Shown here: positions 1 through 64,000 of the stretch, one piece after another
Numbering within the stretch: the stretch's first letter is position 1
Layout: each line of letters opens with the position of its first letter
Assembly: GCA_946965045.2 (NCBI GenBank)
Contig: OX337233.1
Coordinates: 3,224,001-3,288,000, forward strand
Direction of reading: 5' to 3'
Length of the DNA stretch: 64,000 bases
From: Epithemia pelagica
Lineage: Eukaryota; Protista; Bacillariophyta
Translations under genes and position numbers: made by a program
Notes under the pieces: model-generated
Database searches by the model: none
Seen by the model: only the letters and a program-made list of their open reading frames with translations
Told to the model about the DNA's origin: nothing

Positions 1-1098
1 GTTACCGACGCTTGAAACCGCATCAAGTTAGTCACATTGTCAGGCGCTGTCATAATTACAAAAATGGAACATATCATCTTTTAAGAAGACTTGGATATAA
101 ATATGCCGATGCCGGATTGAGGAGCTTTGCAAAGAATCCCGCCGGCCGGATCTGTGCCCAAAAACGACCTCTCAATGCGCTGCATAATGCAGTACAAAAA
201 TACTATTATCACAAGAATTCGACGCTCTTGAATAGAGACCAGACCAATCAACTTCGCTCACCCGGATCATCCTCTTCCCTCCGTTTGGATGTTTCGTTGT
301 TACCAGATTACTTGATTATCGGGGACGATGATACATGGATCCATATTGGTGCGTTGAAATCAAGCTTGCCCAAAATGTATCCTCCCAACGAACCTCGAGC
401 TGTTGCAGGATGCCTCATTCGATTTGAGCCCCGTTATGCTTATTTTACCATTCCTTTCGGTGGGTTTGGTCTGGTTCTGACCCGTTCCACCTTGTTCAAT
501 CTCTTGCGTCCCATTGATTGTTTCTTCCAAGATACAAAGCATACTGAGCGTCCTGTCGAATCGAGGCCACCTTTCTCCAAAGACAGCGACTTTGACGCCC
601 TGGTTTGTTGGAGACTGGAACAAAATCTCATTGGTGAACGAGAGGTTTTTCGTCGGGGCATGAGTTTGCTGGATATGATGTATGAATACTCTGTTGCCGC
701 ACCCTATTTACAAGTCGAACAATGGGGGAATAATTCGTTTTGTTGGCACAGTGACTGGGTTTGGGGGTACTTGATCAACTACTATCACATGGCGAGACAT
801 TCAAGTCTCAACAATTCACCAGAACTCCCGGGAAAGTTCAACAAGGTTGGGTCAACTTTGCTCCATGATCGCATGGAAGGCTACAATCATTCCCAATATT
901 TGCCAGTGCTTTTTGGGCCAATGCCTCAACTCGAATGACTACAGTTTCGATAGAGAGGGATCAACCAACTTAACGGTGAGCAATGGTGGGAAGAAGAGCA
1001 GTCTCGGCGACGCCTATTGTGATGAGCATGCCCATTTTTGTCATCGTATTTCAGCTTCCCATATCACTACTTGCATCAATTGCATCAACAAATGTAGC
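1..1098 (+). pseudogene. Fringe-like (GT31-type) glycosyltransferase, copy A; 5' end outside window, two 3' frameshifts
   Basis: ORF 12-938 has DYLIIGDDDTWI (DxD motif) and is colinear with the 9621-11096 paralog. Relative to the paralog there is a 17-nt deletion near 901-915 and a 1-nt deletion near 1062; the C-terminal homology (GQCLNSNDY, GDAYCDEHAHFCHRISAS, LHQLHQQ) lies in other frames. Confidence 0.75.
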
Positions 1099-1238
1099 AT
1101 GAACACCATAAAGTTTGGAAGTATGCGGGTTGGTAGTTTCGAGCAATACGGTATTGAACGAAACTATTCAGATCTAAATTTCTTTTATCTCTATGGACTA
1201 TTCTGGTCTATCAGTGAGCATGTATCCTTCATATCTTG

Positions 1239-2639
1239 CTATTGAAGAAGTTCGGGTGCAACAAGTTCGTTGCTCTTCTCGATGGGATCCGACCAGGCGA
1301 CGACGACACGACGGCCTTGATCAAACGTTGGTTGTCTGCCATGGGCGGTACGAAAGTTGTCAATCAAAACCAAATCACCCTTTTGCCAACGATTCAATAC
1401 CATATTCTTGTGGACGGCACGACGGATTTCCTGCACTTCTCCCAAAGAAAAGGGAGTTCCATCGCCAAACGAAATGTCCAGACCCATGCGCTGTCCCAAC
1501 AATCCATATTGAATCACGGATTTGATGGAAATGTAAATGGCACGCAGCAAGAACCGGACATCTCTTGTCAGGGAAAAGGAATAGAACAATTCGGCAGGAA
1601 AGCTCGTCCAGTGAAAGACTTGTGCATGATTGAACCAGATAGGATCTTTGGTTTCGGGATGCAACTGAAAGGGCTCTGCCGTGTATTCACTCACAAAGGT
1701 ATCATTGTTGCGCCCTTCCCATCGAACGGGCATGTTCTCTCGTTGTGCAATTTCTTCGACTTGTCGCTTGTTTGTTGTCCCAAAGACCTCGGGCCAGGAT
1801 TTCATGGCTGCCACATCGTGTGTGAAACGAGCGCCCCGTTTATGATGCGTTCGGCGGTATTGAATCTTTTTGGTGGCCAATTTCTGGCGAAGTTGAGGGG
1901 AAATATCGAGAAAGACTTGACGGAAATCACTCAATGCCGTTTCCCCACCCAATGCCTTGGGAGCTTTCAAGGCACTAAAAAAGACGTTTTTGGGAAGCGA
2001 TTCCAAAAAGGACATTTCCAAATGTTGCGCAATGGGATAATGTGATGGAACTTCGGCGGCCGAGAAGACAAAGGTGGTTCCATCTTGCGCACTACGAGGA
2101 GAAGTTCCTCGATATTCATGACTCAAACGGTGAGGCTCGTAAGCCAAAAGTGCATCTTCAACGTCTTGCGCCGTATCAATGTCAAAGTTTCGAAACAAGA
2201 CGGCCCCATATTCCAGTATTTGTTGATCCAACCACGGTTTGTTCTGTCGCAAGAACGACTGCAGAAAATCAAGAGAGGAATCATTTCTTGGCTTGATGAC
2301 GAGGGGGAATGGCTGTTCTTTCCTTGTACCTCCATCATCAGTTTGAAATTTGGAAATTGTCACGTCATGAATGGTTGGTGAAAGCATGGTTATTGATTGG
2401 TCGTCGTTGTATAAAAGCTCGTCTTGTCCGGTAACCAGTTCCGGCGACAAAACGAGAGGACTTGTGAGAAAACCTGGATCTACGTCGGTGTCATCTCGAA
2501 ACTTGTAGGCAAGATTCCAATTTCTTAAACGATGTGTGGAGAATGAGAATGGTTTTGTCACTTGCACTGTGGAAAATGCGTCGGATGACTCCAGGGCTAG
2601 AGCACTCAGTGTAAGAAGCGAAAGGACCCATGTATTCAT
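1239..2639 (-). CDS. TauD/TfdA (SyrP-like) Fe(II)/2-oxoglutarate dioxygenase, copy 1, probably plastid-targeted
   Basis: 466 aa; YGAVLFRNF, YRGTSPR, H-L-E metal motif, GGETALSD, W..GDLVLIDNFRTAHGR; signal peptide ending SSDA-F. Confidence 0.88.
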   Translation of the reverse strand: MNTWVLSLLTLSALALESSDAFSTVQVTKPFSFSTHRLRNWNLAYKFRDDTDVDPGFLTSPLVLSPELVTGQDELLYNDDQSITMLSPTIHDVTISKFQTDDGGTRKEQPFPLVIKPRNDSSLDFLQSFLRQNKPWLDQQILEYGAVLFRNFDIDTAQDVEDALLAYEPHRLSHEYRGTSPRSAQDGTTFVFSAAEVPSHYPIAQHLEMSFLESLPKNVFFSALKAPKALGGETALSDFRQVFLDISPQLRQKLATKKIQYRRTHHKRGARFTHDVAAMKSWPEVFGTTNKRQVEEIAQRENMPVRWEGRNNDTFVSEYTAEPFQLHPETKDPIWFNHAQVFHWTSFPAELFYSFSLTRDVRFLLRAIYISIKSVIQYGLLGQRMGLDISFGDGTPFSLGEVQEIRRAVHKNMVLNRWQKGDLVLIDNFRTAHGRQPTFDQGRRVVVAWSDPIEKSNELVAPELLQ

Positions 2640-3188
2640 GATGGTAGTATGTCTATGCTTGATGTTGTGTTGTTGCTGCTAATGTTGTTGTTGTGCGTTT
2701 GTTGCTTGTTTGTTTTGTGAGAGGAGCGCATCTTGGTTGCGATGGATCGTCGTGGATCCATCCTTTTTGTTCAATACTGTTCAATGTGTTCTTGAGCATT
2801 GTGGATGGCAGCGAATAAGAGCCCAATCGAAATCTGGCTCATGATTTTTGTGGGATAGGCGGCAGTGGGACTTTCGGTCGGCGCGCGAATTGGGGCCAAC
2901 GTCAGACACAGCGCGATGACATCACTCTCAGTTCGTCTCAAGGTTACGACGGTTAACGGTCGATATTATTTTTTCGTATCGCGGACTTCCCTACGAGCTC
3001 GTATAGTCGTATTTGACAATGATCTATTACTGCCTTATGACTGGTTGACTCCAATAAGAAGACCACGTCATTCCTTCTTCTGAACAAAGGTAAAGACAAC
3101 GATTAAGCAGCATCAACCAAGGAAAATTGGCATAACCCTCCCAACGAATATTCTACTCAATTCAGTACGTTTCTAAACTTAAGCCATA

Positions 3189-3803
3189 AGGGCTGGGTAA
3201 GCCGATCCATGTTCGGCTAGGTAGGCTCAGTACAAAACCTACGTAGAGTACATAAAATCAGATAGTACACGTCACGCCGGAAATGGTCGGAATTTCAAAA
3301 AAATGCAAAAACGCTCGACAATGATGGCGAGATCCGGTGACGCCGTATGCATTCACCCATGCATCGCATAACCATCCAACCACCGTAAGTCCTTTGCCTT
3401 TACCCTTGAAATTGTTGTCTAAAATTACAGAAGATTTGCCAAGTTGGCTGAAAAGGTACGCTCATTTTACTGCAGTGATGAAATCGAACGACCGCCCTAA
3501 CTCACTCATTTTTCAAGGGTGCCTCGACCGAATTGAAAGCAGAGTCCCTCTAGTAGTAAAGATTCTTAATCTCAAAGCGGTCGAGTCAAGCTCTATTACT
3601 CAGGAAGTTATGGCCATGGGGGTGATGGCTTCCATCATTGTCGAATGATGGCTTCCGGATTGCACCTTTTCTATCGGTGGCAAGTTTACGACGTGCGACT
3701 CGGTGTGACCATCCGCCCCACTTCTTACACACACGAAAATAGTACTACGTAGGTTAATGTACTGAGCCTACTTAGCCGAACATGGATCGGCTTACCCAGC
3801 CCT
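3189..3803. mobile_element. Non-autonomous DNA transposon (MITE-like) with ~60-bp terminal inverted repeats
   Basis: Left end AGGGCTGGGTAAGCCGATCCATGTTCGGCTAGGTAGGCTCAGTAC matches the reverse complement of the right end (one mismatch in this span). Flanked by TA at 3187-3188 and 3804-3805; no transposase ORF. Confidence 0.85.
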
Positions 3804-4243
3804 TACTGTACATAGGGCTTTGAGATTGTTTATTGGTCCTATGAATACGCGAGCGAAATTCTCTCCCAATTCATCGCCAATCAATCAAACAGATGAAGGG
3901 TAGGATTGGTTGTCAAACACCATCCAGCAATTGACACTGGTGAAACTAAGACCAACCTTGGATTGGAACGACATCTTTCCAGTCAAAAGAGGAGGAGGAC
4001 CACCAAATCGGCATAATAGAAAATTACTCTCGAGCCAGTGGTCGTTCCCTGCGATTCCACTTGAACTCCTTTCTGTTTGTTGCAAACCACATGCTGGATC
4101 CAAACCACCAATCCTTGTCGAACAACCGCAGGAGGTCACGGCAGCAACAGCACACTCGAGAATCGACAGGGTCATTTTCACACCAAGAACCACAACAACT
4201 GGGACATTCCATCACGAGCCGTACTGTTTGGTTCAACAGTAGA

Positions 4244-4984
4244 ATGATCCTTGCCGTGTTGTTCCTTCTCGACTTGATTGCCGTCGCATGCAGTTCCACC
4301 GCAGCTCCTCGTGTCCAAACGACGACCACCACGGAACGTTGGCTCGACTCGGAGTTTCCTCGCATCACGTGGAATGCCGTTTCCACTTTTTGCTGGAATA
4401 GCAAGGAGGGTGGGGGCTTGTTTTCCAGTCCTTCTGTGGCTCTGACAACGACCTCTCCCGATCTCCCACTGTTCATTACCCCCAACAACAAGGTGTCTTC
4501 TCCACCAAAGAGCAGCAACAATATGTGGTGGCCGGAAATAGCATCCTCGGTTCCATGGCGACCATCTCCATTTCGACACCCCTCGTCGTCGTCCTCCTCT
4601 TCCTCTGTGATTGCTGAACCGGATTCGGAAAATACACAAGACTTGTTGTTATTGAGACCGGGCAGTACCTATTTGTCGGAAATGAAAATCCCCATTATTG
4701 GCAAACAAGTGTTTCGATTGCTTATTACCGGGTCCAATACAGCGCGTCTGGACATTCAAGGTCGCATCTTGCGATTGGTCGATGACAATGTCTTGTTTAC
4801 CGTCAATCATACCAATGGGGATATTTCCCTTGTCTTGTCCCATGCCACCTACCATGTCCTGCGTCGATTTCGGACTCGATTGGGACGTGTCGCCTACGAT
4901 ATGGCGACCGATGAAGCCTCGTTGGAAGTTCAACCACCCTTACCCGCCTCGATTCGATTGCGATTCAAACGTGTCGCATCCTGA
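4244..4984 (+). CDS. Hypothetical secreted protein
   Basis: ATG 4244 opens a hydrophobic signal (MILAVLFLLDLIAVACSS), then a Ser/Pro linker and a globular beta-rich C-terminus; within ORF 4061-4984. Confidence 0.6.
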   Translation: MILAVLFLLDLIAVACSSTAAPRVQTTTTTERWLDSEFPRITWNAVSTFCWNSKEGGGLFSSPSVALTTTSPDLPLFITPNNKVSSPPKSSNNMWWPEIASSVPWRPSPFRHPSSSSSSSSVIAEPDSENTQDLLLLRPGSTYLSEMKIPIIGKQVFRLLITGSNTARLDIQGRILRLVDDNVLFTVNHTNGDISLVLSHATYHVLRRFRTRLGRVAYDMATDEASLEVQPPLPASIRLRFKRVAS

Positions 4985-5669
4985 TGAATCACAAACTATA
5001 CTGCGATAATGGATTTTGCAACATCATTTCCTCTCATCAAAATGCGATCCGACCACCAATGGTTACCGAAATGCCAGAGTCAACCATACCGGAAATGGTT
5101 GACCATAGTACATTGGTCCCACTGGTCGATGGAGAAAAAGACTGCGCTTGCTGCCAAGCATCTTTTTATTGGTAAAAAGAAGAATGCTCTTCACGAGGCA
5201 TCAATATGAGGGAATCCTACACGGGTGATCGAATGCAGCAAACCATGGCAGTTTATTGGTCTCTCTCGACTCTCAACATTCCATTCGAAGGAACTGGATC
5301 AACCTCCAATTCAAGATACTCTAGCCGCATACACTATCGGCTAGCCTTCTTTCTCTATTCTCCTAGGTAGATTCAAAGTCATTCACTATGATGTCATCGC
5401 GCGGTGTGTGACGTTGGCCCCAATTCGCGCGCCGACCGACAGTCCCACGGTCTCTTTTCCCACAAAAAGCAGCATGAGCAGATTTCGATTGGGCTCTTAT
5501 TCGCTGCCATGCACAATGCTCAAGAACACATTGAACACTATTGAACAAGAAGGATGGATCAACGACAATCCACTGCAACCATGGTGCGCTCCTCCCACAA
5601 AACAAAGAAACAACAAACATACAACAACATTAGCAGCAACAACACGAAAACATCAAGCATACTACCATC

Positions 5670-7070
5670 ATGAATACATGGGTCCTTTCGCTTCTCGCTC
5701 TGAGTGCTCTAACCCTGGAGTCATCTGACGCATTTTCCACAGTGCAAGTGAAAAGACCATTCACATTCTCCACACACCGCCGAACAAATTGGAATCTGGC
5801 CTACAAGCTCCAAGATGACACCGACGTAGATCCAGGTTTTCTCACAAGTCCACTAATTTTGTCACCGGAACTGGTTACCGGACAAGACGAGCTTATGTAC
5901 CACGATGACCAATCAATAACCATGCTTTCACCAACCATTCATGACGTGACGATTTCTAAATTTCAAACTGATGATGGAGGTGCAAGAAAAGAAAAGCCAT
6001 TCCCCCTCGTCATCAAGCCAAGAAATGATTCCTCTCTTGATTTTCTGCAGTCGGTCTTGCGACAGAACAAACCGTGGTTGGATCAACACATTCTAAAATA
6101 CGGCGCTGTATTGTTTCGAGACTTTGACATTGATACGGCACAAGACGTTGAAGATGCGGTCTTGGCCTATGAGCCTAAAGGTCTGAGTCATGAATATCGA
6201 GGAACTTCTCCTCGCAGTGCGCAAGATGGAACGACCTTTGTCTTTTCGGCCGCCGAAGTTCCCTCGCATTACCCCCTTGCGCAACATTTGGAAATGTCCT
6301 TTTTGGAATCACTTCCCAAAAATGTCTTTTTTAGTGCCTTGAAAGCCCCCAAGGCACTGGGTGGGGAAACGGCATTGAGTGATTTCCGTCAAGTCTTTCG
6401 CGATATTTCCCCTCAACTTCGCCAGAAATTGGCCACCAAAAAAAATCGATACCGACGGACGCATCATAAACGTGGTGCTCGCTTCACACACGATGTGGCA
6501 GCCATGAAATCCTGGCCTGAGGTCTTTGGCACCATAGACAAGCGACAAGTGGAGCGAATTGCGCAACGAGAAAACATGCCCGTTCGATGGGAAGGGCGCA
6601 ACAAAGATACCTTTGTGAGCAAATACACGGCCGAACCCTTTCAATTGCATCCCGAGACCAAAGATCCTATCTGGTTCAATCATGCACAAGTCTTTCACTG
6701 GACGAGCTTTCCTGCCGAATTGTTCTATTCCTTTTCCCTGACAAGAGATGTCCGGTTCTTGTTGCGTGCCATTTACATTTCCATCAAATCTGTGATTCAA
6801 TATGGATTGCTGGGACAGCGCATGGGTCTGGACATTTCCTTTGGCGATGGAACTCCCTTTTCTTTGCGAGAAGTGCAGGAAATCCGTCGTGCCGTCCACA
6901 AGAATATGGTATTGAATCGTTGGCAAAAGGGCGATTTGGTTTTGATTGACAACTTTCGTACCGCCCATGGTAGACAACCAACGTTTGATCAAGGCCGTCG
7001 TGTCGTCGTCGCTTGGTCGGATCCGATCGAGAAGAGCAACGAACCTGTTGCACCCGAGCTTCTTCAATAG
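5670..7070 (+). CDS. TauD/TfdA (SyrP-like) dioxygenase, copy 2
   Basis: 466 aa, near-identical to copy 1 with all motifs intact; ~290 bp of upstream sequence (5385-5670) is also homologous to 2640-2930. Confidence 0.88.
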   Translation: MNTWVLSLLALSALTLESSDAFSTVQVKRPFTFSTHRRTNWNLAYKLQDDTDVDPGFLTSPLILSPELVTGQDELMYHDDQSITMLSPTIHDVTISKFQTDDGGARKEKPFPLVIKPRNDSSLDFLQSVLRQNKPWLDQHILKYGAVLFRDFDIDTAQDVEDAVLAYEPKGLSHEYRGTSPRSAQDGTTFVFSAAEVPSHYPLAQHLEMSFLESLPKNVFFSALKAPKALGGETALSDFRQVFRDISPQLRQKLATKKNRYRRTHHKRGARFTHDVAAMKSWPEVFGTIDKRQVERIAQRENMPVRWEGRNKDTFVSKYTAEPFQLHPETKDPIWFNHAQVFHWTSFPAELFYSFSLTRDVRFLLRAIYISIKSVIQYGLLGQRMGLDISFGDGTPFSLREVQEIRRAVHKNMVLNRWQKGDLVLIDNFRTAHGRQPTFDQGRRVVVAWSDPIEKSNEPVAPELLQ

Positions 7071-7584
7071 CAAGGTATGAAGGTTAGATACTGGCTGATA
7101 GACAAGAATATTCTATAGAGAGATAAAGTAATTTAGACTTTTAAGGTTTTCATGCTACGCTTGTCTAATGATGATTCGTTCCTCTTTTCAATTGGTAGAG
7201 TCTAGCTAGCGGAGGTTGTGTAGTAGGCTCGTCAGAGACTTCGTCCATTTTTTCTCACTCCAACATGGTGCAAATGCCAATGAACAGTTTTGCTGTCCAA
7301 TAATGGGACGCAAACTCCATCAGCAGCATCTTGGTGTATCTTTGTAACACCTTTTTCCTTGCCTTTGTGAATGGCAATAGTAGGAGGCCTTACGTATTCT
7401 TTTTCCATGGATGACAATTTATTCTTCTGACTTCTGACTATCATCATTGTCATCTGTTGGGCCCTCTCCGGTCACTTGCTCATAATTTAATCATCTGGAT
7501 GGTATGATGACTCATTGTGATCATCACTGGATGTGTCAGGCATTGTAGAAAGGCTGTTAGGCTGACCCTTTTACGAGGCAATCA

Positions 7585-8244
7585 TTAGCGGAGCTTTGCC
7601 GTTTTGCACATGCCGTCGCCACTGCCAGCGCCGTCATTGCCCCTCTTCTTGTGATTGCCACCTTCTTTGTCCCCATCTTTCTTGTTGTCGTCTTCATCAT
7701 TGTCGTTGTCGCCACCACCGTCATGATCGGAGTGGTCCGAAATTGGAGGCGAGGCCAGAAATGGACGAAAAAAACACAAGGCACCAATCATGTCAAGGCA
7801 GTCCGTAATGTCTGGGTTTCCCGCGAGCGTTGGGAAAGGGATAGCTGCGGCAACCATGACGTTCAAAACACCCAGGGCGTTTGGCTGCTGCGTGTGGATG
7901 TTGCTGTTTGGCACAGCGGCCACGTATCCAAAAAGAGCGTACAATTCGCGTCGGAAACCAGCGTTGTTTGCTGCCAAGGTGTTCAGTCCAGCGTGATTTG
8001 TTGCATTCACCAAAGCACCCCACACTTGCTGGGGTGCGACCTGCGCCATGTTCTCTTGAAGCTTTAGAAGTTCCTTCCCTCTTCGGAGTCGTGTTCTCAG
8101 CTCTACCCCTCTCTTGTGGCGCTCATTTTCCTCGGTCTCGTTCAACGCAACGAAAACTACCTTGACGACATTCTTCTTCTTCTTGCTGTCCACTCCCTTG
8201 GTGGCTGTCCCCTGCTTGTTGCTCTTGCGCAGGATGCTGTGCAT
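7585..8244 (-). other. Unassigned ORF fragment between dioxygenase copies 2 and 3
   Basis: 219-aa ORF with a K/E-rich N-terminus and D/G-rich C-terminus; no family recognised. Confidence 0.25.
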
Positions 8245-8455
8245 TCGGTTGGTTGTACAATAGCTAGCGTGTTGATTTGTGATGCGGCTGGTGGTGGTCT
8301 GTGGACGTCTGTCTGCTGCTTGTTTGCTTCCGCTGATGTTTTTGACCGAAGTATATAGTGTGCCGTGCTTTGGGGGTCCCTGGAGAGAGTACAGTTAAAG
8401 TCTATAGTGACGTCACAGATTTTGCTGCAAAACTCGAGGCCCAATGGGATTCCTT

Positions 8456-9471
8456 TTCCCACTGTTTTTCCTCATTGTTCAACCATTCATCTGGCGTGAC
8501 GATTGACGATATCAAAAATTTTGGAGCGACGCGGTGCGTACAAGAAAAGAAAAGTCATTCCCTCTCATCATCAAGCCAAGGAAATGATTCTTCTCTTGAT
8601 TTCCTAAATGGCTCTTGCAACACAACAAGCCGTGGTTAGATCAACTCCACATGGCTTGAGTCATGAATACAGAGGAACTTCTCCTCGCAGTGCACAAGAT
8701 GGAACCACCTTTGTCTTCTCGGCCGCCGAAGTTCCATCACATTATCCCCTTGCGCAACAGGGTGGGGAAACGGCATTGACTGATTTCCGTCAAGTCTTTC
8801 GGGATATTTCCTCTCAACTTCGCCAGAAATTGGCCACCAAAAAGATTCAATACCGACGGACGCACAATAAACGTGGTGCTTGCTTCACGCACGATGTGGC
8901 AGCCATGAAATCCTGGGCCGAGGTCTTTGGAACCACGGACAAGCGACAAGTAAAAGAAATTGCACAACGAGAAAACATGCCCGTTCGATGGGAAGGGCGC
9001 AACAATGATACCTTTGTGAGCGAATACACGGCCGAACCCTTTCAGTTGCATCCCGAAACCAAAGATCCTATCTGGTTCAATCATGCACAAGTCTTTCACT
9101 GGACGAGCTTTCCTGCCGAATTGTTCTACTCCTTTTCCTTGACAAGAGATGTCCGGTTCTTGTTGCGTGCCATTTACATTTCCATCAAATCTGTGATTCA
9201 ATATGGATTGCTGGGACAGCGCATGGGTCTGGACATTTCCTTTGGCGATGGAACTCCCTTTTCTTTGCGAGAAGTGCAGGAAATCCGTCGTGCCGTCCAC
9301 AAGAATATGGTATTGAATCGTTGGCAAAAGGGCGATTTGGTTTTGATTGACAACTTTCGTACCGCCCATGGTAGACAACCAACGTTTGATCAAGGCCGTC
9401 GTGTCGTCGTCGCTTGGTCGGATCCGATCGAGAAGAGCAACGAACCTGTTGCACCCGAGCTTCTTCAATAG
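8456..9471 (+). pseudogene. TauD-like dioxygenase, copy 3: 5'-truncated and internally deleted
   Basis: Lacks the signal/transit region; 8456-8640 is indel-riddled homology. One deletion removes the YGAVLFR segment and a second removes HLEMSF...KAL (HYPLAQ/QGGETAL), i.e. the HxE metal ligands. Confidence 0.85.
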
Positions 9472-9620
9472 CAAGGTATGAAGGTTAGATACTGGCCGAT
9501 AGACCAGAATAGTCCATAGAGATAAAAGAGCTAAAAAGTATTGGCTACTGCTCTCTTGCGCGAAAATATCAACGCCCATAATCCCCACACTCCACAGTCC
9601 CAAACTTCCAGGTGTTATGG

Positions 9621-11096
9621 CTATTTTTGTTGATGTAACTGATGCAAATGATGCATACGGGAAGCTGAAATACGATGGCAAAAATGGGCATGCTCATCAC
9701 AATAGGCGTCGCCTGGACTGCTCTTGTTCTGACCCGGAACGTCCAGAGATGGCTTGGACGACGACCGCTTTAACATGCGATTGTAATCATTCGAGTTCCT
9801 GCATTGGCCCAAATATCGAGCCGCATGCCGATTCTTTGTCAAATGTTGAGAGTGATTGTAGCCTTCCATGCGATTGTGGAGCACTGATCCGACCGTTTTG
9901 TAAATTCCTGGGAGTTTCGGTGGATTGCCATGACTTGAATGCCTCGCCATGTGATAATAGTTGATCAAGTACCCCCAAACCCAATCACTATGCAAACAAA
10001 ACAATTTATTCCCCCATTGTTCGGCTTGTAAATAGGGAGCGGCGACTGCGTATTCATACATCATATCCAGCAAACTCATGCCCTGACGATATACCGCTTG
10101 CTCTCCAATGAGATTTTGTTCCAGTCTCCAACAGACCAGAGCATCAAAGTCACTATCCTTTGAGAAAGGTCGCCTCGATTCGACAGGACGTTCAGTATGG
10201 TTTGTATTGTTGAAGGAACAATCAATGGGACGCAACAGATTGTACAAGGTGGAGCGGGTCAGAACGAGACCAAACCCACCAAAAGGTATGGTAAAATAAT
10301 CATAACGAGGCTCAAATCGAATGAGGCATCCTGCCACAGCTCGAGGTTCGTTGGGAGGATACATTTTGGGTAAGCTTGATTTCAACGCATCAATATTGAT
10401 CCATGTGTCGTCGTCACCGATAATCAAGTAGTCTGGTAACTCCTGAATGATCTGATTACTATTCGAGAGCGCCTCATTGTTGTGGTAATAGTATTTGTGG
10501 ACTGCATTCTGCAGGGCATGGAGTGGTCGTTTCTGTGCACAGATCCAGCCGGAGGGATTTTTCTTGACTTTGAATATGCGGAAATAGATATAGAGGGTTC
10601 CGAGTTTCGTCAAAAGCGGGTGTGATTGGAGTTTGTAATGGCAATGATTGATAACTTGACGAACTTGATCCCATGTCAGTCGTTTGTGGCAATCTTGTTC
10701 GACATCGTCGGCTTCAGTGGCCGCATAAAAATGTCGGACGCCTTGGCCAAAGGTCTCTTTTTGGGCCTCTTGCAAATCGGCTTGTGTGACACTGCCAATA
10801 CTGACAAAATCGATTACAATTTCAGAGAAAGACGAAACTGATTCATCGATGACAACCTCATTGGAAACAGAAATGGATTGCTTGTGATCCGTGTTGCCCT
10901 GGTTGTGCGGTGATGTTGATGGGTCTTGCTGTACGGCAACGGTGGACAAGAGGGAGAGTTCCATGGCCGACCAAGAAGTGATGGAAGTATCACTCGAATG
11001 TAGTTTGACCAAATCATTCAATTGCAACATGACGAAAAGAAGACAACCCAGTCTCCATATCCATTGGACATTGAATCTCTGGAGTATTATCATCAT
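9621..11096 (-). CDS. Fringe-like (GT31-type) glycosyltransferase, copy B, type II membrane protein
   Basis: 491-aa ORF; N-terminal TM (WIWRLGCLLFVMLQL), DYLIIGDDDTWIN, PFGGFGLVL, LHSDWVWGY. Confidence 0.8.
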   Translation of the reverse strand: MMIILQRFNVQWIWRLGCLLFVMLQLNDLVKLHSSDTSITSWSAMELSLLSTVAVQQDPSTSPHNQGNTDHKQSISVSNEVVIDESVSSFSEIVIDFVSIGSVTQADLQEAQKETFGQGVRHFYAATEADDVEQDCHKRLTWDQVRQVINHCHYKLQSHPLLTKLGTLYIYFRIFKVKKNPSGWICAQKRPLHALQNAVHKYYYHNNEALSNSNQIIQELPDYLIIGDDDTWINIDALKSSLPKMYPPNEPRAVAGCLIRFEPRYDYFTIPFGGFGLVLTRSTLYNLLRPIDCSFNNTNHTERPVESRRPFSKDSDFDALVCWRLEQNLIGEQAVYRQGMSLLDMMYEYAVAAPYLQAEQWGNKLFCLHSDWVWGYLINYYHMARHSSHGNPPKLPGIYKTVGSVLHNRMEGYNHSQHLTKNRHAARYLGQCRNSNDYNRMLKRSSSKPSLDVPGQNKSSPGDAYCDEHAHFCHRISASRMHHLHQLHQQK

Positions 11097-11468
11097 CTTT
11101 AGACTGCCAAATGAAAATCAGATTGCTGCTGCTGAGACAAAAGATAAGCAAAGTCCCCAGAACGAAAAAGATCGCGTTGGGCGCTTTACAAGGCCTAAAC
11201 GCGACCTTTCAGCGACTTGTATTATGTATCTCGATCGCTAGGCATGGGCAGAGTTTCGGCATTCCAGCGAGAGAATGAATGGCAATACCTTGAGAATCAT
11301 CATGTGGTGACCCATCCAGAAGAAAAAACGTAACCACTGATCGCGAGGGCTTTGATGATCCAAAGGAACCAACCACATGGTCCTTCGTTCCAGCAGTTTT
11401 CCGTGGCAGTGGTCGTTATAGCGTTTCGGTACACACAATCATTCCATATATACGCTGCTTCTCCCTAC

Positions 11469-12400
11469 CTAGGTACAATGCTGCAACAAGAATGATATTG
11501 TGGAGTCCAAATCCCAATGGTTGGCTTGTAACAAGCTGTAAAGTGTAGAGGATCCAAAAAATGCGCATCCATGGACCACCACAACATTTATAGACAAGAG
11601 AGAGAGAGACAGTGGTTGTCAGATTCGTGCCAATGTGCGTGTCCGGAGCACAAATACGCACACACAAACGATTGGAGATGGAACGTACGCAATCGCTTCT
11701 GGTTTGCAAACGGCCGGAAATTGGAGTTGAAGCGCCGCAATCTTGTAGGAGGGTGTGGATGTATCTTGCAGTGGTTGGGGTGGACACATTACTGGTAGTT
11801 CTGGTTCGGGTGTACCAGGCTTTTGTGGTTGTGGTGGCCCATCGATTCGGCGACCACGTTCCGTGTCATTCAATGTCTCGCGAATGTTGTTGTCATTGTC
11901 GTTGGACCGAGTTGTTCGTTCACCACCAACCACAACGACTGGAATGCGCAGTCGTGCCGGTGCGAGGGCCAAATTGGACCCAGAAAAACAATTGGCACGT
12001 CGCAACTGCGTAGGAGTGATCTTGTACTTGAGACAGAGACCATTCAAGGTATCGTCGGGAAGCACCACGTGCGATTGATACTCAATGGTGGGTTCGGCAT
12101 TGGGTGTGTCATTGTCATCATCATGGTCCTGCTGCAACAGGCGTTGCAAAAAGGCTTCTTCGTCCTGAGGACAAAGGACGGATGATTTACGAGTACGGGA
12201 CGCTCCCGAAATGACAGCCTGGTTGCTGCTGGTAGTGGAACCATGGCTGGATGCTGCCTCATCGTCGTCATGATCCTCATCCTCCCAGGAAGGAGACGGT
12301 ACAACACGACGTGTGCTACTTGCTAATACCTGAGTGCGTGAAGCAGCAGCACGGTGACTTCGACTGCGGTTCGATTGAATGCTCAGCATACAAGAGAAAT
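11469..12400 (-). CDS. LysM-domain protein with C-terminal UBA-like helix bundle; intron 11536-11688; start approximate
   Basis: LysM: HVVLPDDTLNGLCLKYKITPTQLRRANC. GTACGT...TTACAG splicing gives EAIALLQANHWDLDSTISFLLQHCT*. The ORF-track start (12641) lies inside the mariner, so it is probably not the true start. Confidence 0.75.
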
Positions 12401-12615
12401 GACCAGAATCGTGTTCGACGACTCTAGAGAGACCACCATTTAACCTTACTATGTTGTCATGGTCGTCGGATGGAGATGTCCGTTCGAATCGAAAAACACG
12501 ACTCAAAGTCAAATGGGACTGTTCAAGTCCCGAGTTGAAAACAGATAGGCCTCTCTCGTCATAAGTAGCAAAACCTATCCTATTGCATACTCCTACTATA
12601 GTTGTAGTTGAGGTA

Positions 12616-14548
12616 CTCCCTCTGGACCGTATTTGTGTCACGCGCGACCAACGAGTAAAATTAGTCGCCTTAATACATCACGTAGACCCTGGTACAAACC
12701 TACGGGGAACTGGCCGGCTCATTCGGAGTCGAATTTTAGAGATGAACATACCACGAGACACGTGCCTAAAAATCATCCTAGTCTTCAACACCAACTCCCC
12801 ATCGGTATGAACGCTCATTTGTCTCCCTCCACCAGCCACACAAAACAAACAACACGAACAAACAAACCCTTCCTAATATCAAATGCTGTCCTATGGTGAC
12901 AATCAATGGCCGTAGCCCCTGGCCGCCTCCTGTCTCACTTGGAGGTCGGCCAGGTATTCAATAGATATACTAGTGTCATTAGGAGTCTATATGCAAATTG
13001 TTGTTTGAAGGATGTGAGTAGGCATCGGTCACCTCCAGAACAAGGGGGAGCTCTCCTCTCCTTTCAAGTGCTTCCTTGCTCATATGGGGAATTGCATAAT
13101 CATTGCCACCCTCCTGCTCAATAATGCAATTGAAACAAGATTGTAATGTCAGCCAGGTATGATTCAGTTTTTCTCTTGGGTATTCCTCGTAGGCTTTTTG
13201 AACTCCTTCAATCAACAGCTTCTCATCCGATCCAACAATCAAACTATAGCTTTGGATTGCTCGAAAGAAACCCAAGTCGCATATATTAGTGTCTGGGCTG
13301 TTGGCTGCCTGTGTGTAGAACTCTGCATTGATTCCTTTCTCTTTCATTGCCTTGAGAAACTCAACAAAATGTGGATCATTCTCCTCAATGTGGCTTTTTG
13401 CACCATCTTGTTGAAGTCTGATTTTCCTTCTGTTCCTGTCCCCTTCAGGCCACTTACATAGAATAGCTTCCATCAATTCTTCCATCAGTAGGTCCCTGTA
13501 CACCTTTCTTGTGATTGTCTGGTTTTTCCACACGCGGGTGCCCTTTGGCCTGTTCACGGAAGAGCGTTGCGCCGGAACCCACTTTCCAACAGGCCAAATG
13601 CCAAGCTTTCCATCCCACCAAGCATTCATAGAAGGCACAAAACGAGGTCGGGCGACAGCACATAGGAACATTACCTTGGTGATGTGTGATTTGTGTTTAC
13701 ATGACCGGTATGGCTTTGGTTCATCATCCGTTAGCAAGAAACGCTGTCCGTCGCGCGACACATGAAACCATTTTTCGTCCAAATGAATCAAATCCATCAT
13801 ATCCTGGTACTCACCGGGCTTAGTCTTACTGATAAAAGAAGTTGCCATGAGGTATCTGGACAGCTTGTTTGTTTCTGTGAGGTATGGACGCAATGAGTTG
13901 GTGTGAGACTTCAGAATGCCTCTTTCTTTCCATCGTTGCACAGTTCCCTTGCCAACATCCAACTCGGCGGAGAGTTTTCTCTGTGTTGTTCGACGAAGTA
14001 GAGGGATTGATTTAACGGCCTCCCTAACGATCGGAGACAAATAGATACGCTTTCGTCCGCGCCTGCAAGCCTTGGATCGCATTTCTGGTGAGTTAATTAC
14101 GCCCGACACACGAGTCAGCTTGGCACGCGCCCAAAGTTTACTTATAGAGGTTCTGTGAACACCAAATTTTTTGGCGACATCTGAAATGGCACCATGAGGA
14201 AGCTTGCCATTTTTAGCCAAGGCCAGGAGAAGCACCATGGCACGTCCACGGTCTTGGGGACGCATTTCCCTTCTGTTTGGACCCCCCTGGGCCTCCCCTA
14301 GAAGGGCTGGGTCTTGAAAGGAGTCAGGGGGCATGAACCGGTACGGCAAAGTTCGACAAGTTTTTTTGGTGTGCTTTAGTTCCCTCGTATGGCTCCAGAA
14401 ATGAGAGATCGAACATACAAATTATACATGGAAATGTAGGTCTTGGAAAGACTGACCGATCTATACAATTTTTAGTATAAACGGACATAAGCCCGTAAAG
14501 TTACAGTATTTTTTTTCAATTCGCGACACAATTTCGGTCCAGAGGGAG
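12616..14548 (-). mobile_element. Full-length Tc1/mariner element (plant DD39D/Stowaway-related lineage)
   Basis: TIRs CTCCCTCTGGACCG(T/A)A(T/A)TTGTGTC at both ends; TA duplication at 12614-12615 and 14549-14550; one intact transposase ORF. Confidence 0.95.
12979..14349 (-). CDS. Mariner transposase, DD42D
   Basis: 456 aa; N-terminal HTH (ISDVAKKFGVHRTSISKLW), HLDEKWF, KVMFLCAVARP, QQDGAKSH, NSPDTNICDLGFF; 42 residues between the 2nd and 3rd Asp. Confidence 0.93.
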   Translation of the reverse strand: MPYRFMPPDSFQDPALLGEAQGGPNRREMRPQDRGRAMVLLLALAKNGKLPHGAISDVAKKFGVHRTSISKLWARAKLTRVSGVINSPEMRSKACRRGRKRIYLSPIVREAVKSIPLLRRTTQRKLSAELDVGKGTVQRWKERGILKSHTNSLRPYLTETNKLSRYLMATSFISKTKPGEYQDMMDLIHLDEKWFHVSRDGQRFLLTDDEPKPYRSCKHKSHITKVMFLCAVARPRFVPSMNAWWDGKLGIWPVGKWVPAQRSSVNRPKGTRVWKNQTITRKVYRDLLMEELMEAILCKWPEGDRNRRKIRLQQDGAKSHIEENDPHFVEFLKAMKEKGINAEFYTQAANSPDTNICDLGFFRAIQSYSLIVGSDEKLLIEGVQKAYEEYPREKLNHTWLTLQSCFNCIIEQEGGNDYAIPHMSKEALERRGELPLVLEVTDAYSHPSNNNLHIDS

Positions 14549-14995
14549 TAGTCGGCAAGGAAGACATGCACTCTTATCCGTGTTTCCATCCTCCTTGGTC
14601 TATGAATAACAACACTGGGATCCTTTTGGAACAAAGAGTGATGCCATTCACCTCTCTAGAAAATGCAGAAAAAAGGGCATTGGAATGAAACTTGACGCAC
14701 TTCATTTAACACGACGTACAATATTATTCTACTCCTAGTAGGAGTACTGACTTCTGCATCCGTGCATGTTGGGTAGAACCTCGACCACGGCTTGACACTA
14801 TATCTTTCGTATGCTTGTCGAGAAGAATGAAACTTAAGGAGCTGTTCCACATTATAGAAAATGCCCGCAATTGTTCGCCCATTAGAGTCGCTCCGCCACC
14901 ATGGTTTTCGTCCAGCATCCAAACCCATACATAAACTATATGGAATGTACTTGTGTGACACGGCATTCTGTTGTGTGATTCCTCATGATGGTTTT

Positions 14996-16754
14996 TTATC
15001 GTTCAAAATTGGCCAAGATATCTTCTCCGACAATCATGGTTTCACTGGACAAGACGGGCAGATAAATTTCGCCGCCATTGTTGGCATAATCGCGTCGTTG
15101 ATGGGCCACCCAGGGTTCACTGGGATGCAATTTGGTCATGGCACCCAAAATGGGAAAGTACGAGGTTCCCGACACGTACAAGTTTTGAAAGTGGTAGGCC
15201 GTTTCAAAGGAATTGGCAAAATCCATGCGTTCTTGTCGTCCCCGGACATTCTGCTGTCCCGCCGCCGATACCTTGTCGGTCAAGTCGGGATTGAGCAAAA
15301 TGACGGGCCGATCGCCGGCCGCCTCCACCATGCCCTGCAACAGTGGGATAATGCTACTGTCGGTACCCACCATGGATTGGGGCGCCAGCAAGACAAAGAT
15401 ATCATCTTGGTGTTGGATTATTTCACCGTCCTCGTCTAGTTCTTGATTGACCACGTGCTCGGGGCCAATGGCACCAAAATTAATGTAATCGCCCACCATG
15501 CCCTCATTGGCTTCGCCCGATTCCGATTGCCAATCCATCATTTGCATAATTTTGGCCACGCCATTCAATTGTTTGGGGACGCCGGTAAAAATGCCTACAT
15601 ACGAGAAGCAGCAACAAGAACAAGACGCACAACAAAAGTCAGTGTGTGAGAAAAACAACACTCGAGTCGTTGGACCGTCACTTTCTGTCCACCATTGGGT
15701 CCCATCCAAACACCAAAACTCATCAACACACACACGGTCACGTACCGACTCCCATACTGCCCTGGACACAGAGTCGGACGCGGACATTTTCTTCGGCCAG
15801 TTTGATACAAATGGACCGGGCCATTTCCAACAGCGTTCCAATGCGATAACTGTCCATGGCGGGATTCAATTCGGGAAATTGGGCCACCACTTGCAACCGA
15901 TGGCTCATCGTGCCGTGACTGCAACGAACGACGGCATCACGGACCGCTTGGGCGGCTTGATCGTAAAAGTATTGACGGACATAGCGATTGTGTGGAACTT
16001 GATTCAAGTACATGTTTTCCGGCAATTTGCCAACGCCGGCGCCGCCCAATTGCGTCGCCAATTGAATGAGTTTGCCCGTCACGGCGGCATCGCCGACCAT
16101 CCAACACAGACGATTCAACCGACGCACAATGTCGTCCACCGGCAAGCGCGTGGCATCGTCGGCGATGGGCGGTAAGGTCGTATATCGCCGTCGTCGTTCC
16201 GGAATGGGATGGGCATTCAAGTCGAATGTGACGGTTTCCAACACGTCCGGTCGATTGCGGCGTTGCACCAGGACGGAGAGAGTGGCATTCTGCGAATTAA
16301 TGTCGGTGAGGGAGGCCGATTCCATGACAAAGGATCCACCGGAACGACTGTTGGATTTGGCCATTTCGGTACCCAGAGCCGAAAAGGCTTGCGCAAACTT
16401 TTGGAGGGTCGACGAATGATGCTGATTCATGTAGCCCAACAGAAAGGTGAATTGATCTGGTTCCAAGAACGACACCACGGGAGGAGGAGCCTCCTCACTA
16501 CTACTGGTAGTGGTTGTCTTGTCCGTTTGGGTGCCTTGATCGGTGGACGACTTGCTCGACAACGACAACGGCATTCCTCGAGACAGAAAGGACAAGTGTT
16601 GTGATGGTGACAGTCCAGAGTCATGATAGGTCTTCCAGGAACCAACTGTCTGAAAGGCCTGCGTCGTTGTAGGCAACAAGCCACTCAACAAGACGAGTGC
16701 GACGAGAGAACCAGCAACATGTTTGGTGGTGGTGAAACCACTTTGCTTCTTCAT
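14996..16754 (-). CDS. Plastid-targeted protein with DUF2470-like and DUF1995-like domains; intron 15595-15745
   Basis: Signal + TQA-F presequence; YMNQHH (DUF2470-like). C-terminal FPELNPAMDSYRIGT, VQGSMGVG/IFTGVP, RPVILLNPDL, GRQERMDF (DUF1995-like). The GT-AG intron joins ORFs 15738-16823 and 14996-15841 in frame. Confidence 0.75.
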
Positions 16755-17378
16755 GATTGTCCAACGTCCTTGCTCGTTCGAACTGTGTCTTTGGATTGAC
16801 ACAATAGAATTGTTGACATCCACAAAACAGAGAACGAGAGAAAAGAATCTCGCATCATCGCTTTCCGACTGACGACAGCGAGGTATCCGTGACTGATCCG
16901 TAGCTAGGAGTCACGCGCAAAGTGCGACTTGATGATTTCCCGGGACGGGGATTGGTGCTACCCGTGCTATGTTTTGCTATCCCCATGGATTCCTGCCAGT
17001 CATATCAGTCTCTAGCTAGAGTAAAAAGTTACAGGAACAACAAAAAACAAAGGTACAAAGTTACCGGGAAACAATGGTGAAAAGTCGGTCCTTCCACGTA
17101 GTAGAAGAAGTCGTAGTAGCAGTCGTTGTAGGACCACAGATATGGGCACAACTCTCTCCTTGTTCAGGGGGGAAAAGGATTCATGATCTGCGCGAATGGC
17201 CCAAAGGAAAAATGATCTGGATCCTTTCTAGAAACGAGGTAGTTGTTGCCTTTGGTCCCCAACAACCAAACACGGCCAAACGTGTGTTGCCAAAACACAA
17301 TTGGGCAGAACGTGTGTGTCGTTGGCAGTGTACAGCACTGCCACGACGGTTGCTTTGTACTACTCCGTAGTGGTACTA

Positions 17379-19511
17379 CTAACCACCACTAAAGAGATGA
17401 CCATCGTTGATTCTGGCTCTTGTGGTGTTGGAAGAAGTGTGGGTGGATGCACTTGTGGTCGTTGTTGTTGTTGTTGTTGTTGCCACCTGTTGCTCGAGGG
17501 CCGAGAGTGCCTGGGATTCGTCTCCCGGTGGAATATTCGCGTCCAGTGGTTGTTTCGTCTCATCAACAAGATTGAGTGGTTTCGTCGCATCGACGCTGTG
17601 GAGTTCTTCCAAAGGTTGTTGTTTTGTCTCTTGAATAGGTTGTTGTTGTTGTTGTTGTTGTTGTTGCCTTGCATCGACAAAGTTGAGTTCTTCCAGGCGA
17701 TGCATATCATAGGCTTGTTGGGGAAGTGCACTGTACCGTCCAATTACCGATGACGACGACGACGACGAGGATGGATCGGGAATGGGATCGGCTTCCGCAA
17801 AGTTGATTTGATATTCACTAATTTCCGCCAAGGCGGACAGGGTGATTTCGGTAATGAGTTCGGGTTTTCCGGGCAAGGCGGCGGGACCCATGAGTTCGGT
17901 CCAGGAGAGACCATCGAATTGAGCCGATTCCCAGTGCGAACATTCCGTTCCGGGTCCGCCCTCCCGTTCCAACAAGAGCGGTCCCGCAAATCCATTGTTG
18001 TTAAAGGCGGCCTGGGCCTGGTCGCAGGGATACTGAAACGAGGCCGGACAGCCGCAAAAGCATCCCACCTCAGGGGCATTGTCGAGACAAAAGGTTCCAA
18101 AGCCCAGGGCGTGCGCGAGTTCGTGCAAGACAATCGCTTTGGCCGTTTCGCGATCAAATCCTTCAAATTCGTTGATATTGAATCGCATTGTCCCGGAAAT
18201 GGAGCTCTTGGGCAATCCAGAATCAAAGAAGCGGGTAAAGACGGGTCCGGCAATACCCGCCACGTTACCCGGCAAATCGACAAATTCGTACCCAATCAAG
18301 ACATCATCGACGGGTCCATTGGCCGTTTGTCCAAGACGACCGGCAAACCAATCGTCGGGTGTTGGTCCAAAGGGCGGAGGACTCTCGCGTGGTTCCAGGT
18401 CATTGAGAATGAGTTGTTCCCATCGATCGGCCGATTCTCGAACCAAGTCATCAAAGGCCGTAACGGTCCCGGTATTTTGCAAGGTAATGTTGAATCGTTC
18501 CAAGGGTGTGGGTTGCGCCGTCGTATCCGGTGTCGGCATGTTGGTCGTATCCGGTGTCGGCACACTTGTCGTGTCGGGAGAGAGGGACGGAATGGGTTGT
18601 GCTGTCGTGGGTTCGCTCGTTGGCGTGGGGGGAGACGGTGGAATGGTCGTGGTGGGGGTGGAAACGGGCATGGTTGTGGGACTAGGAATGGGAGGCCGTG
18701 GCCGTGGTGTGGGGGGACGCGTTGTGGGTGGAGAAAAGGATGGAGCCAAGACTGGAAAATTAAAGCCCTTGCCCTTGCCAACACCCTTACCGACGCCTTT
18801 GCCAACGCCCTTGCCAACGCCCTTGCCAACGCCCTTACCAACGCCCTTACCGACACCTTTGCCTTTTCTCTTTCCCTTGCCTTTGGAACCCTTGCTCTTG
18901 TCCTTCATCATCATTTTGGGTTTCATTTTGGAACTAGATCCCTTGCCTTTTGCCATGTTGTATCGGTAATGATTAAAGATATTGGGTTCGTACCGATAAT
19001 TGTCGGTTGGTTTCGGGGTCGAGGAGGAGGAGGAGATGCGAGGTTTGGTCGAGGAGGATGGGAGGGGCAGTCGAATCGAGGCGGGTTCGTTTCGGGGGGG
19101 CGGTGGAGGTGGTGGTTTGAGCGGTTTGGTGGCTGCTGCTTTGGGTACCGCAGGTGTACTCTGTTGCGGTGACGATCGGTGTCTCCATCTTAGTAGTAAA
19201 TTCTTGGATGCCGTTTTGTGGAGAATGCCATCTGGTGGATGGATGGAGGAATAATAGCTTGTCCCATTCGAGCTTGAATTTGAGCATTCAGTGACATTGG
19301 GAATCCATTGCGGTGTGAAATGACTGGGGTTGGAGCAAAACGGAACGATCGTGGTGTTATCATCATGTCGTTCCTGGTCCGTTACTGTATACGTCGAATC
19401 ATCAGTATCTTGGTGGAGGCCTTGATGTACCAACAAGTCTTGGTGTTGAGACACCAACAACACAATGAAGGGAAACATGCGGACTGTCCGACGGAGAAAG
19501 CCATCTCTCAT
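17379..19511 (-). CDS. Leishmanolysin-like (M8 metzincin) protease with Lys/Gly repeat and Pro/Thr stalk
   Basis: 710 aa; [16 protein letters not shown] (third His), ELM Met-turn; (GKGV)n and PT-rich N-terminal half. Confidence 0.85.
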
Positions 19512-20112
19512 TCTGATACCTCCGATGATAGGGGAGTATGAATGACCTCAGATGATAGGATTATGAATGCAACAACAACCCAAGAAAAGGGATTTTATGC
19601 CTTGTTCGTGGAATGGCTTGGATGGGTGGATGGTTGTGTTGTATTTTTGGGTTTTATTTAATGCATCAAGCAACCAGAGCTTTGTTTCTGGGGAGAGTTG
19701 CTCTCTCTCTTGCGAAAATATCAAAAGAGACAGTTTGCTAGTTTTGCAGTTTGTTGAGGCGTTGGACTTGCAAAAATCACGATTGGAAGACCGCCAGGCG
19801 CGCGAAGGACAAGACACAGTTAAGATAAATATATAGTAGTGTACCACATTTAACAGGATGTCATTGTAGCACGCACGGCGGCCTATTCGAACCGTAAATT
19901 TTCCGTCCAACGCACATTGGGTTGTGTGATTCGATTCTCGAATGTTGTCGCGTTGCGCTCCAGACCGTTTGACAAAACACCAAAACCCTTTGGAATTCTT
20001 GATGCACCACGAGTTTATCACCATGGTTGACAGTGACAGATAGAGCTGCTTTCGGAAAGAGAAAGAGACAGCAAAAGAGAGCAGCTCGCAAAAGAGAGAA
20101 AGGGGGGAGGAT

Positions 20113-22947
20113 ATGAGAATGTCAGTGGTGGTTGGCATACTGACCGGTTCGATTCCGGTCTTGTTGCATCATGGCACTTATTGTTGTTCTGCCGACGAGT
20201 CCAACCGAATGTACATCAACGAGAGCGCTGACCATATTGGAAATGCCACACGAACCCACGACAGGATACTGAGTCGTGAGGACCGAATGGCCATCCGCAA
20301 GAGAAAAAAGCGAATGTTGGAATGGTTTGGAGACAACGATGACGACGAACACGTGGCAGCCGCATCCTCGGTTGATGCTCGTCGACAATTCATCAAACGC
20401 CTTTCCAATGCCGCCAAGCAACCCAAACGGCCTCGTCGAAACAAGGAAAGCAAGTCCTATTCTTCATCATCGTCACGCGACAGTTCCCGGTATCATCGTC
20501 ATTATCATTCCTTTCCACAAGAGAACAATGAACCATCCTCGTTGACGACAACTCACATTCCATCCATTGCTCCGGCACAAGCCGTGGATGTGTTTTCGAA
20601 ACACCACTCCGTCACATCCCCTCAGATTCACAACAACAACAACAACAACCAGAACACTGATCACAATGTCTTTGGCACGGAAAAGGTGGCAAGTGTACCG
20701 TCTCCCAGCATGTTTCAAAGTGACAGTAGCCAGTCGAGTCCATACACCTATATCATTGTTCATCAAGGACGAGGAAAAAAGGAAAAGTCCACCAAGGACA
20801 ATGACCGTGGCAAAAAGGAAAAGACGCACAAGTACATTTATTTTCCGCCTGTGCAATTTCCATCCCGACCGTCGTCTCCTTCCAATAATAGTACATCCCG
20901 TCCCGTTCCTACTGGACCAGCGCCGAGTGGGGCTGCACCACAATCTCCTCCCTCCTCTTCCTCTTCCTCCTCGGTGGCCCCCAGTTCGTTGCGACCCGTC
21001 TTGATCCAAGAGCCACCCAAGTATCAAGCCACGTCGCCGTCCGTCTTTCTCACTTCGGTACCGACTACCAAGCCCACTACCAAACCAACGACAAAACCAA
21101 CAACGTTCTTCACACAAGTGCCAACGACCAAACCCACAACGACACCTACCACGGAAACAGAACTTCCAACGACAGCCCTTCCATCCTTGCCCAGTCCGGT
21201 GCCGACTACCACCACCAAAACTCCATCACGAGGACCAGTCACAGTGCCTCCGGCAATCAGTCCAATCAGTCCTCCCCTATCGACATTGCCTCCCACCATA
21301 CCACAACCATCACCACCGCCACCAACCTCATTACCTCCTACCAAACAACCCATCACACCACAACCATCACCACTACCTCCTCAACCAACCTCTTTGCCTC
21401 CTACCAAACAACCAGCTCCCGGACCCACGCCACCTCCCATTAAAGTCTCTACACCTCCTCCAACCTCGCCGCCGCCGACCAAGCAACCGACCAAGCAACC
21501 GACCAAGCAACCAACGCCCCGACCCACAACCCGGCCTCCCACAAAGAGTCCTACACCTCAACCGACACCGAATCCTACCAAGCAGCCCACGCCCCGACCC
21601 ACAACCCGACCTCCCACCAAACAGCCGACGCCGTCGCCGACACCCCAACCCGTTGTTGGGCCCACGCGACAGCCTACTCCCAATCCCACCAAGCAACCTA
21701 CTCCTAGACCCACCATGGCTCCCACCAAACAGCCAACACCACAACCGACACCCAATCCCACTAAACAACCTACTCCTAGACCCACCAAACAGCCAACTCC
21801 TAGAACCACCATGGCTCCTACCAAACAGCCAACTCCCAGACCAACACCACGACCCACTCCTAGACCCACCATGGCTCCTACAAAACAGCCAACTCCTAGA
21901 CCCACTATGGCTCCTACCAAACAGCCGACACCCAGACCAACACCACGACCCACACCGGCTCCTACCAAGCAACCGACTCCCCGACCCACACCACAACCCA
22001 CTCCTAGACCAACACCACGACCTACTCCTAGACCAACGGTACAATCGGAATTCGACATTGAATTAATGAATACAGGAACCGTTCGAGACTACGACGCCTT
22101 GGTTCGAAGTGTAGCGAGACGTTGGGAGCAAGTCATTGTCAACGACTTGACACCCCAAGAGTCTCCGCCATTTGGGAACGATTGGTTTCGTGGACGGCTG
22201 CTCCAGACGGCCAACGGTCCAGTGGACGACGTGCTTGTGGGCTACCAATTTGTGCCCATTGATGGTCCGGGTGGCATTGCGGGTAGCGCAGGTCCTCTCC
22301 ATACCCGTTTTGCGGGCGGACGACGGGTGAGCAGCATGTCGGGCTTTCTGGAACTGGATGTTGCAGACTTTGCGCGATTTGACGAGGGAACGGCACGCAG
22401 CCTTCTCTTGCATGAAATGGGACATGCGTTGGGGTTTGGAACATTTTGTCCCAACAGTGGAAATGGCGGCATATGCTTTTGTTCCTGTCCGGATGAGACT
22501 TTTGAATACACGTGCAGTGACGCCAGGCAAGCCTTTAATAGTCTCGGTTTTAGTGGCCCATTGTTGTTGGAAAGTGAGGGTTCGAGTGGCGTCATTTGTA
22601 AGCATTGGGAATCCTCGCTGTTTACCGACTTGACGTGGACCGAAGTCATGGAACCAAGTGCCCGAGCTCGAAAACCCGAGCTCTTGACGGAAATTACCAT
22701 TTCGGCCATGGGTGAAATTGGAGAATATCAAGTCAATCTCGGTGCGGCCGATCCGGTTCCCCAGTCGGCCAGTGTCAAGCCACTGCAGTACAGTGCCTTG
22801 CCAGGTATGTCCTATCAGGCCTTTCATGTGGGAGAAGATGGATTTGGTATTGAATTACTTGACGACACGGCGGACGATCAGAGTGTGATTGTGAAAGATT
22901 TCCGATCTCCCCTCGATAACGTATTTTTTCATCCAAACACCACATGA
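20113..22947 (+). CDS. Leishmanolysin-like (M8) protease with long [10 protein letters not shown] repeat stalk
   Basis: 944 aa; [19 protein letters not shown]; catalytic domain colinear with the 17379-19511 paralog. Confidence 0.85.
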
Positions 22948-23599
22948 GGGGAAGATTCATGAGATATATATACACCCACAGAATGTGAGGACTCCTACCA
23001 TACCACATTATGGAGATAAGGAATTGGCAATCGACTTGCTCGAAGCCACTGTTCATGACGAGGAAGTGACTACAAAGATCTCCAGTCACATTTTCACGAC
23101 CACTGCTTCTTTGGAATGGCGATGGACTGGGGGTACAATATAAGGAACACCGTTCTTGGGACGAGTGACTTGCCATCACTACATGAATACCGAACCTATT
23201 GTTTTAGGGGTCGAACCTGGAATACAACGTCATTGTCCTTCTCTCTACAGGACAGCACACGAGACAATGCTCCTTCCATTGCAAATTGGATTTGAGTTTG
23301 GGGTGACAAAACACCGCTGGATCCGTACCAATCATCGCCCTACTAACAACGATACTCTCCTAATAATAGCTAGTCCATAGTTTTGGTTCCTTCTTACTAT
23401 CTCTTGTCCCTCTCTCTCTAGATACGGATATGTCTATCTTCGGATATGTCTATCTTTATGGATCATTCAAAAGTATAATAGGGCGGCGGTGAGTCTCCAC
23501 CACTCCGTATTAGTATCGCAGATTGCAGCAGAGCATTATTCCAAACCAACCCAAATTTTGCAAAGAACAAGAACAAGAACAAGAACAGCAACAACAACA

Positions 23600-23900
23600 A
23601 GACGACGAATCATACGACAATCCACACAGTGCATAGAACTAACTGCTGACTACTACCTAGGATAGATGATCCTGGATCCTCCTTTTTTGTGTGTGAATTC
23701 ACACACCGCGTCGTTTTCTCTTTTCTCCGGCAGTACAGAGTATTCGAGCCAGACGACGAATCATACGACAATCCACCCAGTGCCTATAACTAACTGACTA
23801 CTACCTATTAGGATAGATGATCCTAGATCCTCCTTTTGGGTATGTGAATTCACACACCGCGTCGTGTTCTCTTCTTCTCTGGCAGTACAACGTATTCGAG
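23600..23900. repeat. Two diverged tandem copies of a ~151-bp unit
   Basis: AGACGACGAATCATACGACAATCCAC...GAATTCACACACCGCGTCGT...GGCAGTACA..GTATTCGAG starts at 23600 and again at 23751. Confidence 0.85.
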
Positions 23901-24272
23901 AGGAGCGGACGACACACCACAAACGTGAGGCGGCATGACAGAGAGTTTTCTAGCACGGACAACACGTGATCGAACAACGCGCCTCTTCTTGGAGAGAACA
24001 CGACGACGAGACTTGGCAGTCTTGTCGTTGTTCTTGTAGCGTTGCAAACCAAGCAGCCGCACTGACTGGTACCAACACACCCAAAAAAAACCACAGGGTT
24101 CTGAGGCTTTTGTGTATTCTCGGCGTCGTCGTCGTCGTGTTGTTGATGTTGTTGTCATCGTCCTTTTGTGCCAGCGACGAATGGTCCACCACTCAACACC
24201 AATTCTATGTCGGTACTAGCAGTCGCAACGATCGTGGCCATGTATATATGTAGAGATTCGATGGAACGTTCA

Positions 24273-25652
24273 TCATCGACTCGTGACCGCGACAGCGGCT
24301 TGGGTGGGACGATAAATTTGGGATCCCCAAAATTGCGGTGTCCCATCCGATTGGTAAATGGAGGACGATCGAGTGCCACTTCCACCCGCATTCAGGGCCG
24401 CCGCCCGTTCCTCCAAGGTACAATAATAATCCGACACGGACGGACGATTGTGGTTTGTAGGATCGTCCATTGTCCATTGCTGCTGCGAGGTTCGAAAGGA
24501 TCGCGACACTCGATAGTCATTGTCTGTACCGTCCAGCGACACGGGTGCGGGTTGGGCGCGGGCATTGGCCACGGCAAAGTCTCGACATTTAATGTAGCCA
24601 ATCACGCCGCAATAGGCGGCACTCAAGCCCGTGATCAGCATACTGGCCAACCAAAGGAGGTAGAGGGGTCGACTCCCACACCATCGAATATCCATCAACA
24701 AGGTATCGTCGTCAATGTCATTGAATTCTTCCACATCTTCCATGACGCGATCGGAACAATGACCCACGACAAAGACGGACAACCAGGTAAAACACAAACA
24801 AATCAAAATACTCAAGCGCCAGGGTCCGGATCGGGGACGCATGGATTGATAGCCCTTGGGATACACGTACTTGATGGGAGCGCCGGTATAGGCGTCGCCG
24901 TACCATTCTTCGTAGACAATCCCCGATACCATGCCTTCTTCAAAGGGACTCTTGACATAATAGCGGGGAGAATGCGTGGCGGTGGAACTGACGCGATCCA
25001 ATTCAATCGTATTGGTATTGTTATTGGTATAATCGCGTGACAAGGCCGGTTCGGCATGCAAGGAGGATAACCGAGCATGAGGAAGGCCCATCATGATCAT
25101 ATTGCTGGACGACGACGATGGATAGGCCGCATGGTGGCTGCTGCTGCCAGTGGAACTGCTCGTCGTAGTACTGGGATTGGTACGAACCATGGTCGCTGGA
25201 CCACCTCCACTGCTGGTGGTGGAGGGTGGATGTGGAACGTCTCCCAAAGCGGAGGACGACAAGGGAATGAGTGGACCCGGATGGTCCGTGCTGGCAGTCG
25301 TAGGTGGTTGGTGTTGTGGTACGGAGGAGGACGATTGCGTGCGGGAGGACGGCACCGCGGACGGTGCCGGTGGTGGTGGAACATAGGACGTGGAGGAGGC
25401 GGTGGAATAGTCGCCACTCGTGGATGGAGCAGCCGCCGTGGTGGTCCAGTGTTGCGCATGCCGTTGGGCTTGGTGTCGTTGCATCCATTTTCCATCGTCA
25501 TTGGAGGTTCCGGCTTGGACCGTTTGCGAATATTCTTGCAAGGCATATTTGTACAAGGCGTGTTCGTGTCGCATCGATTCCGCGGTTTGCGCCGTCTCCT
25601 TCAAGCGACGCTTACTACTCGAGCGACGACCCATGCCCAGAATTCGAACCAT
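24273..25652 (-). CDS. Hypothetical membrane protein (two TM segments, Ser/Thr-rich N-terminus)
   Basis: Probable start MVRILGMGRR; TMs LSILICLCFTWLSVFVVG and LYLLWLASMLITGLSAAYCGVIGY; conserved-looking YGDAY...YVYPKGYQSMRP. Confidence 0.7.
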   Translation of the reverse strand: MVRILGMGRRSSSKRRLKETAQTAESMRHEHALYKYALQEYSQTVQAGTSNDDGKWMQRHQAQRHAQHWTTTAAAPSTSGDYSTASSTSYVPPPPAPSAVPSSRTQSSSSVPQHQPPTTASTDHPGPLIPLSSSALGDVPHPPSTTSSGGGPATMVRTNPSTTTSSSTGSSSHHAAYPSSSSSNMIMMGLPHARLSSLHAEPALSRDYTNNNTNTIELDRVSSTATHSPRYYVKSPFEEGMVSGIVYEEWYGDAYTGAPIKYVYPKGYQSMRPRSGPWRLSILICLCFTWLSVFVVGHCSDRVMEDVEEFNDIDDDTLLMDIRWCGSRPLYLLWLASMLITGLSAAYCGVIGYIKCRDFAVANARAQPAPVSLDGTDNDYRVSRSFRTSQQQWTMDDPTNHNRPSVSDYYCTLEERAAALNAGGSGTRSSSIYQSDGTPQFWGSQIYRPTQAAVAVTSR

Positions 25653-26508
25653 GATGATGATACTGATACTGATGCTTTCGTATTGTGTGGTGGTGGTTGT
25701 GGATTGGAGAATGAGTCGATTGCCTTTCACCTTTTTTGTGTGTGTATTGGTGTGTCTTTTGCAAAGGAACAACCGTATAGAGAGTAAGCACCGTCAATTG
25801 GAACACTGGCCAAACGGCACAATGACAGACAACCAACAAAAGGAGAGGACGGAGATGAGAGAATGGTCTCTCCCAAAGTAAGTGGAATGGTGTTGCGCGC
25901 TGTGTGTACTGCGACGAAACAACCCAGTCTACAACAACAATATGCTCTGGTCGAAGCACTGTCGCTTTGCACAATGATGACAATACACACAACAGAGAGG
26001 AGGATGGTCGATTGCCCCGATGCTCCGAAATTTACAAAGAGAGTGTGTGTTGGCGTTCCTGGTCCTGGCCATGGTGGACGACGCGCCGGGGCAGGAGTTG
26101 TTTGTCGCACGTCCGTCCTTCGTGCCGAACAACGGATCGAGTGCGCCGGCCGGGTCACAGGCACCCGTCACGCGCTTGGCGAGCCCCTTATTCCCAGAAG
26201 GTTGGCTGTTTCCGATTCTTCCAAAGAGAACAACCACACAACAACAAGAACCACACAGAGAACAACAAACAAGAAAGGAAAGAGAGAACCGACTACATAG
26301 GAATCCTGGATCGCTTGGATATATGTTTGGTTGATTGACAACAACAACAACAACAACAACAACTTGTTTGGGATTTGACTCTAGAGAGAGAACGTGAGAG
26401 GAATAAGAATCATCCTCCACAAAACAATCTCACACACACAGGGAATACTCTGTATTGGTTGCAACGTCGTGTGTCCATCCTGCTCCCAAAACCAAACGAA
26501 TTCACACC

Positions 26509-27882
26509 ATGTTGCAACGTCCTTCATCATCATCCATGTCTCAATCCTTTTCGTCGTGGCAGGCCTCATCGTCGTCGTCTTCTTTGGTGAACAACAATGA
26601 AAATCATGTCCCCACCAGTCACGTCTTGGGCAAGAAACCAAGTGCTACGTCTGCTGCTGGTGGACTCAAGACACCCAAATCTCATTCTTCGGTCCACAAC
26701 CACAACAACCACAAGAGCAAAACCACTGCATCCAAACACAAACGACGGGCCTTTGGTGACATTTCCAACAAGAAGCCTGGCCGTCATGCTTTGAATCAAA
26801 ATAAGAGTACAGGAGGAGTCACACCGTTGGTTCAAAAGCAACTCTCCTTGCAGAATGCCTCCAGTAGTATATCCTCCTCGGTCGTTCACAAGAAAAAGAG
26901 TGGTTCCTCGTCGTCCTTTGCCACCAAATCCACCAAACCATCTTGGGTCCCCTTGGAAGAAGCACCGCAACAACCACCGAATTTGATCTCGAAAACGACG
27001 ACAACAACGACGATTACGAGTGAGGAACCCACCACGACGAAACCACTACCCACAACAACAAAAGTGCGCAAACAAGTCAATTTTCAATTGCCAAACCTCC
27101 ACGATCATGACGACCACAAGTCACACGACAAGGATCCGAATCAAACGAATCCAGCTCCCATGCATCCCCCCTCCGAGTCACGTGTCCCTGCCAGTACCCA
27201 CCTTCGACCAACGACAACAACAACAACAACAGTATCCCTCCATTCGTCCGAACTGGATGAGGAGGATGCCGTCGTGGAGTTCTCGGCGGGCCGAACCTGG
27301 CAAGAACAACAAGCGCAGTCGTTGGCCTGGGAACACGAGGAATTGCAACACCAAGCAAATGCCATGTCAAGTTTGGATCCCGAAACCATTTTTGCGCAAC
27401 GACGGGTTCAACGACAAGAGGAACAAGATCGGTTGGAACAACGCGGTCTGCAACTCCTGCAACAACAAGTTCAACAACTGGCACTCCAAGATGGTACGTA
27501 CGATTCTACTCTTGCATGTGTGGAGAGAAACGCCGTGTCCAAGAATCATTGGCATGGTCGGCATTGTGATGTATGGTGTCGAGGAGCGTGTGTGCGTCTC
27601 TGGTGTCATTTCACAAAGAAGCATTCGTCTCGAGTTTTACCCACCATGGATTGCCAGCAAAAGAGTGTATCTCTCTCTCACACATAGACTGTATCATGTT
27701 GGTTTTATATGCATCTCTTTCTCTCTCTCGGCACACACATGACAGAACTGGACGACCAGCGCTCGGCATTGGAGCTGTATGAACGGTTGGAAACTGCCCT
27801 GACCGTGGCCGATTCTTCGCTCGACATGCAACCACTTGACGACGACGAGGACGACCCATTCAGTTTCGACGTGTCCTTTTGA
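26509..27882 (+). CDS. Disordered protein with D-box (securin-like candidate); intron 27494-27745
   Basis: NNENH, LKTPK, KRRAFGDISNKK, acidic ELDEEDAVVEFSAGRTW. GTACGT...GACAG splicing gives an acidic tail ending DDDEDDPFSFDVSF*. Confidence 0.65.
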
Positions 27883-28633
27883 ACTGAAACGACGACGACG
27901 ACAAGACAGTCGGTCAACGATGGTGGTAGTGGTGGTCCAAGCTCGAACTTGGTCCATCGAAACTCTACGACTTGGTAGTAAGTCTTCTAGTAGTGTTGCA
28001 CATTCTATTTCTTTGTTGGGGAAACTATCTAGGTAGGTGTCTGTAGCCATGAGAGATTCTGTATGGAATGGCTGTAGCATCGTAGTTTCAATGCGGTGTA
28101 CTAAATTATGGGTCTCTACGAGAACGATGGAATGAGACTCTCCCTTCTGCGACTTGTGTCGATTGTGGTATACCTTTTGGTTCTTGAAACTCATAAAGAA
28201 GGACTCTTCTTCTGTTGTTGGTGTCGTAGTCTCCCTCCTGGTGTACCACACTCCTTTCTTGTCTCCCAAAAAACAACAAAGGGAAGCGAGAACTAGAAGC
28301 GACGTTGCAGCGCTCTCGCCGCTCTGGAAGAAACACAGACACCCATCCAGCTTCCAATCCCTCTTAGTACATTCGTGTGTCTTGTGTATCTCTCATTTTG
28401 GATCTTTACCTAAACCAAGAAAATGAATGGATGTATCACAGAGTACCAATTCTCATTCAGGTTTCGTTGCTCCAACGCTCTCTACTCTCTAGGGAGAAGC
28501 GTGGTCCAGCTTCAGGAGCAGATAGACTACCTACTCCAACAAACGAAGATGTACACATAGCAAGGGTAGCTCCCTCATTTTTCTCCGCCAAGAACAATGA
28601 CACTGCAGCCTCTCGCAACACGCAGTCTTTACC

Positions 28634-29719
28634 ATGACAACATTTGCTTCGCCGTCGTCGTCGTCTTCCTTGCCATTGGGATGGACGCAAATTGGTCGAG
28701 ACCGTCGTGGTTCTCGCAAAAGGAATCGAACAGAACAAGAAGGAGGAGGAGATGACCAAGGGATGAATGACGACGTTCGGTGTTGCACTCGTTCCGTTTG
28801 TCGTCATCGAGTATCATCATCGTCGTCCTTGACAAACACTTCCGCAAATAATACCAATCATCCGATTCTTCGTCGATGTACCAAGGGACGTGTCATTGTA
28901 TGCTTTTTGGATACCGATCCCGAATGGTTTCAAGGATTCTTTTTCCCCGAATCGAACCAACGAGATGTACTCTGGGGGGGTCGTCCACAGTCCGCAGCAA
29001 CAAGCCGTCAAACACCCTGGCGACTCTTGGCCACGCAACGTCCCGTGGACGATTGTTTGGCTTGTCAACAAGGAGGATATCGAGTGGTCGATCTCGAGGT
29101 TCACTATAATCGTCCTTGTCGTCCGTCAATATCATCATCATCATCGTCGCCTGGGAGTGGCAAACAAGACAGCAACAGCACACCGGCTCCTACTACTACT
29201 GCAACGACCGAAGAAGTATTCCAAGGGATTGAATGGACGGGTGGTGACATGATGCACTTGTCCAGTCCTCATGTCACCTTGCAACCACAACGATTGGCGA
29301 CTGGTCCCGTAGCGGCCGCCATGGCCCGACAAGTCTTTGGCACCATGCTCACCACGGCCGCCGCAACCACGACTTCACGGCAGAAGAATGATGATACTAC
29401 TACTAATAATGACGCCGAGGAACCAAACGACCCCAAAGGACCCTCCAGGACAACGACGACGACCACGGACCAGGACAAGAACCAGGAGCTCGAAACTGGA
29501 GGAGGCAAGGACTCTGATACAAATAAGAAAACGGAGGAGGACAACGACACTACTACTACTACCAAGGATGACAACAAGGTATTGTGGACAGACACAAAAG
29601 TCTTGAAACACTTTCCGGATATTGCCATTGTGGCGGGAACCATGGAGCTGCATCTTCCTATTGAAAAAGAAGAACAAGACCTCTATGATCTCATGTTTGA
29701 ACAAGAAGACACCACTTGA
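28634..29719 (+). CDS. Hypothetical protein
   Basis: 361-aa ORF with host-like low-complexity T/D/S tracts between globular-looking blocks. Confidence 0.6.
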   Translation: MTTFASPSSSSSLPLGWTQIGRDRRGSRKRNRTEQEGGGDDQGMNDDVRCCTRSVCRHRVSSSSSLTNTSANNTNHPILRRCTKGRVIVCFLDTDPEWFQGFFFPESNQRDVLWGGRPQSAATSRQTPWRLLATQRPVDDCLACQQGGYRVVDLEVHYNRPCRPSISSSSSSPGSGKQDSNSTPAPTTTATTEEVFQGIEWTGGDMMHLSSPHVTLQPQRLATGPVAAAMARQVFGTMLTTAAATTTSRQKNDDTTTNNDAEEPNDPKGPSRTTTTTTDQDKNQELETGGGKDSDTNKKTEEDNDTTTTTKDDNKVLWTDTKVLKHFPDIAIVAGTMELHLPIEKEEQDLYDLMFEQEDTT

Positions 29720-30498
29720 TGATGAGGATGATGAGAAGGACCTTGGCGTTGGGACTCAAATCTTTTTAGAAGTAGATGACGTTGGACTTGGTGGGACAAA
29801 TGTTTGGGATCTTGGTTCTATAGACCGGGACACTGCCTGGGAAAGTAGGTCCCCGCAGCAGGCAGTTGTTGTTGCCAGGAAAACGCAAACCTCTCAGAAA
29901 AGTCCTTCTCCCTCTCTCTCTCTCTCTCTCCCTCTCTCTCTCCTGTCCATCGGGTCCTGTTGGCCATATATTACCTTAAGAAAAGAACTTAAGAGAAGAA
30001 CCGCAACCAATAGGGAGTGTATCGTGCAACACGGTTTGCGCTACCCATAGCGCCAGTAACAGTCATGTGTGTTTTATCCCACGAAGAAACAAACAAAGCA
30101 AAATGATAGAAGTATAGTCGTTTCCGTTTGTTCTAGAGAGTTACCGTTTGATTTGATGCTGGAATCAAATTACTACGACAACCTCCAGGTTTGTTCATTA
30201 TACTTGGAAACCACAGTTGGAGTTTCACCAAACGAGTCGTTGCCGTCAGAAACGGAAAACGTTCCTGTCTCTCCATAGTGGACGACGACACGTCTCTTGG
30301 CGGTTGTTTACCGAGTCCCTCAATCACAGGGAAAATGGCAGTGGTGGCACATGGTTTTTTTGGCTGTCCTCCATCGTGGCAACGTTCTTTTGTTTTCCAT
30401 GGTCCCTCAAACACTGTACCTTTTCACCGCATATATCGGTTTCCGTCCATGACACAAAACGCCCACATCACGTCATTGTCGTCGTGCAAGAAATTCGT

Positions 30499-31182
30499 TT
30501 ACTTCGGCAAGTCTCCTCCGCCACCACCAACCGTGTTGTTGGGTCCATCTCCAAAGTGGAGTTTGAGAGCCAACTGGGCCAGCGTACAGGCCAGACCCAA
30601 GAGATTGGGAAGATAAATATTGACATCGTGAATGCCATACCAACCAAAGATACTCCAAAGGGCACAATTGACCAAGGATGCGAGGGTAAAGGGCAAGGGA
30701 ATGGACTTGGCCGATTTCTTTTCCAAGACGGACTTGAGAACGGAAAGGGGACTGGCAAACATGATAAAGACCATGACGACACCGGCCGTCCCAATAATGG
30801 AGGTCGCCACTTCCGGTGTGGACGACATGGAGGCTACCAGGAGAGTGGCCAAGGTGAGGGCCCCAATCCCTTGCACATGTTGCAAGACGGTTCCCGGCAA
30901 GGTGGGCGATGCCTTGGGCGCATGTTTGGTAAAGGAGACAAAGAAATAAAGGCCCAAAATGAGGCCAAACAAATTGGCCGACCAAATGCGAGCTTCTCCC
31001 TTGAGAATGCCATAGGTGGTCCACACCATGGCGGACCCAATCATGGACGAATAGGGCAAGAGGGGCAAATTGGCCACCGTCTTGTCTTGTTGAATGCGAC
31101 GAATCGTCGGAAGTGGTGCCATAAAGACTACCACGGCCGCCCACGAGGCAAAATGACCACACACTTGAGCAAAGGATTCCAT
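30499..31182 (-). CDS. SWEET: SWEET (MtN3/saliva) sugar transporter
   Basis: 227 aa; FMAPLPTI, LPLLPYSSM, W..YG, ANLFG; second repeat MFASPLSVL..V..KSAKSIPLPF, W..FG, YLPNLLG. Confidence 0.93.
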   Translation of the reverse strand: MESFAQVCGHFASWAAVVVFMAPLPTIRRIQQDKTVANLPLLPYSSMIGSAMVWTTYGILKGEARIWSANLFGLILGLYFFVSFTKHAPKASPTLPGTVLQHVQGIGALTLATLLVASMSSTPEVATSIIGTAGVVMVFIMFASPLSVLKSVLEKKSAKSIPLPFTLASLVNCALWSIFGWYGIHDVNIYLPNLLGLACTLAQLALKLHFGDGPNNTVGGGGGDLPK

Positions 31183-32016
31183 AATGAATGATGCTTTTTC
31201 TTTTATATGTTTCCTCTTCTTGTTTCCAGCTGTCTATAGATGTCGTGTGATGGTTGTCTTTGGTGCCAGGCAATGAAATTGCTAGTCTGCAAAATGGAAA
31301 GCAAAAAGCAACAAGCACAGTAAGAACTGTTAGACCGTTCTTGAGGTGTGCAACTCCGAGAGCGATTCGAGGCAAGAACCCGTCCTCTTTTCAACGGCAT
31401 CTCAATTCACCACACGAAAAACCGAAATAGCCAAGCATCAACAAGTCATCAACGGAGCCGGCTCTTACCAGAAAAGGATCCGCTACCACTGTGGAGACCA
31501 CGAGGGCTAACACAAAATGCAGTAACAGATGAATGAGAGATCGAGCCAGTCATCATGGTCTCTGCGCAGATCTCCCCCAAATCGGGTCATTTTTAGTCGC
31601 GGATAAGGAATCGAACAGAAACTACCTATCTACCCATGCAATGACGATGTCGAAAGTACTCTATGCTCAACCACGAAAAGGTTTGCAACGACACCAACGA
31701 TGGCTTCCTTTGTTTCTCTCCTCTCCGACAAACCACAGTACAAAGTTTCTCGCGAAGCAGTGCTGTCCCTCTAAAATTTACGGAGGGTTTGGATCCTTTT
31801 GCGTTCTAACTATCCTTAGGTAGATCGATAACAGTGCGATCATCTTTTGGGGCAGTCTTAGGTCCACAAAAGAGATTTAAGTCCTCTACCTCGTCGAAAA
31901 CACATTAAGCTCCCGTGCTTCCAAAAGAGACGCGGTTGTCCTGAATGCCATAATCAACACAAGAGAACAGCTTCCTTCCTAGCCATGCTGTGTTGTCCCT
32001 TGCTCGTCCTCCTCGT

Positions 32017-33803
32017 TTAGACCGGTACATAGGCCGTCGTCGTTTTGGTCGTGGGACCTTCCACTTTCTGTGGATCGGTTGCTTCCTCGAGATTCGTGGC
32101 GGTGTTGGTGGTAGCAGCAGCACCAGCACCAGACTCCACTGCTGGTTGGGCATCCGTTTCCAATCCTTCTGGTGGTCGTAGTCGAGACGAATCGGTGGCT
32201 GCCATTCTCGTGGGAATTGTTGGTTCCACAGCTGTGGTCGGTTCGGTGATTGTTGGACTGGCTGTCGTAGAGTTGACTGGCACGGAATCAGATTCGGTCG
32301 TGGAGCTACTGAGAGGCTCGGTGACGGGTGGCATTAGGGGTGCAAGTGGCGGTTTCTCTGGTACTACATCTCTGGATTCCTCCTTATTGTTTGTAGTTGG
32401 GAACGTCGTCGTCATAGTAGTAGTACTACTACTACTGGAAGCCGCCGCATCCAGCAAGAGTCGTTTGGTGGGTGGCGGCTCGACCGACCCAGCCGCAACT
32501 GGTGGAGCCGCTCGTTTCTTGGCCGCCGCTTCCCGATACACGGCATGAAAGGCCGCGGCCAAGACTTGTCGTTCTTCATCGGTCAAGGGTGGGCCCAGGA
32601 CCATGTCGTCGGAATCGTCGTTGCTACTGTTGTCATTGTCCTCACCCACCACCGCCTTGTGTGACTTGTGGTGGTTGTTGTCATTTTCCAGTTTACCTTG
32701 CAACGATTGTTGTTGCTGTTGTTGTTGCTGCAATTGTTGAATTTGTTTTTGCAAGGCTTGAATGGTTTCATCCCGTTCTTGGACGCCTTGGGCCAATTGG
32801 ACTCGTGCTGTGGCTTGTTGTTCTTCGTGTTCCAAATCTTGGGCAAAGGTGGTGTAGGTGGGGACGGCAAAGTATTGGCCCAGATTGAAACAAACACAGG
32901 CATCGGCCGGTGTCAAATCGAGCAATTTGGCTAATCGTGCCGGAATGGCATGTTTTTCGTGCACATGCATGCGTTTCTTGCCATGCCAGAGTGTAATGTA
33001 ATCCAACACGCGGGGATGAAAATGACGGTAGGCAATGAATTTGCAGCGTACTTGTTTGGCGGTTTTGACCGCATGCTGCGTCTTCATGAGCTGCAGGGCT
33101 TGGACGGGTGTGAGTTTCAGGAGATGGATCAAACATTGTTGTAAATACGCATTGGTGTATGTGGAACTGGCGGAGGAGGCATCCTTGAAAATGGGCAAGA
33201 CCAAATAATTGGGTGTATGATGATTGACCTTGCCGAGCATGGCCCAACGACGCATTTCTCCCGCACAGCGACGATCACCACAAATACAAAACCGTAATCG
33301 AAAGCCATTGACCACTTTGCGATCGCGAACGGGCGTTGTGGTTGTCTTTTTCTTGTTGCTACTGCGAGTCTTGGAAGAAGAAGAAGGCGGGTTGTTGGAA
33401 GCTGCTGCTACTGAAGTACGACCAGTCGTTTCTGTTGTAGCAGTGGTACTTGTGGTTGTGGTTTTCTTGTCGGCAGTGTCAGCCATTGTTGTCGCTCCTG
33501 TCGTTGCGGGTGTAGTGGTTGTAGTGGTAGTCGCCGTAGGTTCGTCTTTCTTGTTTGGATTTGTGGAACACGCGGCTTGTTCCTGTGTCGTATTTGCAGT
33601 CGGTAGAAACGCTGCAGTGTTGGTGGTGGTGATTGGCGCTGCCGCCAAAGCCATGGGAGCGGTCGTTGTGGTGGTGCTGATCGTCGTAGGATTCGTCGGG
33701 GAGGCTGCTGCTGCGGTGGTGGTACTAGTTGCACCCATGGTTGTGGGTGTGGCCACAGAATGAAGAGTCGTGTTGGTATTTCTTGTGCCAAACGAATGGT
33801 TCG

Positions 33804-33867
<64 letters not shown>

Positions 33868-34635
33868 GGATGGTTGTGGAGGAGCGGCGGACGCTGCGGC
33901 TACCAGTCTTGCATTCCCCTTCATCAAGAATGATTGCATGGGTTGTTGTTGTTGTGGTGGAACCACCAAGGTGTTGTTGGCATTGTCCGAGAGACCACCC
34001 GCAGTCGAAACTTGTTGTTGTTGTTGTGAATGGACAAATCCGTGCATCAGCTGGTTCGTCGAGATATTGTTGTTGTTGTTGTTGTTGTTATCGTTGTTGC
34101 TACTGCGAGGGGTGTTGTGGTTCATGGTCGGTGCAATCTTCAAGGGAGGTTCCAAAGGCGGAAGAATCAAGCCTCCTAAAAAGGATTGTTGCTGTTGTGG
34201 TTGTGCCTGGACGAGGGATGGTTGGGTGAACAACAAGGCTTGTTGTTGTTGTTGTTGTTGTGGATCCTCGGAGGGGGGAGCACCCAGTGCTGCCATTATC
34301 CCCTGTCGGTGATTCGTAGCCGCAGCAGCAGTAGGGCTGTTCTTGTTGTTGGTCATGCCCAAGAGAGTCATTCCTCCGGACAATGCCCGTCCATGTTGTT
34401 GTTCTTGTTGTTGTTGTTGTGGAGGGACGGGTGGTCCATTCGTATTCGTTTGCAAATGGTTGGATCCAATATGATTGCCGCCATTCGGAGGATTGGTGTT
34501 ACTCCTCAATAAGGTGCTGCTCGAAGGGTAGAGTTGGCCTTGTGCTAGAACCTCTCCATGATGATTGTTGGTGCTGTGGTTGTCGTTCCGCTGGAGGATT
34601 TGACTTTGATTCGGAAGGTTGTTGTTGTTGTTCAT
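32017..34635 (-). CDS. Large low-complexity protein with a Cys/His-containing core
   Basis: ~870 aa; poly-N/Q/T tracts (including a (GTT)n run of ~21 units at ~33803-33866); core FCICGDRRC...YRHFHP; coiled coil. Confidence 0.65.
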
Positions 34636-34755
34636 AATAGTGTCACAGAGAGATCCTTCTCGCACAAAAGAGTCTTTCAAATGAGGTCAGTGCTTCTGCT
34701 GTTGTGAGCGTTGTTGAGGTTGATGAGGTCAGTGCTTCTTTGGCTCGCTGTGGTT

Positions 34756-34822
34756 TTCGCTGTTTTCTGGCCCCCCGAAGGAAGGGGAGCCCCCCACACA
34801 CACATCCACAAAAACGCGCCAC
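34756..34822 (+). repeat. 67-bp dispersed repeat, copy 1
   Basis: Identical to 56869-56935 (TTCGCTGTTTTCTGGCCCCCCGAAGGAAGGGGAGCCCCCCACACACACATCCACAAAAACGCGCCAC). Confidence 0.95.
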
Positions 34823-34907
34823 GCCTAGGAGTCCCCAACTCGAATAGTGGTTTTCCATCAGGCCACAACAACAGCAACGCATTCTGATCCAGGGAATCCA
34901 GAACGCC

Positions 34908-36377
34908 ATGGCCAATAACGAGGTGTGGGTAAGATGGAAGGACTCTTCTGATGACTGGTTATTTGATACTGTCACGGATCTGAAAGATGATGCGGAAATC
35001 AAGGACCTGCGTAAAGCGTTTGTGAGGCAACAAAACCTTCAAGGTCAGCTTTCACCGGCAGAGGTACAAGTTCGCGAAACAACCGTCCATGGTGAGGACC
35101 GTCTCAAGGCGAGCAGCCCATTGGTGACCTATTTTGTGCCTCCCACAGGTTGTGTTCCGGAGCCCGGAAAAAGCGAGGATACTGCTTTGTTTCTGACCGT
35201 TCCGCGGATTGCTGCTAGAGGTACCAATGCACCAGCGATCGTGCTGCAAGAACCGCTTTCGCAACAACCAAGTCGCTGGCGCAAGGTCTCCGGGGCAATA
35301 TCTCGACCAAAAACCCACGCTGGTGCCCGTTACGAGCTGTTCAAATTGGCGTCTTCTCTTAAAGGATTATATCCACCAGATCTAGATGCAAATACGGCTT
35401 TTGTCACAGAGGCGAGTGATAGTGACCCGTTCAATCGTTCGATCATTAAGTTTTCTGTGGTGTTTAGCAAGGTTTTTCGGGCTGGCTATTTTGTGGACAA
35501 CTTGAAGGCTTATATTCTTCGCAACAACGGGGATTTACAGCTGGTGGACGACCAACAGAACATCGTGCGGGACTTGACCTTATCAGAAATTGACCCCTTT
35601 CCAGTGACAGTCGAAAACATGGTTCTAAAGACTCACTACGAACCACAAAATGGAGAAGCGGAACCGGGTTCGCCTCTTGTAGACATGATATTGGATACTC
35701 GATCAAGCGACTTCACAATGGATGTCACCCTTCTATCAATAAAAGACACCACTTTTCGATTTCAACGGATTGAGAACAGTGCTTCTTTCACGTTGGCTGA
35801 GGCGGAATCAGCTCACATCTTCCCCAGTGCCAAATGTCACGGAGTGTATGAATGGCTTGATACACCCGACTTCAACCGCCTTGCGTTGAGTAGAGATGTC
35901 CATCTGAACTTTGATGGAACTGGACGGGGAAGAGGAAAGCGACGGAAAACAGTGCAGTCCTTTGCGATTAGGCCTTTGCGAAATGCCAACACTGAATTTT
36001 CCACCTGTATCATTGACGAATGCCATTACTACATTATCCCATTGGAGTTGGTATTTAACAGGAATGAAATTGCAGAGGCTATTTTAAACAAGCTTGAAAA
36101 AGGCGCGGCTCTCTACAAATACCCAAACGATCGGTGGACGATATCGGGGGCTGATGTTCAAATATTCTATCCCAAGAATAACAAAAATACTCTCGTTACG
36201 GAGGAGTCTGAGGACGGGGACACTATCCTTGTGACAGCCATTCCTGGTGTCGACGACCTTAGTGAATGCTGGTCAAATTCTGCTAACTTGTACGAAGTGG
36301 AAGCTGCTGAGATTTTGGAGAAATGTCTCCTTTGGAATTATCAAAATGCCCTGCAGTCATGGAGGTTGGTAGGGTAA
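34908..36377 (+). CDS. Crinkler (CR)-like protein with C-terminal HNH endonuclease domain
   Basis: 489 aa, intronless. N-terminal ~100 aa VWVRW...IKDLRKAF...PGKSEDTALFLTVP resembles CR header domains; AESAHIFP...FNRLALSRDVHLNFDG matches the HNH_2-type pattern. Confidence 0.65.
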   Translation: MANNEVWVRWKDSSDDWLFDTVTDLKDDAEIKDLRKAFVRQQNLQGQLSPAEVQVRETTVHGEDRLKASSPLVTYFVPPTGCVPEPGKSEDTALFLTVPRIAARGTNAPAIVLQEPLSQQPSRWRKVSGAISRPKTHAGARYELFKLASSLKGLYPPDLDANTAFVTEASDSDPFNRSIIKFSVVFSKVFRAGYFVDNLKAYILRNNGDLQLVDDQQNIVRDLTLSEIDPFPVTVENMVLKTHYEPQNGEAEPGSPLVDMILDTRSSDFTMDVTLLSIKDTTFRFQRIENSASFTLAEAESAHIFPSAKCHGVYEWLDTPDFNRLALSRDVHLNFDGTGRGRGKRRKTVQSFAIRPLRNANTEFSTCIIDECHYYIIPLELVFNRNEIAEAILNKLEKGAALYKYPNDRWTISGADVQIFYPKNNKNTLVTEESEDGDTILVTAIPGVDDLSECWSNSANLYEVEAAEILEKCLLWNYQNALQSWRLVG

Positions 36378-36871
36378 ACAAGCCCTGTCTATGTTCACAA
36401 CAACCCGATCAAAAACTGAAAGCAATACGCTTTCTCGGTTCTCGGCCGACCTATTGGCTAACCCATTCCATTTTGTATCTGCTTTTCCTCAAAGAAAATT
36501 CTCCCTGTTCCCTGATTCCTCAACTCATCGCCAACATTGCTTCGTCTCCTCACCTTTTCATAACGATCAGATACTTCGTCGTAACGGTCAACCGTATAGT
36601 TGCGTGTTCAATCACTTTTGTGGTTTCTTTGAGCAATCATTAACAGGAGACTTACTCGCTTTCTCTTTTCGATTACTTTTGCGGTTGGTATGCTCTTCAA
36701 AAACTGCGATGGTAGAAGGGGAGTGGTTGAGATGGTTATGCCCGAACCAGAATCTGTTCCTCGCTTGACTATCTCTAATTCCGCTTCTTTCCTCCTATTG
36801 CCTTGAACGATGAATAGGTAGATCGTAGGTCACTTCTGATGACAACCGCGAATGGAAAGTCTTGAATTGCA

Positions 36872-37736
36872 CTAGTGATCCTTGTGCCAAAACGAAACTG
36901 CCTGTTCGTTACCAATCCACAAATTCACAACCTCGGGTTCTGTGACACCAAACGCCTCGTGTGCCCAGTGCCCACGGAAAGGAGGCGGGTACACCATACT
37001 GTGTGGTCCATATCTTCCACAAGGGGGCCAATTCCTGGCGCAAACAATCGTTTTGTGGAGAATAGTACAAAACGGAAGATTGCAACATGGACTCGAGTCG
37101 ATCGGTATCACTGTCGTCTTCGTCATCCTTCTCGACAAGGACGTGCTCTCTTTGATCAACCACTGGAAAGATTCGATCACGAAACGACTCTTAGGGTTCC
37201 TCGTTCTGGTCGAATGGTTCGTTGTGCTGTTGCTTTGCAGCTGGTCGTTGTAGTTGTAAATGCTTGGCGAAGGTGGCCAATGACATTTTCACTGGCATGG
37301 GCTTGACAAACACAGGGTTGTTGTTGTGGTTCTGGTTGTCACCTCCTGTGTTCTGTTCTTTTGCATGTTGTACGGTGGTTTGACGCAAACAATCTCCATG
37401 GCCATCGGGTGTCACGTCGACCTGCATGATGAGATGGGAGGGTGCCTGATCCAACAAGTCCTCGACTGTCACTGGAGGAAAGGATGGAATGGCATTTCGA
37501 ATGATTCACGGTCGACTCATGGCCACATGCTGTCGCAAAAAATCCACCGTGGAGGGCGGATGGTCGTAGATCGGAATGGAGGACGAACCACCAAAACACC
37601 AGAGGTAGCTCACATCCTCCTGAAAACTATCCAGGGCTTTGGCAGACGCAAATAGTACTTCCCCTCCTCTTTTTTGTGTATGGGTGTCGTTGCTGCCATC
37701 CTGGTTGCTAGGAGTACGATTGCCGTTGGTCGCCAT
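36872..37736 (-). pseudogene. JMJD7: JMJD7-like JmjC hydroxylase pseudogene
   Basis: FLRQHVAMSRP*IIRNAIP, VDVTPDGHGD, YYSPQNDCL, WAHEAFG..PEVVNLWIG..AVSFWHKDH*. Two in-frame stops, a 7-nt duplication at 36961-36974, and truncation right after the HxD motif. Confidence 0.82.
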
Positions 37737-37863
37737 GGTAAAAAATCTTCCTTTTGTGTGCGCGAATGGATCTTCGTATCCGCGACCACAAAACTTCGTG
37801 CCATTGCCACTTTTCGCATACTCACAACCACCGAAGGTTTTTGTCTTTCTACATCATCTCGTT

Positions 37864-39975
37864 ATGGCCATGGTGCCAAAGAGTCATGCCAAAGTTGCTT
37901 CTGGTAAAGCCAAAAAGATAAAGTCTACTGCATCGTCTCGGTCGTCCTCCGGTTCCACTTCTCCCTATGCACCGGCGGCTCGTATCTTGAATCAAGTCTG
38001 GAATCATGGCAAGGGTCTCAAATCCATTGTGTACGACAAGGATACCGGGCAACTGATATGTTCCAAACAAACTTACGCTCAAGTATGTGAGGTATTGAAA
38101 CACAAGTCCTTGTTGGATCGTGTCTGGAAGCAGGCACTGAAAGAGACAAAACAACAAGAACAAGATTCTTGTTCACAAAACAGCAACAAGAAGGACAAAG
38201 TCGAGAAAGGCACAAAGACTGGAGAAACATCATCAACAACCACCATGGAGATCAAGAATGAGGGTCTCTTGTTCGTTTTACTGTTTGAACTCTTGTTGGG
38301 GCCGCATCAATCGATTCAAGGTGGTGGTGCTCTCAAACGACACTTGATGCGACTCGAACCTGTGTTGCAAAACGCTGTGACCGCCGAAACGACCGACACA
38401 AAGTTTCCCCGTACTGGGTCGTCCGTGGTGGAATTTCCTCGCTATGTTCGCATCAATACACTGTGGCCTGGTACGACGTGGAACGAGATTTCCACACATT
38501 TCGTATTGGAAGGCTCTTCTTCCTTTTCCGATGACACAAATAATGCTGCGACAAGGGACGAATCCGCCGCTGATGCCAGTGCTCCAGCTGGTGGTGTGTA
38601 TCGAGATGCCCATATTCCCGATTTGCTCGTATTTACGGACAGTTTTGCACCAAGCTGTAAGACGAACAACAAAAACAGTCGAATGACAACCCAATGGTTG
38701 CGACAAAATACCTACTTGTCACCCCATCGAATTGTCTTGCAAGACAAGTCGTCTTGCTTTTCCGCCTTTTGTTTGGTTCAGGGATTTGCTCCCCAAAGCC
38801 TTGCACCCGAGCGTCGAGTGTACTTGGATGCCTGTGCGGCACCGGGTAACAAAACCAGTCATTTGGCAGCTCTCGTGCATCAGCAGCAAGAACAACACCA
38901 AAAACAAGTGTCCAAACGAAAAGGGCGTGAACACAAGGGCAATAAAGACAAACCGGCCATCATTTACGCATTGGATCGGTCCAAGGAACGATGTGACACT
39001 CTGCGACGGAGAATAGCAGAAATGGTTCCGACATCTGCCAGTGATCCTGCCCTTGTTGACAAGAACCATCCTCGAGTGGAGGTCAAGTGCCAAGACTTCT
39101 TGCAAACTCCTGCTAAGGACACGGACAAGAATCTTGCGAATGTCACAGATATTCTGTTGGATCCGTCGTGTTCGGGATCGGGCATATTCAATAGTCTGGA
39201 TCGTAAACAAGATCCTCAAAACAACAACGAGGATGACCAAGTTACCCCTACAAGCGAGCACGGAGAACTGGATCCCTCGTCCGGCAATACCAATAGCAAA
39301 ACGGCGAAACGTTTACAATCTCTTTCGAGCTTTCAACTGCAGGCATTGCGACGCGCCATGACAGCATTTCCAGCCGTAGAGCGCATTGTCTATTCCACTT
39401 GCTCGATTCACGTCCAAGAAAATGAAGGTGTGGTAGCAAAGGCATTGGAGTTGGATCGTGACGATGCCCCACATGATGGAGGACACAAGTGGGAGCTGAT
39501 TGCACCAAAATGCATGCAAACATGGCCTTGTCGAGGCAAGTCGTACAAAGGTTTAACGGCTGCAGAATCGGCTTGTTTGTTGCGCGTCGATGGACCGGAA
39601 TACGAAACCAATGGCTTTTTTGCAGCTTGTTTCCAAAAGAAGACAAAGATCCGACCCAAGAGCAACAGTGATGCAGGGCAGGACAACCTCACAGGTAAGG
39701 GTGCTTCTTTCACTAGTGGATATCCGTTGCCAGTGTATCCAGGACGAGCGCAACTGGACATGAGCTCCCGACATGGGTCGCAACCACCCAAGGATGAACC
39801 AAAACAGAAGCCCTTGGCGCTGCCATCATCGAAATCTACACCCTCAGAAGCCTCTGGAGGACAATCAAAGAAAAGTGATGCAATCTCCAAGAAAATGGCC
39901 AAAAAGTTGGAATGGAAACGACGACAACGACAAGCTAAAGAAGAACGGTTGGGGAAAAAGGCACGTACCCATTGA
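37864..39975 (+). CDS. NSUN5: NSUN5/Rcm1-type rRNA cytosine-C5 methyltransferase
   Basis: FPRYVRINTL, LQDKSSCF, DACAAPGNKTSH, ILLDPSCSGSG, IVYSTCSIHVQENEGVV. Confidence 0.92.
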   Translation: MAMVPKSHAKVASGKAKKIKSTASSRSSSGSTSPYAPAARILNQVWNHGKGLKSIVYDKDTGQLICSKQTYAQVCEVLKHKSLLDRVWKQALKETKQQEQDSCSQNSNKKDKVEKGTKTGETSSTTTMEIKNEGLLFVLLFELLLGPHQSIQGGGALKRHLMRLEPVLQNAVTAETTDTKFPRTGSSVVEFPRYVRINTLWPGTTWNEISTHFVLEGSSSFSDDTNNAATRDESAADASAPAGGVYRDAHIPDLLVFTDSFAPSCKTNNKNSRMTTQWLRQNTYLSPHRIVLQDKSSCFSAFCLVQGFAPQSLAPERRVYLDACAAPGNKTSHLAALVHQQQEQHQKQVSKRKGREHKGNKDKPAIIYALDRSKERCDTLRRRIAEMVPTSASDPALVDKNHPRVEVKCQDFLQTPAKDTDKNLANVTDILLDPSCSGSGIFNSLDRKQDPQNNNEDDQVTPTSEHGELDPSSGNTNSKTAKRLQSLSSFQLQALRRAMTAFPAVERIVYSTCSIHVQENEGVVAKALELDRDDAPHDGGHKWELIAPKCMQTWPCRGKSYKGLTAAESACLLRVDGPEYETNGFFAACFQKKTKIRPKSNSDAGQDNLTGKGASFTSGYPLPVYPGRAQLDMSSRHGSQPPKDEPKQKPLALPSSKSTPSEASGGQSKKSDAISKKMAKKLEWKRRQRQAKEERLGKKARTH

Positions 39976-40007
39976 AGTTACTATTACAGCTATGTTATTC
40001 ATGTTTC

Positions 40008-43000
40008 GTAATAGAGGGCTCCCACAGAAGAACAAGATGTACCCGGTGCGAGACTTGGTGCTTGCCAGATTGTCTTGTTGTTCGCGGCCATGGAGGCCGG
40101 CGAAGTCGGCATCGACGTAACAGTCGATCTTGTAGTTGGTGTTGGGAGTAAAGATGGTACCTTGGTTCACGGTACCGGAGAGATACCTGACAATCATCTT
40201 TATTGCAGAGGCATGGGATTGTTTGGGGTTAGCTCCGAAGCGAGCGGCTTGGCTCACGGCGTAGGTGATGTCCGGTCTCGTGTTGGTTGAGAGATAAAGG
40301 AGCATCCCAACAACCGACGAGTAGGACCAGGACTCTTTCATTGGGAGTCCGTCAGGGTCAGAACCAAGGGCTGCAGTGGAGGCTGGTGTTTTGTTGGCGT
40401 TGCAGTTTTCAAGTCCAGTGGCTTTGATGATCTTGTTGATCAAGCCTGGTTGAGTCATTGTGATGGTATTGGATGACTTGTCAACCACAAACTTGATACC
40501 AAGGTACTCGGCAAAGTCTCCATCCTGCGTCAATTCGAATCCCTTTTTGTTGAGTCTGTTCACGAACTCGTCGATGGCTTGTTGAGTTGGAGAAGCAACA
40601 CCACAATCATCGAGATAGAGGAACACAATCATATCTGGCTTGAGAAAGAGACAGATGTTGTGGTCACTCTGTTTGAATCCGTCCTCCAACAAAGCATCAC
40701 GCAAATGTTCATACCACAGCCTTGGGGCTATGGCCAATCCATACAAACTCTTCTTGAGACGAAGGCAGGTTCGCGTTGGTCGTTGGGATTGATAGCCTCT
40801 TGGAAGATGGATCCAAATTGGCTCCTTGAGTGTCGCTTTCACAAATGCATTCGAGAAGTCGACACAAATAATGATCCAGTCTTGAATCATGGCGAAGATA
40901 AGGACCAGTCAAATGGTACTCCAAGAGACGACGGGTGCGAACGTCTCAAATTCTCCTTCTTGGAGATCTCCGCGCACACAGTACCTGCCCTTGTATTTCT
41001 TGATTTCTCCTGTTGGTGATCTCTTCCGTTTGAACACCCATGTGCCAGGAAGGATCCTTGTTGTTGCATCTTCTACTGGGACCTCTTCCCATGTGCCTTT
41101 TGCTTCCAATGCTTCAATCTCTCGTTGAGCAGCAGCCTTCCATTGGTCGAGATTAGGCTCCAAGAGAATTTGGTCAAAGCTCAACGTATCAGGATCCGAT
41201 GCAGCGGCTTTGCAAATGGCCAAGTCACAAAGGTTGGACTGTTGCAGCAGTGTATGATAAAGATGGTAGTTCATACAGTTGGAGTCGTATGTCGTGTGAC
41301 TGGCATCCATGGAGGAGATGAGTCAAAGTGGGGCACGACGAGTACGAGTGGAGCGACAAAGAGGAGAAGAAGAGGCAGAGAGGGAAGGCTGTGATTGTTT
41401 GGGTGAACGCGACGGAGCAGGTTGTTTGGGTGGTTTGGTAGAATTCTCCCTCTGACAAGGCGATGGACCGGAGACAGAAGGGACAGAAACCTCGACACGG
41501 GGCGAAACAACCGAAGGGGAGACAGCGGGAGGAGAAGGAGGAGACGGAGGGGTGGGAGGGGACGGAGTGGTGGCTGCTTGGGGCACGACAGTTGCTCCCT
41601 CAGACGAAGGGATGGCTCCCTCAGACGAAGGAGGGGCTCCCTCAGACGAAGGAAAAATGGGTGGAGGCAGGGGTAATGGCATGGGAGGACGATGAATTGC
41701 CATGGAATCAAAAACACATTGCTGGGAATTGAGTGTGTCCAGAGCAGTTGTTGTGTCAGTGATGTTGGGAGCGGAGTTGTCGTGTGGATCTTCATCGTCG
41801 GTATGGTGAAAATGGTCAAGAGAGTCGCCGAGCAGTTGGGTCCATTCTGGAGTGGAGAAGTCGGGCAAGGTTGTTGGGTCCACGCTAATGGTTTCGAACC
41901 AGTCGTCGAAGACGACATGAAACTGTGGCGTGATAGCGCCCATCTCCGGATTGAGGACAAGGGGAATGGAGCTTGCATGATTCGGGCTCAGTCCCATGAA
42001 CATGCAGCGATGGGAACGAGGTTTCCATCGTGGGAGCTTACCTCCATCAGAAATTCGCTTATCCAGAACGTATACTGGACATCCCCAGACGTGGAGATCA
42101 TGGAATTTGTTATGTTCGAAGCGGGTGCGGGTAAAAATGTCATTAGGACTCAGTCCAGTTGTGGGGTTAGGGATATTGTTGTATAGGTACACCGCGTGTT
42201 GTACCGCCATAGGCCACAAACTAGAATCCGCCATGTCCGGCCAGTGAGTTGCTGAGTGAAGCATCATCGTACGAGCAATGCTCATGATGGTTTGAATACT
42301 TCGTTCAGCAATGCCGTTGTGGTGGTGGGCACCAACTCCAGCGAAGTGTTGAATTTGGTGGAACTGTTGCAAATGGGCAGTGTATCCTTTCGATGTAAAG
42401 GCTGACCCATTGTCGGACACATACTGTTGAGGAACCACTCCACAATCACGGCATCGCAACTCAAACTCTTCTTTCGCCTTGAGAGTTTCGTGGGAACTCA
42501 GATGGCTTTGGAACACACAATCTACTCGGCCACTGGCAATGTCAACGAAGATTGCACCTCCAGCAAACATTTTGGAGTCCTTGCTCTTTCCTTTGGAGGA
42601 GAATAGACGGCCTTTGGTGCTGCAGATAAAATGGTCAACTGCAACAGATTGTCCTGGATGGAGGACGTCCTTCTTCAACACTCCATCACGTGCCGATTGA
42701 ACTTTGGTGGTTCGTCCAGGAGCCGAACGTTGCCGTTGCTTGCCAAATTGGCAGGCAGCACACATGGGTGGATTGACAAGTTTACATGCAGCCATATGCA
42801 ACTTGCGTTGACTTTCGGAGGTTGCCAAGACACCAGTGTGCATCAAGAATTGAACTCGCTTGAAACCAGGATGGCCGAGACGGTTGTGCCACTTGGCGAA
42901 CTCTTTCTGTGGAGGTGACATGTTTATGTTGTTGTTGTGGACGGTTGAGATTGTGTTAGCCAGAGTAGTTGTGGCAGTTTTGAGTCCTTCCAGGTCGAAT

Positions 43001-46000
43001 CCAAGTGAAGTAGGTAAATTGTTTTGTGGATTCAGGAGAACTTCGATGGATCGTCTTGTATGGTCTCCGTTGGCACCACTGAGAGTCAACCCATTTGGAT
43101 GAATAGCAATAGTTTCGTCCGGGTAGACTTGCAACAAGCTTGACGTGCTGAGAAGGCGAATGTTGGCGTCCGGAATGTAGAGAGCAGGAACCTTGATCGT
43201 GCGCAACATTCCAGTCGTATCCAATACATGCCATACCACTGTGCCTCGTCCAGCCACTTCGACTCCAGTGGAGATACCGTTGACGCGCAAATGTTGCGTT
43301 GTATGGATGGAAGTGTCCAAATCTCCATTGAAATCCTTCTCACAGAAGCTCATGGATACGCTTGCGCCAGAATCCCACACAATGGGGTAACATCCATCGT
43401 CTGGCAGTTCGGATTGCAGTTTCAACGGAGCTTGAAGACTTGCTTTGAGGAGACTTACGGCTTCTTGAGACATTTCCAGAGTGCATGCACGGATGGTTTG
43501 GCATTGTGCAGGACGCAAGGGTGAACCGAAGGGTGGTTTGACGTTCTTGGTCGTTTGACATGGTTGACAAAAGGTTGAGGTGTCGTTGGGTGGTTGTAAG
43601 TCAAAGTCGAACCGGTGAACGTTGTTTGGCCAATGGGGCACTGTGTCATTTGTATTGTTTGGGTTGGTTTGGCGTTGTCTGTTATTGTTTGGGTTAGATC
43701 GGCGACGGGATCGACGGATTGTCGAAGGACGGCGATGAGTGGGACGGCGACGACGACGAGAACGACGGTGACGATGTCGTGATCCAAATCGAGTGGGGCG
43801 AGACGGATAGGTTGTGTCTCCCTCGATCATGGCATTGGCGACGGACGTGAGGCGGCAGAGAAGAGAAAAGAGCGACGAAGTGACAAGGCGGAGACACCAA
43901 ACAATCCAACGACGAGAGAAGAACATGAAGAAACCATCAGTCAACACATCGGAAATGGGAGTAGCCAAATGGGGAAGCACAGCTGGAGCTTGGAGAGCGA
44001 GACGGCAGCGGTCGGCACGAAGCCGAAGGGGTAAAGACCGAGGAAATGGGCGACCACTTGGAGAGCGGCGATGAAAACAGTGGGCGGGACGACGCGACGG
44101 ATGGTAGTCGGCGAAGGAGCGGACATTTCGATCCAAGCGCGAGTTGCCAAAGGACGACGCAACGTTCTCCAACTTGGGACATAGGACACCAACAATCAAA
44201 CCGCAAATAAACCAAGAAACAAAACAAGGGACCACCATAAGGAAACTCATCATCGTTGAAGGAAACAGCCAAAGGGAGAGAAGTGTCCACAAGAAGATAC
44301 CAATACTCATTGAAACAAAAGATCGTGAAGGTGTCGACGGGTCGACAGAACTGTGACACGAAGAGTAGCCACGCGTTGTGCGACCACGAGAGGCGCGAGA
44401 ACGACGTGAGACACGAGGGACTCTGGTTGGGCCTGTATGACGTGGCGATGCGACATTGACTTGGGGCAGCGCGGAGAAACGAGCAGTTGAGAAAGATTGC
44501 GCAAAAGATTTCTTTGGGGTAGGTGTCACAATCACAGGCAGATCTTTGTCGTCAGGAGTGACAACGGCGGGTGGACGCTTCGTAACTGGGTGGTTCTTCT
44601 GTTTGCCACTCACAAAGTGATGCTTGGTGAATTTGGATTTCGACTTTGGAGACTTCTTGGGCGAGAAGGTATTGCTCTTGGTTTTCTTGGTAGAACGGAG
44701 GACGAAGGGACTGGGAGGCAACGGACGGCGGCGCTTCTTGTCGGGTTGAGAAGCGGATTCGAGAAGAATATCGTCCTTGGTGGTGTCGACAGTGAACGGA
44801 GTGACGGCCATTCGCAAGGCATGGTTATCAAACTGTGCGACGGAACCGGAAGAAGGAGGCGTGTCGTCGTCATCATGGTGGACAGTGACGACGGAGACAG
44901 GCGGTTTCGTCTTTGCGGCTGGCTTGCGGTCGTTATCGGTTGACGGTGCCGGACCATCTTCCACCGAAAAATGCAGCATGGCAAAGGAGTTGCTGACTGG
45001 AACTGGAGTAGTGGAAGGAGGAGGACGACGGGTCGATCCATTGGTCACCGATGTCCAACCTTCCCATGCTTCCATATCACAATCAACCATCCAGACCGAC
45101 GGATCAGTCATCAGGTTGTTGGCTTGATGGTTGGTTAGAGGAGATGGAGCGGAGCCATTGGTGGAACCACGGTGGGAGCTGGTGGAGTGCGTGGTGTTCC
45201 AACAGGGTGGAGAACACTTTGCGCACCAGTAGAACGTGCGACCGTTGTAGTCCTTGGTTTCAGAAGAGCCAGAAGAAGGAGGAACCAAACGCCAAGGGGC
45301 CAATTCGCGACGGTTGCGGGTGAAAGGGCCAGATCCTCTCCCTCCACCACCACGACCACCATAGCGACCACCACGGCCCCCACCAGAGGGACGACGAGAC
45401 GGAGAACGACGACGGAAAGGACGACGGGAACCAGCGTGGCCATCAGAACGACCACGGTTGGTGGGACAATCACGAGCCCAGTGGCCGGGCTTCCCACACT
45501 TGTAACAAACGCCGGACGGTTTGGACTTGCCGCCAGAGTCCTTGGAGAAAGTCTGAACCAGAGCGTTGAGCTGGGCCGACGAGTAGTATCCAGCGGGCGG
45601 AGCCTTCGAGTCTTTGTTGTGGCGGGACGGGGGCCAAACACCATCTCCAATGGCCTCACGGTATTTGTCTTCAGCCAACTGACAAATGGAGCGGAAATCG
45701 AGGCGCTTGGAGGCAAGGAAGACGCCGGCTGCAGTTTTGTCGGACATAAAACGTTCTTCTTTCAACGCAGCGGTCAACTCCGACTGGAGTTTCATCAACT
45801 CAACCTTGTAGGCATCATTGCCATCGGCAGCAAGAAACGACTTGAGGATGAGAGAGTTCAACTGGTGGTTGAACAATCCAGCGGTGTGCAGAGCCGAGGC
45901 GCGAGTGGTAATGGCCAAGGCCATCTCCGCAATATTCTGACCAGAAAACTGCTGCGGGGTCAAGGTCTTGAGTTCTGCTTCGAGTCGAGCGAACTTCCCC

Positions 46001-47383
46001 ATAGAATCGCTCTGGATGATCTGGATGAGCATCATCCACAAGATGGGAAAGAGAGGCTCATCGGGCATGCGCTCTTCGAGTTCTTGACGGAGAGGGGCAT
46101 CCAAACTGTCCAGGAGTGCGAGACGGGCCGTGCGGTCATTCGACTTGTCGTACTGGTTGTAAGATGTGGCTTGCTTGGGACCCAATGTCTTGGCGGCGTC
46201 AACAGTGAAACGGGTGTGATGGGTGAGAATGCACACCATGGAAGTGTCATCACCTGGGTCTTGGAGATACGTGATCGTGTCCATTCCGTGGGTCACGAAA
46301 CGATCCAACAAGTTACGGGAGAAGAGATGCAAGCTGTCGGACTTGGAAAACTTGGTCTCAAACCCAGTGCAGCAAGTCGTGAAGCCTTTATCTTCATAAG
46401 ATGGACGCTGCTGGGAAGTTTGTTCATATCCCTTGGTGGGATCGGTCGTGTCACCGTTGACGAGCTTGGTCCGTGTTGCATCGGGCTTTCCGCCTGTCCA
46501 GGCGGTAAACAGGTCGTGCTTGACTTGCACGAGACCACCCATTCGGGGTGGAGTAGGCTTGAATGGCGTGTACTCGGACATCTTCTTGGTTGTTTTCTTC
46601 TTCTTGGCAGAGTCGTCGTTTGGAGGATTCGGAGGTTGGTTGGTTCCTTGGTTGGTAGACCGGTCGGTGGGACGTGTTGGATCGGTTGGAGGCTCACTCG
46701 GAGGATCAGTTGGATCACTGTCAGTGGGACCTTGAGTAGTATCTAACGATATAGATAATCCAGTCGGACGAGAAGTTGAGTCGGTAGGAATTGCTTGTGG
46801 AGGCTCGGTGGGAACGTGAGACGGTTCAGTAGGAGCAGAAGGGTCGGACGGACTTGGTAGATCGGTGGGACCTTCGTTGGGGTCGGCTGGATCTTGGTCG
46901 GTACCCCACAGATCAAGAAAGCTGAAGGCACTTCCAGAACTAGTGGGAGAGATATCTTCGATGGTGGAAACGTTTCACTCAAACGGGCAGAGAGGCGTCG
47001 GCTTGGCTAGGCACTAACTTGGGCTCAGAACCAGCGAAGGAATACTTAGACAGCGGTATCACTTCCAGTAGGACTAGCTTGGACTCTCGAGGTGATCAAG
47101 CTCTTGAGGGCAAGCCAGTAGGACGGATCTAGATCAGTTGTAACTCAATAGGACAATTTCTAAGATTGTGAGCATTAAAGTAAATTGATCTGTCGACATG
47201 ATCTTGTGAATTTCCAATTTGGAAATTCACACACATGGTTAGTACATGTAGCACATGAGAATCACATGGCTAGTACATGTAGCACATGAGAATCACATGA
47301 CAAGCACATGAGTAGCACATAGTCTAACCGACTGCCAAATTTGCTACCACATAATGTGCTTGTGACTGAACGTTCAACCCACA
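40008..47383 (-). mobile_element. Ty1/copia (CoDi-like) LTR retrotransposon, 3'-truncated (no RNase H or 3' LTR)
   Basis: Single frame 46581 to ~40008: gag knuckle CYKCGKPGHWARDC, protease IVWDSGAS, WHNRLGH, integrase (VAVD...YVSDNG...NGIAER), RT (LKKSLYGL, YLDD). Two in-frame TGAs at 41323-41325 and 40909-40911; RT homology ends at GSPLL. Confidence 0.93.
47167..47383 (-). repeat. Candidate 5' LTR of the copia element
   Basis: TGTG...CACA ends, two copies of a 29-bp unit (47240, 47271) and a 27-bp palindrome (47205-47231). No second LTR is present to confirm the boundaries. Confidence 0.4.
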
Positions 47384-47480
47384 TAGTGTGTTCCACATTA
47401 TGTGTTACGCATGCACGTTGTGACCGGTTAGATTCACAAGATTCCTCAACTCAACAATTGAAAACAACACACAGGTTCAC

Positions 47481-47619
47481 ACCAGTATCATTGTCGTCTG
47501 TTGCCATGAATAAAGGCACAATCATGGTCTATTCACAACATTTTGAGCCACACACAATCGTCAGTCAAACCATACCAGTATCATTGTCGTCTGGTGTCAT
47601 GAATAAAGGCACAATCATG
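47481..47619. repeat. Two 46-bp direct repeats, period 93 bp
   Basis: ACCAGTATCATTGTCGTCTG(T/G)TG(C/T)CATGAATAAAGGCACAATCATG at 47481 and 47574. Confidence 0.85.
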
Positions 47620-47676
47620 TTTTAATTGCAACATAGTTAAGCCACACAACACACTATCTTCAGTCCACTATCAACT

Positions 47677-48738
47677 CTACAGTTCGGTGTCGTGTTCTTG
47701 GCTATGTTCCATTGGCGCGCTAGCAACACAACTCACGTCCATATTCTCCAGGCACTCAATGGTTACACCCGTGGAGTCCAAGTCTTTGAGCTTCCACACG
47801 GACATTCCCTTCATTCCGTACTGCTGGATGACGCTTTTCAACCAATCCACCATATAAGGCTATTACCCGAGGAAACACGCATTCATTTATAAAAGGAAAG
47901 GAGACAGGACAATACGAACAGAAGGAAGGCGCGAGGGTAAGAAAGAAACGAGAGAAAATGACAGAAATCGACCAAGCACACGTACTTGTAGACCAGTTGT
48001 CGTGATCGACAAAACTATCTTGTGGTTGTCGACGCTGGAATTGATCCAATTTTGTATATACCTCCAAGTATTTCCACCCTCAGGGTTATTTGGAGGAATA
48101 TCCCAACCCCCACTTTGCATAGAATCGGCATGAATCATAATGCCAATCTCATCAAAGTTGGATTGGATGCCTTCCATTTGCCCATAGTCTCCAGACAAGC
48201 AAGTGATCGAGAACTTTGCATTGGGCTGGAGACTCCTCACATTGTTGGTCAGAGTGTCGACCAGGCCATATTGACCCTCTAAAGCGCCTTCCATATCGTA
48301 GTCTACATTGTCACAATTCGCGTGTTTCATCATTTCAACGACTTTGTCGGCATCGGGTACTGTTCCATACACTGTTGTTCGTAACACAACCGAACAAAGT
48401 CCAAGAAGTGAGCAAAATAACGACCCACAGACCGCATCGAGAGGAGCTGCACACATTCCTTCCTTCTTGAACATACCTTTATATCCACCGAGCGTCAAGT
48501 AGTTCATGGAGGGAGAAAATTCACTCGGAACAATGGGTGGAGTCTCTTGAATGTCCGGGCCGAACGCGCCATTGAATCGATTCCATGTTGACGGCACAAT
48601 AGAGCATGGGGTAAGCCAATCATATCCGCAATACGCTGCCATTTCATACGAGAGTACATGGGATGGGAGAAGCAACGTTACCAGAAGAGGGAAACCAGAG
48701 TGGCTAGCCAGAGTGCGGAACGGTTTTCCGATCATCAT
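47677..48738 (-). CDS. Compact secreted GH18 chitinase-like protein; intron 47860-47985, possible small intron near 48370-48430; 3' end uncertain
   Basis: Signal peptide, YLTLGG, DNVDYDME (DxxDxDxE), spliced exon PYMVDWLKSVIQQYGMKGMSVW. Confidence 0.72.
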
Positions 48739-49451
48739 TGTCGTCGTATCTTTTCAAAGATTTTGCAGATTGTGAGGACGACGTACGACTTAGGTTCGCC
48801 TCGCAGCACAAAAAACACGACTAAAAGGTCATAGATTCAGAGTTTATGCGACCGAAAGGTCATCGAGAGACTGGTAGGCGAGCACAAACCAGCCCAAGAC
48901 ACCTCACTAACATCTTCACACGGAACTCTAGAGGTGGTTGTGTGTCAATCTCGATGGCAACAATGGAACGAACAAACCCTTGTGAACTTCCTAGGTAGCC
49001 GCGTTGCGGAGAATGGATTTTCGCATGTTCGATTTTGTTCTTGTTTGCATGTATGCTTGTATGGAGTACTCCATCCATCTGGTGAATCCACAATACTAGC
49101 TAGGAAGGATCTTGATTCCCTGGGCAGTGCCACTGGCCGCTTCGGTCGGTCCTTCTGGATTGCCTCCTGCACTGGATTGCCCCTGTAGAACTTTCCCTCT
49201 TGAGAGAAGAAAGATGGGTCCTGTCTGGTGTACGATGCGTTTAGAGGGACTCTGTTGTTGTGGCATTGTCAAGTTCATTGCAACAATACCATGTAGTTCC
49301 TCCGTGCTACGAGACAAACACTACGAGTCCATGGTTCATCAACTCCAAACTCTACAACACTCAAGTGTGGGTAGATGACAGAAAACCGGAATAGATTTCT
49401 AGAGGTTAAAGTTCAAAAACTTCTTTTGGGATTCAAAATTACACACAAGAT

Positions 49452-50440
49452 TCAATGGGTCGAAAACTCATGCGAGGAGAACTCTTGTTCCTCGTCCTCG
49501 TCTTCTTCACTCAGCACGGTTGACGTCAAGGGGACATTGTCGGGTCGATTGTAAAAGTCACTGACATGATCCCATTCAGCCGGTGCTTGTTTGTTCAACA
49601 GAAGACTCTTTTTGTTGCCGTTGCAAGGTTCCTCCAATTGGAGTTGCATGACGACATGTTCCAAAGTGTCGGGACGAGGAGGAGCATCTTGGTTGCCAAG
49701 TGAGGGTGGTGGTGTCACAAGAATGGACAAGGAGGACCGTCGTGTGTGTTTCATGGTGCCATTGCCACTCTCTTCTTCTTCTTGCTGTGGTTGTTTCGGT
49801 TGTTTTCCAGTCGAGGATGGTGGTGGACAACAGCACAAGGGCAAGGTGGGTAGATGGATGGGTTCCATACAGGGCCGACGATGATAAAGAGACGCGGGGT
49901 GTGCATGGTACGAGTCGTGACTCGAGCGTTCCGAAGAAGAGGGCGCCGAACATTCGGCCGTGGCCGCGGCTACTGCCCACGCCTTCCAATCTTCTTCACT
50001 GGAAACGACATGACACTGACAACTCCGTCGTGGTTGATTGCACGTCACACACTTGTGGCCGCTCGAAGTCGTCCGTGATGAAATCGTCTTCGGCTCTTGT
50101 GGTGGTGGTGGTGTCCGGCGAATGGTGGTGACGAAAGGGTACTTTCCGGGACTGGCGGTGGTGGTACTGATGATGTCTTCACATGTCGGGAGGAGGTTGC
50201 GGGGAGTTTGGATGTGGTGGTGGTAGTGATGGTGATGGTAGTATCCACTGGATGTATTTTTCGTTTGGACGATTGGCGTTGATGTCTTCGACGCGATGGG
50301 CGTTTGTTCAAGGCATGACGCTCCACTCCTTCCGACTTTTGTGGTTGTTGTTCTGGCGCAGGAGTTCGACTTCTCATGACCCGTGTCGTTGTAGCAGGAG
50401 GAGAGGAGAGATTTGGAAACGTGTTTTTTATTGTGGTTGC
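49452..50440 (-). CDS. Hypothetical protein; 5' exon uncertain
   Basis: The frame of ORF 49452-50048 stays open upstream to ~50440 (YYHHHHYHHH, KCVTCNQPRRSCQC); needs an upstream exon, possibly from ATG ~50577. Confidence 0.45.
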
Positions 50441-50900
50441 TGGATTATTCGTCTGAGTTCAGTATGAACGGGACGGGTGGGCCGGAAGGCTTGGGGTCTG
50501 GGGTGGGAATTTCCAGAAAAACCAGCTGTTCCGAAAACGGACGGACACCAGAGTAAAAAGTACAATTGAGCAAACATGGCGGTTGATGAAACGGTTAAAT
50601 ATATATGGCAATGATATAGCAATGCAATACGAGCAGTAGGTGCTTGGTTTTTCCTGGCAACGCGTGCCTGGAACTCCCAATTTCCATGCCCGCGCACCAT
50701 TTTCTAACCCCGCGCGCAAATTTGTCCTTAAATGTCATTGCCACCAAGACAAAGGCAACAATAAGTAAAATGTCATACCGACACCCATTCTTCTTGACCG
50801 GTAATGGAATTTCCCTTCATTGGATTCCCACCGACAATCACTCTAGAGGTGCCATCTTTGACAAGAACGACTCATTGAATGAAGAGAGAAGAGGACGACC

Positions 50901-52433
50901 ATGTCTACCTATGAGAAGACTGTGTGTCTGAACCAGGACCCCCACTATGATCGATTCCTAAAGGACTCGCTTCGTATGGGGTCCTTTGTCGTCATCAAGC
51001 ACGAAGGGAAAGAACACATCGCCCGTCTTGAATGTCGACAGATCGATATAGATGACGACAACCCCGATGAGTACGAGACCACCATCCGTCTCCGTCTGTT
51101 CCATCCACTTTTCAACCGGAATAAAATCGAGTGTAAGAAACCAAAACCACCCAAACATTCATTCGCACCTATCTTCTCAGGCCCAGGTGCCCAACAAGCT
51201 GAGCTCTACGAATCGTCGGATCGTTTGTGGATTTCTACCTCGAACAAAAATGACAACCCGAAGATTCTTTTCCCCGCCTTTGTTTTCACTGTTGACGAAT
51301 TTTCCCTCCCTAAGAACGCTTGGGCCATTGGTTTGCATAATGTGTTTGTTGTTCGCACGTGGGAGATGATCGATTACGAACATCGTTCTTGCCGCAAAAT
51401 CAAGTCCTTGGTTCCTCTACCTTCGATTGCTGCCCTCGGCTTCCCCAACGACCACCCAGATTACAAGAAGTCAACCAGAAGCGTCGTCCCTCAACGCTGT
51501 TTACACGAGTCCTTGTGGAACGGTTTGTATGCTTTGAAGAAGGGACTCAACAAGTGTCTTAATAAACGAACTGGCCAGTCGAACGACAAAGAGGTTGTCA
51601 GCTTAAACGTCGGTCATGTTCCTTTGGAGACAATCCAGTACATTTCGTTGATTTCGAATTACCTTGCAACTGTCCCTTCTCACACTATTACCCTTTCTGA
51701 TTCTTTTTTGCACTTGGACCAGACACTTCGTCGGTCCAAGGTGAAAATTTCATTCAACGCTGGAGTTATTCGGTTCAAGACGCCGTGAGAACTCGACATT
51801 CTCCGGTTGATCCTTGGACCAGGATCGACGTATGGTTTTTCCGAAAGGCGACCTACTTTGGCCGATGGTAAAGACGGCGTCCCTCTTACTGCAGGATTCA
51901 ACATGGCCGTGGTTGGGTCTTCTTCCGAGGAAAAGAAAGAACACGAAGACGATGCTCCACAGCGTCCATTCAAGAGACGTACCATGGAGCCACGTGTCGA
52001 CTTCACCTTCTCACCGTACAACGTCAGGTTGACCGTCGGCTACCAGCGATACGTGTATTCCTTGAAGAATGATGGTCGATTGGAGACGATGCCGCCTTGT
52101 CCCAATCTGACACGGCTACTCCAAGGCAGCGCTTCTGTGGCGCCAATGTTCACTTCGGAATCGGAAAGCGACACGGATGACGAAGAGTCGACCCTTGATA
52201 CTACAACGATGGAATATGCCATCTCCAAGATCAAAGTGGGAGCGCAATTTCTCCACAACGACGAGTCCGTGATGGAGGTTAAAGATATTTACAACGACAA
52301 TGGAGAAACTTACTTCGATTGCAGCTGTGTCGCTGGTGCTGCATTCAAAACCACTGAGTCTATGGAAAACCAGTGGAAATGGGCACGTGTTGATGCCGTT
52401 GATCTCTGGAATGACATTCAAAGCTTTGCCTAA
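50901..52433 (+). CDS. Putative transposon accessory protein with N-terminal BAH-like domain; one in-frame TGA at 51786-51788
   Basis: ORFs 50901-51788 and 51807-52433 share a frame (FKTP*ELDILRLILG). N-terminus GSFVVIK..HIARL...LRLFHP...ELYESSDRLWI...ILFPAFV resembles BAH. Confidence 0.55.
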
Positions 52434-52480
52434 TCATTCCCTTTTATTAGTAATCGTAGTTTGCGACCAACTTTCATTCT

Positions 52481-55400
52481 TTATGAGTTTCCTACTACTA
52501 TAGTTTCCTCACCAACCTCGTCTACCTCATCATCATCATCCTCCTCGTCATAATAATCCTCGAACAATGTTGATCCGTGAACAATCGTTCCCTCTGTCGA
52601 AGGAACAGTCCCTGGATCATAGAATTCCCATTCACCGAGTTCAGCATCATCCTCCAAATCTGTTTCGTCCAAAGCACATGCTGCAACCCTTTGGCAGAAC
52701 TCCATTGTCCCTCCATTGTCAATCACCCAGTTCTTCCGACTGGACCTAATACTACAGTTGTTCCGCTTGTTACCCTCCGTAATAGCTTTCCACGAATAGC
52801 CACTTAGGAACACCATACGTCGTTGGAGCCATCGTGCCATTGGTTCTAGACGAGTCTGTCGCCCTTTCCCCTTGTTGACACTTCCACCCCTTTGGGTCCT
52901 ATGGAAATAGAAAGTTTTAAAGAGCGAGTTAAAAGCTGAAAGGAGGGTGAGGAATCAAGAAACAAAGGATTCTAGACAAGAGGGTTCACGACCTCACACC
53001 AACCAACTTACCTTCCCACCCCTGCTGTGCATGGGATGACAAGTTTTTCCAATGCAACAAGTACTCATGCACATGGCCGCTACCTATCAGGTGAGCGTAG
53101 TTTGTTACTCCATGCTCACCATTGAGTTTCACCCAGTCTGCGAAGAAAAAGTCGGCAAAGCGTTGGTAGTTCTTGATTTCTTCATCAGTCAAGTCACCTT
53201 TCTGCCTGAGAATCAGCATGGACTGTTGATAATTGTCCACACACTTGGACCATGTGCGTCTGTCTTCCTCTGAAGCGATGCAGATGTTGATTAATTTATC
53301 AAACTTGGGGATGAGTTTACGGATACGGACGTTGTCCATCGTGATCGGACTGATCTCTCGTTTAGACTCCTTGTACGGTACCTTCCAGTGCGTGGGGAAG
53401 TCGATGGAACCCAACAGGTGATGAGACATTGCCTCATTGACCATCTGAATGAACTTGTTGCATCGATCCGTGACGTTGTTACGTTTGTCCTTTGGTAGAG
53501 CTTCCAAAACATGAGACAGTTCCTTGTTCGTAGCACTCTGCAGTCCTTTCCTTAAACACATGGTCAGTATTTTGAGACCCATCCTTTTCTCCATATGTGG
53601 GATACATGGGACAGTATCCAGTAGGTAAACCAGTGCTGTCGAATGCATCGAACCCTTGAAGTCGTCGATTAGCTTTTTGGATTGGTAGTACTCCCACTCT
53701 CTGACGTGCGACGACTTCAATCGACGTTGGCGTTCTTCAATCGAACCACGCAGGTCCAGCTTCCGGACGAACAGGTCATTTGTCAGGCTACGTGCGTATT
53801 CTTGTCGCTGGGGTTGAGATGCCTTCGCCAAGTCGAAATGGATGCATTGAAGATCCGTCCTTTGTTGCTCCGAAGGTACGTTCCGAGGGTCAATCTTCAT
53901 CGTTAGTTTCGAATCGGCCCATATCCGGTTCAGATTCTTCTGGATGATGGGCATATCTTTTTGAAACTGTCTCATTTCGTTCTCCAATGTAGAAAGATGG
54001 GTTTTCGTACACATGGTATGGTGATAACACTTCCAATTAGTCCGTTTGTGATGACCCAAGTGCTTACACAAAGTACAGGACGGTTCGTCTTCGATCTTGG
54101 GCAAGTGCAACCGACCACTTTGTACAGCGCATTTCGAGCAGGAAAATTTGGCTTGCTGGGCTGCTCCTCCTCTCCCAAGGAGTTTCCATTCGCAAGACAT
54201 GTCACAATTAGTACATATGCGTAATGGCCACACTCCAAATTTCGTGGGAACTACAGTCATTGCCGCTTCACGGACCTCATGGATCATATTCCTAAAAACG
54301 GAACGAACCAAGCCTTTACTCTCCGGACGGCAAACACATACAATTGGAAAAACACCATTCCTTGACTGTGCCAATGGATGAGTTGGGTCGTTGAACTTCA
54401 ACCCACCCAAGGTATGGCTTAAGTTTTTGGTGAATAACGCACCGTCAAGACTCTGTGCCAGGCGGATTGGTCGCCACCTTGCGTCTCCATGCAGACAACT
54501 ACTAGCTAGGAGCATCGTTGCCATGACATCCGCGGCCCGAAACGTGAACCCCTCAGAGCCATCGTTCTTGTTTCGCATTAGTTTGTATGGACATAAGTAG
54601 CTGCCAAATTTTTCAACCGCATTGGCGCATTCTTGTAGGGCAGAGGTGCTTGGGAGAAGTGTTCTTACATGGGCAATGCCGTTGTTTTCTACTGAACGTA
54701 AGACTTCTATTCCGCTGAAGTTTAATCTTCCTCCCATGATGTCCATCTTCTTGAGTATGTTATACGGCGTAAACACATACTCACGCACGTACTGTCTGAA
54801 TACACTGTAAGTAGACTCAAACAGCAATCCACTATGGATTGTTTTGTCGATGCACAATTGAGCAACGTCCCGAAAAAACTCACCCGCTGCCCGACTTGTC
54901 GCTTCCATGTTTTGAGTTCTCGACTCAAGGACATAGCGAATGTGATCGACGAGTCTCTTTCTATCTTTGGCATAGTATGCTGACCGAGGTAACTTCTCTC
55001 CAGTTTGTTCAAAGTCCTTGCGTTTCCAATAGCGAAGTTCCTCATTTTTGTTCTTCAGTTTCCGTCTTGTTTCTTCCAAATCTGTTTTGTATTGCTCTAT
55101 TGACTTGAGGAGATCAGTAACCTGGGACGAGAGAGACGATGTCTTGTCTTCGTGAGCTCTGAGAATCGCGTCAAGGGATGGCTCGTTTGGTCTTTCGCCG
55201 TCACTTAAACCGGCCTGGCTTGATTGTTGACTATTGATTTGTTCAGTGTCGTCAGTCGAGTTGTCATTTTGGATGTCGAGAGGTTCTATGCTATCAAGTT
55301 TGTCCAGCTTGTCGTCTTGAGGATCAGGCCATGGAGGTAGGTCATCAAGGCTTTCATCATCTGAACAATCCTCTGACAAGTTATCTTCATTGCTTTCTTC

Positions 55401-56284
55401 AGGAAAGGGTTCCGAACAATCTGAAAGGTTACGAAAAGGTATATTTTCTATGTCATTAACTGTCTCTCGAATAAGCTGGGCTTGATAGTCGGGCGGATTA
55501 CTATCTTCCTGTTCGGCAAACATGATATCTTCGAGTGATTCGGGTTCTGTTTCTTTCTGCATGGTTTTGGCTGGAGGAGAGGGGGGGGGGGGGGGGGGGC
55601 AACCGGTTGGTCTTCAATGGGGACACAGAAAAGGCTGGATGGAGGAGCTTCAGGCAAATGCTTCGACTTATCGTTCAAATGTGTTGGACGATACCAGTTT
55701 GTATGATTGGCTGTACACCGGTATCGGCCACCTTCGGCCAGTCTATTGATGACGCGTGAAGATCCTGGGGTTTCCTCGTCATCTGCTTTCTTGCAACGGC
55801 TGCACAAGAAATGAGCAGGATACTTTGTCTCGCGATCACGCCCATATACAAAGCATGGTACGTATTCCAGTTCACTGCAGTCCATGATGATTCGGGCTAT
55901 GCGTGCTCGTTCTACAGAGTTTGATTCGCAGGGAGTGTTCGACTCGTCTCTCTTTTGACGTGTCTGTTGGTTCGGGGAAGGAAGGAGATTCATATTTTCG
56001 TTTGCCCACTCACGTATTTCAGCTTTTTCTTTGTCTTTTGCGGCGTCGATGAGACGAGCCGATTTTCTGGTTGGTTTGGTTGGTTCTTCATGTTGTGGTG
56101 GGGCCAACTTGGTAGGGGAATCGACGCGATTACCATCATCTGCGGTGTGGGAGTGTATGGATGCCGTTTCTTCCTTGCTGGGTGTAACAATGAGCCGTTG
56201 AGCTTTTGGTTTTGGTGGGCGGCGGTTGGGTGGGCATGATGTCGATGCAGCCCTCCTGCGTTTCTTCTGCGTAAGGCGGGGCAT
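52481..56284 (-). mobile_element. RAG1/Transib-like DDE transposase gene (~1,240 aa); frameshift at G19 (55581-55599), intron 52936-53011
   Basis: In RAG1 order: LLPSTSAL, FRAADVMATML, QSLDG (D1), SRNGVFPIVCVCRPES, NCD (D2)...FSCSKC, PHMEKR, TNYAHLIGSGH, QQGWE/AFNSLFK (E). The GTAAGT...TTTCAG intron joins to ORF 52481-52840. Confidence 0.78.
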
Positions 56285-56601
56285 GGGAGACGTTCACTGA
56301 CTTCAGACAAATTCAAATAAGAACTTGGACTGCTACTTATGTACAAAAAGCTCTCGTAGTTGCTCTGGTTCTTGGTAACAGAGGTGCCATTGAGACAATA
56401 CCTTGGAGGCAGTTCTTCATAAAGTTGAACATTCAGGTGAACGTAATTGACGATTAAACAGCGACTACATATTTATATGCTCTTAGTGTATGTATATATT
56501 TTAAACTCTGGGCACGCTATGCGCGCTCTGAGAGAGGGGAAATCGATGAGATGAAGTGAAATTCCAATGATCGGTTTTGTGTAGCCTGTAACTCAGTCAA
56601 T

Positions 56602-56690
56602 TTTCAATGAATTTGTCATCGGATACTTCAGTGCAATAGATCAGTTCTTCATCTATTGCACTGAAGTATTCGATGACAGTTCCATTGAAA
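56602..56690. other. Long hairpin (28-bp core stem, 9-nt loop)
   Basis: 56614-56641 pairs with 56651-56678 with one G-T pair; 56602-56609 pairs with 56683-56690. Confidence 0.9.
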
Positions 56691-56868
56691 TTTGGGTCGT
56701 CGGGGTCGTGCACAAAATTGTGAGTCGTTTAAGGAGAATTTTGGGCTCTTATATTTAACAAAAATTAGGCAATACTTTATTTCAGAGTAAAGGGGGGGGT
56801 TTCTGATGCGACATTTGGAAATTTTGGGGTCGTCTTGCGCGCACAACATGCACCTACTGCTCGTATTG

Positions 56869-56935
56869 TTCGCTGTTTTCTGGCCCCCCGAAGGAAGGGG
56901 AGCCCCCCACACACACATCCACAAAAACGCGCCAC
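56869..56935 (+). repeat. 67-bp dispersed repeat, copy 2
   Basis: Identical to 34756-34822. Confidence 0.95.
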
Positions 56936-58157
56936 TCCTACCTAGATGCGCCTCTAGGAGCCACAACCCTCCGATTGCGGGGGTACCTCCCGTCTGCTGT
57001 CCATACGGTTATTCTCAAATTTTCCTAAAAAATGTTAAAATTATTTCTGGCAAATTTCTTTCGATTTAGCACATTATTATAACGTCCAAGCCAACTGTAA
57101 TAACTGGCTTCGCCCTATTGTGTAGCCGCTTCCGCTCATGCATGACCGTGAGCCGTGAGACTTGACGAGACATGGACAAAGAAATCTACAAGCCCATTTT
57201 GTACTCAATAGTCTATTGTTTCAGAAGCGAGTACTCTTTACGCAGTAGTGGATCTAGCTTCACGGAATCATCACACACGCACACCAAACCATGAAATACA
57301 CACACATGGTGCATGCACCTCTAGAGGAGTATCAAAACAAGCTCCTGGCACTTTGTCTATGGGAAAGATAAAAGCATAGTCCTCTACTAATTTAGGCTTC
57401 CTGCTTCCTGGGCTTACATGATGACGCTGTCAACCAGTGCACTGGTTGATTGTTCATTGCACTAGTGGATTGTGATGTTTCATGTTGTCATCCTTCCTTT
57501 GATGCATTCCACCTTCACTTGTGATCTAGGTGGATGGTTTTGACCATAGAGTTGTCACTTTGGTCGTTCGTCCGGCTGGGTGGTTTTCTTTTGGTTTTTG
57601 GTGTGCTCACTGCTCATGGTCGTCTTTTGTGGTGTTGCTCGAAAAGTGAGACGATTCTTGGCCCCATGTGCCAGCAATACAAGGCGTGACCGGCGCGTCG
57701 ATTTCGAACGACTGAAGGGAGGCTGGCGATATCACCCGGCTGGTGCTTTGGGAAAAAATACGAGACAATTTTTTTCCATTCGGATGACGGACGAACAAAG
57801 GTACCCCCCAATCGCACCCAATCTGGCAACACCATGTTTTGCACCAGTCACTCCGATCTACTCCCCGGCTCCAATGGCACAGTTCATCACTGCCACGGAC
57901 ACAGCCCCACTCCTTTGCGAACTCACCGCTTAGGAGTCCCACTTTACCATAGACAGTAACATACTAAAAAGGAAGTACCCCCAAGCATGGGGTGAGTCCA
58001 ATCACGCGTGATTGAATGCACTTCGTGCATTTGTCTACTCACCCCCACGGCTCGACCTGGTCTCTCTCGACTCTGATACAAAATTCCGAAAACCACATGC
58101 AACACACCCTCATTCATCACGGTGGTGGAGGTGCGGTGGTCCAGAACATCTTCTATA

Positions 58158-61100
58158 ATGTCGTCTTCCTCCCACAAACGGCACCGTCTCACTCAGAAGG
58201 AAGTAAGGGAGCTATTTGACGCTCGCAGTGTTTCCGAAAGGTCGACGGCGTCTGATAACAACCAAGATGAAAGCATCGCCAAAAATCAAACCACCACCCC
58301 ATCCACCAGCAACAGAAATCCTCCGTCTCTGCCTCGTTTCGCTTCCTTTCCCATGGTCAATCCGCAAGACTATGAAACCCCTTTGGCGCAGAAGGATCCA
58401 CCAGCCCCTCAAAGTCGATCCTCGGAGCAATCCGAGCAATCCGAACCATCAACATTTCTGAGCCTTGAAGCAGCAAGTTCCATGTCGACCATTCCATCAG
58501 AAGCATCCTCTACTCGCTTCGTGCGACGTCCTTCCCCTGACACCTTCTCCCAGGCCTTTCCCATTGCGGCTGTTAATGCTGGTATTACTCCCAATGAAAC
58601 GTTTCCTCGTCCAACAACCATGGGTCTATCCTCGGTATCGTTCAACTTGCTACATCGTCGTGATTCTTTTGGTCATGTCCAATTTGGTACTCAGTCGTCC
58701 CCTCCGAAAAGCATGATCCTCAACAAGTCTCCCAATGATGCACTTTGTCGCAATACGGCAGCTCTTCTGAATACCAATGATCAAGCATCAGATGACCGTA
58801 CCACAACTGGCATTCGCGAAAGCCAGTATACCACGGCTACTGCCATTCTACAATCCGACGAAGCGTCCCCTCAATCCGCAGAACCGTCCACAGCGAATCC
58901 ACCACCAGCAGATACTGACCCGAATGCCCCCGCTCCAACCTTTCAACTGACTCGCCATGGTGCTGTGCATCAGCGTATTCAAGCTTTCCCCAACTTGAAG
59001 CTCAAGGTCAAAAAGGTAACCGAAGGGGCCTTCTTGCTTCACCTTCGGCGGCACCCCCCTTTACCATGCGCTAATCCTGGCGATGCTCCAACGCGGAATG
59101 CACCATTGATCATAGTTTCTCCCACCGCTGATCCAAAACAACCGTTGACACTGACGTCAAACTTTTGTTCCCAATTAATGAGACGGAGCAGAAACTATAC
59201 GCACGGTGTAATGCGATCGACCAATGGAACCAACAAACAGCAACGATATCAAAGCAAGACAAAGAAACGCAAACAAGCAGATGCTGATTCCACAGAAACC
59301 TCAACGACAACGTCCAATTCTGCAAGTTCATCTTCCCAGGCAACCAACAATACAACACAGAGTCGTCTAGAATTTGTCTCGTCATTTGGCTTACGGACAC
59401 TCCTTATTGAGGACGTCTGGTTTCTTCCAGAAGGTAAACCAGTTGTTCTATTTTTCAATGACGACCTTCTTCCACCAAGGTATGGCAAGCGTTGGCTCAA
59501 GGTGTGGCGAGACACCTCCCAATGTCTACATTTACCAACGGTTTTTTGCCTCGGCAAAGAATTCAAGCAACTATGTGGCTGGGTTTTACGGAATGGCGAC
59601 ACCGAGCATGTAACGGGTGCATATTTATTATACAAAGACATTGTTCATTCCTTGAAGGAGTCCACCCAGCGTTCAATACACCTAAAGCTTCCAATATTTT
59701 CGTCAGACGAGTCATGCAGCATCATTTCTCCTCCCGAACAGTGTCTTGAACAACACCTGTCGTGGTTTGAGTTGTTCTCGTACCCACAGGCTATTTTTCT
59801 TCAGGCCAATTATCACAACGAGCGCAACTGGAATGACGTGTTCAAGCAACTGAAAGACGACGGGGACGATAGATTGACCCTCTTCCATCGTCTTGTCCAA
59901 GAGACGCATGGAGATCGTTCTGCCATGTCTGATTTGAGACATATTTGGTTTCGGTTCCAAACGAAAATTCATTCGGAAAAGTACAGGCTCGAATGGGAAG
60001 ACAAGCTGCAGAAGGCCGTCGAAGAGGCTAGCCAGCAACCAAAAGTGCCTCCACCCCTTATCCAAGTCGACGTGATTGACAAGTTTTGTAAACTTATGGA
60101 CGAACGTATTCTCGAGCGTCTCGAAGATTGCTTTGGACGCTTTAACAATATTTTCGAGAAAATACTCTCAGAACACGAGCTCCGTCGGCTTGCGACAGAC
60201 TTGGAGGAGATGCTACCCAACCAATTCAATGCATTAATGTCGTTCAATGGGTATACAAAAAGAATCGAACAGGCTCCAATCAAAGAGCGTCAATTTCTTC
60301 GACACCGCCTGTCCCTGGAAGTCTTATTCCAGTTTGTCATTCGCGCAAGGAAGCACAATAACCACTTACTTGTGCCCTTCGGAATGATATTCGCGTTGGC
60401 CCAATATGGCTGTGGACATTCTGCTTTGGCAACACAACTTCCTATCTGGGTTGGTCTATCGGTTTCCAAAAGAACCATGGAGCGTCGCATAGAAGAATGG
60501 GTCGAATCCTACGATCAAAAGGTGAAAAGGGCTTTGAGGAACGTTACAAATTTGCTATGCGTCTTTGACAATTTGCAACAAGGGCGTTTGTTGCAATTCC
60601 AGCAAGGACAAAGCTCTATTTTTACAAAAGTGACAGCTCGCTTTGTCATGAGCATGTATATTGTCAAGTTCCCCGAGTGGGTGTACACATATTTGGAGCG
60701 ACCGCAATTGACCTACATAGAACAAGCCATTCCCTCGCCGTATGGAATGCCGGTATTTGAATTGACGACTACTTCGACATTGCTCGACACTCTTGCATCA
60801 CTCTATCATGGAACCTACGTCACGGATGTAGCGCAGCATGGCAACCCTTTCGACTGCTCCAGAAGTCGCGTCCGAAGTTATATGCAAATGCTCGGCTGGT
60901 GTCGTGCACTGCAGGGTATCAAACGTTACTTGTCTACGAAACGTCGCCCCGGCTTCTCCGTTGACTACACTCTGCAGCCAGCACAGTTTGCTGAAAGTAA
61001 GGTGAGGGCTAAGATTACTGCGGCCATGAATGGTCTGAGAAAGAAGAGGGACACGAATATCTTTGCCATATCTCGCCAGTTAGCAATCAAGGCGGTTCAT

Positions 61101-63326
61101 ACATGGAGGCATGTCCCCCCAGTGGCTGAGTTATTGATTCTACCAGTCTCAGTCCTTGATGAGACGACCAAGGTGGGGGCCTCCGGTGTTATATTGGACT
61201 TCATGGTATTGCATGGCCTTCTCAAATGGGACGAGAACAACTCAGTGTACAAGCCAGGTGACGATTGGACTGACAAGTGGCTGTTTGTGGTCGGGGATGG
61301 ACTATCATTGGACCGCATGTTCCAATTTATGGATGACATAATGTCCATCACAGATTCGAAGAAAATGTCGTTCAGGCAGGCCTACAAACAAGCAATGTAC
61401 ATTGCCAAGGTCGTACACCGCGTGGTGCCAGTGAATGGAGATCTTCATGTGCGGTTTCACATGCTCGACTCCATATTCCGTTTGTTCTATGGAGGTCTCC
61501 TACAGTGCTTCCAACATCGATTAAAATGGAAGCGAATCGACGGCAGTGATGTTACAAACACGTACAGGATGGCCCACCGGTTAGCCATTCTCGTCTACGA
61601 AGAATTAGATCGCCTCTTGTTGGATTCATTTGTTTGCCATTCCTTGTCAAGCGAGAAAGTGGAAGAATACTTAAGCAACAAACAACCGGATGATTTGGCT
61701 GTATTCATTGCAAAGGAATACGTCGCGTTCATTCGACGCCAAGTCTGTGAGAGCAAAGATTGGTTACAGCGATTCCTTTGTAACTATCTGATTATCGTAA
61801 GGATGTACATGTCCTTTCTCCAAGCGGAGCAAGAAGGGGATGCCATAGCAATGGAATCAGTGGCCGTGGAATATCTACCAATTTTCCACGCCACTGGCAA
61901 GACAAACTCCTTCAATACACAAATGAGGCTGATGGAATTATATTACCATCGTTTGCCTATTGCTATTCTCCAACAGATACGATTGAACAGAACCAAAAGA
62001 CAAAAACTGGGTTCCAGGCCTTCACTGATGCACAAGGAAAGTGCGTTGGACCAGATCATGGAGCGACTCATGCCCTTCTTTAAGGGCATGAATCACAGTG
62101 GAACAGAGGCCTCCTACGTGAGAGTCTCTCAAATGCTAACGGCCTGTCAACAAGCCAAGCATTTTGTGGAGTTTTATACCATAAACCGATCAGACGGGGA
62201 GTTTGAATTTGCAGAAAGATTGGTGGAGAGCAATTTGAATGACGGAGACAATGGTTATGAGGAAAAGGCCGATCCTGGAAAGCGCAATAAGAATACAACC
62301 CGGCCAACAACACGAATGAACCGTGTTTTTGTCACAGAACTTCTGGTGTTAGCAAAGTGTCACGAGAAAAAACGTGAGAAGGGTGCTATGGTGGTTGACA
62401 AGAATCACTTTTGGAGAGCACTTGATTCTACTACACTGGAAGTGCAGAAGAAGGTGCGTCGACAGGGTGATGGGAAGGTTAAAGCCGATGCTGTGGACGA
62501 GTATGTCATGGTGAAAGTACAGGAAATGATGAGTACAGCAACACATGATCAACGACAGCCGTCCAAGCTCACCGCCTCAGACCCCATGGACGTTGATGAC
62601 GAGTCTGAAATTGACATTGAAAAGGCCATAAAAGAGCAAGACGAAGAAGATAAGCCCGTTGATGATGGTACTCGCTTTTACAGTGACGACGAAACCGCAG
62701 TTGTTGATGTTGAAGAAGAGGCCGAGTTTTATGGGAAACCTATGACAGACCAGTCGGATTTATACGAAAAGACTGACAAAGGAAGCCAAGAAATGAATGA
62801 TTCCCATGAAGGACGAGATGAATATACACGTGAGGAAGCCGACATTCAGGAAACACAAGTCGAAGACATTGTGGCATCGGAGGGTTCTTATATTGCAGAC
62901 GAAGCAGAAGACATTGAGACTCTTGACGATGAGGAGGAAGACGACATGAATAGTCAAGAGAACGAGTGACAATCCACGGAAAAGAAGGAGAGCGACACTG
63001 TTTCAGAACAAGGATTGCGAGAGAAAAAGAATGTCAAGGGGATGAAGGTCATTCCGCTCAATATAATGGCAGCAGACGATGTCATTTCGAAAGCATTGGA
63101 GAAAATGAGCGAGAAGAATGTCATTGCAGCCAAACAAAGGGATGCGGATCGCAAAGAGCGAGAGCACCATTTCCTACGTTACAGGCTGTTTGGAAGACTA
63201 GAGGAAATGGAAAAAGAAGGGACATCTTTAGGTTGGACTGACAGAGACGATGAAGATGTGAATGTTGGTGTTGAGTTGGATGACGGACTGGATGAGTATG
63301 AGTTTTATAAAGAATCGTTAATGTAA
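58158..63326 (+). mobile_element. Academ-like (DUF6589-type) DDE transposase gene; in-frame TGA at 62967-62969
   Basis: VFDNLQ (D), VVGDGLS (D), PVNGDLHVRFHML, EQEGD...YLPIFHATGKTN, ALDQIME (E). The frame continues past the TGA into ORF 63015-63326. Confidence 0.68.
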
Positions 63327-63365
63327 ATAATGAACTTAGTAAGAACGTAAAGCAAGTGTAATAAT

Positions 63366-63880
63366 TTATTGACTACTGATATCAAAGAACTTGAACCCCT
63401 CCCAAGAACTCGCATGGTTCATACGGGGATTCCCATTGTCGTAATAACCCAATGATGCTCGTAGGTGGTGTCCATCTATCTCGGGAACAAGGATTTGCGA
63501 CGCGAAACACTTTAGAATGAGCGCTTTTGCTCTTGACCGAACGGTCCGGGCATTAGACGAGCGAAAAACCCTGATTCCAAATCGTTGCTCGCCATCTCCA
63601 TTGGGTTTAAAGGTCTCAAACTCCACTAGGGCTTTCAGAAAGCAATCTTTATGAAGTGACAAGGAAGATGGGGACAGCTTTCGGGTTATTAATACCATGA
63701 CGAGGTATTCTTGGAATGCTTCTTTATCAATGGGACTATCCAAGGGCGTATTGATTCGCGGCGTAGCACAACGCCAACATGCTCCACTGCTGTTAGGATT
63801 CTCACCGAAAACTAGGTGGCGAAACCTACAACTCATCGAATGATGCTAGTATTTTATGGCATCCGATGACATTTTCCTAA
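63366..63880 (-). other. 3' end of a convergent gene, possibly a RecQ-like helicase C-terminus; continues beyond the window
   Basis: ORF 63366-63836 ends 40 bp from the Academ-like stop; Cys motif FGENPNSSGACWRC preceded (in another frame) by GCHKILASF; splice-acceptor-like TTTTAG near 63870. Confidence 0.3.
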
Positions 63881-64000
63881 AAGTGAGAAAAGAATGTCGG
63901 CATGCTCGCGAAACTATAAATTTGGCCACAGCATGCTCGCAGTGCACGCGTTATCGGCGACCGCTCGGATATTAACTATGGCCTAACACGTGCGCGCCCA

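Follow-up and report, generated by a model that had tools for sequence, protein, structure and literature searches.

The enzyme RAG1 assembles the antibody genes of vertebrates, and accounts of how V(D)J recombination arose usually involve two lineages, Transib and RAGL. How and when RAG1 gained its partner RAG2, a Kelch/PHD protein, is a standing question. Transib elements are 3–4 kb long, contain one gene of ~700 aa, and are defined by 5-bp duplications and by CAC-starting ends with an A-rich nonamer, in the form CACAATG-23-AAAAAAATC (PMC1131882). The AanRAGL element of the pelagophyte Aureococcus anophagefferens was found by its sequence homology to RAG1 and RAG2; its RAG2L gene has the same orientation as RAG1L, its ends start with CACACCC, and it is flanked by 5-bp duplications (Tao et al., 2022; PMC9435367).

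A 64,000-nt stretch of contig OX337233.1 of the diatom Epithemia pelagica, hereafter the window, was analyzed in this study. Positions 50625–56868 (6,244 bp), which hold a transposase gene and a convergent partner gene, very probably represent a copy of a two-gene, cut-and-paste diatom DNA transposon with a DDE transposase of RAG1/Transib architecture. We read this element as a deep new lineage and not as a member of Transib. It shares with Transib two unlike, bipartite ends and an apparent cut-and-paste mode of movement; in contrast to the single ~700-aa gene of the 3–4 kb Transib elements, its 6.2 kb encode two proteins, including a transposase of ~1,240 aa. The convergent second gene inside the element resembles the arrangement in ProtoRAG. 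A stramenopile host, two genes, and unlike bipartite ends are features in common with AanRAGL, whereas the RAG1/RAG2 sequence homology, same-orientation RAG2L, CACACCC ends, and 5-bp duplications of AanRAGL are all absent from the diatom family.

Structure of the transposase gene

The transposase gene lies on the minus strand from 56284 to 52484 and comprises three reading-frame pieces together encoding about 1,240 aa. These correspond to minus-strand open reading frames at 55448–56284 (278 aa), 52986–55562 (858 aa), and 52481–52840 (119 aa; upstream open to 52933). Its parts are as follows.

55581–56284, minus strand: N-terminal coding part, with a Cys/His cluster (C144, C161, C164, C190, H194) and a poly-Pro stretch
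55576–55580, minus strand: private, frame-shifting 5-nt insertion TCTCC, directly 3′ of the C19 run at 55581–55599
53012–55575, minus strand: main coding block, an acidic and coiled-coil linker followed by the RAG1-like core (54995–53013)
54446–54444 (D184), 54203–54201 (D265), and 53015–53013 (E661), minus strand: candidate catalytic codons, invariant in the family
54140–54129 (C286/C289), 53093–53091 (H635), and 53075–53073 (H641), minus strand: candidate zinc-ligand codons, invariant in the family
52936–53011, minus strand: 76-nt GT-AG intron predicted from homology, with GT at 53011–53010 and AG at 52937–52936
52484–52935, minus strand: last exon, encoding the helix after the catalytic Glu, the RGG...ARWLQRR block, and an acidic tail

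That the three pieces form one gene, as an earlier note on this DNA had proposed from the letters alone, is borne out by intact paralogues that read through both breaks of the window gene. Four intact paralogues (P0161, P0156, P0160, and P0002) have N-termini that align with the N-terminal part (44–51% identity for the 278-aa reading frame), and they pass from the poly-Pro stretch directly into ...LEDIMF.... The note had explained the first break by a homopolymer shift. A three-copy alignment shows instead the private insertion beside the C19 run, as the 5 nt at 55576–55580 are missing from the copies L001 and L006 and the frame of L001 reads through.

The intron that the note had placed at the second break holds up. 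Splicing would join ...QQGWE to A-FNSLFKTFYFHRTQRGG...ARWLQRR, and the consensus of 38 homologues reads across the junction likewise (QQGWEAxNxLxKxxYFRRTxRGG...ARWLQRR); an annotated homologue in Seminavis robusta spans the intron position in a single exon. By this comparison of sequences, the predicted 76-nt intron at 53011–52936 is confirmed. The three sequencing runs that cover the stretch consist of DNA contigs and contain no splice joints. The last exon fits the homologue consensus past the Glu, ends at a stop codon at 52481–52483, and encodes the acidic tail that had been noticed before.

Core fold, conserved residues, and family

The AlphaFold model of the core (pLDDT 93.3, pTM 0.86) is predicted to contain the complete RAG1/Transib core fold, with DNA-binding helices, pre-RNase H, RNase H, ZnC2, ZnH2, and C-terminal domains. 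The Foldseek comparison with RAG1 and HzTransib structures that had been suggested gave a clear result, in that the best 46 matches in the PDB are all RAG1, BbRAGL, or HzTransib (best E 4.8e-9). The whole core fold is common to the diatom model, mouse RAG1 (PDB 5ZDZ, 6CG0, 4WWX), and amphioxus BbRAGL (6B40), with VIA-align Z scores of 19.7–21.2 over 424–504 residues. The highest of these, 21.2, was obtained between model residues 70–669 and RAG1 residues 460–970, compared with 20.9 over 382 residues for HzTransib of Helicoverpa zea (PDB 6PQX, 6PQN), 13.4 for the P element, and 7.2 for Hermes. The match widens to model residues 1–669 against RAG1 393–970 when the NBD is taken in; compared with Transib, the diatom protein thus has an NBD-like N-terminal helical part. 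Identity in the structural alignments to RAG1 and Transib is 10–15%.

Like RAG1, the diatom protein is predicted to have an RNase-H-like DDE domain. In the model, strand 1 carries D184, strand 4 is followed by D265, and the C286/C289 pair comes 21 residues later; these are candidate counterparts of RAG1 D600, D708, C727, and C730. A profile of the C-terminal block (A6) matched RAG1 in all 10 of its PDB matches (E 0.6 per chain), and its invariant N-Y-x-H, H, and E (H635, H641, E661) align with H937, H942, and E962 of RAG1. The spacing from H641 to E661 is 20 residues, as in RAG1, and that from D265 to C286 is 21, against 19 in RAG1. Two by-eye matches to RAG1 in the earlier note, at the zinc His pair and E962, are thereby reproduced; the residue-by-residue check was confined to these two C-terminal matches. 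Across the family, D184, D265, E661, C286, C289, H635, and H641 do not vary. The note had made its assignment depend on a structural match to RAG1/Transib and on conservation of the D/D/E and zinc residues in homologues; a match was found, and the assignment stands because the D/D/E residues and zinc ligands are invariant in homologues.

Other features set the diatom protein apart from RAG1. Its zinc-binding region has an additional CCCH cluster (C307, C310, C323, H325), and neither the Cys/His domain at its N-terminus nor its coiled-coil linker resembles that of RAG1. Both Cys/His regions had been singled out before, and the residues of both show little or no variation among family members, including C144, C161, C164, C190, and H194, which are conserved in the paralogues.

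The family is large: 1,159 cluster representatives match at E ≤ 1e-3, of which 536 reach E ≤ 1e-10. All members that carry a name come from diatoms and are unannotated, and a literature search for Transib or RAG1 together with diatoms found no description of it. The similarity to RAG1 is out of reach for Pfam and HMM-to-sequence searches. The Pfam models RAG1, Transposase_21, and KDZ gave zero matches across the three reading-frame pieces, 38 full-length members, and 66 core members, and neither the window protein nor any of the 66 members matched a RAG1_* model even at E 10. Searches of PDB sequences with phmmer and whole-family profiles returned coiled-coil noise or nothing, and no RAG1; a profile of the RNase H plus ZnC2 block likewise did not find RAG1 in the PDB. 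The family broadens what is known of the hosts and variety of the RAG1 fold, and it shows that entire branches have escaped sequence-based Transib/RAG surveys.

An unlikely alternative is that the family belongs as a divergent lineage with the CMC group (CACTA/En-Spm, Mirage, Chapaev) rather than with Transib/RAG1, and that its likeness to RAG1 reflects the fold of a wider clan. In the ESM Atlas, Transposase_21 clusters of the plant CACTA type align with the diatom model at TM 0.53–0.56 over 430–470 residues, on par with the 0.51–0.58 of RAG1 clusters, so fold alone does not put the family beside Transib. CMC structures that could rival RAG1 as matches are missing from the PDB, and a 2026 preprint calls Chapaev cores weakly RAG1-like. 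By protein language-model features, Transposase_21 (0.87) and Plavaka (0.84) come up as well, but RAG1 ranks first with a score of 0.95 and 188 of 256 features in common, against 126–130 for Transposase_21. The C2...H2 ligand pattern, with its spacing to the candidate catalytic D and E, resembles that of RAG1. Transposase_21 is matched by none of the 66 members even at E 10, the ends of the element are not CACTA-like, and the 2–4 bp duplication of CMC elements was not seen.

A convergent partner gene

The second gene of the element lies downstream of the transposase gene in the opposite orientation.

50901–52433, plus strand: convergent partner gene, about 500 aa, with a nonsense codon (CGA>TGA) at 51786–51788

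The partner is 56–63% identical to single reading frames of 475–510 aa in the same position in the copies L002, L003, L004, and L006, and its convergent position is maintained despite this divergence between copies. The stop at 51786–51788 is private to the window copy. Since the window copy has this stop in addition to the 5-nt frameshift in its transposase gene, it is, as judged from the reading frames, dead or non-autonomous and recently broken.

An AlphaFold model of the partner from 11 sequences is poor (pLDDT 53); every one of the best 50 Foldseek matches of this poor model is a BAH domain (E 1e-4). BAH is likewise indicated by language-model features (score 0.85), while Pfam gave no match, BAH included. 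A Kelch propeller was not seen in this low-confidence model, which matches BAH domains only. The partner is thus possibly a BAH-like chromatin reader rather than a RAG2, which is a Kelch/PHD protein. A neighboring gene in Seminavis was considered as a homologue of the partner, which was not established (hhalign to the partner profile, E 0.013).

Ends, copies, and transposition

The ends of the element are formed by 22-bp inverted repeats beginning CAATACGAGCA.

50625–50646, no strand: partner-side terminal inverted repeat, sequence CAATACGAGCAGTAGGTGCTTG, with a T-rich tract inward of the repeat
56830–56868, no strand: transposase-side end, the 22-bp inverted repeat 56847–56868 plus the internal box ATGTTGTGCGCGCAAGACGAC
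56598–56694, no strand: palindrome with 44-nt arms upstream of the transposase start, also conserved in copy L001

The two repeats are 95% complementary. Both ends start with CAATAssAGCA but are otherwise unlike, with the box ATATnGTGCGCGC on the transposase side and the T-rich tract on the partner side. The first 11 nt of the partner-side end are the same in eight subfamilies, the terminal 11 nt are kept in at least 10 diverged subfamilies of one assembly, and the box occupies positions 20–33 of the transposase-side end in nine of 10 subfamilies.

If the element were a canonical Transib or RAGL transposon and only its sequence had diverged, the fold, the catalytic and zinc ligands, the bipartite unlike ends, and the ProtoRAG-like convergent second gene would be accounted for; a RAGL element is present in the pelagophyte Aureococcus (PMC9435367). 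We nonetheless consider this reading highly doubtful. The earlier note had expected inverted repeats starting with CAC and a 5-bp duplication. The diatom ends start with CAATA, and the CAC-initiated heptamer, spacer, and A-rich nonamer of Transib are not present, nor are the CAC heptamers and 5-bp duplication of RAG1/BbRAGL; by comparison, Transib is defined by CAC ends and 5-bp duplications (PMC1131882). In eight complete elements, no target-site duplication abuts the ends, and scans with offsets gave no consistent pattern. The BAH-like matches of the partner in place of a Kelch propeller, the lack of Pfam RAG1 matches, and the low identity also speak against a canonical element. Because the DNA hallmarks of Transib are missing, the evidence from fold and C-terminal residues reaches as far as the note's proposal of a distinct RAG1/Transib-like branch, its named members all from diatoms, and not as far as a Transib.

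Copy L006 matches over precisely 50625–56868, and its flanks are unrelated; read contigs switch to a different flank precisely at 56868|56869. Copies L001 and L006 are 98% identical to the window copy, and these two sister copies carry other private lesions. Beyond the inverted repeats, the window and L001 also agree over flanks of 75 bp and 1,113 bp, so this pair reflects duplication of a locus. The 7.4-kb block common to L001 (50551–57981) was also considered as the element and rejected, as L006 and the conserved ends set the borders at 50625 and 56868.

The flanks in common with L001, the lack of target-site duplications, and the few copies per subfamily would also suit a domesticated host gene pair, or segmental duplication only, in place of a mobile element. 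This explanation seems to us very improbable indeed: L006 has exactly 6,244 bp in common with the window and nothing outside the inverted repeats, subfamily B occupies at least three loci, each with other flanks, and the same terminal 11 nt recur across the diverged subfamilies. Private frameshifts and the stop indicate decay, not purifying selection.

For the mobile two-gene element, a course of transposition may be outlined by analogy with RAG1 and HzTransib. In the modelled 660-aa core, helical DNA-binding modules precede the RNase-H-like catalytic domain with its two Asp residues; a large zinc-binding insertion follows, in which C286 and C289 would pair with H635 and H641, and E661 lies on the last helix. 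The transposase might bind the two unlike ends, nick at the border between end and flank, free the element via hairpins on the flanking DNA, and join the 3′-OH ends to the target. The N-terminal domain of the partner resembles a BAH nucleosome or histone reader, and the partner may serve as a cofactor, steering or permitting the cutting or insertion step on chromatin; its role would then be like that of RAG2 toward RAG1, with a separate origin.

A bolder and more tentative reading, which we put forward as a possibility, is that diatoms possess a third, independent RAG-type system, in which the RAG1-fold transposase, too divergent to be reached by sequence searches for RAG1 or Transib, needs a convergently encoded BAH-type cofactor and possibly uses a variant insertion chemistry with no duplication next to the ends. 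Such a system would parallel RAG1–RAG2 but have arisen separately. The occurrence throughout diatoms of a large, unannotated family that combines the complete RAG1 core with a stably linked partner of another kind suggests that a RAG1-fold transposase has been paired with a chromatin-binding helper more than once. The role of the partner of a RAG-type enzyme becomes testable in a second, independent system, for which intact paralogues, such as L002 10001–13755 with its partner at 13802–15229, and defined ends are available for biochemistry in the same genome.

With respect to insertion sites, the missing abutting duplication is unexpected for RAG1/Transib-type chemistry. The copy number per subfamily is low, and three of the eight complete elements have a 5-mer direct repeat 2–6 nt from their ends (post hoc P about 0.004).

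A diatom lineage of RAG1-fold transposases

The 669-aa transposase core (window 52989-54995, minus strand) was searched with phmmer against 1.84 billion cluster representatives, which revealed 1,159 proteins with E ≤ 1e-3, of which 536 have E ≤ 1e-10. Named members are from diatoms only (Epithemia clementina, Attheya, and Seminavis robusta), each annotated as a hypothetical protein without a Pfam domain; ENA assemblies and JGI metagenomes supplied the rest. Among >680,000 genomes surveyed by homology, RAGL was reported from the pelagophyte Aureococcus, and reports of Transib covered bacteria, fungi, plants, ctenophores, and other animals; diatoms are unmentioned in the text of that survey (Tao et al., 2022; PMC9435367). 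Full-text literature searches found no description of the present family. It represents a deep and hitherto undescribed lineage of RAG1-fold transposases, carried by a two-gene element with its own ends and partner.

Neither the window pieces nor the 66 members scanned matched a Pfam family, even with the cutoff at E 10, and whole-core profiles did not find RAG1 in the PDB. The core was modeled with AlphaFold from the 66-sequence alignment (pLDDT 93.3, pTM 0.86) and compared with known folds.

Fold and feature comparisons of the transposase core
Foldseek against PDB, best 46 chains: all RAG1, HzTransib, or BbRAGL; best E 4.8e-9
Foldseek against PDB, next match after those 46: Hermes; E 0.017, TM 0.12
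VIA-align, RAG1: Z 21.2; model 70-669 on RAG1 460-970
VIA-align, RAG1 with nonamer-binding domain: model 1-669 spans RAG1 393-970
VIA-align, HzTransib: Z 20.9
VIA-align, BbRAGL: Z 19.7
VIA-align, P element: Z 13.4
VIA-align, Hermes: Z 7.2
Protein language-model features (ESM Atlas): RAG1 clusters rank first; 0.95, 188/256 features shared

The top folds in Foldseek and VIA-align, together with conserved catalytic and zinc residues, support the RAG1/Transib-family reading of the earlier note. In the ESM Atlas shape search, Transposase_21 (CACTA) clusters (TM 0.53-0.56) stand beside RAG1 clusters (TM 0.51-0.58), as might be expected if the diatom family were akin to the CACTA/Mirage/Chapaev (CMC) group, but language-model features tell the candidates apart, with a lower score for Transposase_21 (0.87, 126-130 shared) than for RAG1 (0.95, 188 shared), and CMC affinity appears unlikely. 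The shape search also gave unnamed fungal, rotifer, and cnidarian clusters, and many uncharacterised proteins of 10-14% identity rank before RAG1 itself among AlphaFold DB clusters.

Eleven residues (D184, D265, E661, C286, C289, C307, C310, C323, H467, H635, and H641) are invariant in a 38-sequence alignment and H325 is nearly so; the proposed D/D/E and zinc residues (D184, D265, E661, C286, C289, H635, and H641) are thus conserved among homologues. The zinc ligands of RAG1 are C727, C730, H937, and H942 (4WWX structure). A profile of the C-terminal block of the family (A6) gave 10 PDB matches below E 10, all of them RAG1 (E 0.6-4.8), and aligned the family N-Y-x-H, H, and E over RAG1 ...TNYFH(937)KTLAH(942)...GNE(962)SGNKLF; therefore, H635, H641, and E661 correspond to H937, H942, and E962. 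Each E-value is marginal, and the link is convincing because the matches are exclusively RAG1 and in exact register at three functional residues. The H641-E661 spacing of 20 residues equals that of RAG1 H942-E962, and D265-C286 spans 21 residues vs 19 for D708-C727. The catalytic residues of RAG1 are D600, D708, and E962 (bioRxiv 10.1101/698332). The model places D184 on strand one of the RNase-H-like sheet, D265 just past strand four, and E661 on the last helix. The RNase H block profile did not find RAG1 in the PDB, and D184, D265, C286, and C289 are assigned from invariance and topology as putative RAG1-type catalytic and zinc residues. Fold and active-site residues suggest that the transposase may work like RAG1 or Transib.

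Gene structure and lesions of the window copy

Three open pieces and one GT-AG intron had been read as one gene, which is borne out by a junction consensus and by N-terminal alignment to intact paralogues.

55448-56284, minus strand: transposase open piece, 278 aa
52986-55562, minus strand: transposase open piece, 858 aa
GT at 53011-53010, AG at 52937-52936, minus strand: transposase intron of 76 nt, read from sequence
52481-52840, minus strand: third of three transposase open pieces within 56284-52481

Removal of the intron joins ...HAQQGWE to A-FNSLFKTFYFHRTQRGG...MARWLQRR, followed by an acidic tail, and the splice is confirmed by homology because the consensus of 38 aligned full-length members (QQGWEAxNxLxKxxYFRRTxRGG...ARWLQRR) reads across the junction. 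The annotated homologue of Seminavis robusta is intron-less at this position. The 278-aa ORF shares 44-51% identity with the N-termini of intact paralogues, whose poly-Pro stretch runs straight into ...LEDIMF... with no break.

The "homopolymer shift" of the earlier note was correctly placed, beside a C19 run, but a three-way alignment with L001 and L006, ~98% identical copies from ENA assembly ERZ21939226, identified it as a private 5-nt insertion (TCTCC, 55576-55580) adjoining the run, where the L001 frame is uninterrupted. Both sisters carry indels of their own (L001: +4, +1, -1, and -10; L006: -10, inside the C run, and -11). The window transposon copy is recently inactivated. The C19 run (55581-55599) codes for poly-Pro, is 10 C shorter in L006, and is an indel hotspot among copies.

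Element ends and partner gene

50625-50646 and 56847-56868, both element ends: 22-nt inverted repeat
50901-52433, convergent on the transposase: partner gene, window copy, with TGA at 51786-51788

L006 matches the window exactly from 56868 to 50625 (98.3% identity) with nothing matching outside, and contigs from three DNA runs switch to another flank exactly at 56868|56869. The window and L001 additionally have flanks of 75 bp and 1,113 bp in common and therefore represent a duplicated locus. Among ten diverged paralogues from the same ENA assembly (protein identity 44-72%), all ends collected start with CAATAssAGCA rather than the CAC that the earlier note proposed to look for. Positions 20-33 of the transposase-side end hold ATATnGTGCGCGC in 9/10 paralogues and partner-side ends a T-rich tract in its place, so the ends are bipartite and unlike each other, but their sequence is not RSS-like. 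The 5-bp target-site duplication queried in that note was also not found, none abutting the ends in 8 complete elements; a 5-mer direct repeat lies 2-6 nt from the ends in 3/8 (simulation P about 0.004, post hoc test). With a CAATAssAGCA start and no abutting duplication, the element lacks the DNA hallmarks of Transib proper and is not counted as a member.

A near-perfect palindrome (56598-56694; 44-nt arms, 9-nt loop) between the element end and the transposase start codon is kept in L001, perhaps with a regulatory or secondary-structure role. In one subfamily-B copy, an unrelated stretch of ~500 nt (L007:9047-9547) lies immediately inward of the transposase-side end, and the opposite end of this copy is mutated too.

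The partner, a ~500-aa gene, is convergent on the transposase at all loci examined in that assembly (L002-L008, L011, and L012), with 34-58% identity. No Pfam match was found for it. Language-model features suggest BAH (0.85), and the best 50 PDB matches of the N-terminal domain are all BAH domains (best E 1e-4), on a poor AlphaFold model (pLDDT 53). RAG2 is a Kelch protein; neither these features nor the PDB fold matches of the pLDDT 53 model point to a Kelch propeller in the partner. Seminavis has a convergent 562-aa gene in the equivalent place, whose hhalign match to the partner (E 0.013) does not establish homology. The TGA that interrupts the window copy of the partner is CGA in both sister copies. 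This change falls at a CpG, where C>T is expected from methylated-cytosine deamination, and hints that the element may be methylated.

Surroundings of the copies

A 72-nt segment beginning exactly at the transposase-side border (56869-56940) recurs at 34756-34827 with 98.6% identity, upstream of a Crinkler-like gene near 35 kb, and L001 continues past the shared 7.4-kb block into a paralogue of this gene region (window 34827-35227). A high-copy repeat begins at ~56966, just outside the element: summed contig depth rises from about 200 to 3,500-31,000 from 56966-57000 onward, and numerous distinct loose contig ends fall at 56965-56967. At L008:1-7558, three tandem Kelch beta-propeller genes (371-403 aa) lie just outside the element end, external to its inverted repeats, and resemble a host gene family. 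Two PALP-domain ORFs (L005:6036-7178 and 21757-22656) bracket a 14-kb stretch with a subfamily-B element truncated on its partner side, and may represent a gene disrupted or duplicated around insertions.
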